In this document: positions 1 through 64,000 of the stretch, in pieces
Position numbering within the stretch: the stretch's first letter is position 1
Layout: the number at the start of each line of letters is the position of its first letter
Source of the DNA: OCS155 cluster bacterium AG-333-G23
Lineage (GTDB): Bacteria; Actinomycetota; Acidimicrobiia; Actinomarinales; Actinomarinaceae
Direction: 5' to 3'
Length of the DNA stretch: 64,000 bases
Assembly (NCBI GenBank): GCA_003282445.1
Contig: QBZE01000003.1
Location: 11,455 to 75,454, forward strand
The notes under the pieces: generated by a model
Told to the model about the DNA's origin: nothing
What the model saw: only the letters and a program-made list of their open reading frames with translations
Databases searched by the model: none
Program-made: the position numbers and the translations under genes

Positions 1-1380
1 TGAACATCAAAGTATTGAGTATTGCCACTGGCGCTTGCTGCAAATTCTATTGAAACAGTTGCTGCACCAGAGGAGCATGAATTAATTGAGGTGTCAATAG
101 TAAATGTAATATCACAATCTATAGTTCTATTTGTAACATTTGTAGTTAACCAAGATCCTGAGGAGGGGTTGGAGTCTCCATGTCTGTAGTGAAAATACAC
201 TGTTACTCCGTCATCTACTGCTGTAGTTGTGTAGGTATCAGTATCACCTGCTGTGAGATCCCCTCCATCAACTAAGGATGTCCAACTTGATTGATCTGTT
301 GACCATTCAACATCAAAGTATTGAGTGTTGCCTGCAGCACTAGCTGCAAATTCTATCGATACTGTAGCTGCACCAGATGAACATGAATTAATTGAGGTTG
401 AAATAGTAAATGTAATATCACAATCTATAGTTCTTTGAGTTAAAGTACCACTACCCGTTCCGGTTGTAGTATAAGAACCTGAAGATGGGTTTGAATCACC
501 AATTCTGTACTGCCACTCTACAAGGGTGCCATCATTGAAAGCCGAACTGGTGTGAGTATTTGTTTCACCTGCAGCTATTGACTCACCATTTACTACATCG
601 GACCAGGAGCCACCATCTTCACGTCTTTGCAGATCATAATATTGTGTATTACCACTAGCACTTCCTACAAAAGTAACTGTGGTTGTAGCTGTTCCATTAG
701 AACATGAATTTATCTGAGTCGATACTGTTACAGTTAAATCACAATCTACTGTTCTAGAAGTTGCTGATGTATAGGAACCTGATGATGGAGCAGATGTACC
801 TGTTTCATAACGCCAACTAACAGTAGTTCCATCAGCTTGAGCTGGTGTTGCATACGTTTCAGGGCTTCCTGGTGAAACTGCTTCATCATTTTTGAGTGTG
901 ACCCAACCATCACTATTAATTTGATATTGTACATCAAAATACATAGTTGCGTTTGTAGCAGTTAAAACAATAGTTGAGGTTGCTGCACCGTTAGAACAAG
1001 AACCAAGACCTGTTGATACTGTGCCCTGTGCGCAAGATGATGTGTCAATAGTTATAGTACTTAAAGTCGTAGTTCCTGTAGTTGGTTTTCTTGTATCATA
1101 AGTATCATTTTCTGCATACCAACTTACAACAACTGCTGTGCCGTTTGATTGCGCAGGTATAGTTAAGGAAGTGTTGCTTGCACCAGAACTGACTGATTGT
1201 CCCGAACCCGATGTTAAAGTTACGGGACTAGCTCCATCTAATGTATATGTAACTACAAAGGTTGCAGCCATCTCAGATGCAGTATTAGTTAAAGTAACAT
1301 CTACTTCCCTATTACTACCACTACAACTACCTTCAGCTGCACTTACTGTTGGATTAAAATCTAATGTAGGGTCACCACTA
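1..1380 (-). repeat. Tandem coding repeats encoding about 5 copies of a ~102-107-aa domain, inside the surface protein gene
   Basis: Protein-level pattern DCD(I/L)T.T(I/V).T.INSCS.G.AT...(Y/F)(F/Y)D(V/L)...DG..V.(W/F).YR.GDSNPSSGS(Y/W). The ~125-nt core at 3..128 recurs at 309..434, an offset of exactly 306 nt, at roughly 85-90% identity by eye. Older copies are more diverged. Confidence 0.7.
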
Positions 1381-2303
1381 TGACAGGCTGCACCATCGTT
1401 ATTCGTACTAGCTGCTGATTCTCCTTTGTATGTTATATCAAATGCTGAACCATCCCATGTCAATTCACCCATTTCACCTTCTTGGTTGTTAGAGGCATAT
1501 ATGACAGACCCTCCAAAACCATACATTGCACCTACAGTATCTGACGAGTTCCAACTTGATGGTTTAGCATCAATGTCATAATCAACTAATTCAACTGTAG
1601 AGCTTGGTCCTGCCCATTTTCCAAGAATCACTGCATCGTTTTTTAAATCAACACCAACCAAGTTATAAGTGTCTGATCCTATTGTTAAACCATCTTTAAT
1701 CCATGCAAAGTCTTTAGCTTGTTTCTTATTAGCCCCATCATTAAATGACGAACTTTGGCTCCATGTACCACTTGCAGAAACAGTTGTTGAATTACTTAGC
1801 TGTACATAATATCTTCCACCATCACCCATACCTTTAGAGAAAACAATATAATTACTACCTCCATGTTCAATATAAGATCCTGCATTCACATCACCGCTTG
1901 AACTAGAAGATATTTCACCCATATCTGTAATTGATCCACCATTTCCATCAACATAATTCAGTTTTACTAGACGCTTATTCCCACTTGTAGGTTGATAGAT
2001 AACATACATATTTCCATCTCCATCCATAGTGTGCCCATTAATTTGATCTGTGGTCCCTGTTAAACTTCCTAAATTAAATGTTTCAGCTGTGGTATAACTT
2101 CCAGCTGCAACATTCCACTTATAAACTGTTACATTGCTTCCACTGAATTCCATGTGATAAGCATATGCAGCACCATTAGAGTCAAAGCAAGCAAATTCAC
2201 CTGCAGCATAAGCTGGTTCCTCAGGAAGAATTGAAACTAAAGAAAAAAGCATAGAAAAGAGTAGTACCCAAGAAAATTTCTTTATAAAACTATTTGGCAA
2301 CAT
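1..2303 (-). CDS. Secreted cell-surface tandem-domain protein; the N-terminus is present and the C-terminus is cut by the window edge. It is absent from the ORF track because no stop lies in the window.
   Basis: ATG at 2303..2301 with GGAG 7 nt upstream. Hand translation gives MLPNSFIKKFSWVLLFSMLFSLVSILPEEPAYA/AGEFACFDSNGAAYAYHMEFSG..., i.e. a signal peptide. A ~330-aa Gly/Ser/Asp-rich domain follows, then at least 5 tandem ~102-107-aa Cys-containing domains. I hand-translated the first ~90 codons with no stop. The frame appears open to position 3: the track lists no minus-strand ORF starting at 2303, which fits an ORF running off the edge. Confidence 0.8.
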   Translation of the reverse strand, partial: MLPNSFIKKFSWVLLFSMLFSLVSILPEEPAYAAGEFACFDSNGAAYAYHMEFSGSNVTVYKWNVAAGSYTTAETFNLGSLTGTTDQINGHTMDGDGNMYVIYQPTSGNKRLVKLNYVDGNGGSITDMGEISSSSSGDVNAGSYIEHGGSNYIVFSKGMGDGGRYYVQLSNSTTVSASGTWSQSSSFNDGANKKQAKDFAWIKDGLTIGSDTYNLVGVDLKNDAVILGKWAGPSSTVELVDYDIDAKPSSWNSSDTVGAMYGFGGSVIYASNNQEGEMGELTWDGSAFDITYKGESAASTNNDGAACHSGDPTLDFNPTVSAAEGSCSGSNREVDVTLTNTASEMAATFVVTYTLDGASPVTLTSGSGQSVSSGASNTSLTIPAQSNGTAVVVSWYAENDTYDTRKPTTGTTTLSTITIDTSSCAQGTVSTGLGSCSNGAATSTIVLTATNATMYFDVQYQINSDGWVTLKNDEAVSPGSPETYATPAQADGTTVSWRYETGTSAPSSGSYTSATSRTVDCDLTVTVSTQINSCSNGTATTTVTFVGSASGNTQYYDLQRREDGGSWSDVVNGESIAAGETNTHTSSAFNDGTLVEWQYRIGDSNPSSGSYTTTGTGSGTLTQRTIDCDITFTISTSINSCSSGAATVSIEFAASAAGNTQYFDVEWSTDQSSWTSLVDGGDLTAGDTDTYTTTAVDDGVTVYFHYRHGDSNPSSGSWLTTNVTNRTIDCDITFTIDTSINSCSSGAATVSIEFAASASGNTQYFDV

Positions 2304-2314
2304 TAACTACTCCG

Positions 2315-3643
2315 CTAATTAAATTTACTTTGAACAGAATCAACAATTGAATCAAGATTTGCATCTAATTCAACGTAATCTTCCCCCTTATTAATGTTAA
2401 CTTCCTTATATTCTTTTATCGATTGAGTTATAGTCTGAGCAAATTTTTCAGGTGATGCTGTTGCAACTGCAACGGTAGTCATATTATTACTATTTTCGAC
2501 TGCCATGGAAACAGAAGTTGCAGTATGTGGATCAAAAATAATCTCAAACTCTGAATATAAATCGCTAATTTTATTTTTTATTTCATCATCATTGAACGTA
2601 AAAGAAGAAAATATATGCTTTAGAGCTTTAAAAGATTCTTCATCTAGTTCTGCCTTTGAATTTTCACCAAAGCTTTTATAGAATCCTGAAGCATCTCCTG
2701 ACAAGTCATATATCAACCTTTCTAAACTCGATGGTATTTGAATGTCCATGCTTGGAGCAACACTTGGATGAGTCTCTTTTGGTTCAAGGACTCCAGTATC
2801 AATAAATCTTTTTAGTACATCATTAATATTTGTACTGCACAAAATATTTTTAATAGGCAGACCGTGGCTTCTTCCATACCAAGCAGAGTATGCATTACCA
2901 AAGTTTCCAGATGGTATGGCAACATTAATTGGGGAAGTAAATTGTTTAGTGAGCCAAACATAATACGAAACTTGTCCCATCACTCTAAGCCAGTTAATTG
3001 AGTTAAGAGAAATGATTCTTCTTTTAAAAGGATTATCCTGTAAAAGTTCTTTTGCTAATCTCTGACAATCATCATATGAACCATTAATTGCAATATTCAA
3101 AACATTATCTTTAATGACAGATGTCATTTGTTTTCTCTGGTACTCACTTATCTTGTTTGCTGGATGTAGTACGACTATATCAATATTCTCCGAATCTTTT
3201 ACAGCTTCTATTGCAGCAGAACCGGTATCGCCACTGGTAGCAACTATTACTAAACCTCTCTCTCCTAGTTCAGTTAATCTTTTATCTGCTATTGCACCAA
3301 GTGGCTGTAATGCATAGTCTTTAAAAGATTTAGTAGGACCATGAAATAATTCCATTACTAGAGTCGTATTATCAACCTCAATTAATGTAGGCTCGGGCGA
3401 ATTCTCAAATCCTGGATATAAAGAAAGGCCTTCAACATAGGGAGCAGATGCTTTGTCTAAAGCTATAAATATTGTCTTAACAAAATCTTCATAGCTTAAA
3501 TCTTCTTGAGTTAAGTAAGTTAAATTTTCTAAAGTTATGGAATCTGGAAGATAAAGTCCTTTATCTGGAGCAACGCCAGATAAAATTACATCTTCAAAAG
3601 ATAAGGGGTCCTTATGACCTCTGGTAGAAAAGTAACTAACCAC
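2315..3643 (-). CDS. thrC: Threonine synthase
   Basis: N-terminus YFSTRGHK..SFEDVILSGVAPDKGLYLP and the PLP-lysine context FHGPTKSFKD. 442 aa. Sits directly downstream of hom. Confidence 0.93.
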   Translation of the reverse strand: MVSYFSTRGHKDPLSFEDVILSGVAPDKGLYLPDSITLENLTYLTQEDLSYEDFVKTIFIALDKASAPYVEGLSLYPGFENSPEPTLIEVDNTTLVMELFHGPTKSFKDYALQPLGAIADKRLTELGERGLVIVATSGDTGSAAIEAVKDSENIDIVVLHPANKISEYQRKQMTSVIKDNVLNIAINGSYDDCQRLAKELLQDNPFKRRIISLNSINWLRVMGQVSYYVWLTKQFTSPINVAIPSGNFGNAYSAWYGRSHGLPIKNILCSTNINDVLKRFIDTGVLEPKETHPSVAPSMDIQIPSSLERLIYDLSGDASGFYKSFGENSKAELDEESFKALKHIFSSFTFNDDEIKNKISDLYSEFEIIFDPHTATSVSMAVENSNNMTTVAVATASPEKFAQTITQSIKEYKEVNINKGEDYVELDANLDSIVDSVQSKFN

Positions 3644-4903
3644 TTAAACGTAAACGCGTAATAAAGAAGTTACCGTGGTAACTGCATCCAGTGAAGATAT
3701 TTGATTTATTGAATTATTTAAATCTTTCTCTGGTGCTTCGTGAGTTACTAAAACAAGCTCTGCTTTGTCTCCTCTTCCTTCTTGTATAACACTTTCAATG
3801 CTTACATTGTTTTCTCCAAAAGTTCCTGCAATTTTTGCTAGTACTCCCGGTTCATCTTTTACAGAAAGTCTTATAAACATGCTGGACTCAACATCTTCAA
3901 AGTTTTTATTTTCTCCTTTGTACTCTCTGAGTGGATACCAATTTGATTGATCACTATTTAATTGATGACAAGCACTTAAGACATCTCCCATTACAGCACT
4001 GGCAGTTGGATTTGCACCAGCACCTGGACCAGAGAATACTAGCTGATCAATATTTTCTCCTTCAGCAACTACTGCATTCAAGGCTCCACGAATTGCAGCA
4101 AGCGGATGTTTTTTATCGATCAGTACAGGATGGACTCTTGCATTAAATCCATTTTCATTGCTATCTATTTGTGCAACTAGTTTTATTGTTTTATCAAGCC
4201 TATCAGCCCAATCAAAGTCTTCTTTTGTAATATTTGAAATACCTTCAGTAAATACTGCATCATCATTCGGAGAAACTCCAAAACAAAGGAGTGAAAGAAT
4301 CATTGCTTTATACTTTGCATCTATTCCTTCAACATCATTTGTTGGATTCGGCTCAGCATATCCAAGTTCTTGTGCTGTGGAGAGAGCATCTTCGTATGTG
4401 CTACCTTCTTCCATTGAAGTAAGAATATAATTACTTGTTCCATTGATAATTCCAAGTACCTTGGTTAGCTCTTCTCCCCTTAAGCTTTCAATGAGTGGCT
4501 TTAATACAGGGATTCCTGCAGCAACGGCAGCTTCAAAATAAAGACAGGTATTGTTTTCCTCCGCAAGGGTTATTAGTTCCTGACCACAATCTGCAATGAT
4601 ATCTTTATTAGCAGTAATAACTGCTTTGCCTTTTTCAAGCAATGACTTAATATATTCTTTTCCAGGATCAACTCCACCAAGAACTTCAATAACTAGATCT
4701 ATTGAATCATCATTTAATATGTCATCGAAGTTATCAGTCAAGAGGTCTTTGCTCACACCTCTATCTTTGGATGTATCGCTTACTAAAACTTTTTTTAAAT
4801 CAAGCTTTAAAACGTTATCATCTAGCTCTTGTAAACGAGTCAATACGGCAGAGCCAATATTTCCTGCACCTAAAACAGCAATTGAAAATGTATTATTTTG
4901 CAT
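3644..4903 (-). CDS. hom: Homoserine dehydrogenase with a C-terminal ACT domain
   Basis: NAD-binding N-terminus IAVLGAGNIGSAV, a central homoserine dehydrogenase core, and an ACT-like C-terminus (FIRLSVKDEPGVLAKIAGTFGENNVSIESV). Confidence 0.93.
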   Translation of the reverse strand: MQNNTFSIAVLGAGNIGSAVLTRLQELDDNVLKLDLKKVLVSDTSKDRGVSKDLLTDNFDDILNDDSIDLVIEVLGGVDPGKEYIKSLLEKGKAVITANKDIIADCGQELITLAEENNTCLYFEAAVAAGIPVLKPLIESLRGEELTKVLGIINGTSNYILTSMEEGSTYEDALSTAQELGYAEPNPTNDVEGIDAKYKAMILSLLCFGVSPNDDAVFTEGISNITKEDFDWADRLDKTIKLVAQIDSNENGFNARVHPVLIDKKHPLAAIRGALNAVVAEGENIDQLVFSGPGAGANPTASAVMGDVLSACHQLNSDQSNWYPLREYKGENKNFEDVESSMFIRLSVKDEPGVLAKIAGTFGENNVSIESVIQEGRGDKAELVLVTHEAPEKDLNNSINQISSLDAVTTVTSLLRVYV

Positions 4904-4949
4904 ATTTAGTAAGGATAAATGTTATTTAAATTGAAACAACAATTAATTT

Positions 4950-5396
4950 TTAGGAAAGTTTTCCTTTTACGATTTTACTAACTGTTCCGCCATCGATACC
5001 GTCTCCTTTAGCCATGACAGCTCCAATTACTTTGCCCATTTGTGAAATATCTACTTCACCCATTTCACTTAATACTTCATCAACTATTTTTTCTACATCT
5101 TCATCACTTACTTGTTCAGGAAGCCATGTACCAAGGAAATCAATTTCAAATTGAATCTTTTCTGCCATTTCTGTTCCTCGATCGCCTAAAGATTGATACT
5201 CCTCAACAGCTTTTGTCATCTTTTTTACATAAGATTTTATAACACCTAAAACTAACTCATCAGTTATATCTTCACCCTTTTCAGCTCTCTTTTCTTCTAT
5301 CTCAGATTTCACCTGTCTGATAGCATCTAGTTTTGCTTTTTCTTTTGTTTTCATAGCTTCTTTTAAAGCATCATTCAATTCATCAAGTATTGCCAT
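4950..5396 (-). CDS. yqeY: GatB/YqeY domain protein
   Basis: 148 aa. LNDALKEAMKTKEKAKLDAIRQVKSEI is typical of the YqeY family. Confidence 0.8.
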   Translation of the reverse strand: MAILDELNDALKEAMKTKEKAKLDAIRQVKSEIEEKRAEKGEDITDELVLGVIKSYVKKMTKAVEEYQSLGDRGTEMAEKIQFEIDFLGTWLPEQVSDEDVEKIVDEVLSEMGEVDISQMGKVIGAVMAKGDGIDGGTVSKIVKGKLS

Positions 5397-5400
5397 ATTC

Positions 5401-6057
5401 CTACTTTTTATATAATTGCATTGTATCAGGAATATCTGTAATTATTCCAAATAGGCCTATTTCCATAAGTCGTTTAAATTCATTCTCATCATTTACAGTC
5501 CAAGCTGCTGTTCTCTCTTTAGGCAAATCAAAATTTCTACTATTGATTAATCCTTTCTCGACCATAAAATATATTTTCTCATCATGGTTAGACATTGCCT
5601 TAGCCTCGAATAAATGATCTTCACTATTTAAAATAATTCCATATTCAGAAGTAAAAATATCCCTAAAGTTATATACCCCTTCCCAGTGAAAAGAAGAGAT
5701 GATGTCATCCTTATTAGCAATTCCTGATACTTTTTGAAATAAAATATCAATATTGTTTGATGAAGTTTTATCTGTTTTAATTTCAAAATTAACTTTTCCT
5801 TTAATTTGATCTCTTGATTCAAGAATTATTTCATTTACTGAGATACCTTCTAATAATTTAGAAATATCTTCTATAGTTAAGTCTTCTATTAAATAATCAT
5901 TTATATAAGGATCGTGAAATAGAAGAAGATTATTGTCTTTGGTTAGCCTTATATCTGTTTCAACAAATTCACAGTGCTCTAAAGCTTTGTTAAGCCCCGT
6001 GAGTGAGTTTTCCATATAAACATTTGGTAAACCTCTATGTCCAAAAATATAACTCAA
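5401..6057 (-). CDS. Glycerophosphodiester phosphodiesterase (GDPD) family protein
   Basis: IFGHRG...ENSL.....E.D(I/V)..TKD....FHD motif. The track ORF starts at GTG 6108. An in-frame TTG at 6057 preceded by AAGGA gives the typical MSYIFGHRG N-terminus and clears the divergent whiB promoter region. Confidence 0.75.
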   Translation of the reverse strand: MSYIFGHRGLPNVYMENSLTGLNKALEHCEFVETDIRLTKDNNLLLFHDPYINDYLIEDLTIEDISKLLEGISVNEIILESRDQIKGKVNFEIKTDKTSSNNIDILFQKVSGIANKDDIISSFHWEGVYNFRDIFTSEYGIILNSEDHLFEAKAMSNHDEKIYFMVEKGLINSRNFDLPKERTAAWTVNDENEFKRLMEIGLFGIITDIPDTMQLYKK

Positions 6058-6129
6058 GTTGTTCCTTATCCCTATAATACTACTACAATAGATTGTGAAA
6101 TATTTCACAAAGTATTAGGGAATGTGCAT

Positions 6130-6408
6130 ATGATGAAATTTGAATTAGAACAGGAAAGTTGGATGCTTGAAGGCGCGTGTTCGTCTATGGATTCTGATCT
6201 TTTCTTCCCTATTGGATCCTCTATGAAAGCAATGAAGCAAATTGCAGAAGCAAAAGCTGTATGTAATGAGTGTTCCGTAAAGCTCGATTGTTTAGAATAT
6301 GCAATTTCAACAAACCAAGATTCGGGAGTATGGGGTGGAGCTACCGAAGATGAGAGAAAAACAATCAGACGAGAATATAGAAAAACAGGTAAACTCGTTA
6401 GCTATTAG
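6130..6408 (+). CDS. whiB: WhiB-family Fe-S transcription factor
   Basis: Four Cys in the WhiB arrangement (C..MDSDLFFP...AKAVCNECSVKLDCLEYA) followed by GVWGGATEDER. I chose the internal ATG ATG at 6130 because the track start at 6037 overlaps the divergent GDPD gene. Confidence 0.9.
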   Translation: MMKFELEQESWMLEGACSSMDSDLFFPIGSSMKAMKQIAEAKAVCNECSVKLDCLEYAISTNQDSGVWGGATEDERKTIRREYRKTGKLVSY

Positions 6409-6634
6409 AGACTAAGCCTGCTTCTCTTTTACCATCATCATCCAAAAACTCAATAGAATTAATCTGAGATGTGTTGATTCCGACTTCACCTTTGTCATCT
6501 TTAAACCAGTACATTGAACCATCTTTCATCAATGCTTCAATCTCTTTCATGAACTTTTTCTTATCATCTACTTCTATTTCGTACTCTTTCATTACGCCAA
6601 GTAGTGTTATTTTTACTTTTTGTTTATCAGCCAC
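6398..6634 (-). CDS. DUF3107-like small actinobacterial protein
   Basis: 78 aa. The pattern K(I/V)..G......E.E.......(V/I)....L...G...F.DDKG..(V/I)......I..IE resembles the DUF3107 family as I remember it. Confidence 0.55.
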   Translation of the reverse strand: MADKQKVKITLLGVMKEYEIEVDDKKKFMKEIEALMKDGSMYWFKDDKGEVGINTSQINSIEFLDDDGKREAGLVSNS

Positions 6635-6643
6635 ATTGTCTCC

Positions 6644-7621
6644 TTATAAAACGTTTTCACCCATAAAGAGGGCAGAAACTGAATCGTCTGCAAATATAGA
6701 TGTTAGTGCATTTGCAATTATTCCCGAAACACTTAGGACTACTACATTGCCAAGTGCTTCTGAATTACCGTTTTGTGCAAGAGTGTCCGTAACAACTATT
6801 TCATCAATTGGCGCATCTTTAAGTGTTTCTACTGAACCATCAGAAAATATTCCGTGAGTAGCAACTACACTTACTGTCTTCGCTCCCCTCTCTTTTAAGA
6901 TTCTTGAAGCAGCAGCTATTGTTCCTCCAGTATCAATTATGTCATCAATTAATATCGCATGACGATCTTCAACTTCCCCAATTACAGTGAAGGCTTTAAC
7001 TTCATTATGCTTACTTGGATCTCTTTTCTTATGAACAAAACCAACATAAGCTTCTAAATGCTTAGCAAATGTTGTTGCTCTTTTAACACCTCCAGCATCT
7101 GGAGAGATAACAGAAACAGACTCTTCATATTTGTTTTTAAAGTAATCAACAAAAAGAGGCATGGCAGTTAAGTGATCAAATGGTGCGTGTATAAAGCCTT
7201 GAATCTGTTGTGTATGAAGATCAATAGATACTAATCTGTTAGCTCCCGCAGCTATAAATAAATCTCCAATCAATCGGGCAGAAATTGGTTCTCTTGGTAG
7301 TGCTTTTTTATCTTGTCGTGAGTACGGATAAAAAGGAAGTACGGCCGTTATTCTTTTTGCTGATGCTCTCTTTAAAGCATCAACTATTAACAACTGTTCC
7401 ATAATCGTAAAATTGATTCCACCTGAGTGACTTTGGAGAACGAAGCAATCAGCCCCCCTCGCACTATCAGCTAATCGAATGTAGATTTCTCCACTAGCAA
7501 ACTGTTCTTTTTCAACTTCAGCAAGTTCTGTTCCTAAGTCTTTGGATACTTTTTTTGCTAATTCAGTATTGGAAGATCCTGAGTAAATGAGCATTCTCTT
7601 TTTTGTCGATTGCTCAATCAT
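6644..7621 (-). CDS. prs: Ribose-phosphate pyrophosphokinase
   Basis: PRPP-binding loop ILIDDIIDTGGT and a typical Prs N-terminal half. ATGA overlap with the glmU stop. Confidence 0.95.
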   Translation of the reverse strand: MIEQSTKKRMLIYSGSSNTELAKKVSKDLGTELAEVEKEQFASGEIYIRLADSARGADCFVLQSHSGGINFTIMEQLLIVDALKRASAKRITAVLPFYPYSRQDKKALPREPISARLIGDLFIAAGANRLVSIDLHTQQIQGFIHAPFDHLTAMPLFVDYFKNKYEESVSVISPDAGGVKRATTFAKHLEAYVGFVHKKRDPSKHNEVKAFTVIGEVEDRHAILIDDIIDTGGTIAAASRILKERGAKTVSVVATHGIFSDGSVETLKDAPIDEIVVTDTLAQNGNSEALGNVVVLSVSGIIANALTSIFADDSVSALFMGENVL

Positions 7622-8994
7622 TTCTTATCCTTTGAACTTTTTTTTCTGTCCATATAACCATCTATATTCTTTTGTTGATTTCTTTCAATTCCTAATGACT
7701 TAGCAGGGACATCTTTTGTAATTACGGATCCAGCACCAACCATGGCTCCTTCTCCAATTGTGACAGGAGCTACTAGCATTGCATCTGAACCAACGAATGC
7801 ACCCTTTTTAATCTCAGTTTTATGTTTTTCTTTTCCATCATAATTAACGGTAATTGCACCAGCTGAAAAGTTAACTCCCTCTTCTAAATCAGCATCTCCT
7901 ACATAAGCTAAATGAGGCACTTTACTATCTTTACTTATTTTTGAATTTTTTGTTTCTGCAAATGCTCCCACCTTTACGTTGTCTCCTAATGATGAGCCCG
8001 TTCTCAAATGAGCATAAGGACCAATTTGTCCATTACTTTCTATATCAGATCCATCAACAACTGAGTAAAGAACTTTTGAACCTTCTCCTATTGTTGAATC
8101 GCTTATCAGAGAGTTGGGACCTATTTCACAATTTTCTTTAATTTCAGTGTTCCCAGTTAAATGACAGTTAGCAAATATTTTTGTTCCACTTTGAATTTTT
8201 ACTGTTTCATCAATATAGGTTGTGGAAGGATCTTGGAAATAAACTCCATTTTCCATATGAGCAGAAATCAACTTTTCTTTAAGCGTATCTTCAACATCGT
8301 TTAGTTGACTCATCGAGTTAACACCTTTTATAGTATCTTCTATTACTTGTACTATAACTGCATCTTGTTTTTTTTGAAATGCTATCTCAATTAAATCTGT
8401 TAGATAAAATTCATTCTGAGAGTTGTCACTTTTAATGTTATTTATATTGCTCACTAGAAATTCCTTATCGATGCAATATATTCCGGAATTTATTTCACTT
8501 ATTGATTTCTCATCATCGCTTGCATCAGATTCTTCTACAATCTTTTTTGCTTTATTTTTATTCCTAACTATTCTTCCGTATCCAGATGGATTTTTAACTT
8601 CAGCAGTAATCAAACCAAGAGTTGAATTATTTTTTGTTACTGAGTCTATCAATTTATCTATTTCATTTTTATCGATAAGCGGAACATCTCCAGGAATTAT
8701 TATTAAATAATCAGAACTATCTAACTTAAAGTCATCACTTTCCAACAAAGTTACAACTGCATGTCCTGTCCCTAATTGTTCCTCTTGCTCAACAATTTTA
8801 TAATCATCAAAGATATGGTCTCTAACAGAATCAGACTCGTGACCAAGAATTACATATTTATTATCTACATTTGTTAAAGCACTTTGTGCATAAGAAATCA
8901 TTGGTTTGCCCAAAACAGGTTGCAATACCTTAGGTAGAGAGGACTTCATTCTAGTCCCCTTGCCAGCTGCTAATATGACTCCTGATATTTTCAT
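7618..8994 (-). CDS. glmU: Bifunctional UDP-N-acetylglucosamine pyrophosphorylase / glucosamine-1-phosphate N-acetyltransferase
   Basis: N-terminal VILAAGKGTRMKS nucleotidyltransferase motif and C-terminal left-handed beta-helix hexapeptide repeats. Ends with TGA at 7618..7620. Confidence 0.95.
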   Translation of the reverse strand: MKISGVILAAGKGTRMKSSLPKVLQPVLGKPMISYAQSALTNVDNKYVILGHESDSVRDHIFDDYKIVEQEEQLGTGHAVVTLLESDDFKLDSSDYLIIIPGDVPLIDKNEIDKLIDSVTKNNSTLGLITAEVKNPSGYGRIVRNKNKAKKIVEESDASDDEKSISEINSGIYCIDKEFLVSNINNIKSDNSQNEFYLTDLIEIAFQKKQDAVIVQVIEDTIKGVNSMSQLNDVEDTLKEKLISAHMENGVYFQDPSTTYIDETVKIQSGTKIFANCHLTGNTEIKENCEIGPNSLISDSTIGEGSKVLYSVVDGSDIESNGQIGPYAHLRTGSSLGDNVKVGAFAETKNSKISKDSKVPHLAYVGDADLEEGVNFSAGAITVNYDGKEKHKTEIKKGAFVGSDAMLVAPVTIGEGAMVGAGSVITKDVPAKSLGIERNQQKNIDGYMDRKKSSKDKK

Positions 8995-9005
8995 TTATTT
9001 ACTAG

Positions 9006-9077
9006 CTGGCGGAGAAGGACTCGAACCCTCAACGTTGGGACCAAAACCCAATGTGTTGCCAATTACACCATCCGCCA
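9006..9077 (-). tRNA. tRNA-Gln (anticodon UUG)
   Basis: Hand-folded cloverleaf: acceptor TGGCGGA/TCCGCCA, D stem GTGT/ACAC, anticodon stem TTGGG/CCCAA with loop TTTTGGT, T arm GAGGG-TTCGAGT-CCTTC, discriminator G. CCA is not encoded. Confidence 0.9.
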
Positions 9078-9097
9078 TTGTTCTTTGCACATTTATT

Positions 9098-9928
9098 CTA
9101 ATCTGCATTAAATAACAAACTACAATCAATTTTTTTTGTTATTTTTATCAATCTAAATCTTGTTTTATCAACTTTTTTAATACTGTTTTCTAAATTATCG
9201 TATTCACCTATTCCAAATAATGTTGAACCAGTTCCTGACATATAAAAATCAATATTAAATACCTCTTCAAGATGATCTTTATGGTCTTGTAATCTTGGCT
9301 CTATTGCCAAAGCTGGATTCCACATATTATTAAAAATTTCCATATTTTTAATTTTTGATTTCTTAAATAGATTTTTTTCACCTAATTTATCAAAAGCTTG
9401 AAAAGCATCCACTGTTGATATTTTCTCATGAGGTGTTGCAATTAATATATCTAAATCTCCAATACTTTCATCGATGCTTACTTCTTCACCAATACCTGAA
9501 ATTACTCCCGGTTTACCTTCAATAAAATATGGAACGTCGCTACCTACTTTTTTTGCAATATCTTCATTTTTAGGAATCGCTAATTCATATGTACTACATA
9601 TATATTTAATTACTGAACCTGCGTTTGAACTACCTCCTCCTAAACCGCCTTCAATAGGGATATTTTTAGTTACCTTTACTTCAAAATATTTTTCGAAACT
9701 ATTACTCTCTCTCAACAAATCTAAAGACTTCTCAATAGTTGACTTCCCTTTTAATTCAATATCAGGAGTAAATATAATTTTATCGTTTTTTTCGTCTCTC
9801 TCATTAATTTCAATTACATCGTAAAAATCTATAGGTATTAAATATGAAGTAAGTGTATGTAAACCATCTTTTGTTTCAGAATTTACTTCTAAATTAAGAT
9901 TTATTTTTGCTGAACTTAAAAACTTCAT
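9098..9928 (-). CDS. ispE: 4-diphosphocytidyl-2-C-methyl-D-erythritol kinase
   Basis: KINLNLEV N-terminus and the GHMP kinase motif PIEGGLGGGSSNAGSV. Confidence 0.9.
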   Translation of the reverse strand: MKFLSSAKINLNLEVNSETKDGLHTLTSYLIPIDFYDVIEINERDEKNDKIIFTPDIELKGKSTIEKSLDLLRESNSFEKYFEVKVTKNIPIEGGLGGGSSNAGSVIKYICSTYELAIPKNEDIAKKVGSDVPYFIEGKPGVISGIGEEVSIDESIGDLDILIATPHEKISTVDAFQAFDKLGEKNLFKKSKIKNMEIFNNMWNPALAIEPRLQDHKDHLEEVFNIDFYMSGTGSTLFGIGEYDNLENSIKKVDKTRFRLIKITKKIDCSLLFNAD

Positions 9929-10716
9929 TCCGTCTCCATTGCTAATTCTAGATAGTGATCTGGTGTTAAGTTACTTGGTCTTAGATTTGGATCTATGTTT
10001 AAACTAATTAATTTATCTTCTGTAATTATTTCTTTTAATGCAGTTCTAATCTTTTTTCTTTTTTGTTGAAAAGCAACTTTAGCAATCTCAAAAGCTTTTA
10101 TCCTCAAATCTGAATCTTCTAAAGGCTCCCTTTGTAAAGTGACCACTGTTGAAATTATTTTTGGTTCAGGAAAAAAACAATTTTTATTTACATCAAATTG
10201 AATCTTTGGTTCTGTAAATAAAGAACAAAAAACAGATAGGGCTCCATAATTTTTTGTCCCTGGTTCAGCAGTAATCCTCTCCGCTACTTCACGCTGAACC
10301 ATCACAACGTACCTATGGATTACAGGCACTTCTGTTATCAGCTTTACAAGCAACCTAGTTCCAACATAGTAAGGAAGATTGGAAACCATAATCCACCAAG
10401 GACCTGTTAATTGTGAATAATCATACTCCATAGCATCACCTTTTATAAGTTCTATATTTGGTATATCACTAAACCTTTTTGAAACTATGTCCACTAATTC
10501 TTTATCAATTTCAATTGCTTTTATTCTGTAATCATCTTTTAATAATTCATTAGTTAAAGAACCTGTTCCAGGTCCTATTTCTAAGATTGGATCTCCAAGC
10601 TGGCCTTGTACAAGTTTTGTAATTTTTCTTGATATGTTTGAGTCAATGAGGAAATTTTGACCAAGATTATTATTAGCTTCATTTTCTAATTGTTTGACCC
10701 AATAAATTTCACTCAT
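9925..10716 (-). CDS. rsmA: 16S rRNA (adenine1518/1519-N6)-dimethyltransferase
   Basis: LGQNFLID motif, SAM-binding EIGPGTGSLT, NLPYY motif. TGA stop overlaps the ispE ATG (ATGA). Confidence 0.93.
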   Translation of the reverse strand: MSEIYWVKQLENEANNNLGQNFLIDSNISRKITKLVQGQLGDPILEIGPGTGSLTNELLKDDYRIKAIEIDKELVDIVSKRFSDIPNIELIKGDAMEYDYSQLTGPWWIMVSNLPYYVGTRLLVKLITEVPVIHRYVVMVQREVAERITAEPGTKNYGALSVFCSLFTEPKIQFDVNKNCFFPEPKIISTVVTLQREPLEDSDLRIKAFEIAKVAFQQKRKKIRTALKEIITEDKLISLNIDPNLRPSNLTPDHYLELAMETE

Positions 10717-10721
10717 AGATT

Positions 10722-11489
10722 TTATATTCCAAGCACAGCATTTGAATTTGCTATTGTATGGTGAGATAACTCATCTAGACTAACTCCTTTGATATCAGCA
10801 ACTTTATTTGCTGTATACGAAACATAGCTTGGTTGGTTATCTTCCCCTCTTTTTGGCACAGGAGTTAGGTAAGGAGTGTCTGTTTCTAAAAGCATTCTTT
10901 CTATAGGAATTTCCTCAACAGAAAGCTGAAGATCTTTTGCGGTCTCATATGTAACAATTCCAGATATTGAAAAATAAATATCTAAGTCCAAAAATTTTTT
11001 TGTCCATTTTTTACCACCTGTCCAGGAATGCAATATTATTGGAAAGTCTCCATGATATTGATTAATTAAGCTATGGATATCTTCGAAGCTATCTCGACAA
11101 TGTATAATTATTGGTTTTTTATACTTTTTTGATGCATCTAAATGAAACTTTAAATTTTCTTTTTGCTCATCCTTCGATGATAAGTTGCGATAATAGTCCA
11201 AACCTGTTTCTCCTATAAGATCCGCTTCTGAAAACAACAATTCTAGTTCTTCTTTTTCTGTTGATAATTTTTTTGCATCATGAGGATGAAGTCCGGCTGA
11301 CCAATATCCTTTTATAGGTAAAGAGCTGGATGCTTCTTTTGCTTTCTTAGAACTATCAACATCCACTCCAGGAATAATCAAATATTCTATGTTAGAAAAA
11401 TCTATTTCACTAATTTTATGTTTTAAAAGCTGTAGATGGCAATGGGTATCAACCCATTTCAATTCTTGATTTGATAGAGATTTTTTCAC
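10722..11489 (-). CDS. tatD: TatD-family metal-dependent hydrolase
   Basis: VDTHCHL N-terminal metal-binding motif. IIHCRDSFED, HSWTG and ETDTPYL are typical of TatD. Confidence 0.9.
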   Translation of the reverse strand: MKKSLSNQELKWVDTHCHLQLLKHKISEIDFSNIEYLIIPGVDVDSSKKAKEASSSLPIKGYWSAGLHPHDAKKLSTEKEELELLFSEADLIGETGLDYYRNLSSKDEQKENLKFHLDASKKYKKPIIIHCRDSFEDIHSLINQYHGDFPIILHSWTGGKKWTKKFLDLDIYFSISGIVTYETAKDLQLSVEEIPIERMLLETDTPYLTPVPKRGEDNQPSYVSYTANKVADIKGVSLDELSHHTIANSNAVLGI

Positions 11490-11518
11490 TACTATATAAG
11501 AATAGGAGCAATAGAAAT

Positions 11519-11758
11519 ATGGTCAAAGGCAATAAAGGAAAGATTGATAATCTTGGAAGAATAGTTATTCCAAAATCAATTAGAAAAGCATTGGATATTG
11601 ATCATAACGATGATATTTCAATGTTTGTTGAAAACAATCAGTTAATTATTACTAAAGGTTATAAAAACTGTGACATATGTGGAAATAAAAATGTAAATGT
11701 TCAGATAAAAGATAAATTTTTATGCTCTAAATGTATTAAAACAATTAAAAATCTTTAA
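11519..11758 (+). CDS. AbrB/SpoVT-family DNA-binding protein with a C-terminal four-Cys (CxxC...CxxC) tail
   Basis: KIDNLGRIVIPKSIRKALDI....D.ISMFVENNQLIITK aligns by eye with the B. subtilis AbrB N-domain (VDELGRVVIPIELRRTLGI). I chose the ATG at 11519 because AGGAG lies 10 nt upstream. The C-terminus carries CDICGN...CSKC. Confidence 0.75.
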   Translation: MVKGNKGKIDNLGRIVIPKSIRKALDIDHNDDISMFVENNQLIITKGYKNCDICGNKNVNVQIKDKFLCSKCIKTIKNL

Positions 11759-12560
11759 TCTTCTCATAAATTTCATTAGCAGTCTGGTTTGTTAATGATG
11801 AAAGTATTTTTGCTATTTCTCTTTTTGGGATATTAAAAGAAATCATACTTTCGACGGCTTTGAGAATATCAATATCAATATCAATTACGTTTGTTGATTT
11901 TGAAACAACTAAAGTAATCTCTCCTTTTAGATCAGAATCGCTTATCTTACTTAGTAAAGAGGCCGCATCACCTCTATAAATGGTCTCAAATTTTTTTGTC
12001 AGCTCTCTACAAATAACAATCTGATTATCTAATCCCATATTTACAAATTCATTTAAATCTTTCTTTATTCTCTTCGGCGATGTAAAGCATATAGAAGTCT
12101 CTTGTGAATTTTTAATATGATAAAAAAATTCTTCTCTCTCTTTTCCTGATTTTGGAATAAAGCCAGAAAACTTAAATTTATCAGTATCAAAACCAGATAA
12201 AGTTAAAGCAACTAATACACTTGAAGGTCCTGGTATAGAAACAATTTCCACATCGTTTTTAATTAGTTCTTTAATTAAATGTTCACCTGGATCTGATATT
12301 AATGGAGTTCCTGCGTCTGAAATTAATGCAATAGATTTTCCTTGATTGATTTCATTCAGAATTTCATTTACCTTAGAAGTTTCATTCCCAATAAAATATG
12401 AAGAAATTGGTTTTTTGATATCTAAATGGCTTAAAAGCTTCTTGCCTCTTCTTGTGTCTTCAGCATAAATAACATCCACAGTCTCGAGTGTCTCTATCAG
12501 CCTTTTAGAAATATCATCAAGATTTCCTATAGGTGTTGCGCAGATATATAAAGTACTCAA
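11745..12560 (-). CDS. rsmI: 16S rRNA (cytidine1402-2'-O)-methyltransferase
   Basis: LYICATPIGNLDDIS.R......VD.IYAEDTR is the diagnostic RsmI N-terminus. Confidence 0.9.
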   Translation of the reverse strand: MSTLYICATPIGNLDDISKRLIETLETVDVIYAEDTRRGKKLLSHLDIKKPISSYFIGNETSKVNEILNEINQGKSIALISDAGTPLISDPGEHLIKELIKNDVEIVSIPGPSSVLVALTLSGFDTDKFKFSGFIPKSGKEREEFFYHIKNSQETSICFTSPKRIKKDLNEFVNMGLDNQIVICRELTKKFETIYRGDAASLLSKISDSDLKGEITLVVSKSTNVIDIDIDILKAVESMISFNIPKREIAKILSSLTNQTANEIYEKIKDF

Positions 12561-12563
12561 AAT

Positions 12564-13940
12564 TTAGAAATCTCTTACGCAAGATTCCGATGAACACTCT
12601 GTTAGTATATTCTCTAAAATTTTAATATCTTGTGAAAGTACAATACGTAAGAAGTTACCATCGTTTTCAATCCAAAAATTTGTACCACCAATATATAATT
12701 TTCCAGAAAAATTATTATTAGTTTTTTCTGAAAATCTTAACTGTGCGTCTGCCCAGCTTATAAATGCATCATAAATTTCAATCAATTCTTCTGTGTTGTC
12801 GCCACTTATCTTTAAAGACATCAATAAATTACCATTTTTATCTTCATAATCTTTCCAAGATCCTCCACCAATCCCTACTGCTGCGTTGACAGCTGTGCCT
12901 TGTCCTATTTGTCCTTGTAGTAAATATACAATATCAAGTGAATCAACTGTTCCTTCGTCTACCAGCGAGTAGCCTTCAATTGATAAATTATCAATTAATA
13001 CCTCCTCATATGGCTCTGAGGAAAAATATTTGTCGACTGAGTATATTTGTTCAGAAGTTGGAAGCAAGTAAAGTGCTTCATTTAAAGCTTCCATTCCACC
13101 TTCGTTGTAAATCTCTTTAACAACTCTTGGACCATATCCATAATATAAATCGAAAGGTATATATAGGTGGTCTGGCAATGAAATACCACATCCTGCTGGG
13201 TACTGAGATTGCATTGTTTGTCTATCATAAGAATCTAATCCAGATTCCCAACGTGCTTGAACTAAATCTGCTTGTCCCTCCATAAGCGACCTTCTTCCAG
13301 GGTAATCAGAAAAATCATCAGCCTCTTTCATTCCTTCATACCAGCCTTTTAAATCAATAACTTGTCCCTGTAAAGAATGTGTGAGCTCGTGAACCAATAC
13401 AGACTGTTCAAAGAAGTTAAATTTCTTTTGATTCCTTTTTACAGGAACTCTTAAAATTTTATCATCTAGGCTGTATGAGCCAGAAGAAGCACACCTTACA
13501 AAATCTACATAAAGCTGCTTCATTTCATCAGGAGTTTTTGTTGTTAATCCCCACATATTTTCTGATAAAACTGCGCGTTCCCACTCGCCTTCTTCATAGT
13601 CTTCTTCAAAATCATCGAGATAAGAAACCTCACTGTATTCTCTGTATCCATTAAGTGTGTAAAGTTGATATTTTGGATATTCAGTAAATTTAATTCCTAC
13701 TCTTTTTTCTACAAAAGCAATCAATTCATCAAATTGATCCTTCATTTCTGATTCCATTTCAATTAGCTCTATCCCATACTCGTCAACTATTGTCTCTTCC
13801 TCAATGACTGTTGTTGTAGTTGATGTAGAGGTTGAGGATGTTGAAGTAGAATCTAAAGTTTCATTTTCTACAGTCTCTTCTGGTGTTGAACAATAAGAGA
13901 ATACCAAAAAAGATACAAAATAAATTTGAAATTTTCTCAT
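12564..13940 (-). CDS. Putative lipoprotein, gluzincin-like metallopeptidase (HExxH...EGxA)
   Basis: Start chosen at MRKFQIYFVSFLVFSYC (lipobox-like FSYC). Ser/Thr run STSSTSTSTTTT, HELTH at VLVHELTHSLQG, and MEGQADL downstream. Confidence 0.6.
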   Translation of the reverse strand: MRKFQIYFVSFLVFSYCSTPEETVENETLDSTSTSSTSTSTTTTVIEEETIVDEYGIELIEMESEMKDQFDELIAFVEKRVGIKFTEYPKYQLYTLNGYREYSEVSYLDDFEEDYEEGEWERAVLSENMWGLTTKTPDEMKQLYVDFVRCASSGSYSLDDKILRVPVKRNQKKFNFFEQSVLVHELTHSLQGQVIDLKGWYEGMKEADDFSDYPGRRSLMEGQADLVQARWESGLDSYDRQTMQSQYPAGCGISLPDHLYIPFDLYYGYGPRVVKEIYNEGGMEALNEALYLLPTSEQIYSVDKYFSSEPYEEVLIDNLSIEGYSLVDEGTVDSLDIVYLLQGQIGQGTAVNAAVGIGGGSWKDYEDKNGNLLMSLKISGDNTEELIEIYDAFISWADAQLRFSEKTNNNFSGKLYIGGTNFWIENDGNFLRIVLSQDIKILENILTECSSESCVRDF

Positions 13941-13997
13941 AGGATTTAAGAATACTTGTAATCTTAAATAATGAAACAAATATTGGAGGGTTGATAA

Positions 13998-14402
13998 ATG
14001 ATAAAAGAATTTAGAGACTTTATAAATAGAGGAAATGTTGTTGAATTAGGGGTTGCATTCGTTATGGGTGCTTCATTTAAGTCATTAGTTGATGTCTTTA
14101 CTAAAAGATTGGTTGAGCCACTTATTGGGTTAGTTTTGAATATGCCTAATTTAGAAAATCTAGGTTTATTTGGTGACGTAGATCCTTCCTCTGGTCTTAG
14201 GTCTGGAAGCTTTGGAGCTTTCTTAGGTGAAACAATTAATTATTTGATTATTGCTTTTGTAATGTTTTTAGTAATAAAAGCTTACAATCACTTTAACGAA
14301 TTAATTGATGATGACGATGAAGAAGCAACAGCTTCGGAATCTAAAGAAGTTGTTCTACTTAAAGAAATTAGAGATGGGATTAATAATTTAACTAAAAGTT
14401 AA
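13998..14402 (+). CDS. mscL: Large-conductance mechanosensitive channel
   Basis: MIKEFRDFINRGNVVELGVAFVMGASF is the conserved MscL N-terminus/TM1. 134 aa. Confidence 0.93.
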   Translation: MIKEFRDFINRGNVVELGVAFVMGASFKSLVDVFTKRLVEPLIGLVLNMPNLENLGLFGDVDPSSGLRSGSFGAFLGETINYLIIAFVMFLVIKAYNHFNELIDDDDEEATASESKEVVLLKEIRDGINNLTKS

Positions 14403-14404
14403 TA

Positions 14405-16171
14405 TTGAGCCTAATGAAAGAAAACAATCTTAAAAAATTATTTTTGTATTCTCAAAAACAAGATACAAAAATTAAAAGAGGAATAATTTACTCTATTCTG
14501 AATAAATTATTTGATCTTGCTCCTCCTGTTTTGATAGGAATAGCTATAGATATTGTTGTTGAAGGATCAGATTCATTTTTAGGAAATCTTGGTTACGAAG
14601 ATAGAAGACAACAATTAATTGTACTGGCTGTACTAACTTTTGTAATCTGGGGTTTAGAATCTACTTTTGATTATGTTGCTGCTGTAACATGGAGAAATAT
14701 TTCACAAGACATTGAGCACAAACTACGTACAGAAACTTTTAATAATGTTTTAGACCTTGATTTAGAATTTTTTGAAAATAAATCATCCGGAAGGCTGATG
14801 GCAATATTAAATGATGATGTAAACCAGCTTGAAAAGTTTTTAGACACAGGAGCAAATAAACTTTTACAAACAATGACTACTGTTTTGGTAATTGGAGGAA
14901 CATTTATTTATATCTCTCCATTAATTGCAATATTTGCTTTTATACCTATACCAATAATTATTTTTGGTTCATTTAAATTTACTAAAACAATTGCGAAAAG
15001 ATATACAAAAATTCGAAACACAATTGAATCTCTAAACGCTAACTTGTCTAATTCTTTAACAGGTATATTGACTGTTAAAAGTTTCAATAGAGAAGGTAGG
15101 GAGACTGAAAGAATAACTAAGTCATCTGAAGAAGTTAAGGCAGCAAACTACCATGCAATAAAACTTTCTGCTGCATTTATTCCAATAATTAGAATTGCTA
15201 TTTTATTTGGATTTACAGCAACCTTGCTAATAGGAGGATTTATGGCTTTAGATGGTCAAATAAAAGTAGCAATGTATTCAGTTCTCCTCTTTATAACTCA
15301 AAGATTGCTTTGGCCATTAACAGAACTTGGTGATACTTTTGATTTATATCAACGAGCTATGGCATCATTTAAAAGAATTACCACACTAAAAGACACCAGG
15401 CCAACAATAACTAATGGCAACAGTGAATTAAAGAATTTTGAAAATTCTATAGTATTCAATGATGTAAATTTTTCTTACGTTGAAGGGTTTTCTGTTTTAA
15501 ATAATGTTTCGGTGGAAATCAATAAAGGCCAAACAGTAGCGATTGTTGGAAGCACAGGTTCTGGCAAATCGACAATGATTAAGCTTATTTTAAGACTTTA
15601 TGATGTGACTGAAGGAGATATAAAATTTGACAATATAAACATAAAAGATTTAGACCTTACAAGCCTAAGAAGCAATATTGCATTGGTTAGCCAGGATATA
15701 TTTCTTTTTGAAGGATCTGTATTTGAAAATATTGCATATGGAAATCTAGATGCATCTGAAGATGAAATCTGGGAGGCTGCAAGGCTATCCGAGTCTGATG
15801 ATTTTATAAATCAACTTCCAAATAAAGAACATACAATTGTTGGAGAAAGAGGGCAAAAACTTTCAGGAGGTCAACGACAAAGGATATCTATTGCAAGAGC
15901 CATTTTAAAGAATCCTGAAATATTAATTTTAGATGAAGCTACATCAGCAGTTGATAATGAAACAGAAGCTGCAATCCAGCGTTCTCTAGATACCCTTAAA
16001 GAAGGAAGAACAGTTATTGCAATTGCACATCGTCTTTCAACAATAAGAAATGCAGACAAAATATACGTTCTAGAAGATGGGAAAATTGTTGAAAATGGGA
16101 CCCATGATGAACTTGTTACAATCGGAAAAGTGTACTCAAATCTTTGGGACGTTCAAACAGGTAATAGATAA
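14405..16171 (+). CDS. ABC exporter, fused permease/ATPase (MsbA/MdlB-like)
   Basis: Six-TM N-terminal half. Walker A GSTGSGKST, signature LSGGQRQRI, Walker B ILILDEATSAVD. Confidence 0.9.
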   Translation: MSLMKENNLKKLFLYSQKQDTKIKRGIIYSILNKLFDLAPPVLIGIAIDIVVEGSDSFLGNLGYEDRRQQLIVLAVLTFVIWGLESTFDYVAAVTWRNISQDIEHKLRTETFNNVLDLDLEFFENKSSGRLMAILNDDVNQLEKFLDTGANKLLQTMTTVLVIGGTFIYISPLIAIFAFIPIPIIIFGSFKFTKTIAKRYTKIRNTIESLNANLSNSLTGILTVKSFNREGRETERITKSSEEVKAANYHAIKLSAAFIPIIRIAILFGFTATLLIGGFMALDGQIKVAMYSVLLFITQRLLWPLTELGDTFDLYQRAMASFKRITTLKDTRPTITNGNSELKNFENSIVFNDVNFSYVEGFSVLNNVSVEINKGQTVAIVGSTGSGKSTMIKLILRLYDVTEGDIKFDNINIKDLDLTSLRSNIALVSQDIFLFEGSVFENIAYGNLDASEDEIWEAARLSESDDFINQLPNKEHTIVGERGQKLSGGQRQRISIARAILKNPEILILDEATSAVDNETEAAIQRSLDTLKEGRTVIAIAHRLSTIRNADKIYVLEDGKIVENGTHDELVTIGKVYSNLWDVQTGNR

Positions 16172-16176
16172 AATAC

Positions 16177-17361
16177 TTATCTCAATACTTTAGAAGTTAT
16201 ATGTTCTCCAATTGCTAAACATGCTGTTGCAGCCGGGCTAGGTGCATTCAGAACGTGTAATGAATTTAATCCTTCTTGAAACATAAAATCATCAACCAAT
16301 TTGCCTTCTTTATCTACAGCTTGGGCTCTAACACCTGCTTCTCTAACTTTTATGTCTTTTTTAGTTACTCCCGGTACTAACTTATTAATTTCGTTTACGA
16401 AAGCTTTTTTATTTAATGATCTATACATTTCCTTTATTCCTGTTTTGAAATATTTTTTTCCTAACTTCAGCATTCCGCCATATGACAAACTACCATAAGT
16501 CTCTTTAAGATTGATATTTGTCCACTTATATCCCTCTTTTGCGAAAGCGAATACCGCATTAGGACCCGCTTCAATCTCACCATCAATATTTTTTGTTAGG
16601 TGGATACCCAAAAAAGGAAGATCTGGATCGGCAATCGGATATATCATATTGTTCACAAGTGAGCTTTTAGATTTATTAAGGGTGTAATACTCTCCTCTAA
16701 AAGGAATAATCCGAACACTAGGATCTAAACCATCTAACTTAGCTAGTTTATCTGAATAAAGTCCTCCACAATTTATTAAATAACTCCCAAAGAATTTATT
16801 TTTCTTAGTACTGAGAACTTTCCCGCCCTTTATAGATTCTATAGATACTACCTCTTCAAAATATTCAACTTCTCCTCCATGGCTTTTGAGTTCTTCTGCC
16901 AATGCTTCTGTTACTTTTCTATAATTTACTACTCCTGCTTGAGGCACAAATAATCCCTGTTTAAGTAATGAATTAGGTTCTTTTTCTAAAAGTTGATCAC
17001 TTGTTAATATTTTTACACCTTCCATGTTCAAGTCTTTACTTCTATTTAAAAGATTCTCTATCTTTTTAATATTTTTATCAACTACAACTTTCCCTTCTAA
17101 TCGGAAAGGTATATTTTTTATTTTAAGAAACTCAATTAGTAGCTCTCTACCCCTTATTGATAGCTGTGATTTAAATGAATTAGGTTTATAGTAAATCCCT
17201 GAATGGATAACACCTGAATTTCTTCCAGACTGATGACTACCAGGAGTTTTTTCTTTCTCTAATACTAAAACACTTTTACCTGATTTTTGTATCTGTACAG
17301 CTGTCGAGAGACCTACTATACCTCCTCCAACAATCAGGAAATCATAATTATTATTAACCAT
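16177..17361 (-). CDS. lhgO: L-2-hydroxyglutarate oxidase-like FAD-dependent oxidoreductase
   Basis: YDFLIVGGGIVGLSTA dinucleotide fold and SGRNSGVIHSGIYYKPNS, characteristic of LhgO. Confidence 0.8.
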   Translation of the reverse strand: MVNNNYDFLIVGGGIVGLSTAVQIQKSGKSVLVLEKEKTPGSHQSGRNSGVIHSGIYYKPNSFKSQLSIRGRELLIEFLKIKNIPFRLEGKVVVDKNIKKIENLLNRSKDLNMEGVKILTSDQLLEKEPNSLLKQGLFVPQAGVVNYRKVTEALAEELKSHGGEVEYFEEVVSIESIKGGKVLSTKKNKFFGSYLINCGGLYSDKLAKLDGLDPSVRIIPFRGEYYTLNKSKSSLVNNMIYPIADPDLPFLGIHLTKNIDGEIEAGPNAVFAFAKEGYKWTNINLKETYGSLSYGGMLKLGKKYFKTGIKEMYRSLNKKAFVNEINKLVPGVTKKDIKVREAGVRAQAVDKEGKLVDDFMFQEGLNSLHVLNAPSPAATACLAIGEHITSKVLR

Positions 17362-17363
17362 AT

Positions 17364-17704
17364 TGGTGGAGGTGCGGGGAGTCGAACCCCGGTCCTTTTA
17401 AGCTATCAAACAGCTTCTCCGAGTGCATCTGGTGTAATACTATTGAGAAAGTCACCAGAACCTATATCTCAATAGTTTCTACCTTAAAACTTAAAAGTTA
17501 GTCGGTAGCCTAACTTCGCATCCCACATTTCAACGCCGATACTATCCGAGGTGGGAACCCCGATAGTCGACGAGTCGCAATTAAGCGGCTATAGCCAATT
17601 TAGGTTTGGCAGTTATATTTTTTTTCCTACGTTTTTAACGAGGCCCTAGGTCCCTCGACTCGCTACTGAGAGACTCACTTCAAAGTCGAAGCCAGTTCAC
17701 CCCC
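17364..17704 (-). ncRNA. ssrA: tmRNA (SsrA), one-piece, CCA encoded
   Basis: On the minus strand the 5' end is GGGGGTGAACTGGCTTCGAC and the 3' end is GGGGTTCGACTCCCCGCACCTCCACCA, the canonical tRNA-Ala-like ends. It contains an internal tag ORF. It is one of the few GC-rich stretches in an AT-rich background. Confidence 0.95.
17581..17610 (-). other. Predicted tmRNA tag reading frame AKPKLAIAA-stop
   Basis: Minus strand reads ...AAAAAAAATATAACT GCC AAA CCT AAA TTG GCT ATA GCC GCT TAA. The A-rich leader, GCC resume codon and hydrophobic ..AA C-terminus are typical of SsrA tags. The resume codon was assigned by eye. Confidence 0.6.
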
Positions 17705-17757
17705 ATATAACTATTATGGTCTTACAATATTTATTAACCAAGACAAAAAAATAAGAT

Positions 17758-18405
17758 ATGAAAACAAGTGAAAATACTTTTGAATTAAACACTGTTCTTG
17801 AGGTTATTTTAGACTCTAATGACAATGATGGTTTAATTTTTGTGCCTAAGAATACTGAAATTAAAGTAGTTATTGAAAACTATTTTGGAAAAATTTTAAT
17901 TAATGAAATTAATATTAAAAATGTAGAGGATGAGATGGCGCTATCTAAAGATAAGCTAGAAACCTCTTTACCATTGCTAGATTTAAAACTTTTAGATAGG
18001 TATTTGTTTAAACAGTTAAATGATAAAGCTAGTTTTAATTATTCACCATATAATTACTTTCCAAATTATGATTTCTCTGTATTTGAAAAAGGAAGAAGAG
18101 GTAATGATATTGACTGGGCTATGCTTTCATCACTGTATATTTTTTCATGTAATGTGCTACCAGAATCAATTAAAGTAGAGCTTTCTTTAGCTAAAGAGTT
18201 GAGAATCTCTGAAGAAAATGTAAAAAAGTTTATCAAAAAAATTCCAGAAAATATATTTAGAAAAACTGGACACTTAGAAAGCAGAGGAGGTAATTTAACT
18301 TTTGATGCTGAAGAATTAATTAAAAATAATTTAAATGAAGAAGATAAAAGTAACTTTGACGAAAATCCTTATTTAAAATTTCACTCAGGATCTGATTTGG
18401 CTTGA
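17758..18405 (+). CDS. Hypothetical protein (215 aa), no recognisable motif
   Basis: Long ORF in an AT-rich genome where random ORFs are short. I see no family signature. Confidence 0.55.
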   Translation: MKTSENTFELNTVLEVILDSNDNDGLIFVPKNTEIKVVIENYFGKILINEINIKNVEDEMALSKDKLETSLPLLDLKLLDRYLFKQLNDKASFNYSPYNYFPNYDFSVFEKGRRGNDIDWAMLSSLYIFSCNVLPESIKVELSLAKELRISEENVKKFIKKIPENIFRKTGHLESRGGNLTFDAEELIKNNLNEEDKSNFDENPYLKFHSGSDLA

Positions 18406-18821
18406 GGCCGGATCATAGAATTTAATTTACTCACTTCTATAACCCACAACTCTCTATCTTTGATTCCTGCCTCATCCCAAGAAACATCATCTTCTCTTGC
18501 ATATGGATGGCTGGTATATCTTTGAGATAGCTTATCTATATGTTGATTTGCACTCTCATCTTCAATAATCTCAATCACTTTTCCCCTGGCTTCCCAACTT
18601 GAATACATTGCAGATGGTTCAAAAATTACTAATGTAATTAAATTATTGTTTCTAATATTTGAAGTTTTTTTTCTTCCTTTTTCTGTATTGATAAGCAAAA
18701 AATCATCTTTATAATCTATCCACATTAAATGATTTTGAATTTCATTATTTTCTAAATATGTAGCGATTGAACAAAATGCATTATTTTCAATAGCCTTTTT
18801 TAATTCCAAAGTTAGTTGCAT
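18381..18821 (-). CDS. Pyridoxamine 5'-phosphate oxidase-fold (PPOX-class, possibly F420/FMN-dependent) protein
   Basis: The pattern FCSIAT...G.....MW.......L.INT..GR.K..NI..N....L....P.....S.....G resembles the split-barrel PPOX family. ATG at 18821 is preferred over the track's TTG at 18839. Confidence 0.6.
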   Translation of the reverse strand: MQLTLELKKAIENNAFCSIATYLENNEIQNHLMWIDYKDDFLLINTEKGRKKTSNIRNNNLITLVIFEPSAMYSSWEARGKVIEIIEDESANQHIDKLSQRYTSHPYAREDDVSWDEAGIKDRELWVIEVSKLNSMIRPQAKSDPE

Positions 18822-18851
18822 ATTATTAATTTTAAGCAAAAATAATTAAAT

Positions 18852-19424
18852 ATGGCTTTTATAAAAATCTTTAACTTTGAAGAGTCTTCTGGTCTCTTAA
18901 AAAAAGAATATGAAAAAGGAATGCGGAGAGCTGGAAGGATTTGGAAAATTCTAAGTATCCAATCTCAAACACCTCAAATACTTCAAGACTCAATGAGGTT
19001 GTACGGCTCAACTATGTTTGGTAATTCAAAATTGACTAGGTTTGACAGAGAGTTGCTAGCTGTAGTAACTTCTATTTCCAATGAATGTGAATACTGAATA
19101 ACTGCACACCTATATGATCTCCGGTCGGAGACAAAAGATCAAAAACTCATAGACGATGTAGCTAATGATTGGAAAAATAGTTCATTATCTGAAAAACATA
19201 TGGAGTTATGCAAGTTTGCAGAAAAATTAACAATGACACCAGGAAAAATGAATAAAAAAGATATCGAATCACTAAAAGCTTTTGATTTTACTGAATCAGA
19301 AATTTCAGAAATAGTCCAAGTTGTCTCTTATTTTAATTACATCAATAGAGTAGCTGATGGCCTAGGGCTAGAACCAGAAGAATTCATTGATAAATTAGGC
19401 TATAAAAAAAATATTGATGAATAA
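18852..19424 (+). CDS. AhpD/carboxymuconolactone-decarboxylase-family peroxidase-related protein with an in-frame TGA at 19095..19097. Either a candidate selenocysteine codon or a nonsense pseudogene.
   Basis: Track ORFs 18852..19097 and 19200..19424 share one frame, and codons 19098..19199 are open. The joined 190-aa product reads ...LLAVVTSISNECEY[TGA]ITAHLYDL...LSEKHMELCKFAEKLT...ISEIVQVVSYFNYINRVADGLG. The TGA falls at the second Cys of the family's C-x-Y-C-x-x-x-H motif. Confidence 0.65.
19115..19133 (+). promoter_or_regulatory. Candidate bacterial SECIS-like hairpin downstream of the in-frame TGA
   Basis: UG(A)UCUCC-GGUC-GGAGA-CA: 7 bp with a bulged A at 19117 and apical loop GGUC at 19123..19126, beginning 26 nt after the UGA. 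It is a local GC-rich patch in an AT-rich gene. Confidence 0.45.
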
Positions 19425-19448
19425 TTAAGAATCTCTAACATAGTTTTA

Positions 19449-20381
19449 GTGGAAAAAAGAAAAACATTATTACTTTTTAATATTTTAATATTTACATTTC
19501 TTTCTATATTTGTGCTGTCCGAAAAGCTAAATATCTCAGGAAATACAATAATCAATAATAATGAAGAGATTATTGCAGTAGATAACTCAGTGGATATTCC
19601 TGACAATGAAAAAGTAATTACCAACATTACAACAACAACTGTTCCATCTTTGCAAGACAGTTACGAAGAAGAAATGCAAACAAATATCAACTTTAAACTA
19701 CCTGATAGTGACGGTGTTGATATTTATACATCAAAGATCTCAATTTATTCAACTGAAGAACAAACGATTCTAAGTAAGATAATTCCCGGGATAAGCCTTG
19801 AACAAGGTTGTGTCATCGAAAATATTAATGAGACAGATAATCAATGGATTAATGTGCTTGAAGCTAATGTTTACAACGAAGAGAAGATTAATTTTTCTCT
19901 ATCAGTTGAATCAAGCTTACCAATCGATGCTTATTGTCTCTCAAACTTTATTACTTCAATATTAAATGATAAGCGTGGATGGACAACAATAGTTGGAAAA
20001 GAGTTTCAAGTTGTTAATTATTATGATGCCGACTTTCATATTTTCCTTGCTAACCCAAATACTGTTGATGAGATGTGTTTTCCTTTACAAACAAATGGTA
20101 TTTACTCATGTCGAAATGGAAATCAAATAATCTACAACTACTTTAGATGGCTTGCTGGTGCAAAAGATTTTGGACTTGATATAGCTACTTATAGACTTTA
20201 TCTCATTAATCATGAAGTAGGACATATGTTTGGCTGGGGACACACTGATTGTCCATCACAAAATGCTCTTGCGCCATTAATGATGCAACAGTCAAAAACT
20301 ACTGGTGGGTGTATACCAAATGGATGGCCGATATATGAAAGAATTACTTACTTATACGAATCTGTTGATAATTTTAAATAG
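19449..20381 (+). CDS. Secreted or membrane-anchored DUF3152-like zinc metalloprotease-motif protein
   Basis: N-terminal hydrophobic anchor. RGW...F.V and the YRLYLINHEVGHMFGWGHTDCP...APLMMQQS motif (HExxHxxGxxH) match the actinobacterial DUF3152 pattern as I remember it. Confidence 0.7.
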   Translation: MEKRKTLLLFNILIFTFLSIFVLSEKLNISGNTIINNNEEIIAVDNSVDIPDNEKVITNITTTTVPSLQDSYEEEMQTNINFKLPDSDGVDIYTSKISIYSTEEQTILSKIIPGISLEQGCVIENINETDNQWINVLEANVYNEEKINFSLSVESSLPIDAYCLSNFITSILNDKRGWTTIVGKEFQVVNYYDADFHIFLANPNTVDEMCFPLQTNGIYSCRNGNQIIYNYFRWLAGAKDFGLDIATYRLYLINHEVGHMFGWGHTDCPSQNALAPLMMQQSKTTGGCIPNGWPIYERITYLYESVDNFK

Positions 20382-20387
20382 GTATTT

Positions 20388-20936
20388 TTAACTATTTGCT
20401 TCAAAAACGTCTTGATCTTCTTGAGTATTGTTAATCAATGAAACAGTGTTTGTAGTATTTATAGATTTTGTATTTGGTTCTATTCCACGACTATTACTCC
20501 AACACATCCATGAAGTTACAAATAAAACCGCAATAAATGCAACACTAACTGAGTGAACTGGGACACTTGCCTCAACACCTCCAAGAAAATTGCTTAAAGC
20601 AAATCCTAGAAACATTATTGAGTAGAATCTCATAATTACTTTTTGAGCATAAATTTCATCAATATATCTAGCCCAGCTTGCCAATAGTGAAAGAGAGACA
20701 CATACTATTGCAACTACTCTTGTTGAATTAATCCAAGAACCATCAGCTTGAGATAGATAATTAACATTAAAAACATTTGCTATTGTATTAGGAGCTAAAA
20801 CCAAAATTATGGCTGTCAACCCACTAAAGATAGCTATAACGTTATTTATAGTCTTATAATCACTAATTTTGTTATTTAACATATGTACATTATGGAATAG
20901 AAGTTGAATATAAACAAGAGTTTTTTTACGATTCAA
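20388..20936 (-). CDS. Hypothetical integral membrane protein (about 4 TM)
   Basis: Hydrophobic segments AIFSGLTAIILVLA, VVAIVCVSLSLLASW, IMFLGFALSNFLGG and VAFIAVLFVTSWMCW. The start codon is uncertain. Confidence 0.5.
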   Translation of the reverse strand: MNRKKTLVYIQLLFHNVHMLNNKISDYKTINNVIAIFSGLTAIILVLAPNTIANVFNVNYLSQADGSWINSTRVVAIVCVSLSLLASWARYIDEIYAQKVIMRFYSIMFLGFALSNFLGGVEASVPVHSVSVAFIAVLFVTSWMCWSNSRGIEPNTKSINTTNTVSLINNTQEDQDVFEANS

Positions 20937-21011
20937 AAATTATATATTTGGTGCCAGCAAACAACTAAATCGTATATTAATTATGGTGCTTTCATTGAAG
21001 TAAGACAACAG

Positions 21012-21950
21012 TTATTTTAAATTTTTATTTACTACTGAACTCAAATCTTCATTCAAAATATTTTTAATATTCTCCACAAGTTGTTGGCCAGCTCTAGCTT
21101 GAGCTTCTTTAGTCGATGCTCCCAGGTGAGGAAGGGTAATTACTTTACTTCTGTTTTTCTCTTCATTCATTTCGGGAGGTTCTTTTTCATATACATCAAA
21201 ACCTGCAGAATATAATTTATTTTCATTTACTAAATTAAATACCTCATCTTCATCAATTAATCCCCCTCTAGATGCATTAATAATTATTGAACCTTCTTTA
21301 GCAATGGATAATTTTTCTTTAGAAACTAGATTTATTGTTTCCTTATTCTTAGGAACATGAATTGAAATAAAATCTGAAGTTTTTAATAATTCTTCAAGCT
21401 CTACTTTTTCTTCATTTTCAGTTGAACTGTCTATAAATGGATCATAAAAAACTATTTTCATATCAAAGCTTTGCATTCTTTTTGAAACTAGTTTTGCAAC
21501 TTTTCCAAAACCAATCAGTCCTAATTGCTTATTAAATAATTCAACCCCTATAAATTCGGATCTTTCCCATTCATTCTTTTTTACTGAATTATTAGCAACA
21601 GTTATATTTCTTGCAGCAGATATTAGTAAACCAATTGTGAGTTCAGCAGCCGAAATAACATTTGCCTCAGGAGTATTCGTTACATAAATATTTCTTATTG
21701 AAGCTTCCTCGATATCAATATTGTCTATTCCTACTCCGCTACGACCTATAATTTTTAATTTCTTGCTTACATCTAATAATTCTTTATTAATTTGGGTATC
21801 ACTTCTGACTAGAACAATTTCTGCATCAATAATATTTTCTTTAATTTTTTTACTTTTATCTTTGTCCTGAGAGACATCAATACATGTACCTAAGTTTTGT
21901 AATTCTTCAATCGTAAATTTATCTAATTTGTCACAAATAAGTATTTTCAT
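21012..21950 (-). CDS. D-isomer-specific 2-hydroxyacid dehydrogenase (short D-3-phosphoglycerate dehydrogenase-like)
   Basis: GRSGVGIDNIDIEEA, NAD-binding GLIGFGKVAKLV, and the catalytic-region motifs IINASRGGLIDE and HLGAST. No ACT domain (312 aa). Confidence 0.8.
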   Translation of the reverse strand: MKILICDKLDKFTIEELQNLGTCIDVSQDKDKSKKIKENIIDAEIVLVRSDTQINKELLDVSKKLKIIGRSGVGIDNIDIEEASIRNIYVTNTPEANVISAAELTIGLLISAARNITVANNSVKKNEWERSEFIGVELFNKQLGLIGFGKVAKLVSKRMQSFDMKIVFYDPFIDSSTENEEKVELEELLKTSDFISIHVPKNKETINLVSKEKLSIAKEGSIIINASRGGLIDEDEVFNLVNENKLYSAGFDVYEKEPPEMNEEKNRSKVITLPHLGASTKEAQARAGQQLVENIKNILNEDLSSVVNKNLK

Positions 21951-22007
21951 TATTCAACTCTTAATCTATCTTATGCTAACCAATGTATTTTGTTTGATAT
22001 TTTGATA

Positions 22008-22259
22008 TTAACTTTGATAACTATTAATTTTTTCTAATAGCTCAACATCAGTAGGCTCTACCAAATAACTACCATCATCAAATACAATTGTTGGTATCCT
22101 AGGTTTCCTATTTTGTAATTCACTAACTTTTTTATATGCCTCTTTATCAAAATCAATATCAATTTCTTCATAGGTGATACCCAATTTTTCTAGTAGTTTC
22201 TTAGACCTAACACAATCCCCACACCATTCAGTACTATAAAACTTAATATTATTCATCAT
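22008..22259 (-). CDS. Glutaredoxin-like / NrdH-like small redoxin (CGDC active site)
   Basis: 83 aa. FYSTEWCGDCVRSKKLLEKLGI..EEIDID and P.I.F.DGS have a glutaredoxin-fold layout. Confidence 0.75.
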   Translation of the reverse strand: MMNNIKFYSTEWCGDCVRSKKLLEKLGITYEEIDIDFDKEAYKKVSELQNRKPRIPTIVFDDGSYLVEPTDVELLEKINSYQS

Positions 22260-22519
22260 TATCCTTCTGAGCCTAAAGGGTCTGTTAACAAAGAAATAAT
22301 TTCTGATAATCTATTGAGGCTTTCAAAAAGGGGTTCCAATTGATTAAAGTTATCAATAATTTTTTCAATTTTTGGCATATACGTTCTTATTTCATCAATC
22401 AATACAAGTGCATTTTCAATCTCTGTTGATAATTTATTTAATTCATTTATAAAGTAGAAACCAACAATCAGAAATATGAGAAGTATTACTATTTGTAGAA
22501 CTAATATAGCTTTTTGCAT
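22259..22519 (-). CDS. Small membrane-anchored coiled-coil protein (DUF948-like?)
   Basis: 86 aa with an N-terminal TM (ILVLQIVILLIFLIVGFYFI) followed by a heptad-like helical region. TAATG 1-nt overlap with the downstream redoxin, and a 2-nt gap to trxA. Confidence 0.5.
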   Translation of the reverse strand: MQKAILVLQIVILLIFLIVGFYFINELNKLSTEIENALVLIDEIRTYMPKIEKIIDNFNQLEPLFESLNRLSEIISLLTDPLGSEG

Positions 22520-22521
22520 AA

Positions 22522-22833
22522 TTAGCTAATAGCTAAAATTTTCTCTTTTATAACTTCTTTTGGCTGAACGCCAACAAATCTTTCTTTAATTTCTCCATCT
22601 TTAAGTATGACAACTGTTGGAACGCCCATTACTTGGTTTGCACCAGAAATTTCAGGAAATTGGTCCACATCTAATTTTACAAATTCTACATCATTCATTT
22701 CACCTTGAAGCTCTTCAAGAATTGGGCTTAATATTTTACAAGGTCCACACCAAGTTGCATGAAAGTCTATAACTACTGTATTTTTAGAATCTTTAATTTG
22801 TTCATATTCTTCAGCATTAATATCTTTTACCAT
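22522..22833 (-). CDS. trxA: Thioredoxin
   Basis: VVIDFHATWCGPCK active site and GVPTVV cis-Pro loop. AAGGAG RBS upstream. Confidence 0.93.
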   Translation of the reverse strand: MVKDINAEEYEQIKDSKNTVVIDFHATWCGPCKILSPILEELQGEMNDVEFVKLDVDQFPEISGANQVMGVPTVVILKDGEIKERFVGVQPKEVIKEKILAIS

Positions 22834-22904
22834 TTTTATTTACTCCTTGAGTTAATAAATTGAGTATATAAATAAACCGTTTATATAAGAGATTGATAAA
22901 TAAA

Positions 22905-23339
22905 TTATTTATAATCTCTAATCTCTTTAGAAACCCTTTTCTCCTCTATCTTCTTTCTTTTATCGTAGTCTTTTTTCCCTTTTGCTAAAGCAACTTCTAC
23001 TTTAATAAATCCATTTTTTTCAAATACTTTTGTTGCTATTAAAGTATTTCCCTTTGTTGAGGTCAGTCCTATTAATCTTTTAATTTCTTTTTTGTGTAAC
23101 AACATCTTTCTTGGAGTCTTTGGGTCATAATCAACTAAATCTGCATATTTATATGGTTCAATATTCATTTCTCTAAGAATTGCTTCTTCATTCTCAATGA
23201 TTGCAAAAGCATCAATGATTGAAACTCCGCCATTACGTATACTTTTTGTTTCTGGGCCAGTTAAAACAATCCCAGCTTCAAAGTATTCTAGAAACTCATA
23301 AGAGTTTTTAGCTTTTGAATTTTGAGCAAAAACTTTCAT
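22905..23339 (-). CDS. smpB: SsrA-binding protein
   Basis: N.KA...YE....FEAGIVL.G.E.KS(I/L)R.G..S(I/L).D(A/S)(F/Y) is the conserved SmpB N-terminus, with a basic C-terminal tail. Confidence 0.93.
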   Translation of the reverse strand: MKVFAQNSKAKNSYEFLEYFEAGIVLTGPETKSIRNGGVSIIDAFAIIENEEAILREMNIEPYKYADLVDYDPKTPRKMLLHKKEIKRLIGLTSTKGNTLIATKVFEKNGFIKVEVALAKGKKDYDKRKKIEEKRVSKEIRDYK

Positions 23340-23342
23340 AAT

Positions 23343-24719
23343 TTAACCATCAAGAAAACAGTATGGGTTCATCCTACCTCTTGATGTAGGGTCGAGATAT
23401 GGACGACTACAGTTTACGGAACTAGGATTTTTTAATCTTACTTCGAAATGGAGATGTGGTCCTGTGGTCCTACCAGTAGTTCCTACACTTCCAATAACGT
23501 CTCCTGTAACTACTGTCTGACCAACAGAAACGTAGATTCTATTCATATGAAAATAGAGTGTTGTCATTCCTCCTCCATGATCAATAAAGACAGTTCTACC
23601 AGCTGCTCCATAATATCTAGCTACGATTACCACTCCTCCTGCAGCAGCTTTAATTGGAGTTCCAGTACTAGATGGAATATCTATTGCTCCATGAAAACTT
23701 GTTGTACCTCCAAGCCTCCTCCATTTATATCCACTAGAAACATAGCTACCTGTTATAGGCCACGACAGCTTGCCAGGTGCAACACCCCCAACAGACATTA
23801 ATCTATCAATATCAGCCTGGATTGCATCTTCTAATTTCTCTAAATCGGCATGCTCTTTATCTAACTTTTCTAATTGTTGGTTAGCTTGATTCAATAATTT
23901 CTGAGCTTTTTGTCTCTCTGATAATACTCTTGCTTTTTTATTTTCAACTTGTTGTTTCTCAGATTCAACTATATTTTTTTTCCTTTCAACATCATCAGCA
24001 AATTCTTCTGCTTCAATAGAAATTTGATTTTTCTTTTCTTCCTCTTCTTGTAAGTTAGTAATAGATGTCTCTCGCTCTTCTTCACGTATTGTTAAAAATT
24101 CTGTCTGTGTCTCAGCAAGCCTCTCAAAAGCATTTAATTGTTCAACAATTTCATAAGCGGAGTCAACAATTGATGAGGCATACCCAAGCGCTGCCAAAAA
24201 GTCTGATAACTCATTTAAGTCTATAAATAATGCTGTTGAGGGACTCATCACTCCATTAATATAAAGCTCTACAGCTTGTTCTTGTAGATCTTCTTTCGCT
24301 AAATTTAAATTTTTCTGTGTTTCAAACAACTCATCTTTAACATCTGTAATTTCATTTTTTATTTTTCCTAATTTTGTTTGTTCTTGAATAATATTTTGTT
24401 GAACTGCTGCTAAATTTTCTAGAGACTGATCATATCCCGCTAGAGCTTCTTCTAAGGCTTCTTCTGCCTTAACTAACCTTGCTTGAACTTGAGCTAGTTC
24501 ACTATTTACCTGTTTAAGAGCACTGTCATTAGATAAAATAGCTTTTTCTAAATTAGTTTTTTCTCCTTCATATTGATTTATTTGATTTGCAACAGCTTGC
24601 AATTGTTTTTCGACTTCTATTAATCTTTGCTCTGCTGTGTTGGCCTTTAAATCATCAACTATTACTAATTGACTTAGTATTGAAAAAAAAAGTATGAGAA
24701 TAATAATTCTTTTACTCAT
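23343..24719 (-). CDS. Coiled-coil M23 (LytM) peptidoglycan endopeptidase, putative FtsEX partner
   Basis: Signal/TM, then ~300 aa of heptad-rich Q/E/K/L sequence, then a C-terminal M23 domain. The metal ligands are intact: FHGAIDI (HxxxD) and GPHLHFEV (HxH). The start overlaps the ftsX stop. Confidence 0.85.
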   Translation of the reverse strand: MSKRIIILILFFSILSQLVIVDDLKANTAEQRLIEVEKQLQAVANQINQYEGEKTNLEKAILSNDSALKQVNSELAQVQARLVKAEEALEEALAGYDQSLENLAAVQQNIIQEQTKLGKIKNEITDVKDELFETQKNLNLAKEDLQEQAVELYINGVMSPSTALFIDLNELSDFLAALGYASSIVDSAYEIVEQLNAFERLAETQTEFLTIREEERETSITNLQEEEEKKNQISIEAEEFADDVERKKNIVESEKQQVENKKARVLSERQKAQKLLNQANQQLEKLDKEHADLEKLEDAIQADIDRLMSVGGVAPGKLSWPITGSYVSSGYKWRRLGGTTSFHGAIDIPSSTGTPIKAAAGGVVIVARYYGAAGRTVFIDHGGGMTTLYFHMNRIYVSVGQTVVTGDVIGSVGTTGRTTGPHLHFEVRLKNPSSVNCSRPYLDPTSRGRMNPYCFLDG

Positions 24720-25587
24720 TTAAAGCTTTCCTAATTCCGATAAAACTAGCCACCAAGCCAAATAAAACTGAAGCCAAAATGAGACCTAAGGTCAAATTTA
24801 TTAAATAAGCATCAGATATAGTTATATCAAAAATACTCTCAGCAATTACTGAGCCTTTGGAATATTGGATAACAGCCCAGCCGAAGCCAATAGCTATTGA
24901 GGTGCCTACTAATGATTCAAATATAGCTTCAAAAATAAATGGAAGCCTTATATATGTTGAAGAAGCTCCTAAAGTTTTCATTATCTTTATTTCTTTTCTC
25001 TTTGCATAAGCTGTAAGCCTTAATGTATTTATTATCAAAATAAAAGCTGCAAATGCAATTAAAATCGCAAAAACTGAGGCTGAAATCACTAACGTATTAG
25101 TCAAGCTTAAAAGTCTATCAATAGCTTCACCTGAGGCTCTTATTTCTTTAACAGCTGGATTACCTTGCATTCTTTCAATGATTAATTCATAATCAGACGG
25201 ATCATTTAAATTAACTCTTAATGATGATGGTAAAATTTCAAAATCAACTTCTTGAACTAACTCTGGCTGATCTTTAAACAAAAATTTAAACTCTTCTGTT
25301 GCTTCGGCCTTGCTAAAATAATCTACCATCCTAACTTCTGGATATGATTCTAAAGATTCTTGTAGCTGCCTGTGTGCAGTCGTAGTAACTCTATCATCAA
25401 GAAAAATTACAACATGTACCCCATTCTGCCATCTTGAAGTATTATTTTCTACTACAGCTCTACCTGATAGTGTTGTAAAAACTAAAAAACTGGACACCAA
25501 TACAGCAAGCATTGTGGCAATTACCAAAAGAGGATTTCTTCTCATATTGATAAAAGTATTTTTTAATACATAAGAAAGTTTATTCAT
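24712..25587 (-). CDS. ftsX: Cell division ABC transporter permease-like protein FtsX
   Basis: Four-TM topology with a large first extracellular loop. Sits directly downstream of ftsE. Confidence 0.88.
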   Translation of the reverse strand: MNKLSYVLKNTFINMRRNPLLVIATMLAVLVSSFLVFTTLSGRAVVENNTSRWQNGVHVVIFLDDRVTTTAHRQLQESLESYPEVRMVDYFSKAEATEEFKFLFKDQPELVQEVDFEILPSSLRVNLNDPSDYELIIERMQGNPAVKEIRASGEAIDRLLSLTNTLVISASVFAILIAFAAFILIINTLRLTAYAKRKEIKIMKTLGASSTYIRLPFIFEAIFESLVGTSIAIGFGWAVIQYSKGSVIAESIFDITISDAYLINLTLGLILASVLFGLVASFIGIRKALNE

Positions 25588-25596
25588 GAAGACATC

Positions 25597-26274
25597 CTAA
25601 ATATACCTACCTTCGGCTGCATCACTTACAAGTTTTCCATCTTTAAGTTGAAGAACTCTCTTCTTCCTTCTGTTTACAATTGATGAATCGTGTGTAGCCA
25701 TTAATACTGTTGTTCCTGCCCTATTAATTTTTTCAAGTAGAGTAACAATCTGAATACTTAAGTTTGGATCTAAATTTCCAGTGGGTTCATCACACAACAA
25801 TAGTAAAGGGTTGCTGGCTAGTGCTCTGGCTATGCTTACCCTCGTTTGTTCTCCCCCAGATAACTGATGAGGAAACTTAAAGATACTTTCTTCAAGTTCT
25901 ACTAGTTCTATTAAAGTGTTTGTTTTTTCTTCTATATCTTTAGATTCATATCCCAGTATCTCTAATGCAAAAGTTATATTTTCAAAAGTTGTTCTATCTT
26001 CTAATAATTGGGGTTCTTGAGTTACTATTCCAAGCTTCCTTCTCAGAATTGGTATTTTCCATTTAGGTAGAGAGGTAACATCCATGTCAACAACTTCTAA
26101 ACTACCTTTTGTTGCAAAATGTTCTTTATATAGCAACTTAAGAAAAGATGATTTTCCACTTCCTGATGGTCCAATTAAATAGACAAATTCTCCCTCGGAT
26201 ATTGAAGTAGACACATTTGACAATGCAACACTTCCACCTTGGAAAACCAATGAAACATTTTCTAATTTAATCAT
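25597..26274 (-). CDS. ftsE: Cell division ATP-binding protein FtsE
   Basis: Walker A GPSGSGKSS, signature LSGGEQTRV, Walker B LLLCDEPTGNLD. 225 aa. Confidence 0.93.
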   Translation of the reverse strand: MIKLENVSLVFQGGSVALSNVSTSISEGEFVYLIGPSGSGKSSFLKLLYKEHFATKGSLEVVDMDVTSLPKWKIPILRRKLGIVTQEPQLLEDRTTFENITFALEILGYESKDIEEKTNTLIELVELEESIFKFPHQLSGGEQTRVSIARALASNPLLLLCDEPTGNLDPNLSIQIVTLLEKINRAGTTVLMATHDSSIVNRRKKRVLQLKDGKLVSDAAEGRYI

Positions 26275-27371
26275 TTAACCCCTGTCTACGCCATTTTAGA
26301 TACTCTTTTATAAAAATGGAAATATCGCCATCCAATACAGATTGGATATTTCCTACTTCAATACTAGTTCTAGCATCTTTTACTTGTTGATAAGGTTGCA
26401 TAACATAAGAACGAATTTGTCTTCCCCAGCCTGCTTCTACTTGTTCTCCTCTGATATCGTCTAATTTTTTTAATTGTTCTTCTCTTTCCAATAATGTAAT
26501 TTTTGATTTTAATAAATCTAAAGCTCTAACCTTATTTTGCAATTGTGACCTTTCAGCTTGGCACGCAACTACTATCCCCGTTGGAATATGTGTAATTCTG
26601 ACTGCTGAGTCTGTTGTGTTGACATGCTGACCTCCAGCACCAGATGATCTATAAACGTCTACTCTTATTTCATCATCTTTTATATTCACTTCGTCAGAAT
26701 TTTCAATTAAAGGAACTACATCTATTCCAGCAAAACTTGTATGACGTCTTTTATTACTGTCGAAAGGACTTATCCTTACGAGTCTATGTACTCCTCTTTC
26801 GCTTTCTAAAAGACCGTACGCGCGATAAGACTTTACCCTAATTGAAACTGATTTTATTCCTGCCTCCTCACCACTTGAAATTTCTTCAATTTCATAATCC
26901 ATATTTTCATTATCAAGAAATCTCGTATACATTCTAAATAGAATATCTGCCCAATCATGAGCATCAACACCACCTGCTCCAGCATTAATATTTAGAACAG
27001 CACTTAAATTATCGTATTCACCATTAAATAAGGATTCTTCTTCTAGAACTGCTAGTTTGGTCTCAAAATCTTTTATCTGAATTTTCACCTCTTCTAATTC
27101 AGAAATTTCGTCTTTGCTTAATTCAATTAATTCATTTAAATCATTTAAATCATTCTCTAGCTTATTTAATAAACTGATAACTTTTTCTATTGACGAGGCC
27201 TCTTTGGTAATAGTTTTTGCATCTTTGTTACTAGACCAAAAATCTTTATCTGATATTAATGAGTTAAGCTCTTTTAATTTTTTTGTTTTCGAATCAAAGT
27301 CAAAGATACTCCTTAGCTGAAGCAAGTCTTTCAAGAAGTTTTTCCAAACGGTTTAATAATTCTTTATACAT
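26267..27371 (-). CDS. prfB: Peptide chain release factor 2, expressed via a programmed +1 frameshift
   Basis: Frame 0: ATG at 27371, MYKELLNRLEKLLERLASAKEYL, then TGA at 27302..27300. The +1 frame continues DFDSKTKKLKEL...SPF...GGQHVNTTDSAVRITH (SPF and GGQ motifs). The track ORF 26267..27334 is only the +1-frame part. Confidence 0.93.
27299..27314 (-). promoter_or_regulatory. prfB +1 frameshift site: internal Shine-Dalgarno plus CUU UGA C
   Basis: Minus strand reads AAG GAG TAT CTT TGA C. The E. coli prfB site, as I remember it, is AGG GGG UAU CUU UGA C. Confidence 0.9.
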
Positions 27372-27374
27372 AAC

Positions 27375-29948
27375 TTATCCATGACACTTTTTGTATTTTA
27401 ATCCAGACCCACAATCACATGGGTCATTTCTTCCTATCTTTTTATTATTCTTCTGTTTTTCTAGGTTATTAGGCTTTGGTTTTTTTTGTTCTTTTATTGC
27501 TGAAGAATCAAAATTAAGTAATAGTCTAACTACAGATAATTTAACATTGTAAATTAACTCTTCAAATAAATCATATCCTTCCTTTTGATACTCTACTAAT
27601 GGATCTCTTTGGCCCATTGCTCTAAGCCCTATACCTGATCGCAAATAATCCATTTCAGAGAGATGATTTTTCCAAAGTTGATCAATAAAAGAAAGAGAAG
27701 AAAGCCTTGCTATATTCCAAAAATCTACATTATTTGATTCAGCATTCTGATCAAATAATTTACTAATTAAGCTAGAAATTTCTAATTCTTCATTTAATTT
27801 TGTGTTATTTAGTATTGATAACTTGTTAGATTCATTTAATAATAAATTCAATTCTTCATGAACCAAGCTTTCAAAATGATCTAAATTTTCATAGTTTCTT
27901 TTATGATTTTCGATATTGTTATGCAAAACTTCATTTACATCCTCCAACCACTCATAAATTAAGTCAGTTATATCATCTGACTTTAACAATCTTCTTCTCC
28001 ATTTATAAATTACTTCTCTTTGTTGATTAAGCACCTGATCAAATTTGAGCACATTTTTTCTAATTTCAAAATTTAATGACTCAACTTGAGCTTGGGCTCT
28101 TTCAATGCTTTTTGTCACCATATTCTGCTCTATTCTTTCGTTGTCTGGAAGCTTCAGCTTGTCCATAATTGATTGGATTCTCTCACCCTGAAATCTTCTC
28201 ATTAAATCATCTTCAAGACTGATATAAAATCTTGACTCACCTGGATCTCCCTGTCTTCCTGATCTTCCTCTTAACTGATTGTCAATCCTCCTAGACTCAT
28301 GTCTTTCAGTACCTATTACATAAAGACCTCCTAGGTTTAAAACTTCTTTCTTTTCATCTGATGTAATTTTTTCATTTTGTTCAATTTGTTCTTTTATATA
28401 TTGAGAATCATCTAATTTATTTTCATTTTTTGCTGCATGTAAAGCCATGTGCTCAGTGTTACCTCCTAATTTAATGTCAACACCTCTTCCAGCCATATTT
28501 GTTGCTACCGTTACAGCTTTCAACCTGCCTGCCTGAGCTATAATAGAAGCCTCCTCCTCGTGGTTCTTTGCATTCAAAACTGAATGTTTTATGCCTTTAT
28601 TTGTTAAAGATTTTGAAATTTCTTCTGAAGATTCAACTGATACAGTGCCTACAAGTATTGGTTGCCCTTTATCATTTCTCTCTTTTATATCTTCAATAGC
28701 AGCTTCTATTTTTGCATTATTTGTTTTATAAACTGCATCTTGATTGTCAACACGAGCTATAGGAAGATTTGTTGGAATCTCTAATACTTCAAGATTATAA
28801 ATTTGTATTAATTCTTCTTCTTCTGTTTTCGCTGTACCAGTCATCCCTGAAAGGTTTTCATACATTCTAAAATAATTTTGATAAGTTATTGATGCTAATG
28901 TTTGATTTTCATCTTGAATTCTTACATTTTCTTTTGCTTCAATTGCTTGGTGTAACCCGTCTGAATATCGTCTGCCTTCTAATATTCTTCCAGTAAATTC
29001 ATCGACAATTTTTATTTGTCCTTCTGAAACAATGTAATCAACATCCTTCAAATAAACTGCATTAGCCCTTAAAGAAGCGGTTAAATAATGTATGAAATTT
29101 GTTTCTGTATTTTCATACATATTAGATATTCCTAATCTTGACTCTACAAACTCAATTCCTTCTTCTGTAGGATGAATTTGTTTTTTTGATTCATCAATTT
29201 CATAATGAATATCTTGTTTCATTGACTTAACAATCTTTGAAAATTGTTGATACCATTTTGTTGATTCTTCGACTACTCCTGAAATAATTAGAGGTGTTCT
29301 AGCTTCATCAACTAAAATTGAATCAACTTCATCTACAACTGCATAAAATAGTTCACCTTGAGTTAACTGTTCTTTATTTTGAGCCATATTGTCTCTTAAA
29401 TAATCGAAGCCAAATTCATTATTTGTACCGTAAGTTATATCTTTTCTATAAGCATCTATTTTTTCTTGATACTCTTGATTTGAAAAAATTAATCCAACAT
29501 CTAATCCAAGAAAGTTATAAATTGGCTTCATCCACTCAGCATCTCGTTTAGCAAGATAATCATTAACGGTTACAACATGAACTCCTTTTCCAAATAACGA
29601 CATTAGAGAGATGGGCAAAGTAGATACTAAAGTTTTACCTTCTCCTGTTTTCATTTCAGCAATTTTATTTCTAAGTAGAACTAGACCTCCAAAGAGCTGC
29701 ACATCATAATGTCTTTCATTAATGGTTCTTTTTGCAGCTTCTCTAACTAGGGAGAATGCCTCTACTTCAATATTATGCTTATCAGTTTGACCAATATCTA
29801 CTTTTAGTTTTTGAAATGATTCTTTAATTTCAGTATCAGTTAATTTAGTAACTTCTTCTTCTTTTGAATTTATAGAATCAATTTGTGCATTAAGCTCAGT
29901 TGCAAGTTTTCCGCTTCCAATTGTTAGAGCTTTTTTAAATATATTCAA
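27375..29948 (-). CDS. secA: Preprotein translocase ATPase SecA
   Basis: MKTGEGKTL Walker A, DEAD-like VDEVDSILVDEARTPLIISG, and a C-terminal zinc finger CDCGSGLKYKKCHG. Confidence 0.97.
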   Translation of the reverse strand: MNIFKKALTIGSGKLATELNAQIDSINSKEEEVTKLTDTEIKESFQKLKVDIGQTDKHNIEVEAFSLVREAAKRTINERHYDVQLFGGLVLLRNKIAEMKTGEGKTLVSTLPISLMSLFGKGVHVVTVNDYLAKRDAEWMKPIYNFLGLDVGLIFSNQEYQEKIDAYRKDITYGTNNEFGFDYLRDNMAQNKEQLTQGELFYAVVDEVDSILVDEARTPLIISGVVEESTKWYQQFSKIVKSMKQDIHYEIDESKKQIHPTEEGIEFVESRLGISNMYENTETNFIHYLTASLRANAVYLKDVDYIVSEGQIKIVDEFTGRILEGRRYSDGLHQAIEAKENVRIQDENQTLASITYQNYFRMYENLSGMTGTAKTEEEELIQIYNLEVLEIPTNLPIARVDNQDAVYKTNNAKIEAAIEDIKERNDKGQPILVGTVSVESSEEISKSLTNKGIKHSVLNAKNHEEEASIIAQAGRLKAVTVATNMAGRGVDIKLGGNTEHMALHAAKNENKLDDSQYIKEQIEQNEKITSDEKKEVLNLGGLYVIGTERHESRRIDNQLRGRSGRQGDPGESRFYISLEDDLMRRFQGERIQSIMDKLKLPDNERIEQNMVTKSIERAQAQVESLNFEIRKNVLKFDQVLNQQREVIYKWRRRLLKSDDITDLIYEWLEDVNEVLHNNIENHKRNYENLDHFESLVHEELNLLLNESNKLSILNNTKLNEELEISSLISKLFDQNAESNNVDFWNIARLSSLSFIDQLWKNHLSEMDYLRSGIGLRAMGQRDPLVEYQKEGYDLFEELIYNVKLSVVRLLLNFDSSAIKEQKKPKPNNLEKQKNNKKIGRNDPCDCGSGLKYKKCHG

Positions 29949-29951
29949 ATT

Positions 29952-31196
29952 TCAGCTTGTGCCATGCTCCCAGGAATCTAGATATTTAATTTGCTCATCA
30001 GATAATATCTCTAACTCGCCACCCATTATGCTTAATTTTGTAGCAGCTATTTTAATATCTACTTCCTTAGGTAATGTGTATACCTTTGATTCTAGTTTTT
30101 TATGATTATCTTTTATCCATTCTGATGCCAAAGCTTGATTTGCGAAAGACATATCCATAACTGAGGCTGGGTGCCCTGTAGCTGCTGCAAGATTAACTAA
30201 TCTTCCTTCTGCTAGAACTAAAATTTCTTTATCTTTATATTTATAGCTCTCTACATGTTCTCTTACTTTCTCTACTTTTGTACTTTCATTCTTAAGTGCT
30301 TCCAAATTTATTTCTACATCAAAATGGCCAGCATTTGCCAATGCAACTCCATCTTTCATGACATCAAAATGTTGTTTATCTAATGCATGTAAATTTCCTG
30401 TAACAGAAATAATGACATCTGCAATTTTTGCCGCATTTAATGACGTTTTAACTTCATACCCATGCATAAGTGCTTCAAGAGCTCTTACAGAATCTGGCTC
30501 AACAACTGTAACTTTTGCTCCCATGCCATATGCTCTCTCTGCTACACCTTTTCCACAATCACCAAAACCAATTACAACTACATTTAATCCTGCTATTAAT
30601 AAATCTGTTGCTCTAACTACTCCATCCATTGCACTCTGTCCTGTTCCAAATCTGTTGTCAAACAAATGCTTCGTATCAGAATCATTTACGGCTACAACCG
30701 GAAACCTTAATTTATTATTTTTTTCCATTGACTTAAGCCTTATAACTCCTGTTGTTGTTTCTTCCATTGAACCCATTATTGGAATATCTGTTCTTTCAGT
30801 ATGAAGTAATGAAACGAGATCAGCACCATCATCCATTGTTATATCTGGTTCGGTATCTAAAACAGAATTAAGATGTTTAAAAAATTCTTCATTTGAAACA
30901 CCCCATACAGCATGTACTTCAATATCATTTTCTGCAAGATAAGCAGCAACAGAATCTTTCGTTGACAAGGGGTTGGATGCACAAAGAGCAACATTAGCTC
31001 CTCCCTCTTTTAAGGTAAGCATTAAGTTCGCAGTTTCTTTAGTGACATGCATACAGGCACCAATATTTAAACCATCTAAAGGTTTATTTTTAGAAAAATC
31101 ATTTCTAATTTCTTCAAGAACGAGCATTTGTCTAGCAGCCCAAGCAACTTCTTCACTTCCTATTTCAGCTAATTTTACATCTTTAATTGTTGACAA
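29952..31196 (-). CDS. ahcY: Adenosylhomocysteinase
   Basis: Typical SAHH motifs: AWAARQM..L, CASNPLSTKD, DDGADL, the NAD fold VIGFGDCGKG, and EILVLAEGRLVNLAAATGHP. Confidence 0.95.
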   Translation of the reverse strand: MSTIKDVKLAEIGSEEVAWAARQMLVLEEIRNDFSKNKPLDGLNIGACMHVTKETANLMLTLKEGGANVALCASNPLSTKDSVAAYLAENDIEVHAVWGVSNEEFFKHLNSVLDTEPDITMDDGADLVSLLHTERTDIPIMGSMEETTTGVIRLKSMEKNNKLRFPVVAVNDSDTKHLFDNRFGTGQSAMDGVVRATDLLIAGLNVVVIGFGDCGKGVAERAYGMGAKVTVVEPDSVRALEALMHGYEVKTSLNAAKIADVIISVTGNLHALDKQHFDVMKDGVALANAGHFDVEINLEALKNESTKVEKVREHVESYKYKDKEILVLAEGRLVNLAAATGHPASVMDMSFANQALASEWIKDNHKKLESKVYTLPKEVDIKIAATKLSIMGGELEILSDEQIKYLDSWEHGTS

Positions 31197-31197
31197 C

Positions 31198-32193
31198 TTA
31201 ATCCTCCAATAATTTTTTTAAATTTTCTATTCCTTCAATATCTTCTGGAATCATATTTAGTTCATCTGCCAAAGATATACTAAAAAGATCCCCCAATAAT
31301 ACCAACTCCATAAGTTTAGATAGTGTTGTGGATTGAGATTTTGGTTCAATATTAAAAATTTCTACTTTTTCTCCAAGTAATTTTTGTGTTAAATCAAATC
31401 TTTTTGCAATTTGAGAATTTTCAGAATTATCTCTTAACAAAATTAATACATAATTTGACTTACTTCCTTCAACGTCTGCATCCCAAGATAAAATTTCATT
31501 ATGATGAACTTCAGGCATTGATCCTACAAAAGCTTTTGATTTTGCATTCTCATTAATTTGAGTTTTCCATCTTGAAGCAACTAACTCAGTTAAATCTGTT
31601 CCACCATATATTATGCATGTTTTTTTATTTATCTGTTTAGCAATTTTTTTTGCTTCTATAAATATTTCTGAATCTTCTTCGTCATTAAGTATCCCGTTCA
31701 AATAATTACCAACGTCTCTTAACTCATTTAGGAAATTAGTCCCCTCAACAATATCTACAATTTTGCTTACAGCTTGAGTCAAGTATCCAAAAGCGGCTCT
31801 TGGTTGGAGACCATCTGGAATTTTAATATATTCTTTATTGTGCTCTATTGCAAGATCAATTAATTTGCCTCCGCTTGAGATAACAGCCCAGTCTAAATTA
31901 TTTTTTATAGCATCGTTTAATCCTGATAATGTTTCTTCTGTATTGCCTGAATAAGATATAAATAAGCATAAAGGCTTTACTTCCATTATTTTTTTTGGAA
32001 TTGAATATGACTTCCTTACAGTAATTTTTTTTGAACTTACTTCATTAGATAACAAAGATAGAACGTCTCCTGAAACTCCGGAACCTCCCATTCCCATTAT
32101 CAATAAAGAATCATATTGAATTGAATCAATATTTTCCGAAAATTCAAGTTCTTCTTGAACTTGATTTCCTAATTCAAAAGCTACATTTACCAT
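31198..32193 (-). CDS. SIS-domain bifunctional phosphoglucose/phosphomannose isomerase-like protein
   Basis: GMGGSG and SYSGNTEET SIS motifs. Its position between manB and ahcY matches mycobacterial gene order as I remember it. Confidence 0.75.
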   Translation of the reverse strand: MVNVAFELGNQVQEELEFSENIDSIQYDSLLIMGMGGSGVSGDVLSLLSNEVSSKKITVRKSYSIPKKIMEVKPLCLFISYSGNTEETLSGLNDAIKNNLDWAVISSGGKLIDLAIEHNKEYIKIPDGLQPRAAFGYLTQAVSKIVDIVEGTNFLNELRDVGNYLNGILNDEEDSEIFIEAKKIAKQINKKTCIIYGGTDLTELVASRWKTQINENAKSKAFVGSMPEVHHNEILSWDADVEGSKSNYVLILLRDNSENSQIAKRFDLTQKLLGEKVEIFNIEPKSQSTTLSKLMELVLLGDLFSISLADELNMIPEDIEGIENLKKLLED

Positions 32194-33534
32194 TTATACC
32201 TTAATTATATTTGTTATCTCGTTTATGAGGTTATTAAGAGTTTCTTCGTCTTCTGCCTCAGCATTAAGTCTTAATTTTGGTTCAGTATTAGACCCTCTCA
32301 CATTAAACCAGTAGTTATCAGCAAAATAAGAGATTCCATCTAATTTATCAAAAGAATTTTCAAAAGAATTTTCAATTTTTTCCAGACTCTCTTGGACACT
32401 AGTAACTTCAAAATTTATTTCGCCTGAGGTAGGTGGAAAGTTATAGCTATCAATAAGCTCTGAGGCTTTTACATTCTTTTCTGAAAGTATTTGCAAAAAT
32501 ATTAACAACATAACAATTCCTGAATCAGCATAATAATTTTCTTTAAGATAAAAGTGAGCACTATGCTCACCACCAAAATCAGCTTCCTCTTCTCTCATGA
32601 TTTGTTTTATATAAGAATGACCAACTTTAGCTCTTATTGTAGTAATCCCCTTTTTCTTCAAGTAGTTAACCACTGAAGGTGAGACGTTAACATTATGTAC
32701 TATTTTTAAATTATCTTTTTTTTCATTTAACCAATCTGAAACAAGAGCTGTCATTAAACTGCCAGAAATTAAATTGCCTTTGTCATCCAAGAAAACTGCT
32801 CTATCAGCATCTCCATCAAAAGCTACTCCAAATGCTTTATTTTTAGAAATTACTAATTCTTTTAACTCTCTAAGATTTGCTGGATCAGAAGGGTCAGCAG
32901 GATGGTTTGGAAAGTTTCCGTCTACTTCCATATATAATTCATCAAAATTCAGTTTGTATGAATTATGAAGCTCTTCTATAACAGAACCTAATGCTCCATT
33001 ACCTGCATCAATAATGAAGCTGATTGTGTTTTTTACATCTGCTGGATTGACTAAGGAATTAAGGTGTTCAATGTAAGAATCAACTATATCTTCTTCCTGG
33101 AACTCAGTTTGGATTTCGATATCAATGTCTAAATTTTCTACTTTCTCTTTGATGTCCAGTAACCCTGTCTCGATGCCTATAGGTGTTGCTCCTTTATTAC
33201 AGAATTTTAATCCTGTCCATTCCTTTGGATTATGAGATGCAGTAATTACTATCCCGGGAAGATTTTCAATTCCTGATAATGAATAAACAACGTCTGTAGG
33301 GACAGTCCCAACATACAATATGGATTTATTCTTTTTGATTACACCAGATGCAACAGCATTAAGCATTTCTTTATTAGATATTCTTCCATCATGGCCAATA
33401 ATTATTTTCTCAGAATCTACAAAATCAGCATAAGCAAAACCTATCTTAAATGCTATCTCAGGAGTTAAGGTTTCACCGTAAATTCCTCTTATATCATAAG
33501 CTTTAAAAATTAAATCTAGTTTATTTTCACTCAC
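32194..33534 (-). CDS. manB: Phosphomannomutase/phosphoglucomutase
   Basis: FKAYDIRG N-terminus, active-site Ser loop TASHNPKEWTGLKF, metal loop FDGDADR. Confidence 0.93.
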   Translation of the reverse strand: MSENKLDLIFKAYDIRGIYGETLTPEIAFKIGFAYADFVDSEKIIIGHDGRISNKEMLNAVASGVIKKNKSILYVGTVPTDVVYSLSGIENLPGIVITASHNPKEWTGLKFCNKGATPIGIETGLLDIKEKVENLDIDIEIQTEFQEEDIVDSYIEHLNSLVNPADVKNTISFIIDAGNGALGSVIEELHNSYKLNFDELYMEVDGNFPNHPADPSDPANLRELKELVISKNKAFGVAFDGDADRAVFLDDKGNLISGSLMTALVSDWLNEKKDNLKIVHNVNVSPSVVNYLKKKGITTIRAKVGHSYIKQIMREEEADFGGEHSAHFYLKENYYADSGIVMLLIFLQILSEKNVKASELIDSYNFPPTSGEINFEVTSVQESLEKIENSFENSFDKLDGISYFADNYWFNVRGSNTEPKLRLNAEAEDEETLNNLINEITNIIKV

Positions 33535-33549
33535 TATTTAGTTATTGTA

Positions 33550-34290
33550 ATGATAATGGGAGCCAAGTTCACAATAAATAATTTTTCGGTAGTAGTTCCT
33601 ATTTTTAACGAAGAAGAAATTCTTTTAGATTCGTGCAATAAAATTTTTGAAATTTGCAATAAAATGGATCTTGATTTTGAAATTATATTTTCTGAAAATG
33701 GTTCTACTGACAAAACGTTATCCTTAATTAATGATTTTGTACTTAAAAGACCTGAATGCAAAGTTATTTCAAATAAGATAGCTAATTACGGAACAGCTTT
33801 AAGGAATGGGTTCATGGAAGCAAAAAATGAGATGATTATTTCTTTTGATATAGATTATTTTTCTGAAACATTCCTTCATGATTCATTGTCTTTAGAGAAG
33901 AAATATTCTGTAATAACTGCATCAAAAAGATTAAATGAATCTGAGGATGGAAGGAAACTTATACGAAGAATAGCAACTAATTTTTTTGTCTTAATACTAA
34001 AATTTTTCTTTCAAACATCAATGTCTGATACACATGGAATGAAGGGTGTTAGAAAATCTTCTTGTGAAAAGCACATAGACAAAGTAGTTTCTACTCAAGA
34101 TCTATTTGACACAGAACTTCTCTTAAGAATCGAGAGATCTGGTGAAAAGATTTATGAGGTTCCTGCAATGGTAAATGAAATCAGACCAAGCGTTTCAGTT
34201 ATTTATTCTAGAATTCCAAGAACAATATACAGTTTAATTAAATTAAGAATTCAACTATTTAAAGAATCCTTAAAAACAAAAAACTTATAA
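33550..34290 (+). CDS. GT2-family glycosyltransferase, polyprenol-phosphate sugar synthase-like (GtrB/Ppm1/CsbB-type)
   Basis: FSVVVPIFNEEE, ENGSTDKT, and the ISFDIDY DxD-like motif. Soluble, 246 aa, GtrB-like size class. Adjacent to GtrA and a GT-C-like protein. Confidence 0.8.
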   Translation: MIMGAKFTINNFSVVVPIFNEEEILLDSCNKIFEICNKMDLDFEIIFSENGSTDKTLSLINDFVLKRPECKVISNKIANYGTALRNGFMEAKNEMIISFDIDYFSETFLHDSLSLEKKYSVITASKRLNESEDGRKLIRRIATNFFVLILKFFFQTSMSDTHGMKGVRKSSCEKHIDKVVSTQDLFDTELLLRIERSGEKIYEVPAMVNEIRPSVSVIYSRIPRTIYSLIKLRIQLFKESLKTKNL

Positions 34291-34733
34291 ATCAAATATT
34301 TTAGAGGAAGAATAGCTCCATGAATAATTATTGTTGCAGCTAAAAATTGAATTTCATTTTCTTGTATAGAAGGGTTAAATTTATCAATGAGATACCAAAT
34401 AAATAATGGAACTATAAGATTTATTAAATTTGTAACTAAAAAATTTATAAACTCTTTAATTTTTCCCTTCTTAATTGAAAGTTTAAAAATAATTTTTCTA
34501 GAAATAAAATATGAGACAAGTACACCTAACGAAAAGGAAAATACATTTGTTAGATAAGTTCTAAGTGGAATTTCAACTGAGCTTAAAACTAGAAATTGAA
34601 AAATATAATTTAGTATTAGACCAAAAACTAAATTAAAACCACCAACTATATAGGTTCTTAGTAATTGTGCAGATGATGTATCTCCCGAAATAAAGGGTAA
34701 TTTCCTTACTAATAAAAGTAATTTTTCATACAT
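34251..34733 (-). CDS. GtrA-family membrane protein (putative polyprenol-P-sugar flippase)
   Basis: 160 aa, four TM. The N-terminal (R/K)..(Y/F)..VG..........(L/I)...(F/L) pattern is typical of GtrA. Confidence 0.7.
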   Translation of the reverse strand: MYEKLLLLVRKLPFISGDTSSAQLLRTYIVGGFNLVFGLILNYIFQFLVLSSVEIPLRTYLTNVFSFSLGVLVSYFISRKIIFKLSIKKGKIKEFINFLVTNLINLIVPLFIWYLIDKFNPSIQENEIQFLAATIIIHGAILPLKYLIYKFFVFKDSLNS

Positions 34734-36921
34734 TATCTTTAACTCTCCAAAAAAGTATCAGTGATAAGAGTAACGAAAATATTCCAAAATAGAAAGAGTA
34801 GGTTTCAATGTTAACTCTCTCAAAAGATAGAACCACTTTATTCTCATAGGGAATAATTGACATAAATGAAGGAGAAATTCTATATGGGCCAAGACCTTCA
34901 TCTATTTTCCAATTAGGAAAATATGAAACTTTTATAATATGAAGTTCATTAGGTTTGTTTGTAGTGAATTTAATTTCACTAGAAGAAATTTTTAAATCAC
35001 TTATTACTAAGTCACTATCATTTGAGGAGTTTAGACTTACGCCTAAAGGAAGTTCAATAACTCTATATTCGTCTAAGTACCGAAAATTATCATAAGCCTT
35101 ATTAAAAAAGTTATCATATTCTGTATCTCTGAATAGGGAACTACTGGTTCTTTCATAAAATGATATACGTGGAAATGTTTCTAATCTCTGGTTAACTAGT
35201 TCAATTTTTTTTGTATTAATTTGGAAAACTGAAAAAGGTTCCGAAACGAATAATAATTTTAGATCTTTATTATCAATTGCTTTATCTTTAATAGAATCTG
35301 TATAAGAGATAAAGTAATCAATACCGAGGTCTTTTAAATAGTCAACTCCTTTTTGAAAATCGTTATTTATATAAGACAGACCTCCCACAGGGTTTGAAGG
35401 TTTTTCAGCAAGCCCTGACACAGCTATAAAATGGAAAGGAGTAGTGAGGCTTGAGTCAAAATAAAGACCTTCCATACTTGTGTGTTCTGTAAATAAAGGT
35501 ATTGTCATAAGCACCATTGGTGTTCCATACTTATTTAAATCTGAATTTGGTTCCCACATTATTCGTCCTGGAGGTAATTTTTCTAAGGAAGAATAAAGAG
35601 CCTCAATATCTGACCAGTCATCTTTACCTTCATACCCTGTAAAATTCCAGTTAACCCAATGAGGCAAAAAAGACATTGAAGAAATTACAAATACAAAAAC
35701 TCCTAAATTAAATAAGTTATATGTAGAGTGATAAAAAAGTACAACTCCTAATAAACTTAAAATAAATAAAGACACTATGAACAATCTATATCTATCGTAT
35801 TCAATCCATTTTTCATAAAAAACATAAGAACAAGCAAGAATCGAAGTAAGTATTATTAGGTTTGTTATTAAATTACCTTGTTGAAATTGAAGAGTCTCTT
35901 TAATAAGAAAGTTTAAAATTTTAAAGAAAATAATTATCATTCCTAAATTAAAAAAAGGAACCATTCTTCCATTCCATAAAGCTCCTTCGGGAACATAAAA
36001 ATACAAAATTACTGAAACTATTAGTAAATAAAATTCAAAAATAGAAAATACTTTATTCTCTTTTAATTTTTTAAAATTGAATCTCCCTAAAAGAAATAGA
36101 AATAATAAAAATGTGTAGGGCAAAATATCTGCTTTAATTAAGTCCTTTACTCTTGTATAAGGGGTATACCCCATATTTGTAGTAAATTCTAAGTTATAAA
36201 TCAATGGAACGATAAATCTAGTTACCAAAGTTGTAAATATAAAAATTGAGATTAACTTTAATTCAAATTTTTCTTTCTTAATAAGCCAGTAAATTGCGTA
36301 AGCAGGAAGATATAAGATAAATGGTATTAAATGTGATAATAAACAAAGGGATAAGAAAACTGAACTTATAGGAACTTTATATTTATGCGTTGATTTGATA
36401 ATGTAGTAAATAGCTAGATTCGCAAAAGCCAGGGAGTAAGTAAAAGAAAACTGTCCTGCGAGAGTAGAAGCTAAATTACCACCATAGATTGTAAATGATT
36501 CTGTAAGTGCAAACATTAAACCCGCTACAACACCTACGTGTGAAAATAGATGGTCTTCTTTCCTAAATAATTTTTCAATTGAGTAAACAATAAGAATAAT
36601 TGATCCAGCAACCATTATTTTAAAAGCTACTCCATAAGGTAGGATTAGGTTTAAAAAATATGTCAAAATAGCTGGGAATGGAAAATAAAAATAATAAGCA
36701 GGATATCCAGCAAACCAGTCGTTGGACCACCCGTTAATCTTGAAGCTTGATGCAAAATTCTCTATGAAATACTTTATAGGTACTACATGTGCACCCATAT
36801 CTCCTCCAGTTGGAGTATTATCTAAAAAAATTAAATCTACTCTAAGAATGATTAGAACCATCGAATAATAAATTACTTGAGTTGCGTCAAATTTTGTTAT
36901 TTTTTCATTCAATAATTTCAT
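34726..36921 (-). CDS. Large polytopic membrane protein, putative GT-C-fold glycosyltransferase
   Basis: 731 aa. At least 12 TM segments in the first ~430 aa, with the acidic motif DNTPTGGDMGAH just after TM1, then a ~270-aa soluble domain and a terminal TM. Overlaps gtrA by 8 nt. Confidence 0.6.
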   Translation of the reverse strand: MKLLNEKITKFDATQVIYYSMVLIILRVDLIFLDNTPTGGDMGAHVVPIKYFIENFASSFKINGWSNDWFAGYPAYYFYFPFPAILTYFLNLILPYGVAFKIMVAGSIILIVYSIEKLFRKEDHLFSHVGVVAGLMFALTESFTIYGGNLASTLAGQFSFTYSLAFANLAIYYIIKSTHKYKVPISSVFLSLCLLSHLIPFILYLPAYAIYWLIKKEKFELKLISIFIFTTLVTRFIVPLIYNLEFTTNMGYTPYTRVKDLIKADILPYTFLLFLFLLGRFNFKKLKENKVFSIFEFYLLIVSVILYFYVPEGALWNGRMVPFFNLGMIIIFFKILNFLIKETLQFQQGNLITNLIILTSILACSYVFYEKWIEYDRYRLFIVSLFILSLLGVVLFYHSTYNLFNLGVFVFVISSMSFLPHWVNWNFTGYEGKDDWSDIEALYSSLEKLPPGRIMWEPNSDLNKYGTPMVLMTIPLFTEHTSMEGLYFDSSLTTPFHFIAVSGLAEKPSNPVGGLSYINNDFQKGVDYLKDLGIDYFISYTDSIKDKAIDNKDLKLLFVSEPFSVFQINTKKIELVNQRLETFPRISFYERTSSSLFRDTEYDNFFNKAYDNFRYLDEYRVIELPLGVSLNSSNDSDLVISDLKISSSEIKFTTNKPNELHIIKVSYFPNWKIDEGLGPYRISPSFMSIIPYENKVVLSFERVNIETYSFYFGIFSLLLSLILFWRVKDNV

Positions 36922-37162
36922 TTAATATTTTTCCTAAATATTTAGTTTTTCTTTTACCGGACTCAGTCCATTCAGCATACCAGTAAGGGCCATGGGGACA
37001 AGAATTGCATGACTCCCTACCACATTTTATATCCTTACTTCTATAGGATATTTTCTTTGGTTTTGAATCTCCGCCTAATTTGTTATCAATTAAAAGTTTG
37101 AGTCTTTTTAGATCTGATTCATCTAATTCTGCAATTGCTTCTATGATATCTTTATCTACCAT
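36905..37162 (-). CDS. Small Cys-rich protein with a C..C..C.HGPYWY motif
   Basis: 85 aa. KCGRESCNSCPHGPYWYAEWTESGKRKTKYLG. Overlaps the start of the GT-C gene by 17 nt. Confidence 0.5.
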   Translation of the reverse strand: MVDKDIIEAIAELDESDLKRLKLLIDNKLGGDSKPKKISYRSKDIKCGRESCNSCPHGPYWYAEWTESGKRKTKYLGKILNEIIE

Positions 37163-37206
37163 TATTAAAATGTTACATGAATATCTAATAGAGTTAATTT
37201 AAGTAT

Positions 37207-38103
37207 ATGAAAAAAATTGTTTATTTATCAGGAGGTATAGGGGGAGCTAAGCTTGCAAAGGGCTTTTATCATTCAAAAGATGTAGATTTAACAATAATTA
37301 TTAACACTGGCGACGATGAAGTAATACACGGAGTTCCTCTATCACCAGATATTGACTCTGTAATGTATGCATTAGGTGGAATTGAAGGCGAAATGGGCTG
37401 GGGCATTGCTAACGACACATTTTCTGTAAGTGATGAATATAAAAAATTTATTCCCCAGAATTTTAGTATCGGCGATAAAGACTTAGCATTAAACCTTTAT
37501 AGGAATCAATTACTTTCGGAAGGCAAGTCTTTAACTGAAATCACAAAACTTTTTGCAGAACACCTAAATTTGGAATGTAATTTAATTCCAATGACAGATG
37601 ACACTGTAAGTACAAAATTAAAAACTGATGATGGTTCATTATTAGACTTTCAGGAATATTTTGTAGAAAAAAAAGCAAAACCTAAATTAACTGAGGTTGT
37701 TTACAATGGTGCTGAAAAAGCAAAAGTTTCCGATCAATTAATTAAGAATATTGAAGAATCAGAAATAGTAGTTATTGGTCCTTCAAACCCAATACTCTCT
37801 ATAGGGCCAATACTTTCATTAAATAAACTTAAAGAAAAATTGTCTGAACATAATAATGTTTATGTAATAAACCCTTTTATTGAAAATAAAGCAATCAAAG
37901 GCCCTTCAAAAAATAACTTTGAAGACTTAGGCTATACATCAGATATCCAAGGAATAAAAAATTTCTACAAAGATGTTGGGAATAAATATATTGTTCATCC
38001 TGGAGATTCAGATGGAGCTGAAGACACAGTTGAGCACAATATTTTATTTAATGAATTAGAAAATTCAAAAAAATTAGTAGAGTTCATTGTTAACCATGAA
38101 TAA
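37207..38103 (+). CDS. cofD: 2-phospho-L-lactate transferase (F420 biosynthesis, CofD/FbiA)
   Basis: LSGGIGGAKLAKG....(I/V)I(I/V)NTGDD....G(V/L).(L/V)SPD(I/L)DSVMYALGG....GWG is the CofD signature. Confidence 0.88.
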   Translation: MKKIVYLSGGIGGAKLAKGFYHSKDVDLTIIINTGDDEVIHGVPLSPDIDSVMYALGGIEGEMGWGIANDTFSVSDEYKKFIPQNFSIGDKDLALNLYRNQLLSEGKSLTEITKLFAEHLNLECNLIPMTDDTVSTKLKTDDGSLLDFQEYFVEKKAKPKLTEVVYNGAEKAKVSDQLIKNIEESEIVVIGPSNPILSIGPILSLNKLKEKLSEHNNVYVINPFIENKAIKGPSKNNFEDLGYTSDIQGIKNFYKDVGNKYIVHPGDSDGAEDTVEHNILFNELENSKKLVEFIVNHE

Positions 38104-38794
38104 GGTTTCAATTTTTCCAATAATGAATTTACCTGAGTTTGATACAGGCCATGAAATAGTTGAAGAGTTAATTAAAAGCCTAGAAGAAAACAAAATTTCA
38201 TTAGAAGATAGTGACGTCATAGTAATTACTCAAAAAATTATCTCCAAAGTTGAGGGAAGAAAAATAGATATTAATAAGGAAGATATAGAAGAAGTAATCA
38301 AAAGCGAATCATTACAAATTATTAGAAAAAGGGGAGAAACAGTAATCGCAAAAACTAAACACGGCTTTATATGCGCAAATGCTGGAATAGATAAATCAAA
38401 TATTGAAGAAGGTTCTGCTCTCCTTCTTCCAGAAGACCCTGATAAAACTTCAAGAGACATAAGAAAGAAGATAGAACATAAAACAGGAAAAAAAATTAGC
38501 GTAATTATTTGTGATACTTTTGGTAGAGCTTGGAGGAAAGGCCAAACAAATGTAGCCATAGGCTCTTCTGGAATTGAACCATTAGAGAGCTATATAGGCG
38601 AAAAAGATACATTTGATAATGAATTATTTGCTACAGAGATTGCAATCGTTGACGAATTGGCTGGTGCGGCTGAATTAGTTATGAAAAAATCAGACAATAT
38701 ACCAATCGTAGTTATTAAAGGTGTGAAATATAATATATCTGATTTAGGAGTTGATGAACTTATAAGAGATGCTCAGGAAGACTTCTTTTTATAA
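38096..38794 (+). CDS. cofE: Coenzyme F420-0:L-glutamate ligase (CofE), single-domain form
   Basis: VIVITQKIISKVEGR, ANAGIDKSN and CDTFGRAWRKGQTNVAIG motifs. About 232 aa, so no room for the C-terminal nitroreductase-like domain. The ATG at 38096 overlaps the cofD stop. Confidence 0.85.
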   Translation: MNKVSIFPIMNLPEFDTGHEIVEELIKSLEENKISLEDSDVIVITQKIISKVEGRKIDINKEDIEEVIKSESLQIIRKRGETVIAKTKHGFICANAGIDKSNIEEGSALLLPEDPDKTSRDIRKKIEHKTGKKISVIICDTFGRAWRKGQTNVAIGSSGIEPLESYIGEKDTFDNELFATEIAIVDELAGAAELVMKKSDNIPIVVIKGVKYNISDLGVDELIRDAQEDFFL

Positions 38795-38801
38795 ACTGGT
38801 A

Positions 38802-39926
38802 TCAAGAATTAAATAAATCTTCTATTACAGAACTTACATACTCTGAAAAAATTGGTTTTGCATCATTCCAAGATATTTCATAAATATTTTCAAATGCATC
38901 TTCAAAGTTTTTCCCATTAGCCATTAAAGAATACATACGCATAGCAGAATCAGATCCCGACATTGCACTCATAGCTTCAACAGTTAAATATCCAATAGAG
39001 TATCCAAGAACATAATCAGGATTTTTTATACATATGCCAGGAATGCTTTCATTGTAATAATTTAAAATTGTAGAAGCTGAATAGTCATTGTAAGGTGGCT
39101 GGATATGTCTCCCCGTTACTTGTGATTTACGAATTTCTAAATACTTTTCATAAGTGTCTACTCCTATTGATAGACCAGCTGCATGTGCAATCCCCTCATT
39201 TAACCAGCATGGAGAAGCATCATTAGCATTTTGTTGAGGATTCGTAGCATTTCCAATCCATTGAGCTGCAACAACTGAATGTGTTACTTCATGAATATGA
39301 AGAGGGCCATATCTATAAGCATCTATAGAGTCTGAACTATCAATACCAAATACACCTACACCAAAATGAGGTGGTCTATGATAAATTCCTGAATTAGCTC
39401 CATTACAAATACCGTCTTCATATCCGCATGGTGCTCTAGCCATACCACCTTCAAATCCAGAACTAGTTAATTCGTTTATAGCCCAATCAAGGTCGTTATA
39501 ACTATAGAAAAATGCATAATATTTTTCGGGTAGATTAAAATTTTGCCAAAAATTTATACCTTTTTGAATATAGGATTCATTGTCTAAAAAATACAATTCT
39601 GTTGTAGGTCCAATATTTATAATTATTTCTAAATTTTCAACATTGTCTGTGTTTGTATTTTCATTTAATATCCTTTGTGAATCATCCCAAGCAAGTTTTG
39701 GAACTTCTGAGGGTTTTGAGCTTAATTCAGAAATACTTAAGTAAGTACAGGAATCACATAGATTTCCAACAACTGAGATTGTAGTTGTTGTATCTTGAAC
39801 AGTTGTAGTTGTTGTATCTTGAACAGTTGTAGTTGTTGTATCTTGAACAGTTCTAGTTGTTGTATCACTCCCACCACATGAAGTAAAAATTACATAAAGA
39901 GATAAAATTATTAATGCTTTTTTCAT
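38802..39926 (-). CDS. Lipoprotein with a Thr-rich tandem-repeat linker and a gluzincin-like HExxH...EGxA motif
   Basis: Lipobox IFTSC. (TVQDTTTT)x3 linker. LHIHEVTHSVV followed by WLNEGIAHAAG. Confidence 0.65.
   Translation of the reverse strand: MKKALIILSLYVIFTSCGGSDTTTRTVQDTTTTTVQDTTTTTVQDTTTTISVVGNLCDSCTYLSISELSSKPSEVPKLAWDDSQRILNENTNTDNVENLEIIINIGPTTELYFLDNESYIQKGINFWQNFNLPEKYYAFFYSYNDLDWAINELTSSGFEGGMARAPCGYEDGICNGANSGIYHRPPHFGVGVFGIDSSDSIDAYRYGPLHIHEVTHSVVAAQWIGNATNPQQNANDASPCWLNEGIAHAAGLSIGVDTYEKYLEIRKSQVTGRHIQPPYNDYSASTILNYYNESIPGICIKNPDYVLGYSIGYLTVEAMSAMSGSDSAMRMYSLMANGKNFEDAFENIYEISWNDAKPIFSEYVSSVIEDLFNS
39781..39866 (-). repeat. 24-nt tandem repeat, ~3.6 copies, encoding T(T/V)QDTTTT
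   Basis: The unit gtagttgttgtatcttgaacagtt is repeated head to tail at 39781, 39805 and 39829, with a partial fourth copy. It is in frame within the lipoprotein gene. Confidence 0.9.
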
Positions 39927-40858
39927 TTACTGAACCAACTAATTAATTCATCTAACCCAGTGTCTAGTGTATATTTAGGCTCCCAACCAATCTGACTCTT
40001 AGCTCTTTCGTTGTTTAGTACACTTCTGAGTAATTCACCTTCTCTCTTAGGCGCATATTCTGGTTCTCCATCCCATGAAATTTTTTGTGAAAGAATTGAG
40101 ACCAATTCATTTACTGAAGTCTCTACACCTGTCCCAATATTTAAAAATAAATTATCATCAGTTTCCGCAGATTTTATTAATGCATCTACTACATCTAGTA
40201 CATATATGTAGTCTCTTGTTTGTTTTCCGTCCCCATAAATAGTTGGGGTTTCGTTGTTCATAAGCTTTCCTGTAAATATAGACATGACACCAGCTTCACC
40301 ATGAGGATCTTGTCTTGGCCCGTAAACATTTGATAAGTTCAATATTGAATAAGACATTGTTTCATTTTGTAACATTACTTCGATCAATTCATTTAGCTTT
40401 TTCTTTGCTAAACCATAAGGAGATGCTGGTTCGCCTGCATAATCATCTTCTGAAGTAGGAATAACTTCAGGCTCACCAAAAATTGTTCCCCCAGAAGAAG
40501 TGAAAATAAATTGCTTACAATCAGTTTCTAACAATGTTTTAATTAATTGAACTGGCTGTAATAAATTATGTTCAAAATCAAGTAGTGGATCTTCTACTGA
40601 AATTACCACAGAAGATTGTGCAGCTAAATGAAAACAAACATCAGGGTTAAAATTCTTAATAATCTTTAAAGTCTCTTCTGAACCAACATCTCCATATATT
40701 GTGTTCTCTAAATCTAGTGAGAGTAAATTTTCTTTTTTTCCAGTTAATAAATTATCAACAACTAAAACCTCAATATTATTTTGATGTAGTTTCTCTGTTA
40801 AATGTGCACCAATAAATCCAGCACCTCCAGTAACAAGAGCTTTTTTATAATTCATCAT
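39923..40858 (-). CDS. NAD-dependent sugar-nucleotide epimerase/dehydratase (GalE-like SDR)
   Basis: VTGGAGFIGAHL Rossmann motif and the catalytic YGLAKK (YxxxK). Confidence 0.85.
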   Translation of the reverse strand: MMNYKKALVTGGAGFIGAHLTEKLHQNNIEVLVVDNLLTGKKENLLSLDLENTIYGDVGSEETLKIIKNFNPDVCFHLAAQSSVVISVEDPLLDFEHNLLQPVQLIKTLLETDCKQFIFTSSGGTIFGEPEVIPTSEDDYAGEPASPYGLAKKKLNELIEVMLQNETMSYSILNLSNVYGPRQDPHGEAGVMSIFTGKLMNNETPTIYGDGKQTRDYIYVLDVVDALIKSAETDDNLFLNIGTGVETSVNELVSILSQKISWDGEPEYAPKREGELLRSVLNNERAKSQIGWEPKYTLDTGLDELISWFSK

Positions 40859-41718
40859 TTTTTATATATCTCCTCATTAATCTCTTCATTACTTTCTATA
40901 TTTGAATTAGTACATATTATAGAATTGTTGATTACAACATTATTTCCAATAGAGCAGTCTCCTAAAATTACAGAATTTTCTACTTTTGTATTTTCACCAA
41001 TTATTACACCATCTGCTATCCAGTTAGATTTATTTTCAGTATGAGCAAATATATAAGACTCTCTTGTTCCTACATCTATCATTTCACCATCAACTTTATA
41101 ACAATCTAGTAAATGACTTCTTGCTAGTTCTGGGAATAACGCTTTTTCAAACGAACAAGGTATTTCTAATTTATTTTTTACTTTTTGTATATCTTCTCTA
41201 AATAAACAATAAACACCCAGACTAATATTGTTCCCATATTCTAAATCTTGAGGCTTTTCAATGAAATTTATAATCTTGGATCCATCCAAATCTAAAACTC
41301 CGTATCTCGATGGATCGTCCACTGGAATGGAACAGATTGTAGAGTTTTTTGCATTACTTACTTCATTCACAAACAAGCTAAAGTCCATATTTATTAGCAG
41401 ATCACCATTCATGCATATAAATTGATCTTCAAAATCATCAATATTTTGAACTATATAACCTGCAGTATCAAGTTTTTCTCTCTCAAAATGTAATTTAATG
41501 TTAAATTTTGAATTTTTTTGATATTGCTTCCACTGAGCCTCATGCTTTATTGAACAAATTAAATTTATATTATCAAAATTTGTATCAGATAAATTATCCA
41601 AAATTATATTTATTAAAGGTTCTTCTTTTATTGTTAAGAGAGCCTTAGGTATTCCTTCAGATAAAGGTCTTAGTCTTGTAGCTTCCCCACCAACTAGTAA
41701 ATAAATATCTTTAATCAT
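40855..41718 (-). CDS. Sugar-1-phosphate nucleotidyltransferase (mannose-1-phosphate guanylyltransferase-like)
   Basis: LVGGEATRLRPLS is the G.G.RL.PL motif. The C-terminus has hexapeptide-repeat-like sequence. Confidence 0.8.
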   Translation of the reverse strand: MIKDIYLLVGGEATRLRPLSEGIPKALLTIKEEPLINIILDNLSDTNFDNINLICSIKHEAQWKQYQKNSKFNIKLHFEREKLDTAGYIVQNIDDFEDQFICMNGDLLINMDFSLFVNEVSNAKNSTICSIPVDDPSRYGVLDLDGSKIINFIEKPQDLEYGNNISLGVYCLFREDIQKVKNKLEIPCSFEKALFPELARSHLLDCYKVDGEMIDVGTRESYIFAHTENKSNWIADGVIIGENTKVENSVILGDCSIGNNVVINNSIICTNSNIESNEEINEEIYKK

Positions 41719-43090
41719 TACTTAGAAGTTTAATAACCTCTTTAAATTCAGAATCAACATCTATTAATAATATTTTTTCCCATATATCTTTAGCTCTTTC
41801 TTCGGAAAAATGAGATGACATATTATTTATAAATTTTTGTTTTAATAAAGGCTCCGCTTCTTCTCTTCTATTTGGATGCCCTATCGGAGTTTCAACTGTT
41901 TCTTTTTTAGAAAAAGAACCATCATTATATTCAAAATAAACTGTGTTGGCTATATGCCTTTTTGAGGTATCATAATAATTTTCTGTAAATTCTTTGTTCT
42001 CTTGTACTTTTATTTTTCTTCTCAAATTTTCAATTTGTTTTAATCCAGAAAAATTATCTTCATAAGTTTTGGAATTAACTTCCTTAAAAAGAAGTCCTGC
42101 TGCAACCATAAATTCTAATGAATGATCTCTGTCTGATGCATTCTTTAATTTATCTTTATTACTTATAATTCTTATTGCTGGTTCATGGGTTTCAATAATA
42201 ATTCCTTCAATCTCTTGTTCTCTTTCTTTATACAAATCAGATAATTTTACTGAAGCTTCTATAGCTGATTGTCCATGAAACTCTGCCGGATAAAGGACTT
42301 TGAACAAGACATTCTCTATCACCCAATCATTTAAATCTTTACCAAAGCTTAAATTTTCGCCATTTAAAAATACTTTTTCAAATCCCCAATTTTCATCTTT
42401 TTGTATTTCTGAATAAATTTCATCTTCGAATTCACTTATTGAAGCTAACTCAATACCTCTAGAAACTGCATCTCCAGCAGCCCAACTCTTTCTTTTTCCT
42501 ACATTTGGTTCATGTCGATATGCTCTAAGATTCAGGCCGTCTAGCAAAATATTATTTACCGTTCTCTTAATTATTTCTGAGTCATTATTAGAAATTAGTG
42601 AAGAAAATACTGAGGCTGATGCAAGTTTTACATTGAACACATGATCATACCCCTTTTTATTTAGTGAAGTACCCAATGCAAGACACCCTTGTATTTCATA
42701 CATTTTTATTAATGAGTCAATAAAAGTACTAACTTTGAAACTATTGTTTTCTATAAAATAACTAAATATAGTTCCGATGTTATCTGAAGGGTGAGCCCAT
42801 TCTTTTGCTAAGAAAGTATCGTTATAATCAAACCATCTAGTAAGTACTGAGAAAAATCTTGCTTTTTCTTTTAAAGATTTAATATCTTTCATATAAGCGA
42901 TAGGGTTCTCTAAGGTATCTTTTAATCCATATGTAGCAAAAATTGTTGCAGACGTATTTAATGAAGCATTAAAAACACATCCTAATGTATCCAATAGAGC
43001 AAGCTTGGAAGCTTTAATGTTTTTTTCGTTAAGATGAATATCATTAGATAAATAATCAGAAATTATTTGATCAATATTTTTTTCATCCAA
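41711..43090 (-). CDS. prpD: MmgE/PrpD-family dehydratase (2-methylcitrate dehydratase-like)
   Basis: 459 aa. The N-terminal A..ALLDTLGC pattern and length are typical of PrpD. Adjacent to a citrate-synthase-family gene. Confidence 0.75.
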   Translation of the reverse strand: MDEKNIDQIISDYLSNDIHLNEKNIKASKLALLDTLGCVFNASLNTSATIFATYGLKDTLENPIAYMKDIKSLKEKARFFSVLTRWFDYNDTFLAKEWAHPSDNIGTIFSYFIENNSFKVSTFIDSLIKMYEIQGCLALGTSLNKKGYDHVFNVKLASASVFSSLISNNDSEIIKRTVNNILLDGLNLRAYRHEPNVGKRKSWAAGDAVSRGIELASISEFEDEIYSEIQKDENWGFEKVFLNGENLSFGKDLNDWVIENVLFKVLYPAEFHGQSAIEASVKLSDLYKEREQEIEGIIIETHEPAIRIISNKDKLKNASDRDHSLEFMVAAGLLFKEVNSKTYEDNFSGLKQIENLRRKIKVQENKEFTENYYDTSKRHIANTVYFEYNDGSFSKKETVETPIGHPNRREEAEPLLKQKFINNMSSHFSEERAKDIWEKILLIDVDSEFKEVIKLLSND

Positions 43091-43095
43091 TAGGA

Positions 43096-44169
43096 TTATT
43101 CTCTCTCTTCAATACCAATGTATTTTGCAGCAGGTCTAATTAGTGTATCTTGTTCACGCTGTTCAAAACAATGAGCAGACCATCCCACAGATCTTCCTGC
43201 AACAAATATAGGTGTAAATAAATCTACTTCAAAGCCTAACTCTGAAAGAAGTAGGCCTCCATAAAAATCAACATTAGGAAAAAGTTTTTTTTCTTTTGTC
43301 ATAATTTCGTCAATTTTTTTTGCAATTTCAAATCTATTTTTTGAAAAATCAGTTTCAATTAAGGATTCAACCCATTTTTTTACTACATCACTTCTTGGAT
43401 CTTGGATTTTATAAACCCCATGGCCAAATCCCATTATTTTTTTCTTTTCTTCTAGCATTTTTAGAATTTCATTTTCTGCTTCCTCAATGCTGTTAAAACT
43501 GTTTACTAATTTTACAGCTTCTTCATTTGCACCACCATGCAACTCTCCTTTTAAGGTTCCAATTCCAGAGACAATTGCACTAGTCAAGTCTGATCTTGTT
43601 GATGCTGTAACTCTTGCAGCGAAAGTCGATGCATTGAATCCATGCTCAGCGTATAAAATTAACATATCATCCAGTGCTTCTATTTTTTCTTTATTTGCAT
43701 TGTTAGGAAGCATTGAGCTAGCTACTAAATAGCTATCATCTAATTCATCACAATCATCCTTGTGATAGGAAGCAATAATATAACAAACTGTTGCATTTAT
43801 TCTTGCAGTTAATTCAACCTTGTCTTGATTATCTAATTTTTTTTTCATTAATGTTGTTAGTTCACCCATATAAGAAACTACTGTTCTAATGACATCCATT
43901 GGAGATAGCTTTTCTTTAACTTCTTCTAAAAGTTGGTTTAAATTTTTATCTTTACTTATTTGTAAATAATATTTTGAAAAGCTCTTTTTATAATCTGCTT
44001 CATCTAGAGAATCATTAATTACTAATGATGCAACAGCTTCATAAGTACTATTTTTAGTAAGTTCTATAGCGTCATATCCTCTGTACCTTAAGGAGGTTCC
44101 CTCCATTCCTACAGTAGAAATTGCAGTTTCTCCTGCAACAACGCCTCTAAGTCCTGGTGAATAATCCAT
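43096..44169 (-). CDS. prpC: Citrate synthase family protein (2-methylcitrate synthase-like)
   Basis: GLRGVVAGETAIS...L.YRGYD, and the motifs HGGANE and GFGHGVYK..DPR. I chose the start at MDYSPGL (44169). The track's extension to 44280 overlaps the divergent PBP gene. Confidence 0.85.
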   Translation of the reverse strand: MDYSPGLRGVVAGETAISTVGMEGTSLRYRGYDAIELTKNSTYEAVASLVINDSLDEADYKKSFSKYYLQISKDKNLNQLLEEVKEKLSPMDVIRTVVSYMGELTTLMKKKLDNQDKVELTARINATVCYIIASYHKDDCDELDDSYLVASSMLPNNANKEKIEALDDMLILYAEHGFNASTFAARVTASTRSDLTSAIVSGIGTLKGELHGGANEEAVKLVNSFNSIEEAENEILKMLEEKKKIMGFGHGVYKIQDPRSDVVKKWVESLIETDFSKNRFEIAKKIDEIMTKEKKLFPNVDFYGGLLLSELGFEVDLFTPIFVAGRSVGWSAHCFEQREQDTLIRPAAKYIGIEERE

Positions 44170-44246
44170 TGATAAATATATTTTACCTACATTTTTTATA
44201 ATACGACTAATACAATTTTGAATTTTATAGATACTAAAATCGTTGC

Positions 44247-47192
44247 ATGGCACAAATACATAATTTAGAATCCAAGTCAAGGTTTGGAACTAAATACATA
44301 GCAGGGTTACTTTTAATAATTTCATCACTCTTAATTGCTGGATGGTTTGGTTTCTTTGTGTTTCTTCCAATTAAATCAGGAATGGAAGTAGTTTCTACTC
44401 TAGAAGAAAAGTTTTTACCAAGAGCAGAAGGAATGGTTTTAGATTTTGTTTCTTTGTCAGAACCATCAATAATAATGACTGCTGATAATCAATTACTAGA
44501 CGAACTGCATGATGGATTAAATAGAGACCCAATCAAATTATCAGAAGTACCACCCTTCGTAATAAATACTTTATTAGCAGCTGAAGATAGTAACTATTAT
44601 CAACATGAAGGCGTTGACTTTGTAGCAATATTAAGTGCTGTATTGGACAACTTAAGAGGCGTCACAAGAGGTGGTTCAACAATTACTTCTCAAGTTGCTA
44701 AACAATCTTTTGTAGGAGATGAAGTTTCAATCAGAAGGAAGGTCGCTGAAGCAGTAGTAGCAGCAGAGTTAGAAAGAAGATATACAAAAGACCAAATTTT
44801 AGAATATTATATAAATTCAATATATTGGGGTTCTGGAGCCTATGGACTCCAATCAGCAGCTTATGAATATTTTAATAAAGAAGTATCTGATCTCACTCTT
44901 GATGAAGCTGCCACCTTAGTTGTCATAATTAGAAGTCCGGCATATTACAACCCAAGAAAATATCCAGAAAGAGTTCTTGAAAGAAGAAATGATGTTTTAG
45001 ATATAATGCTCAAGGAAAATTTTATAGTTGATATTCAACATCGATCAGCAAGGTTAGCTCCTTTAGTAGTTGAAGAAAAAGTTGATGTTACTAGTAATGC
45101 TGAGCATGTTTCAGCAGAAGTTAAAAGACAGCTTTTAAATAACCCTCAGTTTGCAATATTGGGAAATACAAAAGAAGAGAGAAAAAAGAAATTATTTGGA
45201 TGTCCCTCTGACGATACAACATGTACTGGAGGTGGAGGTTTAAAAATTTATATAACATTAAATCTAGAACTTCAGAATCATGCAATTACTGTATTAAACA
45301 AATGGGTTCCGTCGGAAGACTTAAATTCTGAAGAGGAGGAAGAAGAGCCTAAACCTACAGGCGTAATTACATTATTAAATAATTACACTGGAGCTATAGA
45401 GGTTATGGCCTCTGGAATTCCATTCAAAGAAGAACAATATAATCTTGCAACTCAGGGGAAAAGGAATCCTGGTTCTGCTTTTAAGCCTATAACTTTACTT
45501 GCAGCATTAGAAACTGGATCAAAACTATATAGCCATAGAGATTCTAGATCGCCAGTTGAAATAGATTGTGGATATCCATGTGCTCCTGATGGTATCGGGA
45601 CAAAGTGGGTAGTTAGAAATTATGGAAGTTCAATTAAAGCTGACCGATTTATTAATAAGATACCAGCCCAAGATAGGGCTATAGAGCTTCAATGTTTAGG
45701 ATTTCATATAGAAGAAATAAAAAATAAAGACTTTATTGAGCAATTTCCATTAGCTGAAGGCCTTGATGAACTAGAAGAAGAAGAGGAAAAAATTCTAGCT
45801 ATAGGAGTGGCTCTTAATCAATACACTGAAGAAGGTGATCCCATAACATATCGCGAGCAAAATGGGAATGAGGTAATTAATCCTGAAGACAATATCATTA
45901 CTGACTTAGAAAAGATTGAACAGCAAGAAAATTTAATTCAGATAGATTTAGAAAACGAAAAACAGTATATATTTAAACCTTGCCAAGATAAGTCAGAATA
46001 CAATAGATCTATAAGACTACTTAGCACATCAGGAATGATCTCTTTAGAAGAAGCAACTAGAAGATCAATAAATACTGTTTTTGCACAATTAGCTTCAGAA
46101 ATAGGGGGTGAAAGACTTTCAACCACAGCCAAAAGAATCGGTATAGAGTCTGAACTAGATCCTGTTATCTCACTAACGCTTGGTGCGGGTGCCGTAACTC
46201 CAATTGAATTAGCTTCTGCATATTCTTCATTTGCAACAAATGGTATATTAGCTCCTCCTTATTTAATAGAAAGAATAGAAGACAGCAAAGGAGAATTAAT
46301 ATATAGGCATATTACATCCCAAAGAGTAAGTATCCCAGATCCAGCAGCTGCAGTAGCAGTCCGTAAAACATTAGAACTTGCTGCTCAATATGGTACTGGT
46401 ACCAGGGCAGTATTAGATGATAGAGGAATAGCTGGAAAAACTGGAACACACCAAGGATTTAGAGAAGCATGGTTTATAGGTTTTATACCCCAATACACTT
46501 CTTCTGTTTGGATTGGTTTTGCTGAAGAGCAATTGCCTTTGACCGATGTCGAGATAAATGGAGAAATAGTTTCTAATGTTTCAGGAGGAAGAGTCCCAGC
46601 ACCTATTTGGAAAGAATTTATGGAAAAAGTTGTTGAAGACCTGCCTATTGAAGAATGGCCAGAAGATCCTATTGAGATCGATAGATATTATGAAATTCCA
46701 AAAGTAGAGATTCCTGATCTTCTAGGATTGAATGTTTTAGATGGCGAAGAAATAGCATTTTCAAATTATATATTGCCAGTTATTAATTTAATTGACTCTG
46801 AAGAAACACCTGGTTTAATTTTATCTCAAAATGTTGATAATTGTGATAGAGGTAATAAATCAGACAATACTGAGGATGAAAGCAATGATGAATGTATAGG
46901 CATAGAAATGCCAGAAGGTACAGTAGTGAATTTGGAAGTCTCTGGCAATAAGTTCAGCTCTGCAATTCCTAATATACCACCTTGTACTTTATCTCTTGAA
47001 GAAGGTCAGTCTTTAATAAAAGAATTTATGAGAGAAACCAATGTAATTTTGTTTCTTAAGAGCTCTTTTGAGTCAAGTGAACTTCCTGGATGTGAAGGTA
47101 AAGTAATTGGAACAAACTTTCCACAAGGAGGTACTGTATCAACTGGAGATACATTAATTTTTATTATTGCTAATTCTCAGGAAGATCAGTAG
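44247..47192 (+). CDS. Class A penicillin-binding protein (GT51 transglycosylase + transpeptidase) with an internal insertion and C-terminal PASTA-like repeats
   Basis: TM anchor. GT51 motifs EDSNYYQHEGVD and RGGSTITSQVAKQ. Transpeptidase SAFKP (SxxK), SIN (SxN) and KTGT. C-terminal IPDLLGLNV... modules. Confidence 0.9.
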   Translation: MAQIHNLESKSRFGTKYIAGLLLIISSLLIAGWFGFFVFLPIKSGMEVVSTLEEKFLPRAEGMVLDFVSLSEPSIIMTADNQLLDELHDGLNRDPIKLSEVPPFVINTLLAAEDSNYYQHEGVDFVAILSAVLDNLRGVTRGGSTITSQVAKQSFVGDEVSIRRKVAEAVVAAELERRYTKDQILEYYINSIYWGSGAYGLQSAAYEYFNKEVSDLTLDEAATLVVIIRSPAYYNPRKYPERVLERRNDVLDIMLKENFIVDIQHRSARLAPLVVEEKVDVTSNAEHVSAEVKRQLLNNPQFAILGNTKEERKKKLFGCPSDDTTCTGGGGLKIYITLNLELQNHAITVLNKWVPSEDLNSEEEEEEPKPTGVITLLNNYTGAIEVMASGIPFKEEQYNLATQGKRNPGSAFKPITLLAALETGSKLYSHRDSRSPVEIDCGYPCAPDGIGTKWVVRNYGSSIKADRFINKIPAQDRAIELQCLGFHIEEIKNKDFIEQFPLAEGLDELEEEEEKILAIGVALNQYTEEGDPITYREQNGNEVINPEDNIITDLEKIEQQENLIQIDLENEKQYIFKPCQDKSEYNRSIRLLSTSGMISLEEATRRSINTVFAQLASEIGGERLSTTAKRIGIESELDPVISLTLGAGAVTPIELASAYSSFATNGILAPPYLIERIEDSKGELIYRHITSQRVSIPDPAAAVAVRKTLELAAQYGTGTRAVLDDRGIAGKTGTHQGFREAWFIGFIPQYTSSVWIGFAEEQLPLTDVEINGEIVSNVSGGRVPAPIWKEFMEKVVEDLPIEEWPEDPIEIDRYYEIPKVEIPDLLGLNVLDGEEIAFSNYILPVINLIDSEETPGLILSQNVDNCDRGNKSDNTEDESNDECIGIEMPEGTVVNLEVSGNKFSSAIPNIPPCTLSLEEGQSLIKEFMRETNVILFLKSSFESSELPGCEGKVIGTNFPQGGTVSTGDTLIFIIANSQEDQ

Positions 47193-48534
47193 AAATATTT
47201 TTATAAAATTCATAAAGAGAAAGCACACCAAATCCTGTAGCCCCTTTCCTGTTATCTGACCTTGCAGGACCAGCAATATCTAAATGTATCCACTTGTTTT
47301 CATCTATAAATTCTTCAAGAATTAAAGCTGCTGTAATAGCACCCCCGTATCTACCTCCAGTATTCTTCATGTCAGCAATGTCTGACTCTATGAGCTTTTT
47401 ATAATCAGAATATAAAGGTAGAGGATGATACGATTCTAAAGATTTTTCGCTAGCTTTCATAAACAGAGATTCAAGCTCAACGTCATTAGAGAAAAGTGCA
47501 CCAACATCTAAGCCAAGAGCTGCAACTGCTGCACCTGTAAGTGTTGCAATATCACAGATTATATTCGGTTTTTTTTCGGCAGCATAGGCCAAGGCATCCG
47601 CCATAATCAACCTTCCTTCAGCATCTGTGTTCAAAACTTCAATGGTTTTTCCATTTCTAGTAGTTAGTACATCTCCTGGTCTTATTGCTGTACCACTTGG
47701 CATATTTTCAACAAGTGGGGTATAAACTGTTAAGCCAACATCTATTTTATTTTGAGCTACTAAATTAATAGCTCCCCAGGCTGTAGCGGCTCCTGACATG
47801 TCAGTCTTCATAGTTTCCATGCCTGAAGGACTTTTTAGTGAAAGTCCTCCTGAATCAAATAGAACACCTTTCCCAATTAGCGCAATCTGTATTTTTGCAT
47901 CAGGATTATATTGTCCAGTTAGAAAATATGGTTCTCTTACGGAACCTTGTGCTACACCAAGAACTCCCCCAAAATTATTCTTTTCAAGCCATTCTTTATT
48001 ATGGATCTCTACATTTATATCTTTATTAGATGTAAGTAATTCAACTTGTTTAATGAAATATTCTGGAGATCTATCAAAAGCAGGTGTATTTATTAAATCT
48101 CTAACCCAAAAGATAGAGTCTCTCTTATTTATGGACGCCTCAACCTCAAATGAATCATTGAAACTTATTTCAACAACATCTTTACCATCAGACTGATATT
48201 TATCAAAATTATATTTAGAAAGTAAAATTCCCAATATAATTGGCTCTGTTTCTCCTTTGAAATTAAGGATATTTAATTCACAATTCTCTTTTAGCTTATT
48301 TCCGATTGAATATCCAAGTTCTAATAATTCTTTGTTGTTTTGAGAGATATCTTCGCATCCAATTAGAAGTGTCTTGTTATTATTTGATGACATTGAAGGA
48401 GGCATAAATAATAACTCATTTGAATTTCCTTCAAAAGAATGGGTATTTATGTATTCCTGGAATACTTCCTGATCTTTTATATAATCTTCTTTTTTTTCAA
48501 AGCTTGATTCAAAGAACAGTAAATCAATATTCAT
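47170..48534 (-). CDS. pepA: Leucyl aminopeptidase (M17)
   Basis: GKGVLFDSGGLSLK and NTDAEGRL signature motifs. Confidence 0.92.
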   Translation of the reverse strand: MNIDLLFFESSFEKKEDYIKDQEVFQEYINTHSFEGNSNELLFMPPSMSSNNNKTLLIGCEDISQNNKELLELGYSIGNKLKENCELNILNFKGETEPIILGILLSKYNFDKYQSDGKDVVEISFNDSFEVEASINKRDSIFWVRDLINTPAFDRSPEYFIKQVELLTSNKDINVEIHNKEWLEKNNFGGVLGVAQGSVREPYFLTGQYNPDAKIQIALIGKGVLFDSGGLSLKSPSGMETMKTDMSGAATAWGAINLVAQNKIDVGLTVYTPLVENMPSGTAIRPGDVLTTRNGKTIEVLNTDAEGRLIMADALAYAAEKKPNIICDIATLTGAAVAALGLDVGALFSNDVELESLFMKASEKSLESYHPLPLYSDYKKLIESDIADMKNTGGRYGGAITAALILEEFIDENKWIHLDIAGPARSDNRKGATGFGVLSLYEFYKNISTDLPEN

Positions 48535-49073
48535 TTGCTAGGCGTCCAATCTTCTTCAAAATCTCTTGCAAACATCCATAATAGGTCTGATAATCTATTT
48601 AAGTAAACTACAACTTTGGAATTATCAATTTCTAGTCTGTTTTGCCAAGTTACACATTTTCTTTCTGCTCTTCTTGAAACTACTCTGGACCATTCAAATT
48701 TTGCAGAAATTATATTTTCACCAGGAACAACAAAAAACTCAGGTATACCATTTTTTTCTTCTAAGAAGTCTATCTCTTTTTCTAATACTTCTACCATTGT
48801 CTCATCTACTAATGTTTTTTTAGCTTTTAATTTATCTCTATTCTCTTTAGCTGTTGCTAATTCAGCTCCTACAATGAACAACTCCCTTTGAATTCTTAAC
48901 AATATTTCTTTTATTTCAATAGGAAGTTTCTCTTCAGCTCTAATTAAGCCAAGAGATGCAACTAGTTCATCTACTGAGCCATATGCTTCAGGAGCTAGAC
49001 TATCTTTTGGTACAGTATCACCATACAATAATTTTGTATTGCCCTGATCTCCTGTTTTAGTATAAATCTTCAT
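48531..49073 (-). CDS. PduO-type ATP:cob(I)alamin adenosyltransferase
   Basis: MKIYTKTGDQGNT N-terminus and a four-helix-bundle-length protein (180 aa). Confidence 0.85.
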   Translation of the reverse strand: MKIYTKTGDQGNTKLLYGDTVPKDSLAPEAYGSVDELVASLGLIRAEEKLPIEIKEILLRIQRELFIVGAELATAKENRDKLKAKKTLVDETMVEVLEKEIDFLEEKNGIPEFFVVPGENIISAKFEWSRVVSRRAERKCVTWQNRLEIDNSKVVVYLNRLSDLLWMFARDFEEDWTPSK

Positions 49074-49092
49074 ATTTTAAGAATAGATAATG

Positions 49093-49785
49093 TTAGGCCA
49101 AAAGTAAAAGAGTTCCAGACGCCCCAATTGATACTATTAGTGAAAGATAGCTTAATCCTGTTGCTGCCATAACTCCTGTGTAAGACTTTTCATTTAATGA
49201 TTTGTAAGAAGCAAAAGATAGAATCCCTGTAGATAGATATAAAAACATTATTACTAATTTATAGATATCTCCTATCTCTTCAGATAAATAATTAAAGTAA
49301 ACCAATGGAATAATTATCAAAGGTTGAAATGTGGTAAGTAAAGCCATTCTTTTCATCCCTTCTTTAGATATAGTTGGGTCAACTAAAAACCAATGTCCAA
49401 TCATCATTAAGGAAAAAACACCGCTAACTAAAGAAATGGGTAGTGCATAATGAAGCAGATAATACGAAAATCCAGTATTAAAACTATTAAATAAAATATT
49501 GTTTAATAAAAGAAAGCTTAAAAAGAAAAAAGAAATCTCAATAATTTTATTTTTAATAAATATTGAAATAAGTATCAACAGTAAAGACACTATTACAAAG
49601 ACATCAAAATTAATTAAGGCTATAGAAGAAATAATTGAGAGAAATAATATGCTAAATCCCCTTCTTGGATTGATACTGTTTCTTATATAACCTAAATAGG
49701 GAATACAAAAAATTAATAAAACAAAAACAAAAGTGCTCAAAGTCATGCTTCTTTTACAATAATATTTATATGAGAAACGAGACAA
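49093..49785 (-). CDS. Hypothetical polytopic membrane protein
   Basis: At least 6 hydrophobic segments and no family motif I recognise. The likely start is the internal MTLSTFVF. Confidence 0.5.
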   Translation of the reverse strand: MSRFSYKYYCKRSMTLSTFVFVLLIFCIPYLGYIRNSINPRRGFSILFLSIISSIALINFDVFVIVSLLLILISIFIKNKIIEISFFFLSFLLLNNILFNSFNTGFSYYLLHYALPISLVSGVFSLMMIGHWFLVDPTISKEGMKRMALLTTFQPLIIIPLVYFNYLSEEIGDIYKLVIMFLYLSTGILSFASYKSLNEKSYTGVMAATGLSYLSLIVSIGASGTLLLLA

Positions 49786-50114
49786 ATAAACGAAATTTAT
49801 TTATTGCAATAGGGTTTGGATTCTTATTTATTCTTTTACCAAATACTGGAATATCTTCAGAGAGCCTAATTATTAATCAAAATTTTATTCTATCTCTAGT
49901 TATTTATACAATTCTCTCCTATCTTGCTCTTTACTGTTATTCATCAAATAAAATTGCAGGAATTGTATTACTAATCAGTATTTCATTTATCTCTCCTAAT
50001 TTATATAAAAATTTTAAAGGAGAACTATACCCAATAACAATTGTGATTTTTGCTTCTTATTTTGGTTATATTTTTGGAATTAGAAGGTTTAAAAAGTGGA
50101 AAAGTTCTCTGTAA
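49770..50114 (+). CDS. Hypothetical small membrane protein (3-4 TM)
   Basis: 114 aa, hydrophobic throughout, with a basic C-terminus. Confidence 0.45.
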   Translation: MRNETNKRNLFIAIGFGFLFILLPNTGISSESLIINQNFILSLVIYTILSYLALYCYSSNKIAGIVLLISISFISPNLYKNFKGELYPITIVIFASYFGYIFGIRRFKKWKSSL

Positions 50115-50150
50115 GTAAGCAATTTATTTCTGATAATCTAAAATGGAATA

Positions 50151-53102
50151 ATGGTGCGGGGCATTTTTAAAAAATTATTAATATTTATTGGTTTATTTTC
50201 AATATTTTTAGTCGTTAATGAAACACCATCGTATTCATATACTTTAACTATTCCAAATTCTTCCTTTAGTTGTGCTGATAATGCGGTTGCTCCTTTAACT
50301 ACAACAAAGGATATACAGACATGGTTAAGTTGTAATGGTTATGATCCAGGGCCAATTGATGGATCACCTGGAGCAAAAACAACTGCAGCTGTTAAAAAAT
50401 TTCAATCATCAAATGGTCTTTCTGCTGATGGTGTTGTTGGGCCAGCTACTAGGAGAGCGATGAGAGCTTACTCCAGTGTAACTTTTACATTTACAGGTAG
50501 TGGCTGGGGGCATGGTGTAGGTTTAAGCCAATACGGTTCTAAAGGCTTAACAGAACTAGGAGCATCTTTTTGTTCTAATACTTCTTCATGTACTTCAACT
50601 GAAGTAGTTGATTATTACTTTACAGATACTCAAGTTCAGCAATTAAATAGCCTGTCATTGTCTTCTCCAGACATTGCAACTTCAAGCGATGCTTTATGGG
50701 TAGGTTTAGCAAGAAATGCTAAGAATATATCTTTAACTACTTTACCTTCGTCAAGCCCACCAACCTTAATGATTTGTCAAGATGGACTAAACCAAACAGC
50801 TGGGGTACAGGCTTTCTTAACTTCAAGAGGGTTTGAACCTGGACCAATTGATGGAGCATTTGGTGAAAGAACATCTAATGCAATAAGAAATTACCAATCA
50901 TCTGTTGGAATAAATCAATCAGGTGCAATTGACGATGAGACAGTTAACAGAATGAAGAGTGATGCAACCGCTGACGGACCATGTGAGTCTCCTTTTGGAC
51001 CGCTTAAAATTTCAGGTGGTGCAACAATAAGCATAGTTAACAGTGGTAACAACTGTAGCATCAATGGTCATCCTTTAACTCCTGCCACAGCTGGAGGTTG
51101 TAACATAACTATTAAATGGTCTGATGGGGGTAGAGTAAGAATTGGTCCAAGAGAACATAAGCATGGTGAGATTAAACTAAGATCAAAAAATGTATCCTCT
51201 GGATTCCATGTAGTGCTTGCTGCAAATATCGAAAAATATCTTTATGGTTTAGCTGAAATGCCATCACATTGGAATGTGCAAGCTTTAGAAGCACAAGCAC
51301 TTGTTGGAAGAAGTTATGCTGTTTATGCATACTTGCAACAAAATAGACCTGGAAATAAAACTGATATAGATGCAGGATTAGATACAAGCAGGCAGAAATA
51401 TTGTTGGTGTCATATTGGTTCTACCGCTTCAAGCCAATATTATTATGGATACCTAAAAGAAATTTCAGGACCAAATTGGGTTCAGGCTGTAAACAATACT
51501 GGAGGAAAAGTTATAACTCATAACAATAGTGTTATTCAAGCTTTTTATTCTTCCTCAACTGGTGGAAAAACTAACAATAACTCTGTAGGTTTTGGTTCTC
51601 CAACAGTTTGGCCATATCTAAAAACAGTAGATGACCCATGGTCTGTAGACAATAGGGTTGGGAATCCCCAAGCTGCATGGTCTTATGACTTTACCACTTA
51701 TCAACTAACTAGAAATATTTTATGTGGAGATATACCCTGTTTTGATTCATTAACTGATATATATATCTCAAGTTCTGCAGCGTCTGGAGCAGCAGTTGAG
51801 GTAACTATGAAAGGTTATGTTGGAGGTTCTCTAAAAACAGTTAAGAAGTCTGGACGAAATATTAAATCTCAACTTGGTTTTAAGTCTCATTATTTTAAAA
51901 CTTCAAGCAGTTCAGATGCTTCAAGTTTAAATGTGGGGCCTGTAACTGTTTCTACGTCTTCAACATCTACAAGTACTGGTGAGACAACTTCAACTACAGG
52001 TGATACAGCACAGTATGCAACATCTACTCAAGGATTAACTTACTTGAGTAAAGCAGGCCTTCTTAATAAATGTTCAGAAACATCAACAGCATGTCAAGCA
52101 AAAATTTTAACAAGAGAAGAGGTAGCAGCGGTTGCTGCTATCGTTGGAGGCCTTCCACTTGATTCACCTAACATATATAGTGATGATGACGAAAGTATCT
52201 ATGAAAGGGCAATTAATGCAGTGCCTTATAATGGAATGCAAGTATGTTTTAATAGTCCTTTTCAATACTTACCAAAAGAATCTGTATTAAGAGATCAATT
52301 TGCATGCATGCTTCATCGTGCGATTCTTAAAGGAACAACTAATAACCTAGAGGGAGGAATTTCAGATCCATATTCAGATGATGGAGCAAGTGCACACCAA
52401 ACTGCAATTCACACGTTAACTGGAAGTGACCTTATACCTCCATGTAGTTCTCTATCTGATAAATTTTGTCCAAGTAGAAAAATTTCAATAGGAGAAGTTT
52501 CTTTCATAATTAATAAAATGGTTGATAGTAATCTAATTAGCTCAACTCTTTTTGATACATCTCCTTTTCAAGCAGGATGGAGCCCAGGTAGCGGTGAGGT
52601 AGAGGATGCAGCTTCTACAGCAGTTTCTAATCCAAACTCTGGTAACGATGACTGTGTTGGAACTGATAATACAAACGTAAAGCTGGATACCACTTTGGAT
52701 ATCCAAAGATATCTTTCAGATAATGGTTTTAATCCTGGCCCTATAGATGGTATTAGCGGCAGTAAGACAAGAGAAGCAATTAAAGCTTTTCAAACAAAAA
52801 ATGGACTTGTCTCAGATGGTGTAGTCGGAAGTAAAACAAAAGCTGCAATGCGTTCCTATACCGGTTGTGAAGCAGCTAACACTTGCAAGGCAAGAGATAA
52901 TACAAGTGCAAACTTAGATTCTGTATCTGATATACAAACATATCTATCAAATAATGGCTTTAATCCTGGAATAATTGATGGAAAAATAGGATCCTATACA
53001 AGAGAAGCAATTAAAGCTTTTCAAAGAAAAGTAGGTCTAATTCCAGATGGTGTTGCTGGTAATAGAACAAAATCTGCCATGCGTTCATATACTGGATGCT
53101 AA
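50151..53102 (+). CDS. SpoIID/LytB-domain cell-wall protein with four PG_binding_1-like domains and SLH-like repeats
   Basis: Signal peptide. SpoIID motifs GWGHGVGLSQYGSKG, EMPSHWNVQALEAQALVGRSYA and QAFYSSSTGGKT. Four copies of (D/T)IQ..L...G(Y/F).PG.IDG..G..T..A(I/V)..(F/Y)Q...GL..DG(V/A)(V/A)G..T...M. An S/T-rich linker. Confidence 0.85.
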   Translation: MVRGIFKKLLIFIGLFSIFLVVNETPSYSYTLTIPNSSFSCADNAVAPLTTTKDIQTWLSCNGYDPGPIDGSPGAKTTAAVKKFQSSNGLSADGVVGPATRRAMRAYSSVTFTFTGSGWGHGVGLSQYGSKGLTELGASFCSNTSSCTSTEVVDYYFTDTQVQQLNSLSLSSPDIATSSDALWVGLARNAKNISLTTLPSSSPPTLMICQDGLNQTAGVQAFLTSRGFEPGPIDGAFGERTSNAIRNYQSSVGINQSGAIDDETVNRMKSDATADGPCESPFGPLKISGGATISIVNSGNNCSINGHPLTPATAGGCNITIKWSDGGRVRIGPREHKHGEIKLRSKNVSSGFHVVLAANIEKYLYGLAEMPSHWNVQALEAQALVGRSYAVYAYLQQNRPGNKTDIDAGLDTSRQKYCWCHIGSTASSQYYYGYLKEISGPNWVQAVNNTGGKVITHNNSVIQAFYSSSTGGKTNNNSVGFGSPTVWPYLKTVDDPWSVDNRVGNPQAAWSYDFTTYQLTRNILCGDIPCFDSLTDIYISSSAASGAAVEVTMKGYVGGSLKTVKKSGRNIKSQLGFKSHYFKTSSSSDASSLNVGPVTVSTSSTSTSTGETTSTTGDTAQYATSTQGLTYLSKAGLLNKCSETSTACQAKILTREEVAAVAAIVGGLPLDSPNIYSDDDESIYERAINAVPYNGMQVCFNSPFQYLPKESVLRDQFACMLHRAILKGTTNNLEGGISDPYSDDGASAHQTAIHTLTGSDLIPPCSSLSDKFCPSRKISIGEVSFIINKMVDSNLISSTLFDTSPFQAGWSPGSGEVEDAASTAVSNPNSGNDDCVGTDNTNVKLDTTLDIQRYLSDNGFNPGPIDGISGSKTREAIKAFQTKNGLVSDGVVGSKTKAAMRSYTGCEAANTCKARDNTSANLDSVSDIQTYLSNNGFNPGIIDGKIGSYTREAIKAFQRKVGLIPDGVAGNRTKSAMRSYTGC

Positions 53103-55021
53103 TTTAAATACTTAATAATTTCTTTAGTAATTGAGGGTACGTCAAATCCAAAGTTTTTTTCAAGATCTTCTATAGGAGCTGACTCACCAAAACTATCAAT
53201 AGAAAAAGTCTTTGTTATTCTCCCTAAATAACTCTCCCAACCAATTGATCTACCAAGTTCGATTGGAAAAACGTGTTTATTTTTTAAGAGTTCATTAATT
53301 TCTTCATTTTGCATGTTTGAAAGTTTATTTAAGATAGGAACACTGATAATCCTTACCGAATATTCAAGAAGAGCTGCTTTAATCTTAAAGGCTATTTCCA
53401 ATTCGGATCCTGAAGCTACAAGTGTAAAATCATCTCCATCAGAAACCACATATCCTCCTTTAATAAATTCTTCATATTTAACATCAAAATCTAAATAATC
53501 TAAATCTTGTCTTGTTAATGAAAGTACTTTTGGATTTTTAGAATCAGAAAATGCATACCTATAAGAATGTTCTATCTCAATGCTATTAGAAGGTCTTATA
53601 ACATCTACATTTGGAATAAGTCTTAAAGACATTAAATGTTCTATAGGTTGATGAGTTGGTCCATCTTCACCAAGATATATCGAATCATGTGTGAAAATAA
53701 ATACAGAATTAATATCCATTAAAGATGCTAAACGAATACTTGGCCTCATATAGTCTGAGAAAACCAAAAAAGTTGAGGCATAGCCTATCAAATTACTATG
53801 TAAAGTTATACCATTTGTAATTGCCCCCATTGCATGTTCTCTAATTCCAAACTCGATGCTCCTGCCTTTATAATTAGTGGATGAAAAGTGACTTTCATCA
53901 ATTATTTGCTTCGTAGAGGCAGCTAAATCTGCTGAACCTCCAATTATCGAATTAGTAGATTCTGATAAATTTTCTAGTATTTTTGAACCTAAAATTCTCG
54001 ATGCATACTTTTCCCCACTGACTCTATCTAAACTAGGAAAGTCTTCAGAAGTTAATAAATCCCAATTATCTTTAAATGATGGATCTTCTTGATATTTGTT
54101 TTTAAAATTTTCTTCCCATTTCCTAAGTTCTTCATTATCTTTTTCTCTCTTTTCTTTAAAGTAATCATAAATATCATCACTATGAAGAAATGGATCTCCA
54201 CTCCAATCTAAATTCATAAGAAATTTATTCATCTCATCACTCCCTAAGGGTGATCCATGGACTCCACTGGTATTCTCTTTATTAGGTGCAAATTTCCCAA
54301 TTGTAGATTTTGCAATAATTAAAGTCGGCTTATCTTCTACTTTTCTCCCCTTTTCAACTGATTTAATTATTTCTTTCTCACTGTGGCCATCAATTTCTAA
54401 AACATGCCAACCTATTGATTCAAATTTCTCTTTTTGATTTGTGCTAGAAACTTTGTCAACGGAACCGTCTATTGAGATATTATTATCATCAAAAAAGTAA
54501 ATTATTTTTCCTAACTTCCAGACTGCTGCAAGTTCTGCAGCTTCAAATGAGATTCCTTCCATCAAGTCTCCATCAGATACAATTCCAAATGTAAAGTGGT
54601 TAATAATATCTTCTCCTAATAAGGATGCTAAATATCTTTCTGCAACTGCAAACCCTACACCATTAGCAAAACCCTGACCTAATGGGCCAGTTGTTGTATC
54701 AATGCCTATAGAAGTATCGACTTCAGGATGGCCAGCAGTTTTTGAGTTAAGTTGTCTAAAATTTTTAATTTCATCCATACTCAAAGGAAATCCATTTAGG
54801 TGAAGGAGGCTATACAAAAGCATAGAACCATGACCTGCGCTTAAAACAAACCTATCTCTGTTGATCCAATCAGGTTTTTCATTTGATACTTTTAAAAAAT
54901 TTTTATATAAAGCAACACCAACATCTGCCATTCCAAGGGGCATGCCTGGATGTCCTGAATTAGCTTTTTCCACAGCTGCTGCTGATAAAACTCTTACGGA
55001 TTTAGTTACCTTGTCGAACAT
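53099..55021 (-). CDS. tkt: Transketolase
   Basis: ANSGHPG, the TPP-binding motif GDG.LMEG (SDGDLMEGIS) and GEDGPTHQP. Confidence 0.95.
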   Translation of the reverse strand: MFDKVTKSVRVLSAAAVEKANSGHPGMPLGMADVGVALYKNFLKVSNEKPDWINRDRFVLSAGHGSMLLYSLLHLNGFPLSMDEIKNFRQLNSKTAGHPEVDTSIGIDTTTGPLGQGFANGVGFAVAERYLASLLGEDIINHFTFGIVSDGDLMEGISFEAAELAAVWKLGKIIYFFDDNNISIDGSVDKVSSTNQKEKFESIGWHVLEIDGHSEKEIIKSVEKGRKVEDKPTLIIAKSTIGKFAPNKENTSGVHGSPLGSDEMNKFLMNLDWSGDPFLHSDDIYDYFKEKREKDNEELRKWEENFKNKYQEDPSFKDNWDLLTSEDFPSLDRVSGEKYASRILGSKILENLSESTNSIIGGSADLAASTKQIIDESHFSSTNYKGRSIEFGIREHAMGAITNGITLHSNLIGYASTFLVFSDYMRPSIRLASLMDINSVFIFTHDSIYLGEDGPTHQPIEHLMSLRLIPNVDVIRPSNSIEIEHSYRYAFSDSKNPKVLSLTRQDLDYLDFDVKYEEFIKGGYVVSDGDDFTLVASGSELEIAFKIKAALLEYSVRIISVPILNKLSNMQNEEINELLKNKHVFPIELGRSIGWESYLGRITKTFSIDSFGESAPIEDLEKNFGFDVPSITKEIIKYLN

Positions 55022-55042
55022 TTATATCAGTATATTTGTTAT

Positions 55043-56671
55043 TTAAACAGAGGCAAAAGAATCTTTTGCGTGATATGAAGATCTTACTAAAGGACCAGAT
55101 TCAATATGTGGAATACCAAATTTTTCACCAATTAATTTATATTCATCAAACTCATCTTGTGTTACATATCTGTGAATTGGTCTATGTTTAGATGTAGGTC
55201 TTAAATACTGACCTATTGTGACAATATCAATATCTATTTGGGATACATCTTTCAAAACTGCTATTACTTCATCAAATTCTTCACCCATACCAACAATTAG
55301 TCCCGTTTTAGTTTTTCCAGAAAAATTAACTTCTTTGGCATATTGAAGAAGAGAGAGTGACCTACCATAAGAAGCAGCTGTTCTTATTTCCCTCTGAAGT
55401 CTGGGGACAGTTTCTAGATTGTGATTTAACACTTCTGGTGCTTCATTAATTATGTTATCAATTGCTCTCCTGTCTCCTTTGAAATCAGGAATTAAAACTT
55501 CTACTGATGTTGAAGGGTTCATTAATTTAATTTCTTGAATGGTTTTTGCAAAAAATTCTGAACCTCCATCCTCAAGATCATCTCTGTTAACGGAAGTTAC
55601 TACAGCATGAGTGAGTTTCATCGTTTTAACACTTTCAGCAACTCTCAATGGTTCTAGCTCATCTAGGTCAGAAGGCTTTCCTGTGTTAACATCACAAAAA
55701 CCACAAGCTCTTGTACAAGTATCTCCCATGATCATAAAAGTTGCAGTGCCCATAGACCAACATTCATATATATTTGGACATGAAGCTTCCTCACAAACAG
55801 TGTTTAGTTTTTTTTCATTTATTAAATTTTTTAATTCAATATATTCAGAGCCAAGATTTGCCTTAACCTTCATCCATTCAGGTCTTTTAGGTTCTCCTGG
55901 TAATAATCCTTTTATTGTTACTGGTATTACATTCTTATTTTTATTAAAAACTCCTCTATCAACCATTTCATCAATTTCATATTTTTTTTCTTTCTTAAGT
56001 TGAGTTGGTGTAAATTGAGATAATTGACTATCAATAATCTCGTAATTAAAATTTCTTGAAAACTCTTTTGAGACCTCATTAACAATATCCTTAAATGAAA
56101 CCTCTCTATTAAAAGAGTGTACAGATGAAATCTTTTCATCTGAATTACCACAAGGATTAATCAAATCAAATCCATTCAAATCTTCAAAAATATTTAGAGA
56201 AAATCCATGATAAGTAGTCCATTTGCTGACTTTTATTCCAATTGAAGCAATCTTTCCTTTACTTGTCCAAACCCCTGTGTCCTCTTCTTTTGAATAAGAA
56301 TCTATATTAAAAGCTGCTAAAGCATTGATGATTGATTTTTCAATAGTTCTAACAAATGGAATAACTTTTTTTGGATCAGATAACCTAATTATTGGATAGC
56401 CAATAAGTTGCCCTTTACCATGAAAAGTTATATCTCCTCCTCTATCTGTTTCAAAATACTCTATTCCAAGATTGTCTAGCTTTTCTTTATTAGCGATAAG
56501 ATTATCTTTATCTCCTGATCGTCCGAGAGTGATGACGTTGTTGTGTTCTAATAGAAGTAAATAATCTTCTTCATTGTTACCATCAGAAACTGAATTATGA
56601 AGCCCTTTTTGAAGTGTTAATGCCTCCGCATATGGAAGGTTTCCAAGCCATCTTATGTTTAAAGCTCTCAA
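55043..56671 (-). CDS. lipB-lipA: Fused octanoyltransferase LipB / lipoyl synthase LipA
   Basis: One 542-aa ORF. N-terminal LipB motifs RGGDITFHGKGQLIGYPI, KIASIGIKV and NPCG. C-terminal LipA motifs CEEASCPNIYECW and CTRACGFCDV (radical SAM). Confidence 0.9.
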   Translation of the reverse strand: MRALNIRWLGNLPYAEALTLQKGLHNSVSDGNNEEDYLLLLEHNNVITLGRSGDKDNLIANKEKLDNLGIEYFETDRGGDITFHGKGQLIGYPIIRLSDPKKVIPFVRTIEKSIINALAAFNIDSYSKEEDTGVWTSKGKIASIGIKVSKWTTYHGFSLNIFEDLNGFDLINPCGNSDEKISSVHSFNREVSFKDIVNEVSKEFSRNFNYEIIDSQLSQFTPTQLKKEKKYEIDEMVDRGVFNKNKNVIPVTIKGLLPGEPKRPEWMKVKANLGSEYIELKNLINEKKLNTVCEEASCPNIYECWSMGTATFMIMGDTCTRACGFCDVNTGKPSDLDELEPLRVAESVKTMKLTHAVVTSVNRDDLEDGGSEFFAKTIQEIKLMNPSTSVEVLIPDFKGDRRAIDNIINEAPEVLNHNLETVPRLQREIRTAASYGRSLSLLQYAKEVNFSGKTKTGLIVGMGEEFDEVIAVLKDVSQIDIDIVTIGQYLRPTSKHRPIHRYVTQDEFDEYKLIGEKFGIPHIESGPLVRSSYHAKDSFASV

Positions 56672-57936
56672 CTAATTTCTCCTGACCAATCATGATTTTC
56701 CAGTTTGTCTTTAATTGCGTTTAAAAACAATAAAGCAGTTGAGCCATCAAAAACTCTGTGGTCCCAAGTTAAACTCAAAATTCCAGAATGTCTTATCTCA
56801 ATTGAATCCTCATCCTCTTCAGACTCAACTACTACTGCCTTCTTTTTTACTGACTCTGTAGACAGAATTGCAACATTAGGTTGATTAATAATAGGAGAAG
56901 TTAAAAAAGAATTAAAAGACCCATTATTTGAAATTGTAAATGTACTTCCTGAAACATCTTCAAGAGAAAAGTTTTTTTCTCTTAATTTTTGAGATAATGA
57001 AGTAATTTCTCTTGCTAGCGCTTTAACATCATATGAATCAGATTCTTTAATTGTTCCAACTAGTAATCCTTCTTGATTTATATCAACAGCAATCCCTAAA
57101 TCAATATTTGAATGTATGGTATGTGATTCTTGATCTAAATCGAAAGAACTGTTTACAACAGGGTATTTCTTTAAAGCACCTACGGTTGCATTAGCTATAA
57201 AAGGAAGATAGGTTAATGAAAATCCTTCATCTTTCTTGAAAGCTTCTTTTATTTCAGTCCTTAGTTGTGATATTTTCTCATAATCAACTTCAATTGTTGT
57301 CATTACGTGAGCAGAAGTTTGTTTTGATCTAACCATATTTTCAGCAATCTTTTTTCTTAATCTTGGTATAGATTCACCGGTACTTTTAGTTGAAGATACA
57401 GGCTTTTCAGCAACAGGTTCCTTAACTACTTTTTCTTCACTGGGTCTTTCTCCAGTTGCTATATAAGACTCAATATCTTTTCTTGTAATTCTTCCATCCT
57501 TTCCAGTTCCATTCAAAGAACTAGGATTTAGATTATTTTTACTCAATAACTTTCTAACAACGGGAGAAAGTTTTTGATCAGAATCACTTTCTACAACTAC
57601 AGAACTTACTTCTTCGCCTGTTTCATTTTCTACTATTTCTGGTTCTTCTTGTATCTCAGGCTCCGGAACTTCACTGGGTGTTTCAACTATATCTTGAGAA
57701 TCTCCATCAAGTTCAAGTAAATTTGCTCCAACAGCTACTGTCTCTCCTTCTTCTACAAGTAATGCTGTTACCGTTCCGCTAAATGGAGAGGGAACCTCGG
57801 TATCTACTTTGTCTGTTGAAATTTCTAAAATTGGATCATCTTCACTTACAACATCTCCTGCTTTAACTAGCCAACTTAGTACAGTGCCTTCTGTAACTGT
57901 CTCTCCAAGTTGTGGCATTGTTATGATTTTGCTCAT
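56668..57936 (-). CDS. Dihydrolipoamide acyltransferase (E2) of a 2-oxoacid dehydrogenase complex
   Basis: Lipoyl domain (ISTDKVDTEVPS), peripheral subunit-binding domain (SPVVRKLL...GTGKDGRITRKD), and catalytic DHRVFDG. Confidence 0.93.
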   Translation of the reverse strand: MSKIITMPQLGETVTEGTVLSWLVKAGDVVSEDDPILEISTDKVDTEVPSPFSGTVTALLVEEGETVAVGANLLELDGDSQDIVETPSEVPEPEIQEEPEIVENETGEEVSSVVVESDSDQKLSPVVRKLLSKNNLNPSSLNGTGKDGRITRKDIESYIATGERPSEEKVVKEPVAEKPVSSTKSTGESIPRLRKKIAENMVRSKQTSAHVMTTIEVDYEKISQLRTEIKEAFKKDEGFSLTYLPFIANATVGALKKYPVVNSSFDLDQESHTIHSNIDLGIAVDINQEGLLVGTIKESDSYDVKALAREITSLSQKLREKNFSLEDVSGSTFTISNNGSFNSFLTSPIINQPNVAILSTESVKKKAVVVESEEDEDSIEIRHSGILSLTWDHRVFDGSTALLFLNAIKDKLENHDWSGEIS

Positions 57937-57940
57937 TATG

Positions 57941-59947
57941 TTATTGTAATTCTTTGATAGCTTTTATTAAATTCTCTGCACTAGGAATAAAAGCATCTTC
58001 CAGTATTGGTGCAAATGGGATATGAGTATTAGGTGATGTAACTTTTATAATTGGATTATCTAAATTCCAAAAACCTTTTTCAGCTACTACTGAAGAAACT
58101 TCAGAAGCTATAGATGAAAAAGGGACATCTTCCTGTAGGATTACCAAGTTTGATGTTTTTTCAATAGACTTCAAAATTATCTCTTCATCTAATGGGAAAA
58201 TTGTCCTTAAATCAACTATCTCAACTGAGATATTATCTTTTTTTAATTCCTCAGCAGCTTCAATCGCTGTTGGCACCATTCCTGACCAAGCAACAACTGT
58301 AACGTCATCTCCTGTTTTAACAACTTTTCCTTTACCTAGTTCTACTTCATATAAACCTAGAGGAACATCCATTTTTAAATCTGGTTTTCTATACAACTTT
58401 TTATGTTCAAGATACATAACTGGGTTTGGATCAAAAATTGAAGCAACTAATAATCCTTTTGCATCATATGGATTAGAAGGAGCAACAACCTTAATTCCTG
58501 GGTGATGTGCTAACAATGACTCTGGACTAATTGAGTGAAATGGACCAGAACGAGTCCCTGCTCCAGTAGGACCCCTGACTACCAAAGGAACTGCTTTCCC
58601 TGCTTTCCAATAATATTTAGCTGCTTCTGTAGTGATCTGATCTAACGCTGGGTAAACAAAATCAAAAAACTGTAACTCAATGACAGGTTTTTTTCCCGCT
58701 AATGCTGCCCCAACTCCAGCTCCCATGAAGCCACCTTCCGATATTGGGGTATCTAGAACTCTTGATTCTCCATATTTTTCAAATAATCCCTTTGTAGCTT
58801 TAAATGCTCCTTCAAAAATACCTATATCTTCACCCATCATGAAAATATCTTCATCTTTCTCCATTGCTTCATCTAATCCATTATTTATTGCTTCAATAAA
58901 ATTCATTGTTTCACTATTTGATTCATCATTTGTAAACACCGGAGTCGTACGAGTAGCAAACATATCATCAATTTCTTCATCAGGATTGGGGTCATCTTGT
59001 TCTTTTGCCCAATCAATTGTAGTTTTAATCTCTTTCTCAATTTCTTCTGATAGTGTCTCAAAATCACTATTAGTAAATAGGCCTTCTTCAAGTAAGGCAT
59101 CTTCAAATCTTGTTATTGGATCTCTTTTTATCCAAAATTCTCTTACCTCATCTTCAACGTACTCAGCAGGGTCATGTCCTGCATGCCCATGATGTCTAAA
59201 TGTAACAAGCTCAATTAGGCTAGGCCCATCGTTATTACTTGCTTTCTCGCAAGCGTCGTGCATTGTGTCTATTACTTGATAAATATCATTGCCATCTATA
59301 ATTTTTGATTCTATGCCGTAGCCTGCTCCTCTATCCGCAACATTAGGTGTGCCAAATTCAACTTCATTCGGAGAGGAATAAGCGAATTGATTATTCTGTA
59401 CAGTAAAAACAATAGGTAAATTATGAACGCCTGCCATGTTTATACTTTCATGCCAGGTTCCAGTAGCAGTAGCTCCTTCTCCACAATTGGCAATTGCAAC
59501 CACGCCGCTGTTAGATTGCTGTGAAGCTAAAGCCCATCCAACCGCAACAGGTGCTGAGTCAGGCAGTGGAGAAACTACCATTAATGTTCCTTTATCTACA
59601 ACTCCAAAATGGCTATTTCCATCCCTACCTTTAGAGGGTCCATGTTTCTTTCCAAAGAAATTTAAGCATATTTCCTCTAAAGAAACTCCTCTCATCATTT
59701 GAACACCTAAATCCCTGTGTGTTCCACCAAATATATCATCTTTTCCCATACCAGCTCCAATTCCAGCCATTGAAGCTTCCTGGCCTATTCCTGGATATAC
59801 AGCACCAGAGAGTTGTCCCCCCTTATAAAGCTTTAATAATCTTTCTTCAAGAAGCCGCTGGGTTTTCATTGATTTGTATATCTCCCAAAGTTCTTCTTTG
59901 TTTAAACTCTTTGAGTAGCCTTTTCTTTTTATTGTTTCAATCTCCAT
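57941..59947 (-). CDS. Fused E1 alpha-beta component of a TPP-dependent 2-oxoacid dehydrogenase
   Basis: 668 aa. The N-terminal half has alpha-subunit features (GQEA, the TPP motif CGEGATATGTWHESINMA). The C-terminal half has beta-subunit features (MNFIEAINNGL...GEDIG..GAFKATKGL...RVLDTPISE). Confidence 0.9.
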   Translation of the reverse strand: MEIETIKRKGYSKSLNKEELWEIYKSMKTQRLLEERLLKLYKGGQLSGAVYPGIGQEASMAGIGAGMGKDDIFGGTHRDLGVQMMRGVSLEEICLNFFGKKHGPSKGRDGNSHFGVVDKGTLMVVSPLPDSAPVAVGWALASQQSNSGVVAIANCGEGATATGTWHESINMAGVHNLPIVFTVQNNQFAYSSPNEVEFGTPNVADRGAGYGIESKIIDGNDIYQVIDTMHDACEKASNNDGPSLIELVTFRHHGHAGHDPAEYVEDEVREFWIKRDPITRFEDALLEEGLFTNSDFETLSEEIEKEIKTTIDWAKEQDDPNPDEEIDDMFATRTTPVFTNDESNSETMNFIEAINNGLDEAMEKDEDIFMMGEDIGIFEGAFKATKGLFEKYGESRVLDTPISEGGFMGAGVGAALAGKKPVIELQFFDFVYPALDQITTEAAKYYWKAGKAVPLVVRGPTGAGTRSGPFHSISPESLLAHHPGIKVVAPSNPYDAKGLLVASIFDPNPVMYLEHKKLYRKPDLKMDVPLGLYEVELGKGKVVKTGDDVTVVAWSGMVPTAIEAAEELKKDNISVEIVDLRTIFPLDEEIILKSIEKTSNLVILQEDVPFSSIASEVSSVVAEKGFWNLDNPIIKVTSPNTHIPFAPILEDAFIPSAENLIKAIKELQ

Positions 59948-61311
59948 TAATGCAAACCTTTCCCGCTTAGAGACATGAGTGATTCTCCTATAGCTTCACT
60001 TAATGTTGGGTGAGCATGAATAAATTCTGCAGCTTCACTAGGAAGAGCTTCCCATCCAACCATATACATTAACTCATGTATTAGCTCTCCTGCACTTGGA
60101 CCGCATACACTTGCGCCAACGATAGGGCCATTTTCCTCTGCATAAACTTTAACGATTCCTTGGTTTTGGTTTTGTATTAAAGCCCTTCCCACGCCGACAA
60201 AACTATGCTGAGACTGGGAAATATTGAGCTCATTTACTTTTGCTTTTTCAGAGTTTGTACCTACTTCAGCTAGCTCTGGATTTGTATATACAACATATGG
60301 AATTGCTGAATAATTTACAGGGCTTTTCTCGCCAGTAGCAATATGTGTAATTGCAGAGATTGCTTCTGCAAAAGCTACATGAGCTAACTGTGGAGAGTCT
60401 TTTACTATGTCACCTAATGCATAGATATTATCAGTAGAAGTTTGCATAGTTTCAAGATCTACATTTATAAATCCATTTTCATTTGATATCCCAACATTAT
60501 CCAGGCCAATATTCTGAGTAAAAGGTTGTCGGCCGATAGCAACCAAGACAGAGTCAAAATTTTCTTTTTCTCCGTCTGAAAAAACTATTTCATTATTACT
60601 GGTGCTTTCTATGGAAGTTTTTAATTTAAAATTTACGCCTCTTTTTGTTAATTGTTTTCTTAATTCTGCAGATGTTCTCTTGTCTAAACCGGGAAGAATT
60701 TCATCTTCTAACTCAACAACAGTAACTTCTGAATCAAGATCGATAAGTAAACTTGCAAATTCACATCCAATTGCTCCTGCACCAACTATACAAACTTTTT
60801 TTGGTGGCTCGTCCCAGTTCAATGCTGTATCTGAATTTATTATGAAATTATTATCAAACTCTAAATTAGGTAGGCTTCTTGGCTGAGAACCAGTAGCTAA
60901 GAGGACGTAATCTGAAGCAATCTTTTCTTCTTCTCCATTTTCTTTTTTAACAATTACAACATTTTTTGACTCTATCTGTCCCCATCCCTCAATGACATTT
61001 ACTTTTTTACTTTTTAATAAAGTCCCTATCCCTGAAACTAATTTGTTAACTATCTCGTTTCTTTTATTTGTTGTATTTGCCCAATTAATATTTTTTTGAT
61101 TTATTTCTATTCCGTAGTCATTGGCATTCTCAATTTCATGATTCAGTTCAGCAACATGTAACCAGTATTTTGCAGGGATGCATCCTCTATTTAAACAAGT
61201 ACCACCTAAAACATCAGACTCTATAAGTGTTACGTCTAAATCGAAATTATTAGCATATAAAGCAGCCGCATAACCTGCGGGGCCACCGCCAATTATCGTT
61301 ATTTTTTTCAA
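59947..61311 (-). CDS. lpd: Dihydrolipoyl dehydrogenase (E3)
   Basis: GGGPAGY FAD fold, redox-active disulfide GGTCLNRGCIPAK, C-terminal HAHPTLSE. Confidence 0.95.
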   Translation of the reverse strand: MKKITIIGGGPAGYAAALYANNFDLDVTLIESDVLGGTCLNRGCIPAKYWLHVAELNHEIENANDYGIEINQKNINWANTTNKRNEIVNKLVSGIGTLLKSKKVNVIEGWGQIESKNVVIVKKENGEEEKIASDYVLLATGSQPRSLPNLEFDNNFIINSDTALNWDEPPKKVCIVGAGAIGCEFASLLIDLDSEVTVVELEDEILPGLDKRTSAELRKQLTKRGVNFKLKTSIESTSNNEIVFSDGEKENFDSVLVAIGRQPFTQNIGLDNVGISNENGFINVDLETMQTSTDNIYALGDIVKDSPQLAHVAFAEAISAITHIATGEKSPVNYSAIPYVVYTNPELAEVGTNSEKAKVNELNISQSQHSFVGVGRALIQNQNQGIVKVYAEENGPIVGASVCGPSAGELIHELMYMVGWEALPSEAAEFIHAHPTLSEAIGESLMSLSGKGLH

Positions 61312-61473
61312 ATTACCTCTTCCAAGATAGGATCTCTATCAAATTGAGATAATAACTACACCAAATATAGGGGTCCCCTAATTGGTGATCAAAGTTATTT
61401 TCAATACTAATTTTAATCGAAAAGAATAATTGTTCCCACTCAAGATAAAGCAATAATTGGATAAAATATATCT

Positions 61474-61560
61474 ATGCAAACACGATACTTAATAATAGCT
61501 TCCCTTCTTACCGGTGTACTTATACTTGTCTCTTTTGCTGTTTGGTTGATAACAAATTAA
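61474..61560 (+). CDS. Possible 28-aa single-TM micropeptide
   Basis: ATG...TAA encodes MQTRYLIIASLLTGVLILVSFAVWLITN. The stop lies 1 nt before the GTG start of the MBL gene. Below the track's length cutoff, with no other support. Confidence 0.25.
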   Translation: MQTRYLIIASLLTGVLILVSFAVWLITN

Positions 61561-61561
61561 T

Positions 61562-62527
61562 GTGAAAAGTTTTAAATTATCTAACGGTATCACTCATATC
61601 CCACTTGAGCTACCTTGGACATCTCCTGGCTTTGTGAACGTTTATCTCATTGAAGATTCTGATGGTTACATAATGATTGATTGTGGAGTTAATGGTGAGA
61701 AATATTTTTCATTACTTAAAAACTACCTTATGGAAGAAAAAATAGAATTAAATGAAATAAAACTTTTAATTGGAACCCACATGCATAGTGATCATATAGG
61801 TTTGTCTGGTTCTTTAAGAAATGAAGGAATACCGTTTGCACTATATAAAAATTCAGTTGATTTCTTAAATGAATATAACGACTGGAGTTTAAGATTTAAA
61901 GATTTATTTATCTATTCAAAAAAAGAAGGTGCTCCTAAATCATTTTTATCAGATATACAATCTATAACCACACCTACATACGCTGGGAACGTTAAAAAAC
62001 CAGATGTATTACTTGATGAAGGAAAAATAAAAAATATAAATAGAGACCTATCAGTAATTTTCACTCCAGGACACGATCAAAGTGAAATATCAATTCATGA
62101 CTCTAAAAGTAAAGTTATCTTTTCAGGAGATCATATTCTTCCAAGGATAACTCCTTTTATTCCAACTATTGATAGTGAAAGTAATTTGTTAAATGATTTT
62201 ATTATCTCTCTTGAAAAAATAGAAAGTATTGAGCATGAAACTATTGCTCCGGGTCATGGAAAAATTATTGATGAACCACATAAAAGAATAAGACAAATGA
62301 TTCTGCATCATCAAAGAAGGTCTGAAAAAATTGTTGATTTACTTGGAAATAAAAAACTAACAGGATGGGAAATAACAAATTTGCTATTCCCAAGAAAATT
62401 GGACGCTTTGAATTTAAGACTTGCCTTTCAGGAGACACTGGCTCATTTAAAGTATTTGGAAAGTAAGAAAGTTTTAAAGCATAATATTCAAAAATATAAT
62501 TCCTGGGAAGTTATTAAAAGGGCTTAA
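61562..62527 (+). CDS. MBL-fold metallo-hydrolase
   Basis: HxHxDH motif THMHSDHIG, with downstream TPGHD and GDH ligand motifs. Confidence 0.85.
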   Translation: MKSFKLSNGITHIPLELPWTSPGFVNVYLIEDSDGYIMIDCGVNGEKYFSLLKNYLMEEKIELNEIKLLIGTHMHSDHIGLSGSLRNEGIPFALYKNSVDFLNEYNDWSLRFKDLFIYSKKEGAPKSFLSDIQSITTPTYAGNVKKPDVLLDEGKIKNINRDLSVIFTPGHDQSEISIHDSKSKVIFSGDHILPRITPFIPTIDSESNLLNDFIISLEKIESIEHETIAPGHGKIIDEPHKRIRQMILHHQRRSEKIVDLLGNKKLTGWEITNLLFPRKLDALNLRLAFQETLAHLKYLESKKVLKHNIQKYNSWEVIKRA

Positions 62528-62717
62528 AACCTCTATTTTTTGCTTCATGAATATTATCCGGAGCAAAAGCTTGGATTAGATTGTTTATGATTAAATCTTT
62601 ATCATTAATTAAATTTTCTATTTGAGCAAACTCATCTTGGTTGTCACAATCATAGACTCTCATGTTTTTTCGATTTCCAAGAAATCTATAATTTTCAAAT
62701 TTAGCTATTCGTCCCAA
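62514..62717 (-). CDS. Hypothetical 67-aa protein
   Basis: ORF 3 nt downstream of the acyl-CoA dehydrogenase stop. No motif I recognise. Confidence 0.4.
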   Translation of the reverse strand: MGRIAKFENYRFLGNRKNMRVYDCDNQDEFAQIENLINDKDLIINNLIQAFAPDNIHEAKNRGFKPF

Positions 62718-62720
62718 TTT

Positions 62721-63842
62721 TTATAGATTTATTAAGTTGGCTATTTCACTTCTTGCAGATTTTGATGTTCCAAACAATAATGAATCGGATTTTGCTTTTT
62801 TAAAATATAAATGTGCTGGATGCTCCCATGTAAAACCTATGCCTCCGTGAACTTGTATGTTATCTCCTGCAGCCTTATTAAATACTTCTGAACAATAAGA
62901 TTTTGCCATCAGTGCACTCATTTCTAGTTCAACGTTATCTTCCGGGTCCACTCTTACAGAACTGTATGCAAGAGATTTTGCACTTTCAATTTGTAACAAC
63001 ATATTGGCACAAATGTGTTGAATTGCTTGAAATGAACCTATTGGTCGACCAAACTGGATTCGTTCTTTTGCATACTCTGTAGACATATCTAAGCAAGCTT
63101 GAGCTCCACCTACTTGTTCCATTGAAAGGAAAGATAATGCAATGTTTTTAACTTTGTTCCACTGACTTAGTTCCTCATCAAGTTCAATCATCATATTTTC
63201 TTTATCCACTTGTACATCTTTAAATTCAATCTCACACATTGGTCTTGTTTGATCAAGAGAAGTTGTTTCATTAACAGACACTCCATCAGCATCTTTATTA
63301 ATTAATACAAATTTAAATTCTTCTTCTTCTTTTGCTAGTACCGCTAAATAATCTGAAGAATCTCCAAACATAACATATTTTTTTGTGCCATTTAGAACCC
63401 AACCATTATCATTTTTAACAATTACTGATCCAATATTTTCTTTATTAATTTCATACTTGTCATTTTCATAAACAGCATAACTACCTATTTTTTGACCAGA
63501 AATAATATCTGGAAGAACTCTTCCTTTTAATTCATCATTTGAATGCATAACTAATTGTTTAAAAACAACCCCGGAACTAAATAATGGAATAATTGGCATA
63601 TAGTAACCCAAAACCTCAGAAAGTATTGCAGCATCTACTATTGAAAAACCAAGTCCTCCATCTTCTTCAGGCACATCTAAAGCTAGCCAACCTTGTTCAA
63701 TAACTAACTTCCAAATATCTTCATCTAGACGTGTATTATCATCTATTTTTCTTATTGTTTCTAAATTATCAATTTTCTCTGAAAGTAGTTTTTCAGCATT
63801 CTCTTTAATTTCTTTTTGTAAATCTGTAAGAATAAATTGCAT
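62721..63842 (-). CDS. Acyl-CoA dehydrogenase family protein
   Basis: Three-domain ACAD length (373 aa). RIQFGRPIGSFQAIQH and IQVHGGIGFTWEH are typical of ACADs. Confidence 0.88.
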   Translation of the reverse strand: MQFILTDLQKEIKENAEKLLSEKIDNLETIRKIDDNTRLDEDIWKLVIEQGWLALDVPEEDGGLGFSIVDAAILSEVLGYYMPIIPLFSSGVVFKQLVMHSNDELKGRVLPDIISGQKIGSYAVYENDKYEINKENIGSVIVKNDNGWVLNGTKKYVMFGDSSDYLAVLAKEEEEFKFVLINKDADGVSVNETTSLDQTRPMCEIEFKDVQVDKENMMIELDEELSQWNKVKNIALSFLSMEQVGGAQACLDMSTEYAKERIQFGRPIGSFQAIQHICANMLLQIESAKSLAYSSVRVDPEDNVELEMSALMAKSYCSEVFNKAAGDNIQVHGGIGFTWEHPAHLYFKKAKSDSLLFGTSKSARSEIANLINL

Positions 63843-63918
63843 TATATAAGTCTAATTTTATTTTCATATTTAACTAATGAAATCTCGTTTGTTTTTATTA
63901 GCATTTAACATAGAGAAT

Positions 63919-64000
63919 ATGTTAAAAATTAATAATCTACATGCATCAGTTGATTCAACTGAGATATTAAAGGGAATAAACCTTGAAATAAATGATGGAG
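63919..64000 (+). CDS. sufC: Fe-S cluster assembly ATPase SufC, N-terminal fragment cut by the window edge
   Basis: MLKINNLHASVDSTEILKGINLEINDG matches the conserved SufC N-terminus. Only 27 codons are visible. Confidence 0.6.
   Translation, partial: MLKINNLHASVDSTEILKGINLEINDG

Follow-up and report, generated by a model that had tools for sequence, protein, structure and literature searches.

The window, by which we mean the whole 64 kb stretch of DNA analysed here (64,000 nucleotides), very probably carries one functional gene, encoding an AhpD-like selenoprotein of Candidatus Actinomarina, which gene calling had divided at an in-frame TGA (Table 1). An initial annotation had put this gene forward as a candidate selenoprotein, a reading now supported by the conservation of the TGA among orthologues, by a hairpin downstream of it, by the constraint on the coding sequence that follows, and by the use of UGA as a stop otherwise.

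Translated in a single frame, the gene comprises 190 codons including UGA-82, with 81 codons before the TGA and 108 sense codons after it, followed by a TAA stop (19422–19424). The two called open-reading frames (18852–19097 and 19200–19424) share this frame, as had been claimed, their starts lying 348 nt apart (a multiple of three), and translation of the 34 codons between them (19098–19199) likewise bore out the claim that they are free of stops. The TGA does fall, as the initial annotation had it, at the second Cys of a C-x-x-C-x-x-x-H motif, which in the window reads N-E-C79-E-Y-U82-I-T-A-H86.

The exact 81-aa N-terminal product was found on at least 1000 public contigs, the longest of 1,094,169 bp, and the exact 74-aa C-terminal product on 899, the fragments being named ‘hypothetical protein’ or ‘alkylhydroperoxidase family enzyme’ in the databases. 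As exact fragments recur on ~1000 public contigs, a sequencing error behind the TGA is ruled out. The gene is routinely mis-annotated in public gene calls, either split in two or with a spurious Trp at the TGA.

Table 1 Features of the window discussed in the text (positions counted from its first nucleotide).
Feature	Position	Strand	Basis or remark
AhpD-like (peroxidase-related, TIGR01926) selenoprotein gene, predicted	18852–19424	+	Translation, profiles, colinear orthologues in 80 loci
Cys79, TGT	19086–19088	+	First residue of C-x-x-U; putative resolving Cys
TGA, codon 82	19095–19097	+	Putative selenocysteine codon, at the site of the active-site nucleophile of AhpD
His86, CAC	19107–19109	+	His of C-x-x-U-x-x-x-H
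SECIS-like hairpin inside the coding sequence	19115–19133	+	Fold, pairing in 72 distinct sequences, rare codons
prfB (release factor 2)	26267–27371	-	TIGR00020, 461.9 bits; programmed +1 frameshift site
LipB-LipA fusion, 542 aa	55043–56671		
E2, dihydrolipoyl acyltransferase of the 2-oxoacid/pyruvate dehydrogenase complex; putative partner	56668–57936	-	Pfam 2-oxoacid_dh, Biotin_lipoyl, E3_binding
Fused E1alpha/beta	57941–59947		NCBIfam
Lpd	59947–61311		NCBIfam

Orthologues of the gene and their codon 82

Scanning a collection with one genome for each species yielded 80 orthologous loci, which together with the window gave a set of 81 sequences. The closest locus was in a Red Sea Actinomycetota MAG (96% amino-acid identity), followed by single-cell genomes and MAGs of Candidatus Actinomarina/OCS155 at 70–75% identity. 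The window has a GC content of 32% and encodes a one-piece tmRNA whose tag is identical to that of its closest relative; from the GC content, the matching tag and the closest loci it is therefore a genome fragment of Actinomarina (Actinomarinales, Acidimicrobiia). The gene was present in every Actinomarina locus fetched.

Alignment of the orthologues, which the initial annotation had suggested as a means of telling Cys from TGA at this codon, revealed TGA rather than TGY in 79 of the 81 sequences and TGC in the other two. The carriers of TGA include 27 Actinomarina sequences (the window and 26 other loci), some 40 high-GC MAGs labelled Acidimicrobiia, Actinomycetota or Acidobacteriota, and further MAGs labelled Chloroflexota, Marinimicrobia, Calditrichaceae and Kiloniellales. 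All 79 keep the first Cys of the motif, which is lost only in the two TGC (Cys-form) loci, L071 and L074; these belong to one divergent clade in which the motif reads S-T-R-Y-C. The His of the motif is present in all loci.

A SECIS-like hairpin within the coding sequence

The predicted hairpin starts ~20 nt after the UGA and its loop begins 25 nt after it. The upper stem pairs 19118–19122 with 19127–19131 around the apical loop GGUC (19123–19126), and two lower pairs (19115–19116 with 19132–19133) flank a bulged A at 19117. In Actinomarina the hairpin has the form UG-A-UCUCC-GGUC-GGAGA-CA, five base pairs with two more below the bulged A, and in the high-GC group it has the form GACCUC-CGGGAU-GAGGUC, with six base pairs. 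The Actinomarina upper stem is thus short. The element matches the description applied in the Sargasso Sea paper, in which a stable stem-loop follows the UGA and has a G within its small apical loop. Rfam returned no SECIS match at gathering thresholds or at E ≤ 10, only chance matches to eukaryotic families, as is to be expected given that bacterial SECIS elements are poorly covered.

The hairpin of the window folds at −6.9 kcal/mol (z −1.97), and in short folds the Sec-form hairpins range from −6.9 to −11.3 kcal/mol with z-scores of −1.8 to −3.0. The two Cys forms, in which Leu has become Tyr, gave irregular and weaker folds (z about −0.75). A longer fold of 71 nt had a z-score of −0.13 and an alternative outer GAUC pairing, which we rejected for want of conservation in its 3′ arm across the Actinomarina sequences.

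To follow the pairing we used an alignment (A2) of all 79 TGA sequences, 72 of them distinct, which is gap-free over the 60 nt from the TGA and in which the hairpin occupies columns 22–39; columns 13–14 (C, A), within the His codon of the motif, are invariant. Every one of the 72 distinct sequences has standard pairs at the four core positions. At pair 24–37, 43 sequences have C-G, 28 have U-A and one has U-G; pair 25–36 is C-G in 70 and U-A in two, and pair 27–34 is C-G in 69 and U-G in three. When the 3′ arm was slid by 1–3 columns as a control, pairing fell from 82% to 35–47% and nearly all compensatory cells were gone, and RNAalifold recovered the same core independently. The compensatory change couples a silent difference, Asp GAC or GAU, with an amino-acid change in the opposite arm (GUC Val, AUC Ile, ACA Thr). 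As the change alters the amino acid yet keeps the pair, such coupled covariation would be hard to explain by protein constraint alone. Part of the conservation of the hairpin does come from the protein motif, its Leu-Arg being found in Cys homologues as well.

The codons that make up the hairpin, CUC-CGG-UCG-GAG, are an unusual choice for this genome. In the window’s long open-reading frames CUC accounts for 3.7% of Leu codons, CGG for 0.8% of Arg codons (4/520), UCG for 3.1% of Ser codons and GAG for 23% of Glu codons, a joint expectation of 2e-6 for the string. It is nonetheless kept in all 27 Actinomarina sequences, bar one C-to-U wobble in four of them, and CGG is invariant. Structure downstream of the TGA, which the initial annotation had proposed looking for, is therefore present as a conserved hairpin with compensatory changes, and the comparison of sequences shows this predicted element to be maintained at the RNA level.

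The alternative that survives best is one in which selenocysteine has no part. The UGA would then either terminate translation, leaving the 81-aa product alone or alongside a 74-aa product with its own initiation, or be read through by a near-cognate Trp or Cys tRNA, and the hairpin would be a by-product of the D-L-R-x-E peptide. Such a reading could draw on the shortness of the stem, on the conservation of Leu-Arg in Cys homologues, and on the fact that the selenoprotein call is sequence-based. It is nevertheless improbable, since the 34 codons from the TGA to the internal ATG show conservation at the protein level (AHLYDLRSET...), which argues that translation continues through them, and since every Actinomarina sequence writes the hairpin in those synonymous codons that are rarest in an AT-rich genome. 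Compensatory changes which swap the amino acid (Val, Ile or Thr) yet preserve the pair also stand against it, as do the degraded structure of the Cys forms and the full Sec machinery that a preprint reports for Actinomarina genomes.

That preprint (bioRxiv 10.64898/2026.04.03.716425, un-refereed) is the one source from which the literature supports a Sec machinery in the source genome. For all 84 complete Actinomarina genomes it reports selC, selA and selD together with a divergent selB, and it gives ~5 predicted selenoproteins per genome. Those it names include SelD, a family of 78 aa and one assigned to K07090; AhpD or a peroxidase goes unmentioned, and the supplement contains neither a list of selenoproteins nor the MAFI... 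sequence. In our own searches, ARAGORN found no tRNA-Sec in either the window or the 80 loci, and tblastn with Escherichia coli SelA, SelB and SelD as queries gave no match to selA, selB or selD in 1.39 Mb comprising the window and flanks. An NCBIfam scan of 20 window ORFs, including those of the size of selA, selB and selD, returned housekeeping genes only.

Selection beyond the TGA and the meaning of UGA

The initial annotation had offered, as its alternative, a pseudogene that arose by a TGY-to-TGA nonsense mutation in an ordinary Cys AhpD-like gene, the downstream part of which would now be decaying. Gene callers do give separate 81-aa and 74-aa products, and the Sec machinery is not visible in the window, both of which would suit a broken gene. 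A look at the downstream part for decay found neither frameshifts nor stops, and purifying selection instead. The frame is open as far as a conserved YFNYINR motif in all loci, and 60 genes which could be measured in full have 81 codons before the TGA (84 in one) and 104–116 after it, with no further stop. In Actinomarina, dN/dS (Nei-Gojobori) was 0.056 upstream of the TGA and 0.135 downstream, at a median dS of 1.3–1.5, and in the high-GC group 0.150 upstream and 0.217 downstream, at a median dS of 1.1–1.3. Purifying selection acts on both halves of the gene. With downstream dN/dS as low as 0.14–0.22 whilst synonymous sites are near saturation (dS > 1), the part after the TGA is, as judged from these comparisons, evidently translated and under selection, which excludes decay. 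The occurrence of TGA in 79 of 81 orthologues across phyla and the recurrence of the exact fragments on ~1000 contigs are equally at odds with a nonsense mutation, and we give this alternative hardly any credence.

UGA is a normal stop in the window, and codon 82 is an exception to it. The genuine TGA stops cited in the initial annotation were confirmed (ORFs ending at 7618, 9925 and, on the minus strand, 56668), and TGA ends 8 of the 37 long ORFs. The window also encodes release factor 2, and the start of prfB has the arrangement of a programmed frameshift, with an ATG at 27371, an internal AAGGAG, and then TAT CTT TGA C at ~27308–27299 (minus strand). As this autoregulatory CUU-UGA-C site depends on UGA, UGA is a stop read by RF2; with the 8 of 37 ORFs that end in TGA, it upholds the earlier view that the code is not reassigned. 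A search of all six frames of the 64 kb gave no further convincing candidate for read-through, the TGAs encountered being those of non-coding frames or of ordinary gene ends. Full-length database homologues (P0001–P0036) do show W at the column of codon 82; in P0002, however, the DNA has TGA where the protein shows W, and the W is therefore an artefact of gene calling, in which a model with TGA as Trp is applied to short AT-rich contigs. An organism-wide reassignment of UGA to Trp or Gly (code 4 or 25), for which that W is the one argument, is thus scarcely conceivable in the face of the gene-calling artefact, the RF2 gene with its UGA-dependent frameshift site, the TGA-terminated ORFs and the standing of codon 82 as the sole plausible read-through TGA in 64 kb.

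Family, redox partner and comparison with known systems

With a Cys placed at position 82 for the profile scans, the product matched the NCBIfam model TIGR01926 (‘peroxidase-related enzyme’) at 129.2 bits against a cutoff of 81.8, over residues 17–176 and profile positions 16–176 of 178. It also matched the AhpD core domain TIGR00778 (ahpD_dom; 32.8 bits, cutoff 27.8) and Pfam CMD (PF02627; 40.8 bits, cutoff 23). The matches to TIGR01926 and Pfam CMD, and the colinear orthologues in 80 loci, agree with the earlier statement that the joined product is colinear with the peroxidase-related CMD family. The score against NF041238 (AhpD-related CFYUT selenoprotein, the ‘hypothetical protein 1’ of the Sargasso Sea survey) was 56.7 bits, under its cutoff of 175. 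We rejected a gamma-carboxymuconolactone decarboxylase proper (PcaC), as only the generic Pfam CMD model points that way and the specific NCBIfam matches are all of peroxidase/AhpD type; no pca genes were found among the annotated neighbours. In a sequence search of the PDB the nearest solved homologues were 6k40 (E 3e-23), 2oyo (E 6e-22), 3c1l, 2pfx and 2prr, and U82 aligns to the second CxxC Cys of both 6k40, where the residues are N-R-C-V-Y-C-A-V-S-H, and 2oyo.

Were the gene expressed by the established bacterial Sec pathway, SelB with GTP and Sec-tRNA(Sec) would bind the hairpin during translation, and Sec would be delivered to UGA-82 in competition with RF2, giving a protein of 190 residues. 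In the AhpD of Mycobacterium tuberculosis it is the second Cys of CxxC that attacks, activated by His and Glu. On the strength of this mechanism, and of the peroxide sensitivity of a mutant in DR1765 (6k40) of Deinococcus radiodurans, which is the closest homologue to have been characterised, Sec82 would be the nucleophile and Cys79 the resolving residue, the two forming a selenenylsulfide. The DR1765 mutant is sensitive to H2O2, and its complementation is much weaker with the two CxxC cysteines mutated (Zhao 2020, Bryk 2002, Hillas 2000). By what is known of the family, the protein may serve in defence against peroxide or disulfide stress, reducing a peroxiredoxin-type partner or hydroperoxides directly.

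At the Actinomarina locus the gene lies between a PNPOx-like gene and a gene for a DUF3152 metalloprotease-like protein, and a 215-aa protein without a family match is also among the window neighbours. Linkage to ahpC was absent among the neighbours in the window and in the relatives, and no peroxiredoxin partner was identified there. The relatives have another arrangement: in 37 of the 54 non-Actinomarina loci the pyruvate dehydrogenase genes stand directly upstream, in the order E1alpha-E1beta-E2-AhpD-like, and the E2 match ends 3–9 nt short of the start codon of the AhpD-like gene. In four further non-Actinomarina loci E2 is within ~1 kb, both Cys-form loci share the E2 context, and an S10-like peptidase gene is usually found downstream of the AhpD-like gene. 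The window has a pyruvate dehydrogenase cluster of its own (55043–61311), 37 kb from the AhpD-like gene. The 542-aa gene beside the window E2 was considered as the relatives’ S10-like peptidase and rejected, being a LipB-LipA fusion.

The reduction of AhpD proteins is known to involve lipoylated E2, Lpd and NADH (Zhao 2020, Bryk 2002, Hillas 2000). The operon of the high-GC relatives, in which the AhpD-like gene comes last after E2, suggests lipoyl-E2 as the most likely reductant of the selenoprotein, a choice which we regard as evenly poised; Lpd and NADH, with the dihydrolipoyl arm of the 2-oxoacid dehydrogenase E2, would then re-reduce the protein. As the Actinomarina gene is 37 kb from the pyruvate dehydrogenase cluster, the link is drawn there by analogy with these relatives. 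We tentatively suggest a wider scenario, which we rate as somewhat less likely than not, in which the Sec-containing AhpD-like gene of the Acidimicrobiia lineage in its ancestral state closed the pyruvate dehydrogenase operon, after E1alpha, E1beta and E2. Its product would have worked as a selenium-dependent, lipoyl-E2-coupled peroxide/disulfide reductase fed by central carbon metabolism, and Actinomarina would have moved the gene out of the operon and kept it in every species. If this were true, the AhpD-like protein would be among the ~5 selenoproteins that, through the benefit they bring, repay a genome of ~1.1 Mb for carrying the whole Sec machinery. Among the papers searched we found none linking AhpD, selenocysteine and lipoamide.

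For annotation, these results mean that an abundant surface-ocean gene, present on ~1000 public contigs, should be corrected to a single selenoprotein. Actinomarina is among the smallest free-living cells and has few selenoproteins, one of which would also gain a functional identity, as an antioxidant or redox enzyme. This is relevant to the selenium demand of the surface ocean and to the question of why so costly a Sec machinery is retained by a streamlined genome. The operon of the relatives offers a testable electron donor for the selenoprotein family. The general picture of bacterial selenoproteins is unchanged.

The archetype of bacterial SECIS elements is that of E. coli fdhF, which has a small apical loop with G and U and a single bulge under the upper stem. 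The window hairpin resembles it in lying within the coding sequence shortly after the UGA, in its small apical loop with G and U (here GGUC) and in the single bulged base below the upper stem. It differs in that its stem is shorter and slightly farther from the UGA and that the two have no sequence homology; binding of SelB to the window hairpin is a prediction only.

DR1765 of D. radiodurans and 2oyo of D. geothermalis are colinear with the window gene over residues 58–176, with the CxxCxxxH motifs aligned, but they have Cys in place of Sec and lack the D-L-R-x-E-(V/I/T) segment which encodes the hairpin. AhpD of M. tuberculosis belongs to the same CMD/AhpD fold family and has the CxxCxxxH active site, again with Cys and not Sec, and is only distant in sequence (DR1765 is 12% identical to it). 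It is described within an AhpC/AhpD system, whereas no ahpC adjoins the window gene. In that system, with AhpC, DlaT and Lpd, the electrons come through the lipoyl arm of E2, Lpd and NADH, and the E2 operon of our relatives points the same way.

The closest likeness is to the AhpD-like selenoproteins themselves. The initial annotation had pointed to reports of such proteins from marine metagenomes, and correctly so: the Sargasso Sea survey of 2005 described an ‘AhpD-like protein, COG2128, CxxU’ as a new selenoprotein family with 27 sequences and showed its predicted SECIS, and in the GOS survey of 2008 ‘AhpD-like 1’, represented by 299 Sec sequences alongside 902 homologues with Cys, ranked fourth in abundance among prokaryotic selenoprotein families. 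A 2026 AEM review lists an ‘AhpD-like protein, TIGR01926, CxxU’, and the family has a page in BSepDB. The window gene shares with this family the TIGR01926 model, the C-x-x-U motif with Sec as its second residue, a SECIS-like hairpin with a G in the apical loop and an origin in marine surface water, so that at the level of sequence the predicted gene has every feature by which the family is recognised. As a family catalogued since 2005 it is already known, and the window gene is largely an ordinary case. What may be modestly new is the assignment to Actinomarina, the presence of the gene in every Actinomarina locus fetched, the documented mis-annotation as a split gene or with Trp, and the linkage to an E2 operon; the Sargasso and GOS surveys left their sequences without an organism, whereas the window gene is placed in Candidatus Actinomarina.

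Gene order around the AhpD-like gene

In high-GC relatives labelled Acidimicrobiia (loci L026–L076 of the orthologue scan), the AhpD-like (Sec) gene lies in the order PDH E1alpha, E1beta, E2, AhpD-like (Sec), S10-like serine carboxypeptidase, and only 3–9 nt separate the end of E2 from the AhpD-like start in 37 of the 54 non-Actinomarina loci. No description of this linkage between PDH E1alpha–E1beta–E2 and the AhpD-like (Sec) gene was found in the literature searched. In the window, the lipoate and PDH genes are tightly packed on the reverse strand at 55043..61311, and the AhpD-like gene has a different set of immediate neighbours (table), its start being ~12–30 nt from that of a divergent PNPOx/F420-type gene. 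Among the fetched loci, the 215-aa protein at 17758..18405 was seen in Actinomarina only.

The 'Acidobacteriota'-labelled Microflora Danica bins cluster with Acidimicrobiia loci, and PDH proteins from these MAGs are 94–99% identical to those of one 'Actinomycetota' MAG (L049 vs. L053), at least one taxonomic label in this comparison being probably wrong.

Coordinates of features in the window and in orthologous loci
Feature	Sequence	Position	Strand	Remarks
tmRNA	window	17364..17704	−	one-piece; tag AKPKLAIAA; AhpD-like neighbourhood
215-aa protein	window	17758..18405	+	no family match; AhpD-like neighbourhood
PNPOx/F420-type flavin-binding protein	window	18381..18839	−	divergent to AhpD-like gene
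DUF3152 HExxH metalloprotease-like protein	window	19449..20381	+	N-terminal hydrophobic segment; AhpD-like neighbourhood
prfB (RF2)	window	26267..27371	−	programmed +1 frameshift of classical type
prfB frameshift site	window	about 27299..27308	−	TAT CTT TGA C
LipB-LipA fusion protein	window	in 55043..61311	−	542 aa; LplA-B_cat, LIAS_N, Radical_SAM domains
E2	window	in 55043..61311	−	422 aa
E1alpha + E1beta, single fused polypeptide	window	in 55043..61311	−	668 aa
Lpd	window	in 55043..61311	−	454 aa
PDH–AhpD-like gene order, example	L049	6745..12175		
PDH–AhpD-like gene order, example	L032	6426..12066		
Cys form of AhpD-like gene	L071	10001..10549		
Cys form of AhpD-like gene	L074	10001..10537		

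Forms without Sec

Only two of the 80 loci, L071 and L074, carry Cys forms; both also lack the first motif Cys (S-T-R-Y-C-T), giving a one-Cys AhpD-like variant, and in both the SECIS-region hairpin is degraded, with Tyr substituted for Leu. The record of one database protein (P0049, 52% identity) has Arg in the Sec/Cys column (N-E-C-D-Y-R-T-Q); TGA may have mutated to CGA there, or the sequence may contain an error.

Recoded genes in the window and in public records

The TGA of prfB in the window sequence follows an ATG at 27371 opening a short ORF0 and an internal Shine-Dalgarno-like AAGGAG, and the +1 frame past it carries the rest of RF2. In public protein clusters, the 81-aa and 74-aa fragments of the AhpD-like gene (18852..19424) have exact matches on at least 1000 and on 899 contigs, respectively, and short contigs hold read-through versions with Trp in place of Sec, an artefact that arises when genes in AT-rich DNA are called with TGA=Trp models. 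A preprint on Actinomarina genomes counted '69 families' of predicted selenoproteins, defined by identical first 20 residues (bioRxiv 10.64898/2026.04.03.716425); the AhpD-like N-terminus differs between species within one gene (MAFIKIFNFEESSG..., MAFIKLFKFEEST..., MAFIKLFDFKNSSG...), and grouping on that basis has probably divided a few true families too finely.

Follow-up and report, generated by a model that had tools for sequence, protein, structure and literature searches.

In bacterial SECIS (bSECIS) elements, the UGA and the apical loop lie 16-37 nt apart (PMC10778597). In fdhF of E. coli, the minihelix spans nucleotides 15-31 counted after the U of the UGA, and reads GGUUGCAGGUCUGCACC. 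It is separated from the UGA by 11 nt, and the determinants recognized by SelB are the bulged U17 and the loop nucleotides G23 and U24 (PMC8659212). AhpD-like CxxU proteins with a predicted SECIS form a selenoprotein family that is one of the most abundant in the sea (PMC1088965; PMC2398784), with 27 Sargasso Sea sequences assigned to the 'AhpD-like (1)' family (COG2128) in 2005 (PMC1088965) and 299 GOS sequences in 2008 (PMC2398784). None of these sequences was assigned to Actinomarina. Moreover, the available parts of the two reports mention neither a register shared across the family nor the fixation of particular codons, nor a covariation between the codon for Asp and that for Val, Ile or Thr.

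Few free-living marine bacteria are smaller or more abundant than Actinomarina. The presence of selA, selB, selC and selD in this lineage is reported by a single 2026 preprint, the accessible portion of which describes selC, selA and selD, together with a selB that is divergent, in each of the 84 complete genomes of Actinomarina. According to the same portion, a complete Sec machinery is present in a genome of ~1.1 Mb and roughly five selenoprotein genes occur per genome, yet no SECIS was identified. An AhpD-like target is not mentioned in that part of the text, and the supplement tabulates where selA, selC and selD lie but contains no selenoprotein sequences.

We describe herein a hairpin in a stretch of 64,000 nucleotides of DNA (referred to below as the window), the host organism of which is Candidatus Actinomarina. 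The hairpin is very probably the bSECIS of an AhpD-like (TIGR01926, CxxU) selenoprotein gene. This reading is well supported but ordinary, because both the family and the type of signal were already recognized in ocean metagenomes in 2005. The element is a new case of the AhpD-like selenoprotein SECIS. With the elements published in 2005 and 2008, it has in common the family, the CxxU motif, the habitat and a stem-loop after the UGA with a G in a small apical loop. Our understanding of how bacterial SECIS elements work is left unchanged by it. Nonetheless, the locus provides Actinomarina with a concrete SECIS that has comparative validation, and AhpD-like 1, a selenoprotein family that ranks with the most abundant in the ocean, is now tied to this organism.

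The gene and its in-frame UGA

If the UGA at codon 82 is read through, the gene comprises 190 codons followed by TAA. The features of the coding sequence up to the hairpin are as follows.

18852..19424, + strand: gene for a predicted AhpD-like / TIGR01926 peroxidase-related selenoprotein (translation, NCBIfam, Pfam CMD, structure match)
19086..19088, + strand: codon for Cys79, which opens the CxxU redox motif; invariant in 23 orthologues
19095..19097, + strand: in-frame UGA, putative selenocysteine codon 82; TGA in 23/23 Actinomarina sequences
19098..19114, + strand: spacer of 17 nt between the UGA and the hairpin, encoding I-T-A-H-L-Y and including the active-site His86 (19107-19109)

Upstream of the gene, a promoter-like match, TTGATA-16-TATAAT (11/12), lies at 18688-18715 (+), some 137 nt ahead of the ATG; it is the best of four promoter-like consensus matches in 18600-19600 (shuffle mean, 5.6), none of which overlaps the hairpin.

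The protein scored 129.2 bits against NCBIfam TIGR01926 ("peroxidase-related", AhpD/CMD), above the curated cut-off of 81.8, and matched CMD in Pfam. Judged from its sequence, the gene is a member of the AhpD-like 1 CxxU selenoprotein family, TIGR01926. Against NF041238 (AhpD_rel_CFYUT (seleno)protein), it scored 56.7 bits, below the cut-off of 175; the length of that model is 357, and the match was confined to its C-terminal half. The redox motif in the translation is C79-E-Y-U82-I-T-A-H86, i.e., CxxU(C)xxxH, in which Cys79 is the C of CxxU in every Sec form and the UGA stands where AhpD has the second Cys of its active-site motif, CxxC...H. Codon 82 is aligned to Cys both in Cys-form relatives (TGC) and in the nearest solved structure, AhpD 6k40, the CVYC of which corresponds to CEY[U]. 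Three TIGR01926 CxxC proteins in the PDB (6k40, 2oyo and 2prr) belong to the same fold family and have the same C-x-x-C/U-x-x-x-H spacing; their second position is Cys, hence no recoding signal is needed, whereas a UGA stands there in the Actinomarina gene.

This UGA was retained in all 22 orthologues from Actinomarina genomes (71-96% amino acid identity, median nucleotide identity 75%). It was also found at the corresponding position in 79 of 80 metagenomic relatives, collected by a scan with two search patterns, one of them built from Sec forms. Among the 23 orthologues, conservation by codon position decreased in the order second, first, third, with an identical pattern on both sides of the UGA. 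Beyond the UGA, an in-frame ATG does not recur until 35 codons downstream.

These observations bear on the possibility that the gene is split or dead, in which case translation would really end at the UGA and the hairpin would serve as a terminator, an attenuator or a protein-binding palindrome at the DNA level. Gene callers that use the standard code split the gene at the UGA, and TCTCC-GGTC-GGAGA is also a perfect inverted repeat in DNA. However, conservation of the coding type continues in frame past the UGA in 23 genomes, with His86 four codons later. Moreover, the hairpin is followed by an A-rich tail with no T-run, and a scan for intrinsic terminators gave 0 terminator-like sites in 18600-19600. 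A split or dead gene is thus hardly credible at all.

Another alternative is a UGA read as sense by a standard tRNA. The hairpin might promote read-through by a near-cognate Trp or Cys tRNA, or act in programmed stop/read-through, with no selenocysteine involved. The amino acid at codon 82 is deduced from sequence comparison, and the Sec machinery is absent from the window and from the retrieved loci: selA, selB and selD were not found among its 50 ORFs by NCBIfam annotation, and tRNA scans gave no tRNA-Sec in the window, in L001-L022 or in L113. In addition, public gene calls give W at codon 82, although this is an artefact that arises because code 4 was used. Against this, the codon coincides with the catalytic Cys of CxxC...H, a position that functions with Cys or Sec only, in an established selenoprotein family and in a lineage reported, in the accessible portion of the 2026 preprint, to have selA, selB, selC and selD. 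UGA is also a normal stop here; it terminates 12 of the 50 ORFs in the window, where prfB (RF2) is encoded as well. Read-through by a standard tRNA is therefore very unlikely. When both strands of the window were scanned for ORFs split by TGA, the AhpD-like gene was the single credible case, and no credible second selenoprotein gene emerged. Public protein catalogues give the Sec position as W, or the protein as two fragments, an annotation error that is worth correcting.

Sequence and fold of the hairpin

The hairpin at 19115-19133 reads UGAUCUCCGGUCGGAGACA, and consists of the following parts.

19115..19117, + strand: 5' side of the lower stem (U19115, G19116) and the proposed bulged A19117, as suggested by the RNAalifold consensus
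19118..19122, + strand: 5' arm of the upper stem, UCUCC; pairs with 19127-19131
19123..19126, + strand: apical tetraloop GGUC, a putative SelB contact; invariant in 23/23
19127..19131, + strand: 3' arm of the upper stem, GGAGA; invariant in 23/23, also at the third bases of TCG and GAG
19132..19133, + strand: 3' side of the lower stem (C19132, A19133); A19133 invariant in 23/23

The pairing had been drawn by eye in the initial annotation, and all of it is present in the sequence: U19115-A19133, G19116-C19132, the bulged A19117 and the five-pair stem 19118-19122/19127-19131, closed by GGUC at 19123-19126 with the loop starting at +26 from the UGA. The distance of 18 nt given there is correct in the sense that the hairpin begins at the 18th nucleotide, after the spacer of 17 nt. 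Its composition does stand out, at 58% G+C compared with 31% for the gene. By itself, the hairpin is not above chance: counting both strands, the window contains one GGTC loop on a five-pair stem, and shuffles yield 1.7 on average. Its placement is above chance, since the shuffle counts suggest a probability of roughly 3e-4 that such a hairpin would lie 26 nt behind the sole credible in-frame TGA.

In the single sequence, local fold stability was unremarkable (z = -1.2), and the proposed hairpin, at -6.9 kcal/mol, was the second-best suboptimal fold of its 51-nt context. The minimum free energy (MFE) fold given by RNAfold (-7.7) has another outer stem, formed by 19115-20 with 19136-41. This outer stem was rejected because its 3' arm varies among the orthologues; 79% of its cells pair, compared with 98% for the proposed helix. 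When the 23 orthologues were folded together, RNAalifold returned exactly the structure that had been proposed. The SECIS families of Rfam (RF00031 and RF01988-RF01991) gave no match at the gathering score, nor at E <= 10 on 19000-19250; the only Rfam families in the window were tmRNA and tRNA-Gln, plus two chance snoRNA matches at a lax threshold.

A resemblance to the apex of the fdhF SECIS, with its GGUC loop, was also claimed. The fdhF loop is indeed GGUC: among 5426 E. coli genomes, 5420 carry the corresponding 47-mer in fdhF at 100% identity. In both genes, a hairpin within the ORF follows shortly after the Sec UGA and carries the identical GGUC tetraloop (G22-C25 in fdhF) on a short G+C-rich stem, with two more pairs, putative in Actinomarina, beneath a single bulged base on the 5' side, which is likewise putative there. 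The likeness does not extend to spacing or stem length. The minihelix starts 11 nt after the UGA in fdhF and 17 nt after it here, so the loop G is located at nt 29 instead of nt 22, and the upper stem contains five pairs rather than four. The bulged base is U in fdhF and A19117 in Actinomarina, the latter deduced from the consensus fold only, and the bulge and the two lower pairs exhibited zero covariation among orthologues. Unlike fdhF, the Actinomarina hairpin has no conserved lower helix that reaches back to the UGA, and its host is an actinobacterium with a reportedly divergent SelB rather than E. coli. As for the general features of bSECIS elements, 25 nt separate the UGA (19095-19097) from the loop (19123-19126), inside the range of 16-37 nt cited in the initial annotation, and a small apical loop containing G is present (GGUC in 23/23; CGKGCN or GGUC in distant relatives).

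Codon choice and covariation among orthologues

Within Actinomarina, the nucleotides of the hairpin were nearly unchanged in 22/22 orthologues, together with the UGA. Across the 23 sequences, no other part of the gene has as long a run of invariant nucleotides as 19122-19133, and codons 89-94 form the six-codon window with the highest identity at third positions. Over seven pairs and 23 sequences, a single C-A mismatch was found in each of three sequences: U19115 is replaced by C in L003 and L004, which breaks U19115-A19133 in 2/23, and U19118 by C in L002, which affects U19118-A19131. In seven orthologues, C19121 is replaced by U, yielding a U-G pair. Stem changes confined to Actinomarina are one-sided (C-G to U-G), and no two-sided compensatory change occurred among the 23.

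The encoded D-L-R-S-E-T is written with mutually complementary codons (GAU/ACA, CUC/GAG and CGG/UCG). Contrary to the expectation that this stretch would be poorly conserved, every Actinomarina sequence carries it unchanged, and DLR[AS]E shows almost no variation among Sec forms. The suspected constraint on the RNA nevertheless exists, and is visible in codon choice instead of amino acid variability. For example, three codons that are fixed in 23/23 hairpins are rare elsewhere in the same genes: CGG (1%), TCG (5%) and GAG (19%). The corresponding background is 24% for the Leu choice, CTC/CTT, and 47% for the Thr codon ACA, the fourfold-degenerate third base of which is A19133.

In 79 high-GC metagenomic orthologues with a UGA, the hairpin occupies identical columns, 22-39 after the U of the UGA, and reads GAC CUC CGK GCN GAG GUC or GACCUCC-GGUC-GGAGGUC; distant orthologues that use UCG for Ser likewise have a GGUC loop. 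The spacer 19098-19114 is free of indels in all 102 Sec-form sequences, and the arrangement of UGA and hairpin is conserved across phyla, which again argues against a split gene. Codon choice in the distant set departs from the background, with CTC in 77/78 (background 44%), GAG in 77/78, and CGG or CGT for Arg in 78/79 (background 41%), compared with CGC in 1/79 (background 45%). Covariation, for which compensatory changes among UGA-containing orthologues had been proposed as a check, was observed at one stem pair, which switches from C-G to U-A in several lineages. Among UGA-containing orthologues, 98-99% of the stem cells pair. The counterpart of U19118-A19131 is C-G in 66 of the 79 distant orthologues, and over all 102 sequences columns 24 and 37 contain C-G 66 times, U-A 31 times, U-G four times and C-A once. 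The choice between the synonymous Asp codons GAC and GAU follows the partner codon, which is Val GUC on the one hand and Ile AUC or Thr ACA on the other (Fisher p = 3e-9 for the sequences outside Actinomarina; the binomial and Fisher p-values count related sequences as independent), and 0 of 500 shuffles reached the observed values. The locus offers a clean illustration of a protein sequence shaped by an RNA signal, in that a synonymous Asp codon covaries with the residue that follows Glu, be it Val, Ile or Thr. Cells other than Watson-Crick pairs comprised 13 G-U on the sense strand and two C-A, a bias that fits an RNA of the + strand and not a palindrome in DNA.

It might be argued that the inverted repeat is a by-product of the protein motif D-L-R-x-E-V/T, written with common codons that happen to be complementary, and that it has no function in RNA. 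Part of the pairing potential does come free, because GAC/GUC and CUC/GAG are complementary codons. Moreover, DLR[AS]E is conserved at the protein level, L-R is also present in the Cys homologue 6k40, and Cys forms retain a weak hairpin at the same place. However, a protein motif would not account for rare codons fixed in 23/23 in a gene of 31% G+C, for the avoidance of CGC in high-GC orthologues, where it makes up 45% of Arg codons elsewhere, or for the covariation of the synonymous third base of the Asp codon with the first base of the Val, Ile or Thr codon. The Cys forms point in the same direction. In seven such relatives of matched G+C, the mean stability of the hairpin was -6.0 kcal/mol, compared with -10.5 kcal/mol in Sec forms; they have DYRDE or DFRDE, including AGG for Arg, so that L gives way to Y/F and A/S to D/E, weakening the stem. 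A by-product of the protein motif is accordingly highly improbable, and a bSECIS remains the preferred reading.

Proposed decoding of codon 82 and the register of the element

If the hairpin is a bSECIS, we infer that SelB binds it and that selenocysteine is inserted at codon 82. As the ribosome nears this codon, the C-terminal winged-helix domains of SelB, which would carry GTP and Sec-tRNA(Sec), may bind the apex of the hairpin, i.e., the GGUC loop on its G+C-rich stem of five pairs, possibly plus the bulged A on the 5' side. Binding would tether the ternary complex at the mRNA entrance, so that the UGA in the A site would be decoded as selenocysteine instead of being read by RF2. The product would then carry a Cys79-x-x-Sec82...His86 redox centre.

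The Actinomarina element shares with the high-GC orthologues (L023-L102) the UGA codon, the hairpin columns, the core CUC...GAG and, in some of them, the GGUC loop. Most high-GC orthologues possess a perfect, bulge-free stem of 6 bp, GACCUC/GAGGUC, and a 6-nt loop, CGKGCN, whereas Actinomarina has Thr ACA in place of Val GUC or Ile AUC. As a consequence of this Thr codon, the lower stem would be moved by one nucleotide and the putative bulged A created. One tentative and rather doubtful extension is that the Actinomarina SECIS is a re-registered form of the family element that co-evolved with the divergent SelB, and that its code is shared by the roughly five selenoprotein genes of each genome. 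By this route, the exchange of Val GUC or Ile AUC for Thr ACA would have converted an ancestral perfect stem of 6-7 bp into an fdhF-like apex, with a GGUC tetraloop, a 5-bp stem, a bulged purine on the 5' side and two lower pairs.

Related loci with AGA or CGA as the Sec codon keep the same hairpin. Its retention at these loci could reflect the recoding of sense codons to Sec in those organisms.

The interrupted gene and its hairpin

The hairpin at 19115-19133 (UGAUCUCCGGUCGGAGACA) is most likely the bacterial SECIS of an AhpD-like gene. A SelB complex holding GTP and Sec-tRNA(Sec) would attach to the hairpin apex and, competing with RF2, bring Sec to the UGA; the product would carry a Cys79/Sec82/His86 centre.

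Features of the gene and hairpin
18852-19424, + strand: reading frame of 190 codons, interrupted solely by TGA 19095-19097 (codon 82)
U19115-A19133 and G19116-C19132, + strand: lower stem
A19117, + strand: bulge
19118-19122 with 19127-19131, + strand: upper stem, five pairs
19123-19126, + strand: apical loop GGUC
26267-27334, - strand: prfB (RF2), one unbroken ORF of 355 aa (model positions 7-353)

With Cys placed at codon 82, the protein matches NCBIfam TIGR01926, "peroxidase-related enzyme" (129 bits; cut-off 81.8), and Pfam CMD. The CVYC...H of its closest solved relative, AhpD 6k40, aligns to C79-E-Y-[UGA]-I-T-A-H86; thus, in the AhpD redox motif CxxC...H, the UGA takes the place of the second Cys. 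The genetic code of the window is the standard one: its coding is dense with long ORFs, and TGA is the stop of 12 of its 50 ORFs. Programmed +1 frameshifting in prfB is common to many bacteria; the prfB found here apparently has no such site. Among the 23 Actinomarina sequences (the window copy and 22 orthologues), codon positions 1, 2 and 3 keep the usual coding pattern before the UGA and immediately after it, and the next in-frame ATG lies 35 codons downstream, which argues that translation runs through the UGA. A pseudogene is contradicted by the in-frame conservation that continues past the UGA, and read-through without Sec is unlikely, given the catalytic position of the codon and a family already established. 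In public catalogues of metagenome gene calls, a protein search recovered the protein (P0001-P0043) as fragments, either an N-terminal piece of 81 aa or C-terminal ones from an internal Met, or at full length with W at codon 82, because gene callers applied code 4 to TGA. Some of these clusters contain 500-650 member sequences, so that the mis-annotation is widespread.

All the pairs, the bulged A and the GGUC loop listed in the initial annotation are present, and the RNAalifold consensus of the 23 sequences is identical to this structure. The first hairpin base is nucleotide 18 past the TGA and the loop starts at +26, as had been counted; the 16-37 nt distance rule for bacterial SECIS elements, cited there, is as quoted in PMC10778597. 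Within a 51-nt context (ViennaRNA), the annotated structure is the second-best fold (-6.9 kcal/mol); the minimum-energy fold (-7.7) instead pairs 19115-19120 with 19136-19141. Across the 23 Actinomarina sequences, only 79% of the cells in this competitor's outer helix pair. Local fold stability is not unusual for its composition (z = -1.2), and Rfam searches for SECIS gave no match to the hairpin region. Over both strands of the window, a GGTC loop on a five-pair stem is found once, where shuffles lead one to expect 1.7, so the hairpin alone is unremarkable; what is remarkable is where it is placed and how it is conserved. The T-run of a terminator is absent after it, which contradicts that reading.

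The initial annotation likened the hairpin to that of E. coli fdhF. Of 5426 complete E. coli genomes, 5420 have the fdhF sequence TGACACGGCCCATCGGTTGCAGGTCTGCACC... at 100% identity, and the GGUC loop and 5' bulged base named there were right: nucleotides 15-31 read GG-U-UGCA-GGUC-UGCA-CC, with U17 bulged. These nucleotides form the minimal element, 11 nt from the UGA, in which U17, G23 and U24 are the key positions and U17 and G23 contact SelB (PMC8659212).

Conservation among Actinomarina orthologues

Scanning genomes at one per species gave 22 orthologous loci (L001-L022), with protein identities of 71-96% and TGA at codon 82 in every one. The record titles read Candidatus Actinomarina or OCS155 cluster for 19 of them; the remaining titles are Actinomycetota bacterium (L001), Acidimicrobiia LRMED-058 (L005, whose record itself names Ca. 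Actinomarina sp.) and Acidimicrobiaceae bacterium (L020). Across the 23 sequences, third codon positions are free to vary and the median pairwise nucleotide identity is 75%, despite which 19116-19133 is nearly invariant. Moreover, 19122-19133 is the longest invariant nucleotide run of the gene, codons 89-94 are its six-codon window of highest third-position identity, and the Thr ACA of the hairpin is invariant though its site is fourfold-degenerate. Three substitutions were seen: C19121 to U in seven sequences, which turns C-G into a compatible U-G; in L002, a C for U19118, which leaves a C-A mismatch; and in L003 and L004, a C for U19115, with which the lowest pair is broken. After the hairpin (0.94), third-position conservation runs highest (0.93) at 18921-18944 (codons 24-31, M-R-R-A-G-R-I-W), owing partly to single-codon residues (M, W) and a strong AGA preference.

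The encoded DLRSET had been expected to be poorly conserved. That was wrong: it is invariant in Actinomarina, DLR[AS]E is near-invariant across Sec forms, and L-R recurs even in the Cys homologue 6k40. It is the choice of codons and the Asp/Val-Ile-Thr covariation that reveal the constraint on the RNA.

Codon use in the hairpin. Background is the share among codons of the same amino acid elsewhere in the 23 Actinomarina genes, or in the rest of the same genes for distant forms
Actinomarina, CGG (Arg): 23/23; background 1%
Actinomarina, TCG (Ser): 23/23; background 5%
Actinomarina, GAG (Glu): 23/23; background 19%
Actinomarina, CTC/CTT (Leu): 23/23; background 24%
Distant, CTC (Leu): 77/78; background 44%
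Distant, CGG or CGT (Arg): 78/79; background 41%
Distant, CGC (Arg): 1/79; background 45%
Distant, GAG (Glu): 77/78; background 70%
Distant, GTC (Val): 59/64; background 45%

Distant Sec forms and the Cys-form control

In a protein search, distant Sec-type relatives carry C-x-Y-[TGA]-x-x-[AS]-H-x-x-D-L-R-A-E-V. A metagenome scan, queried with an alignment of the distant forms and using two patterns (one DLRAE-based), found 80 loci (L023-L102) from organisms of high G+C content (63%), with TGA at the aligned codon in 79 and TGC in one. The patterns are unlikely to bias codon choice because they were back-translated degenerately. Hairpin and UGA are conserved together across phyla: the hairpin columns are identical in the distant orthologues, and no indel falls between UGA and hairpin in 102 aligned sequences (23 Actinomarina, 79 distant). 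One distant form, GAC CUC CGK GCN GAG GUC, makes the stem GACCUC/GAGGUC with a six-nucleotide loop; the other, with Ser UCG, is GACCUCC-GGUC-GGAGGUC, with the same tetraloop as Actinomarina.

The initial annotation had named compensatory changes among TGA-bearing orthologues as a check, and these are seen at one pair, columns 24 (Asp third base) and 37 (first base of the codon following Glu), counted from the U of UGA. This pair is C-G in 66 sequences, U-A in 31, U-G in four and C-A in one; Val GUC accompanies GAC, and Ile AUC or Thr ACA accompanies GAU. U-A occurs in several unrelated sequence contexts, and the non-Actinomarina set holds no C-A (Fisher p = 3e-9, relatedness ignored). Over the alignment, 98.9% of cells are paired, and neither this paired fraction nor the covariation score is reached in any of 500 shuffles; with the partner shifted by 1-3 columns, pairing falls to 42-57%. 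That the hairpin is a mere by-product of the protein motif is contradicted by the fixed rare codons and the covarying synonymous site. Non-canonical cells comprise 13 G-U on the sense strand versus two C-A, an asymmetry that points to a + strand RNA and contradicts a DNA palindrome.

Where the high-G+C orthologues have Val GUC or Ile AUC, Actinomarina has Thr ACA. This costs the perfect stem its two lowest pairs and makes G19116-C19132 and U19115-A19133 possible with A19117 bulged, a layout like that of fdhF. This lower stem and bulge, where covariation is lacking, are the least certain part.

In the loop codon of L023-L102 (columns 28-33), Ala GCG is avoided (2/57, against 38% in those genes) and Ser is UCG in 9/9; a C28-G33 closing pair thus seems tolerated only with GGUC, not GGGC or GUGC. 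The third loop base is G or U, hardly ever C. In one distant locus (L045:1783-1785, on a metagenomic contig of 195 kb), an in-frame TAG stands 13 codons past the UGA, directly after the hairpin, at a codon that is CAG in the near-identical L051; a pseudogene and an assembly error are among the possible explanations.

Cys-type relatives (~50% identity) read S-T-R-Y-C-T-x-A-H-W-H-D-[YF]-R-[DE]-E-V in the protein search. In seven of the same G+C content (L042, L103, L104, L109-L112), the hairpin site encodes D-[YF]-R-[DE]-E-V, with TAT, TAC or TTC, and AGG besides CGG. Their hairpin is weaker (mean -6.0 versus -10.5 kcal/mol in 79 Sec forms), its residue explained by the conserved D...E-V residues, which bring GAC/GUC and GAR pairings. 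Unlike in Cys forms, the L and A/S residues and codon fixation accompany the UGA. With just seven genes, a small sample, this control is supportive but not decisive.

Selenoprotein background, Arg-codon lineages and neighbourhood

No Sec machinery genes were found in the window or the fetched loci. According to a 2026 preprint, each of the 84 complete Actinomarina genomes has selC, selA, selD and a divergent selB, and ~5 selenoproteins are predicted per genome; its search with Rfam models gave no SECIS, and its text does not mention AhpD or peroxidase-related proteins. The AhpD-like CxxU family (COG2128) appeared in a 2005 description of the Sargasso Sea (27 sequences, predicted SECIS as a figure; PMC1088965) and ranks fourth among GOS marine selenoprotein families (299 sequences, 37 samples; PMC2398784). 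The locus is therefore a well-documented addition to an already described family; an AhpD-like SECIS would not surprise a specialist, and the interest is modest. What may be new is the assignment of a member to Actinomarina, an explicit SECIS in a lineage where a recent study could find none, and a family-wide account of how a SECIS lies within a conserved protein motif and shapes it.

In two metagenomic lineages, the Sec position is a sense Arg codon, CGA (L105:844-846) or AGA (L106:1244-1246, L107 and L108, from three different samples; the same gene is in L113), in the context C-x-Y-R-T-x-A-H. Eight codons downstream, both retain the full SECIS-type hairpin, GAC CUC CGG GCY GAG GUC. Either Sec was recently replaced by Arg, an inactivating change, or a sense codon is naturally recoded to Sec (such recoding is reviewed in PMC10778597). 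No tRNA genes were found on the 9.2-kb contig L113.

An AhpD-lipoamide (DlaT/Lpd) link is known in mycobacteria and is echoed by the Cys-form neighbourhood: in L103, L104 and L109-L112, an E2 gene of 2-oxoacid dehydrogenase (Biotin_lipoyl/E3_binding/2-oxoacid_dh) immediately precedes the Cys-form gene, which overlaps the start of a Peptidase_S10 gene. In the window, E2 (56668-57936) and lpd (59947-61311) lie ~37 kb from the selenoprotein gene. Every Actinomarina locus reaching that far has the tmRNA ~1.15 kb upstream, with I, L or V as tag residue seven.

Other features of the window
17364-17704, - strand: tmRNA, tag AKPKLAIAA, 1.15 kb upstream of the selenoprotein gene
22905-23339, - strand: smpB, 3.5 kb downstream of the selenoprotein gene
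55043-56671, - strand: apparent LipB (residues 3-213)/LipA (262-540) fusion, single ORF
57941-59947, - strand: apparent pyruvate dehydrogenase E1 alpha (9-335)/beta (348-667) fusion, single ORF
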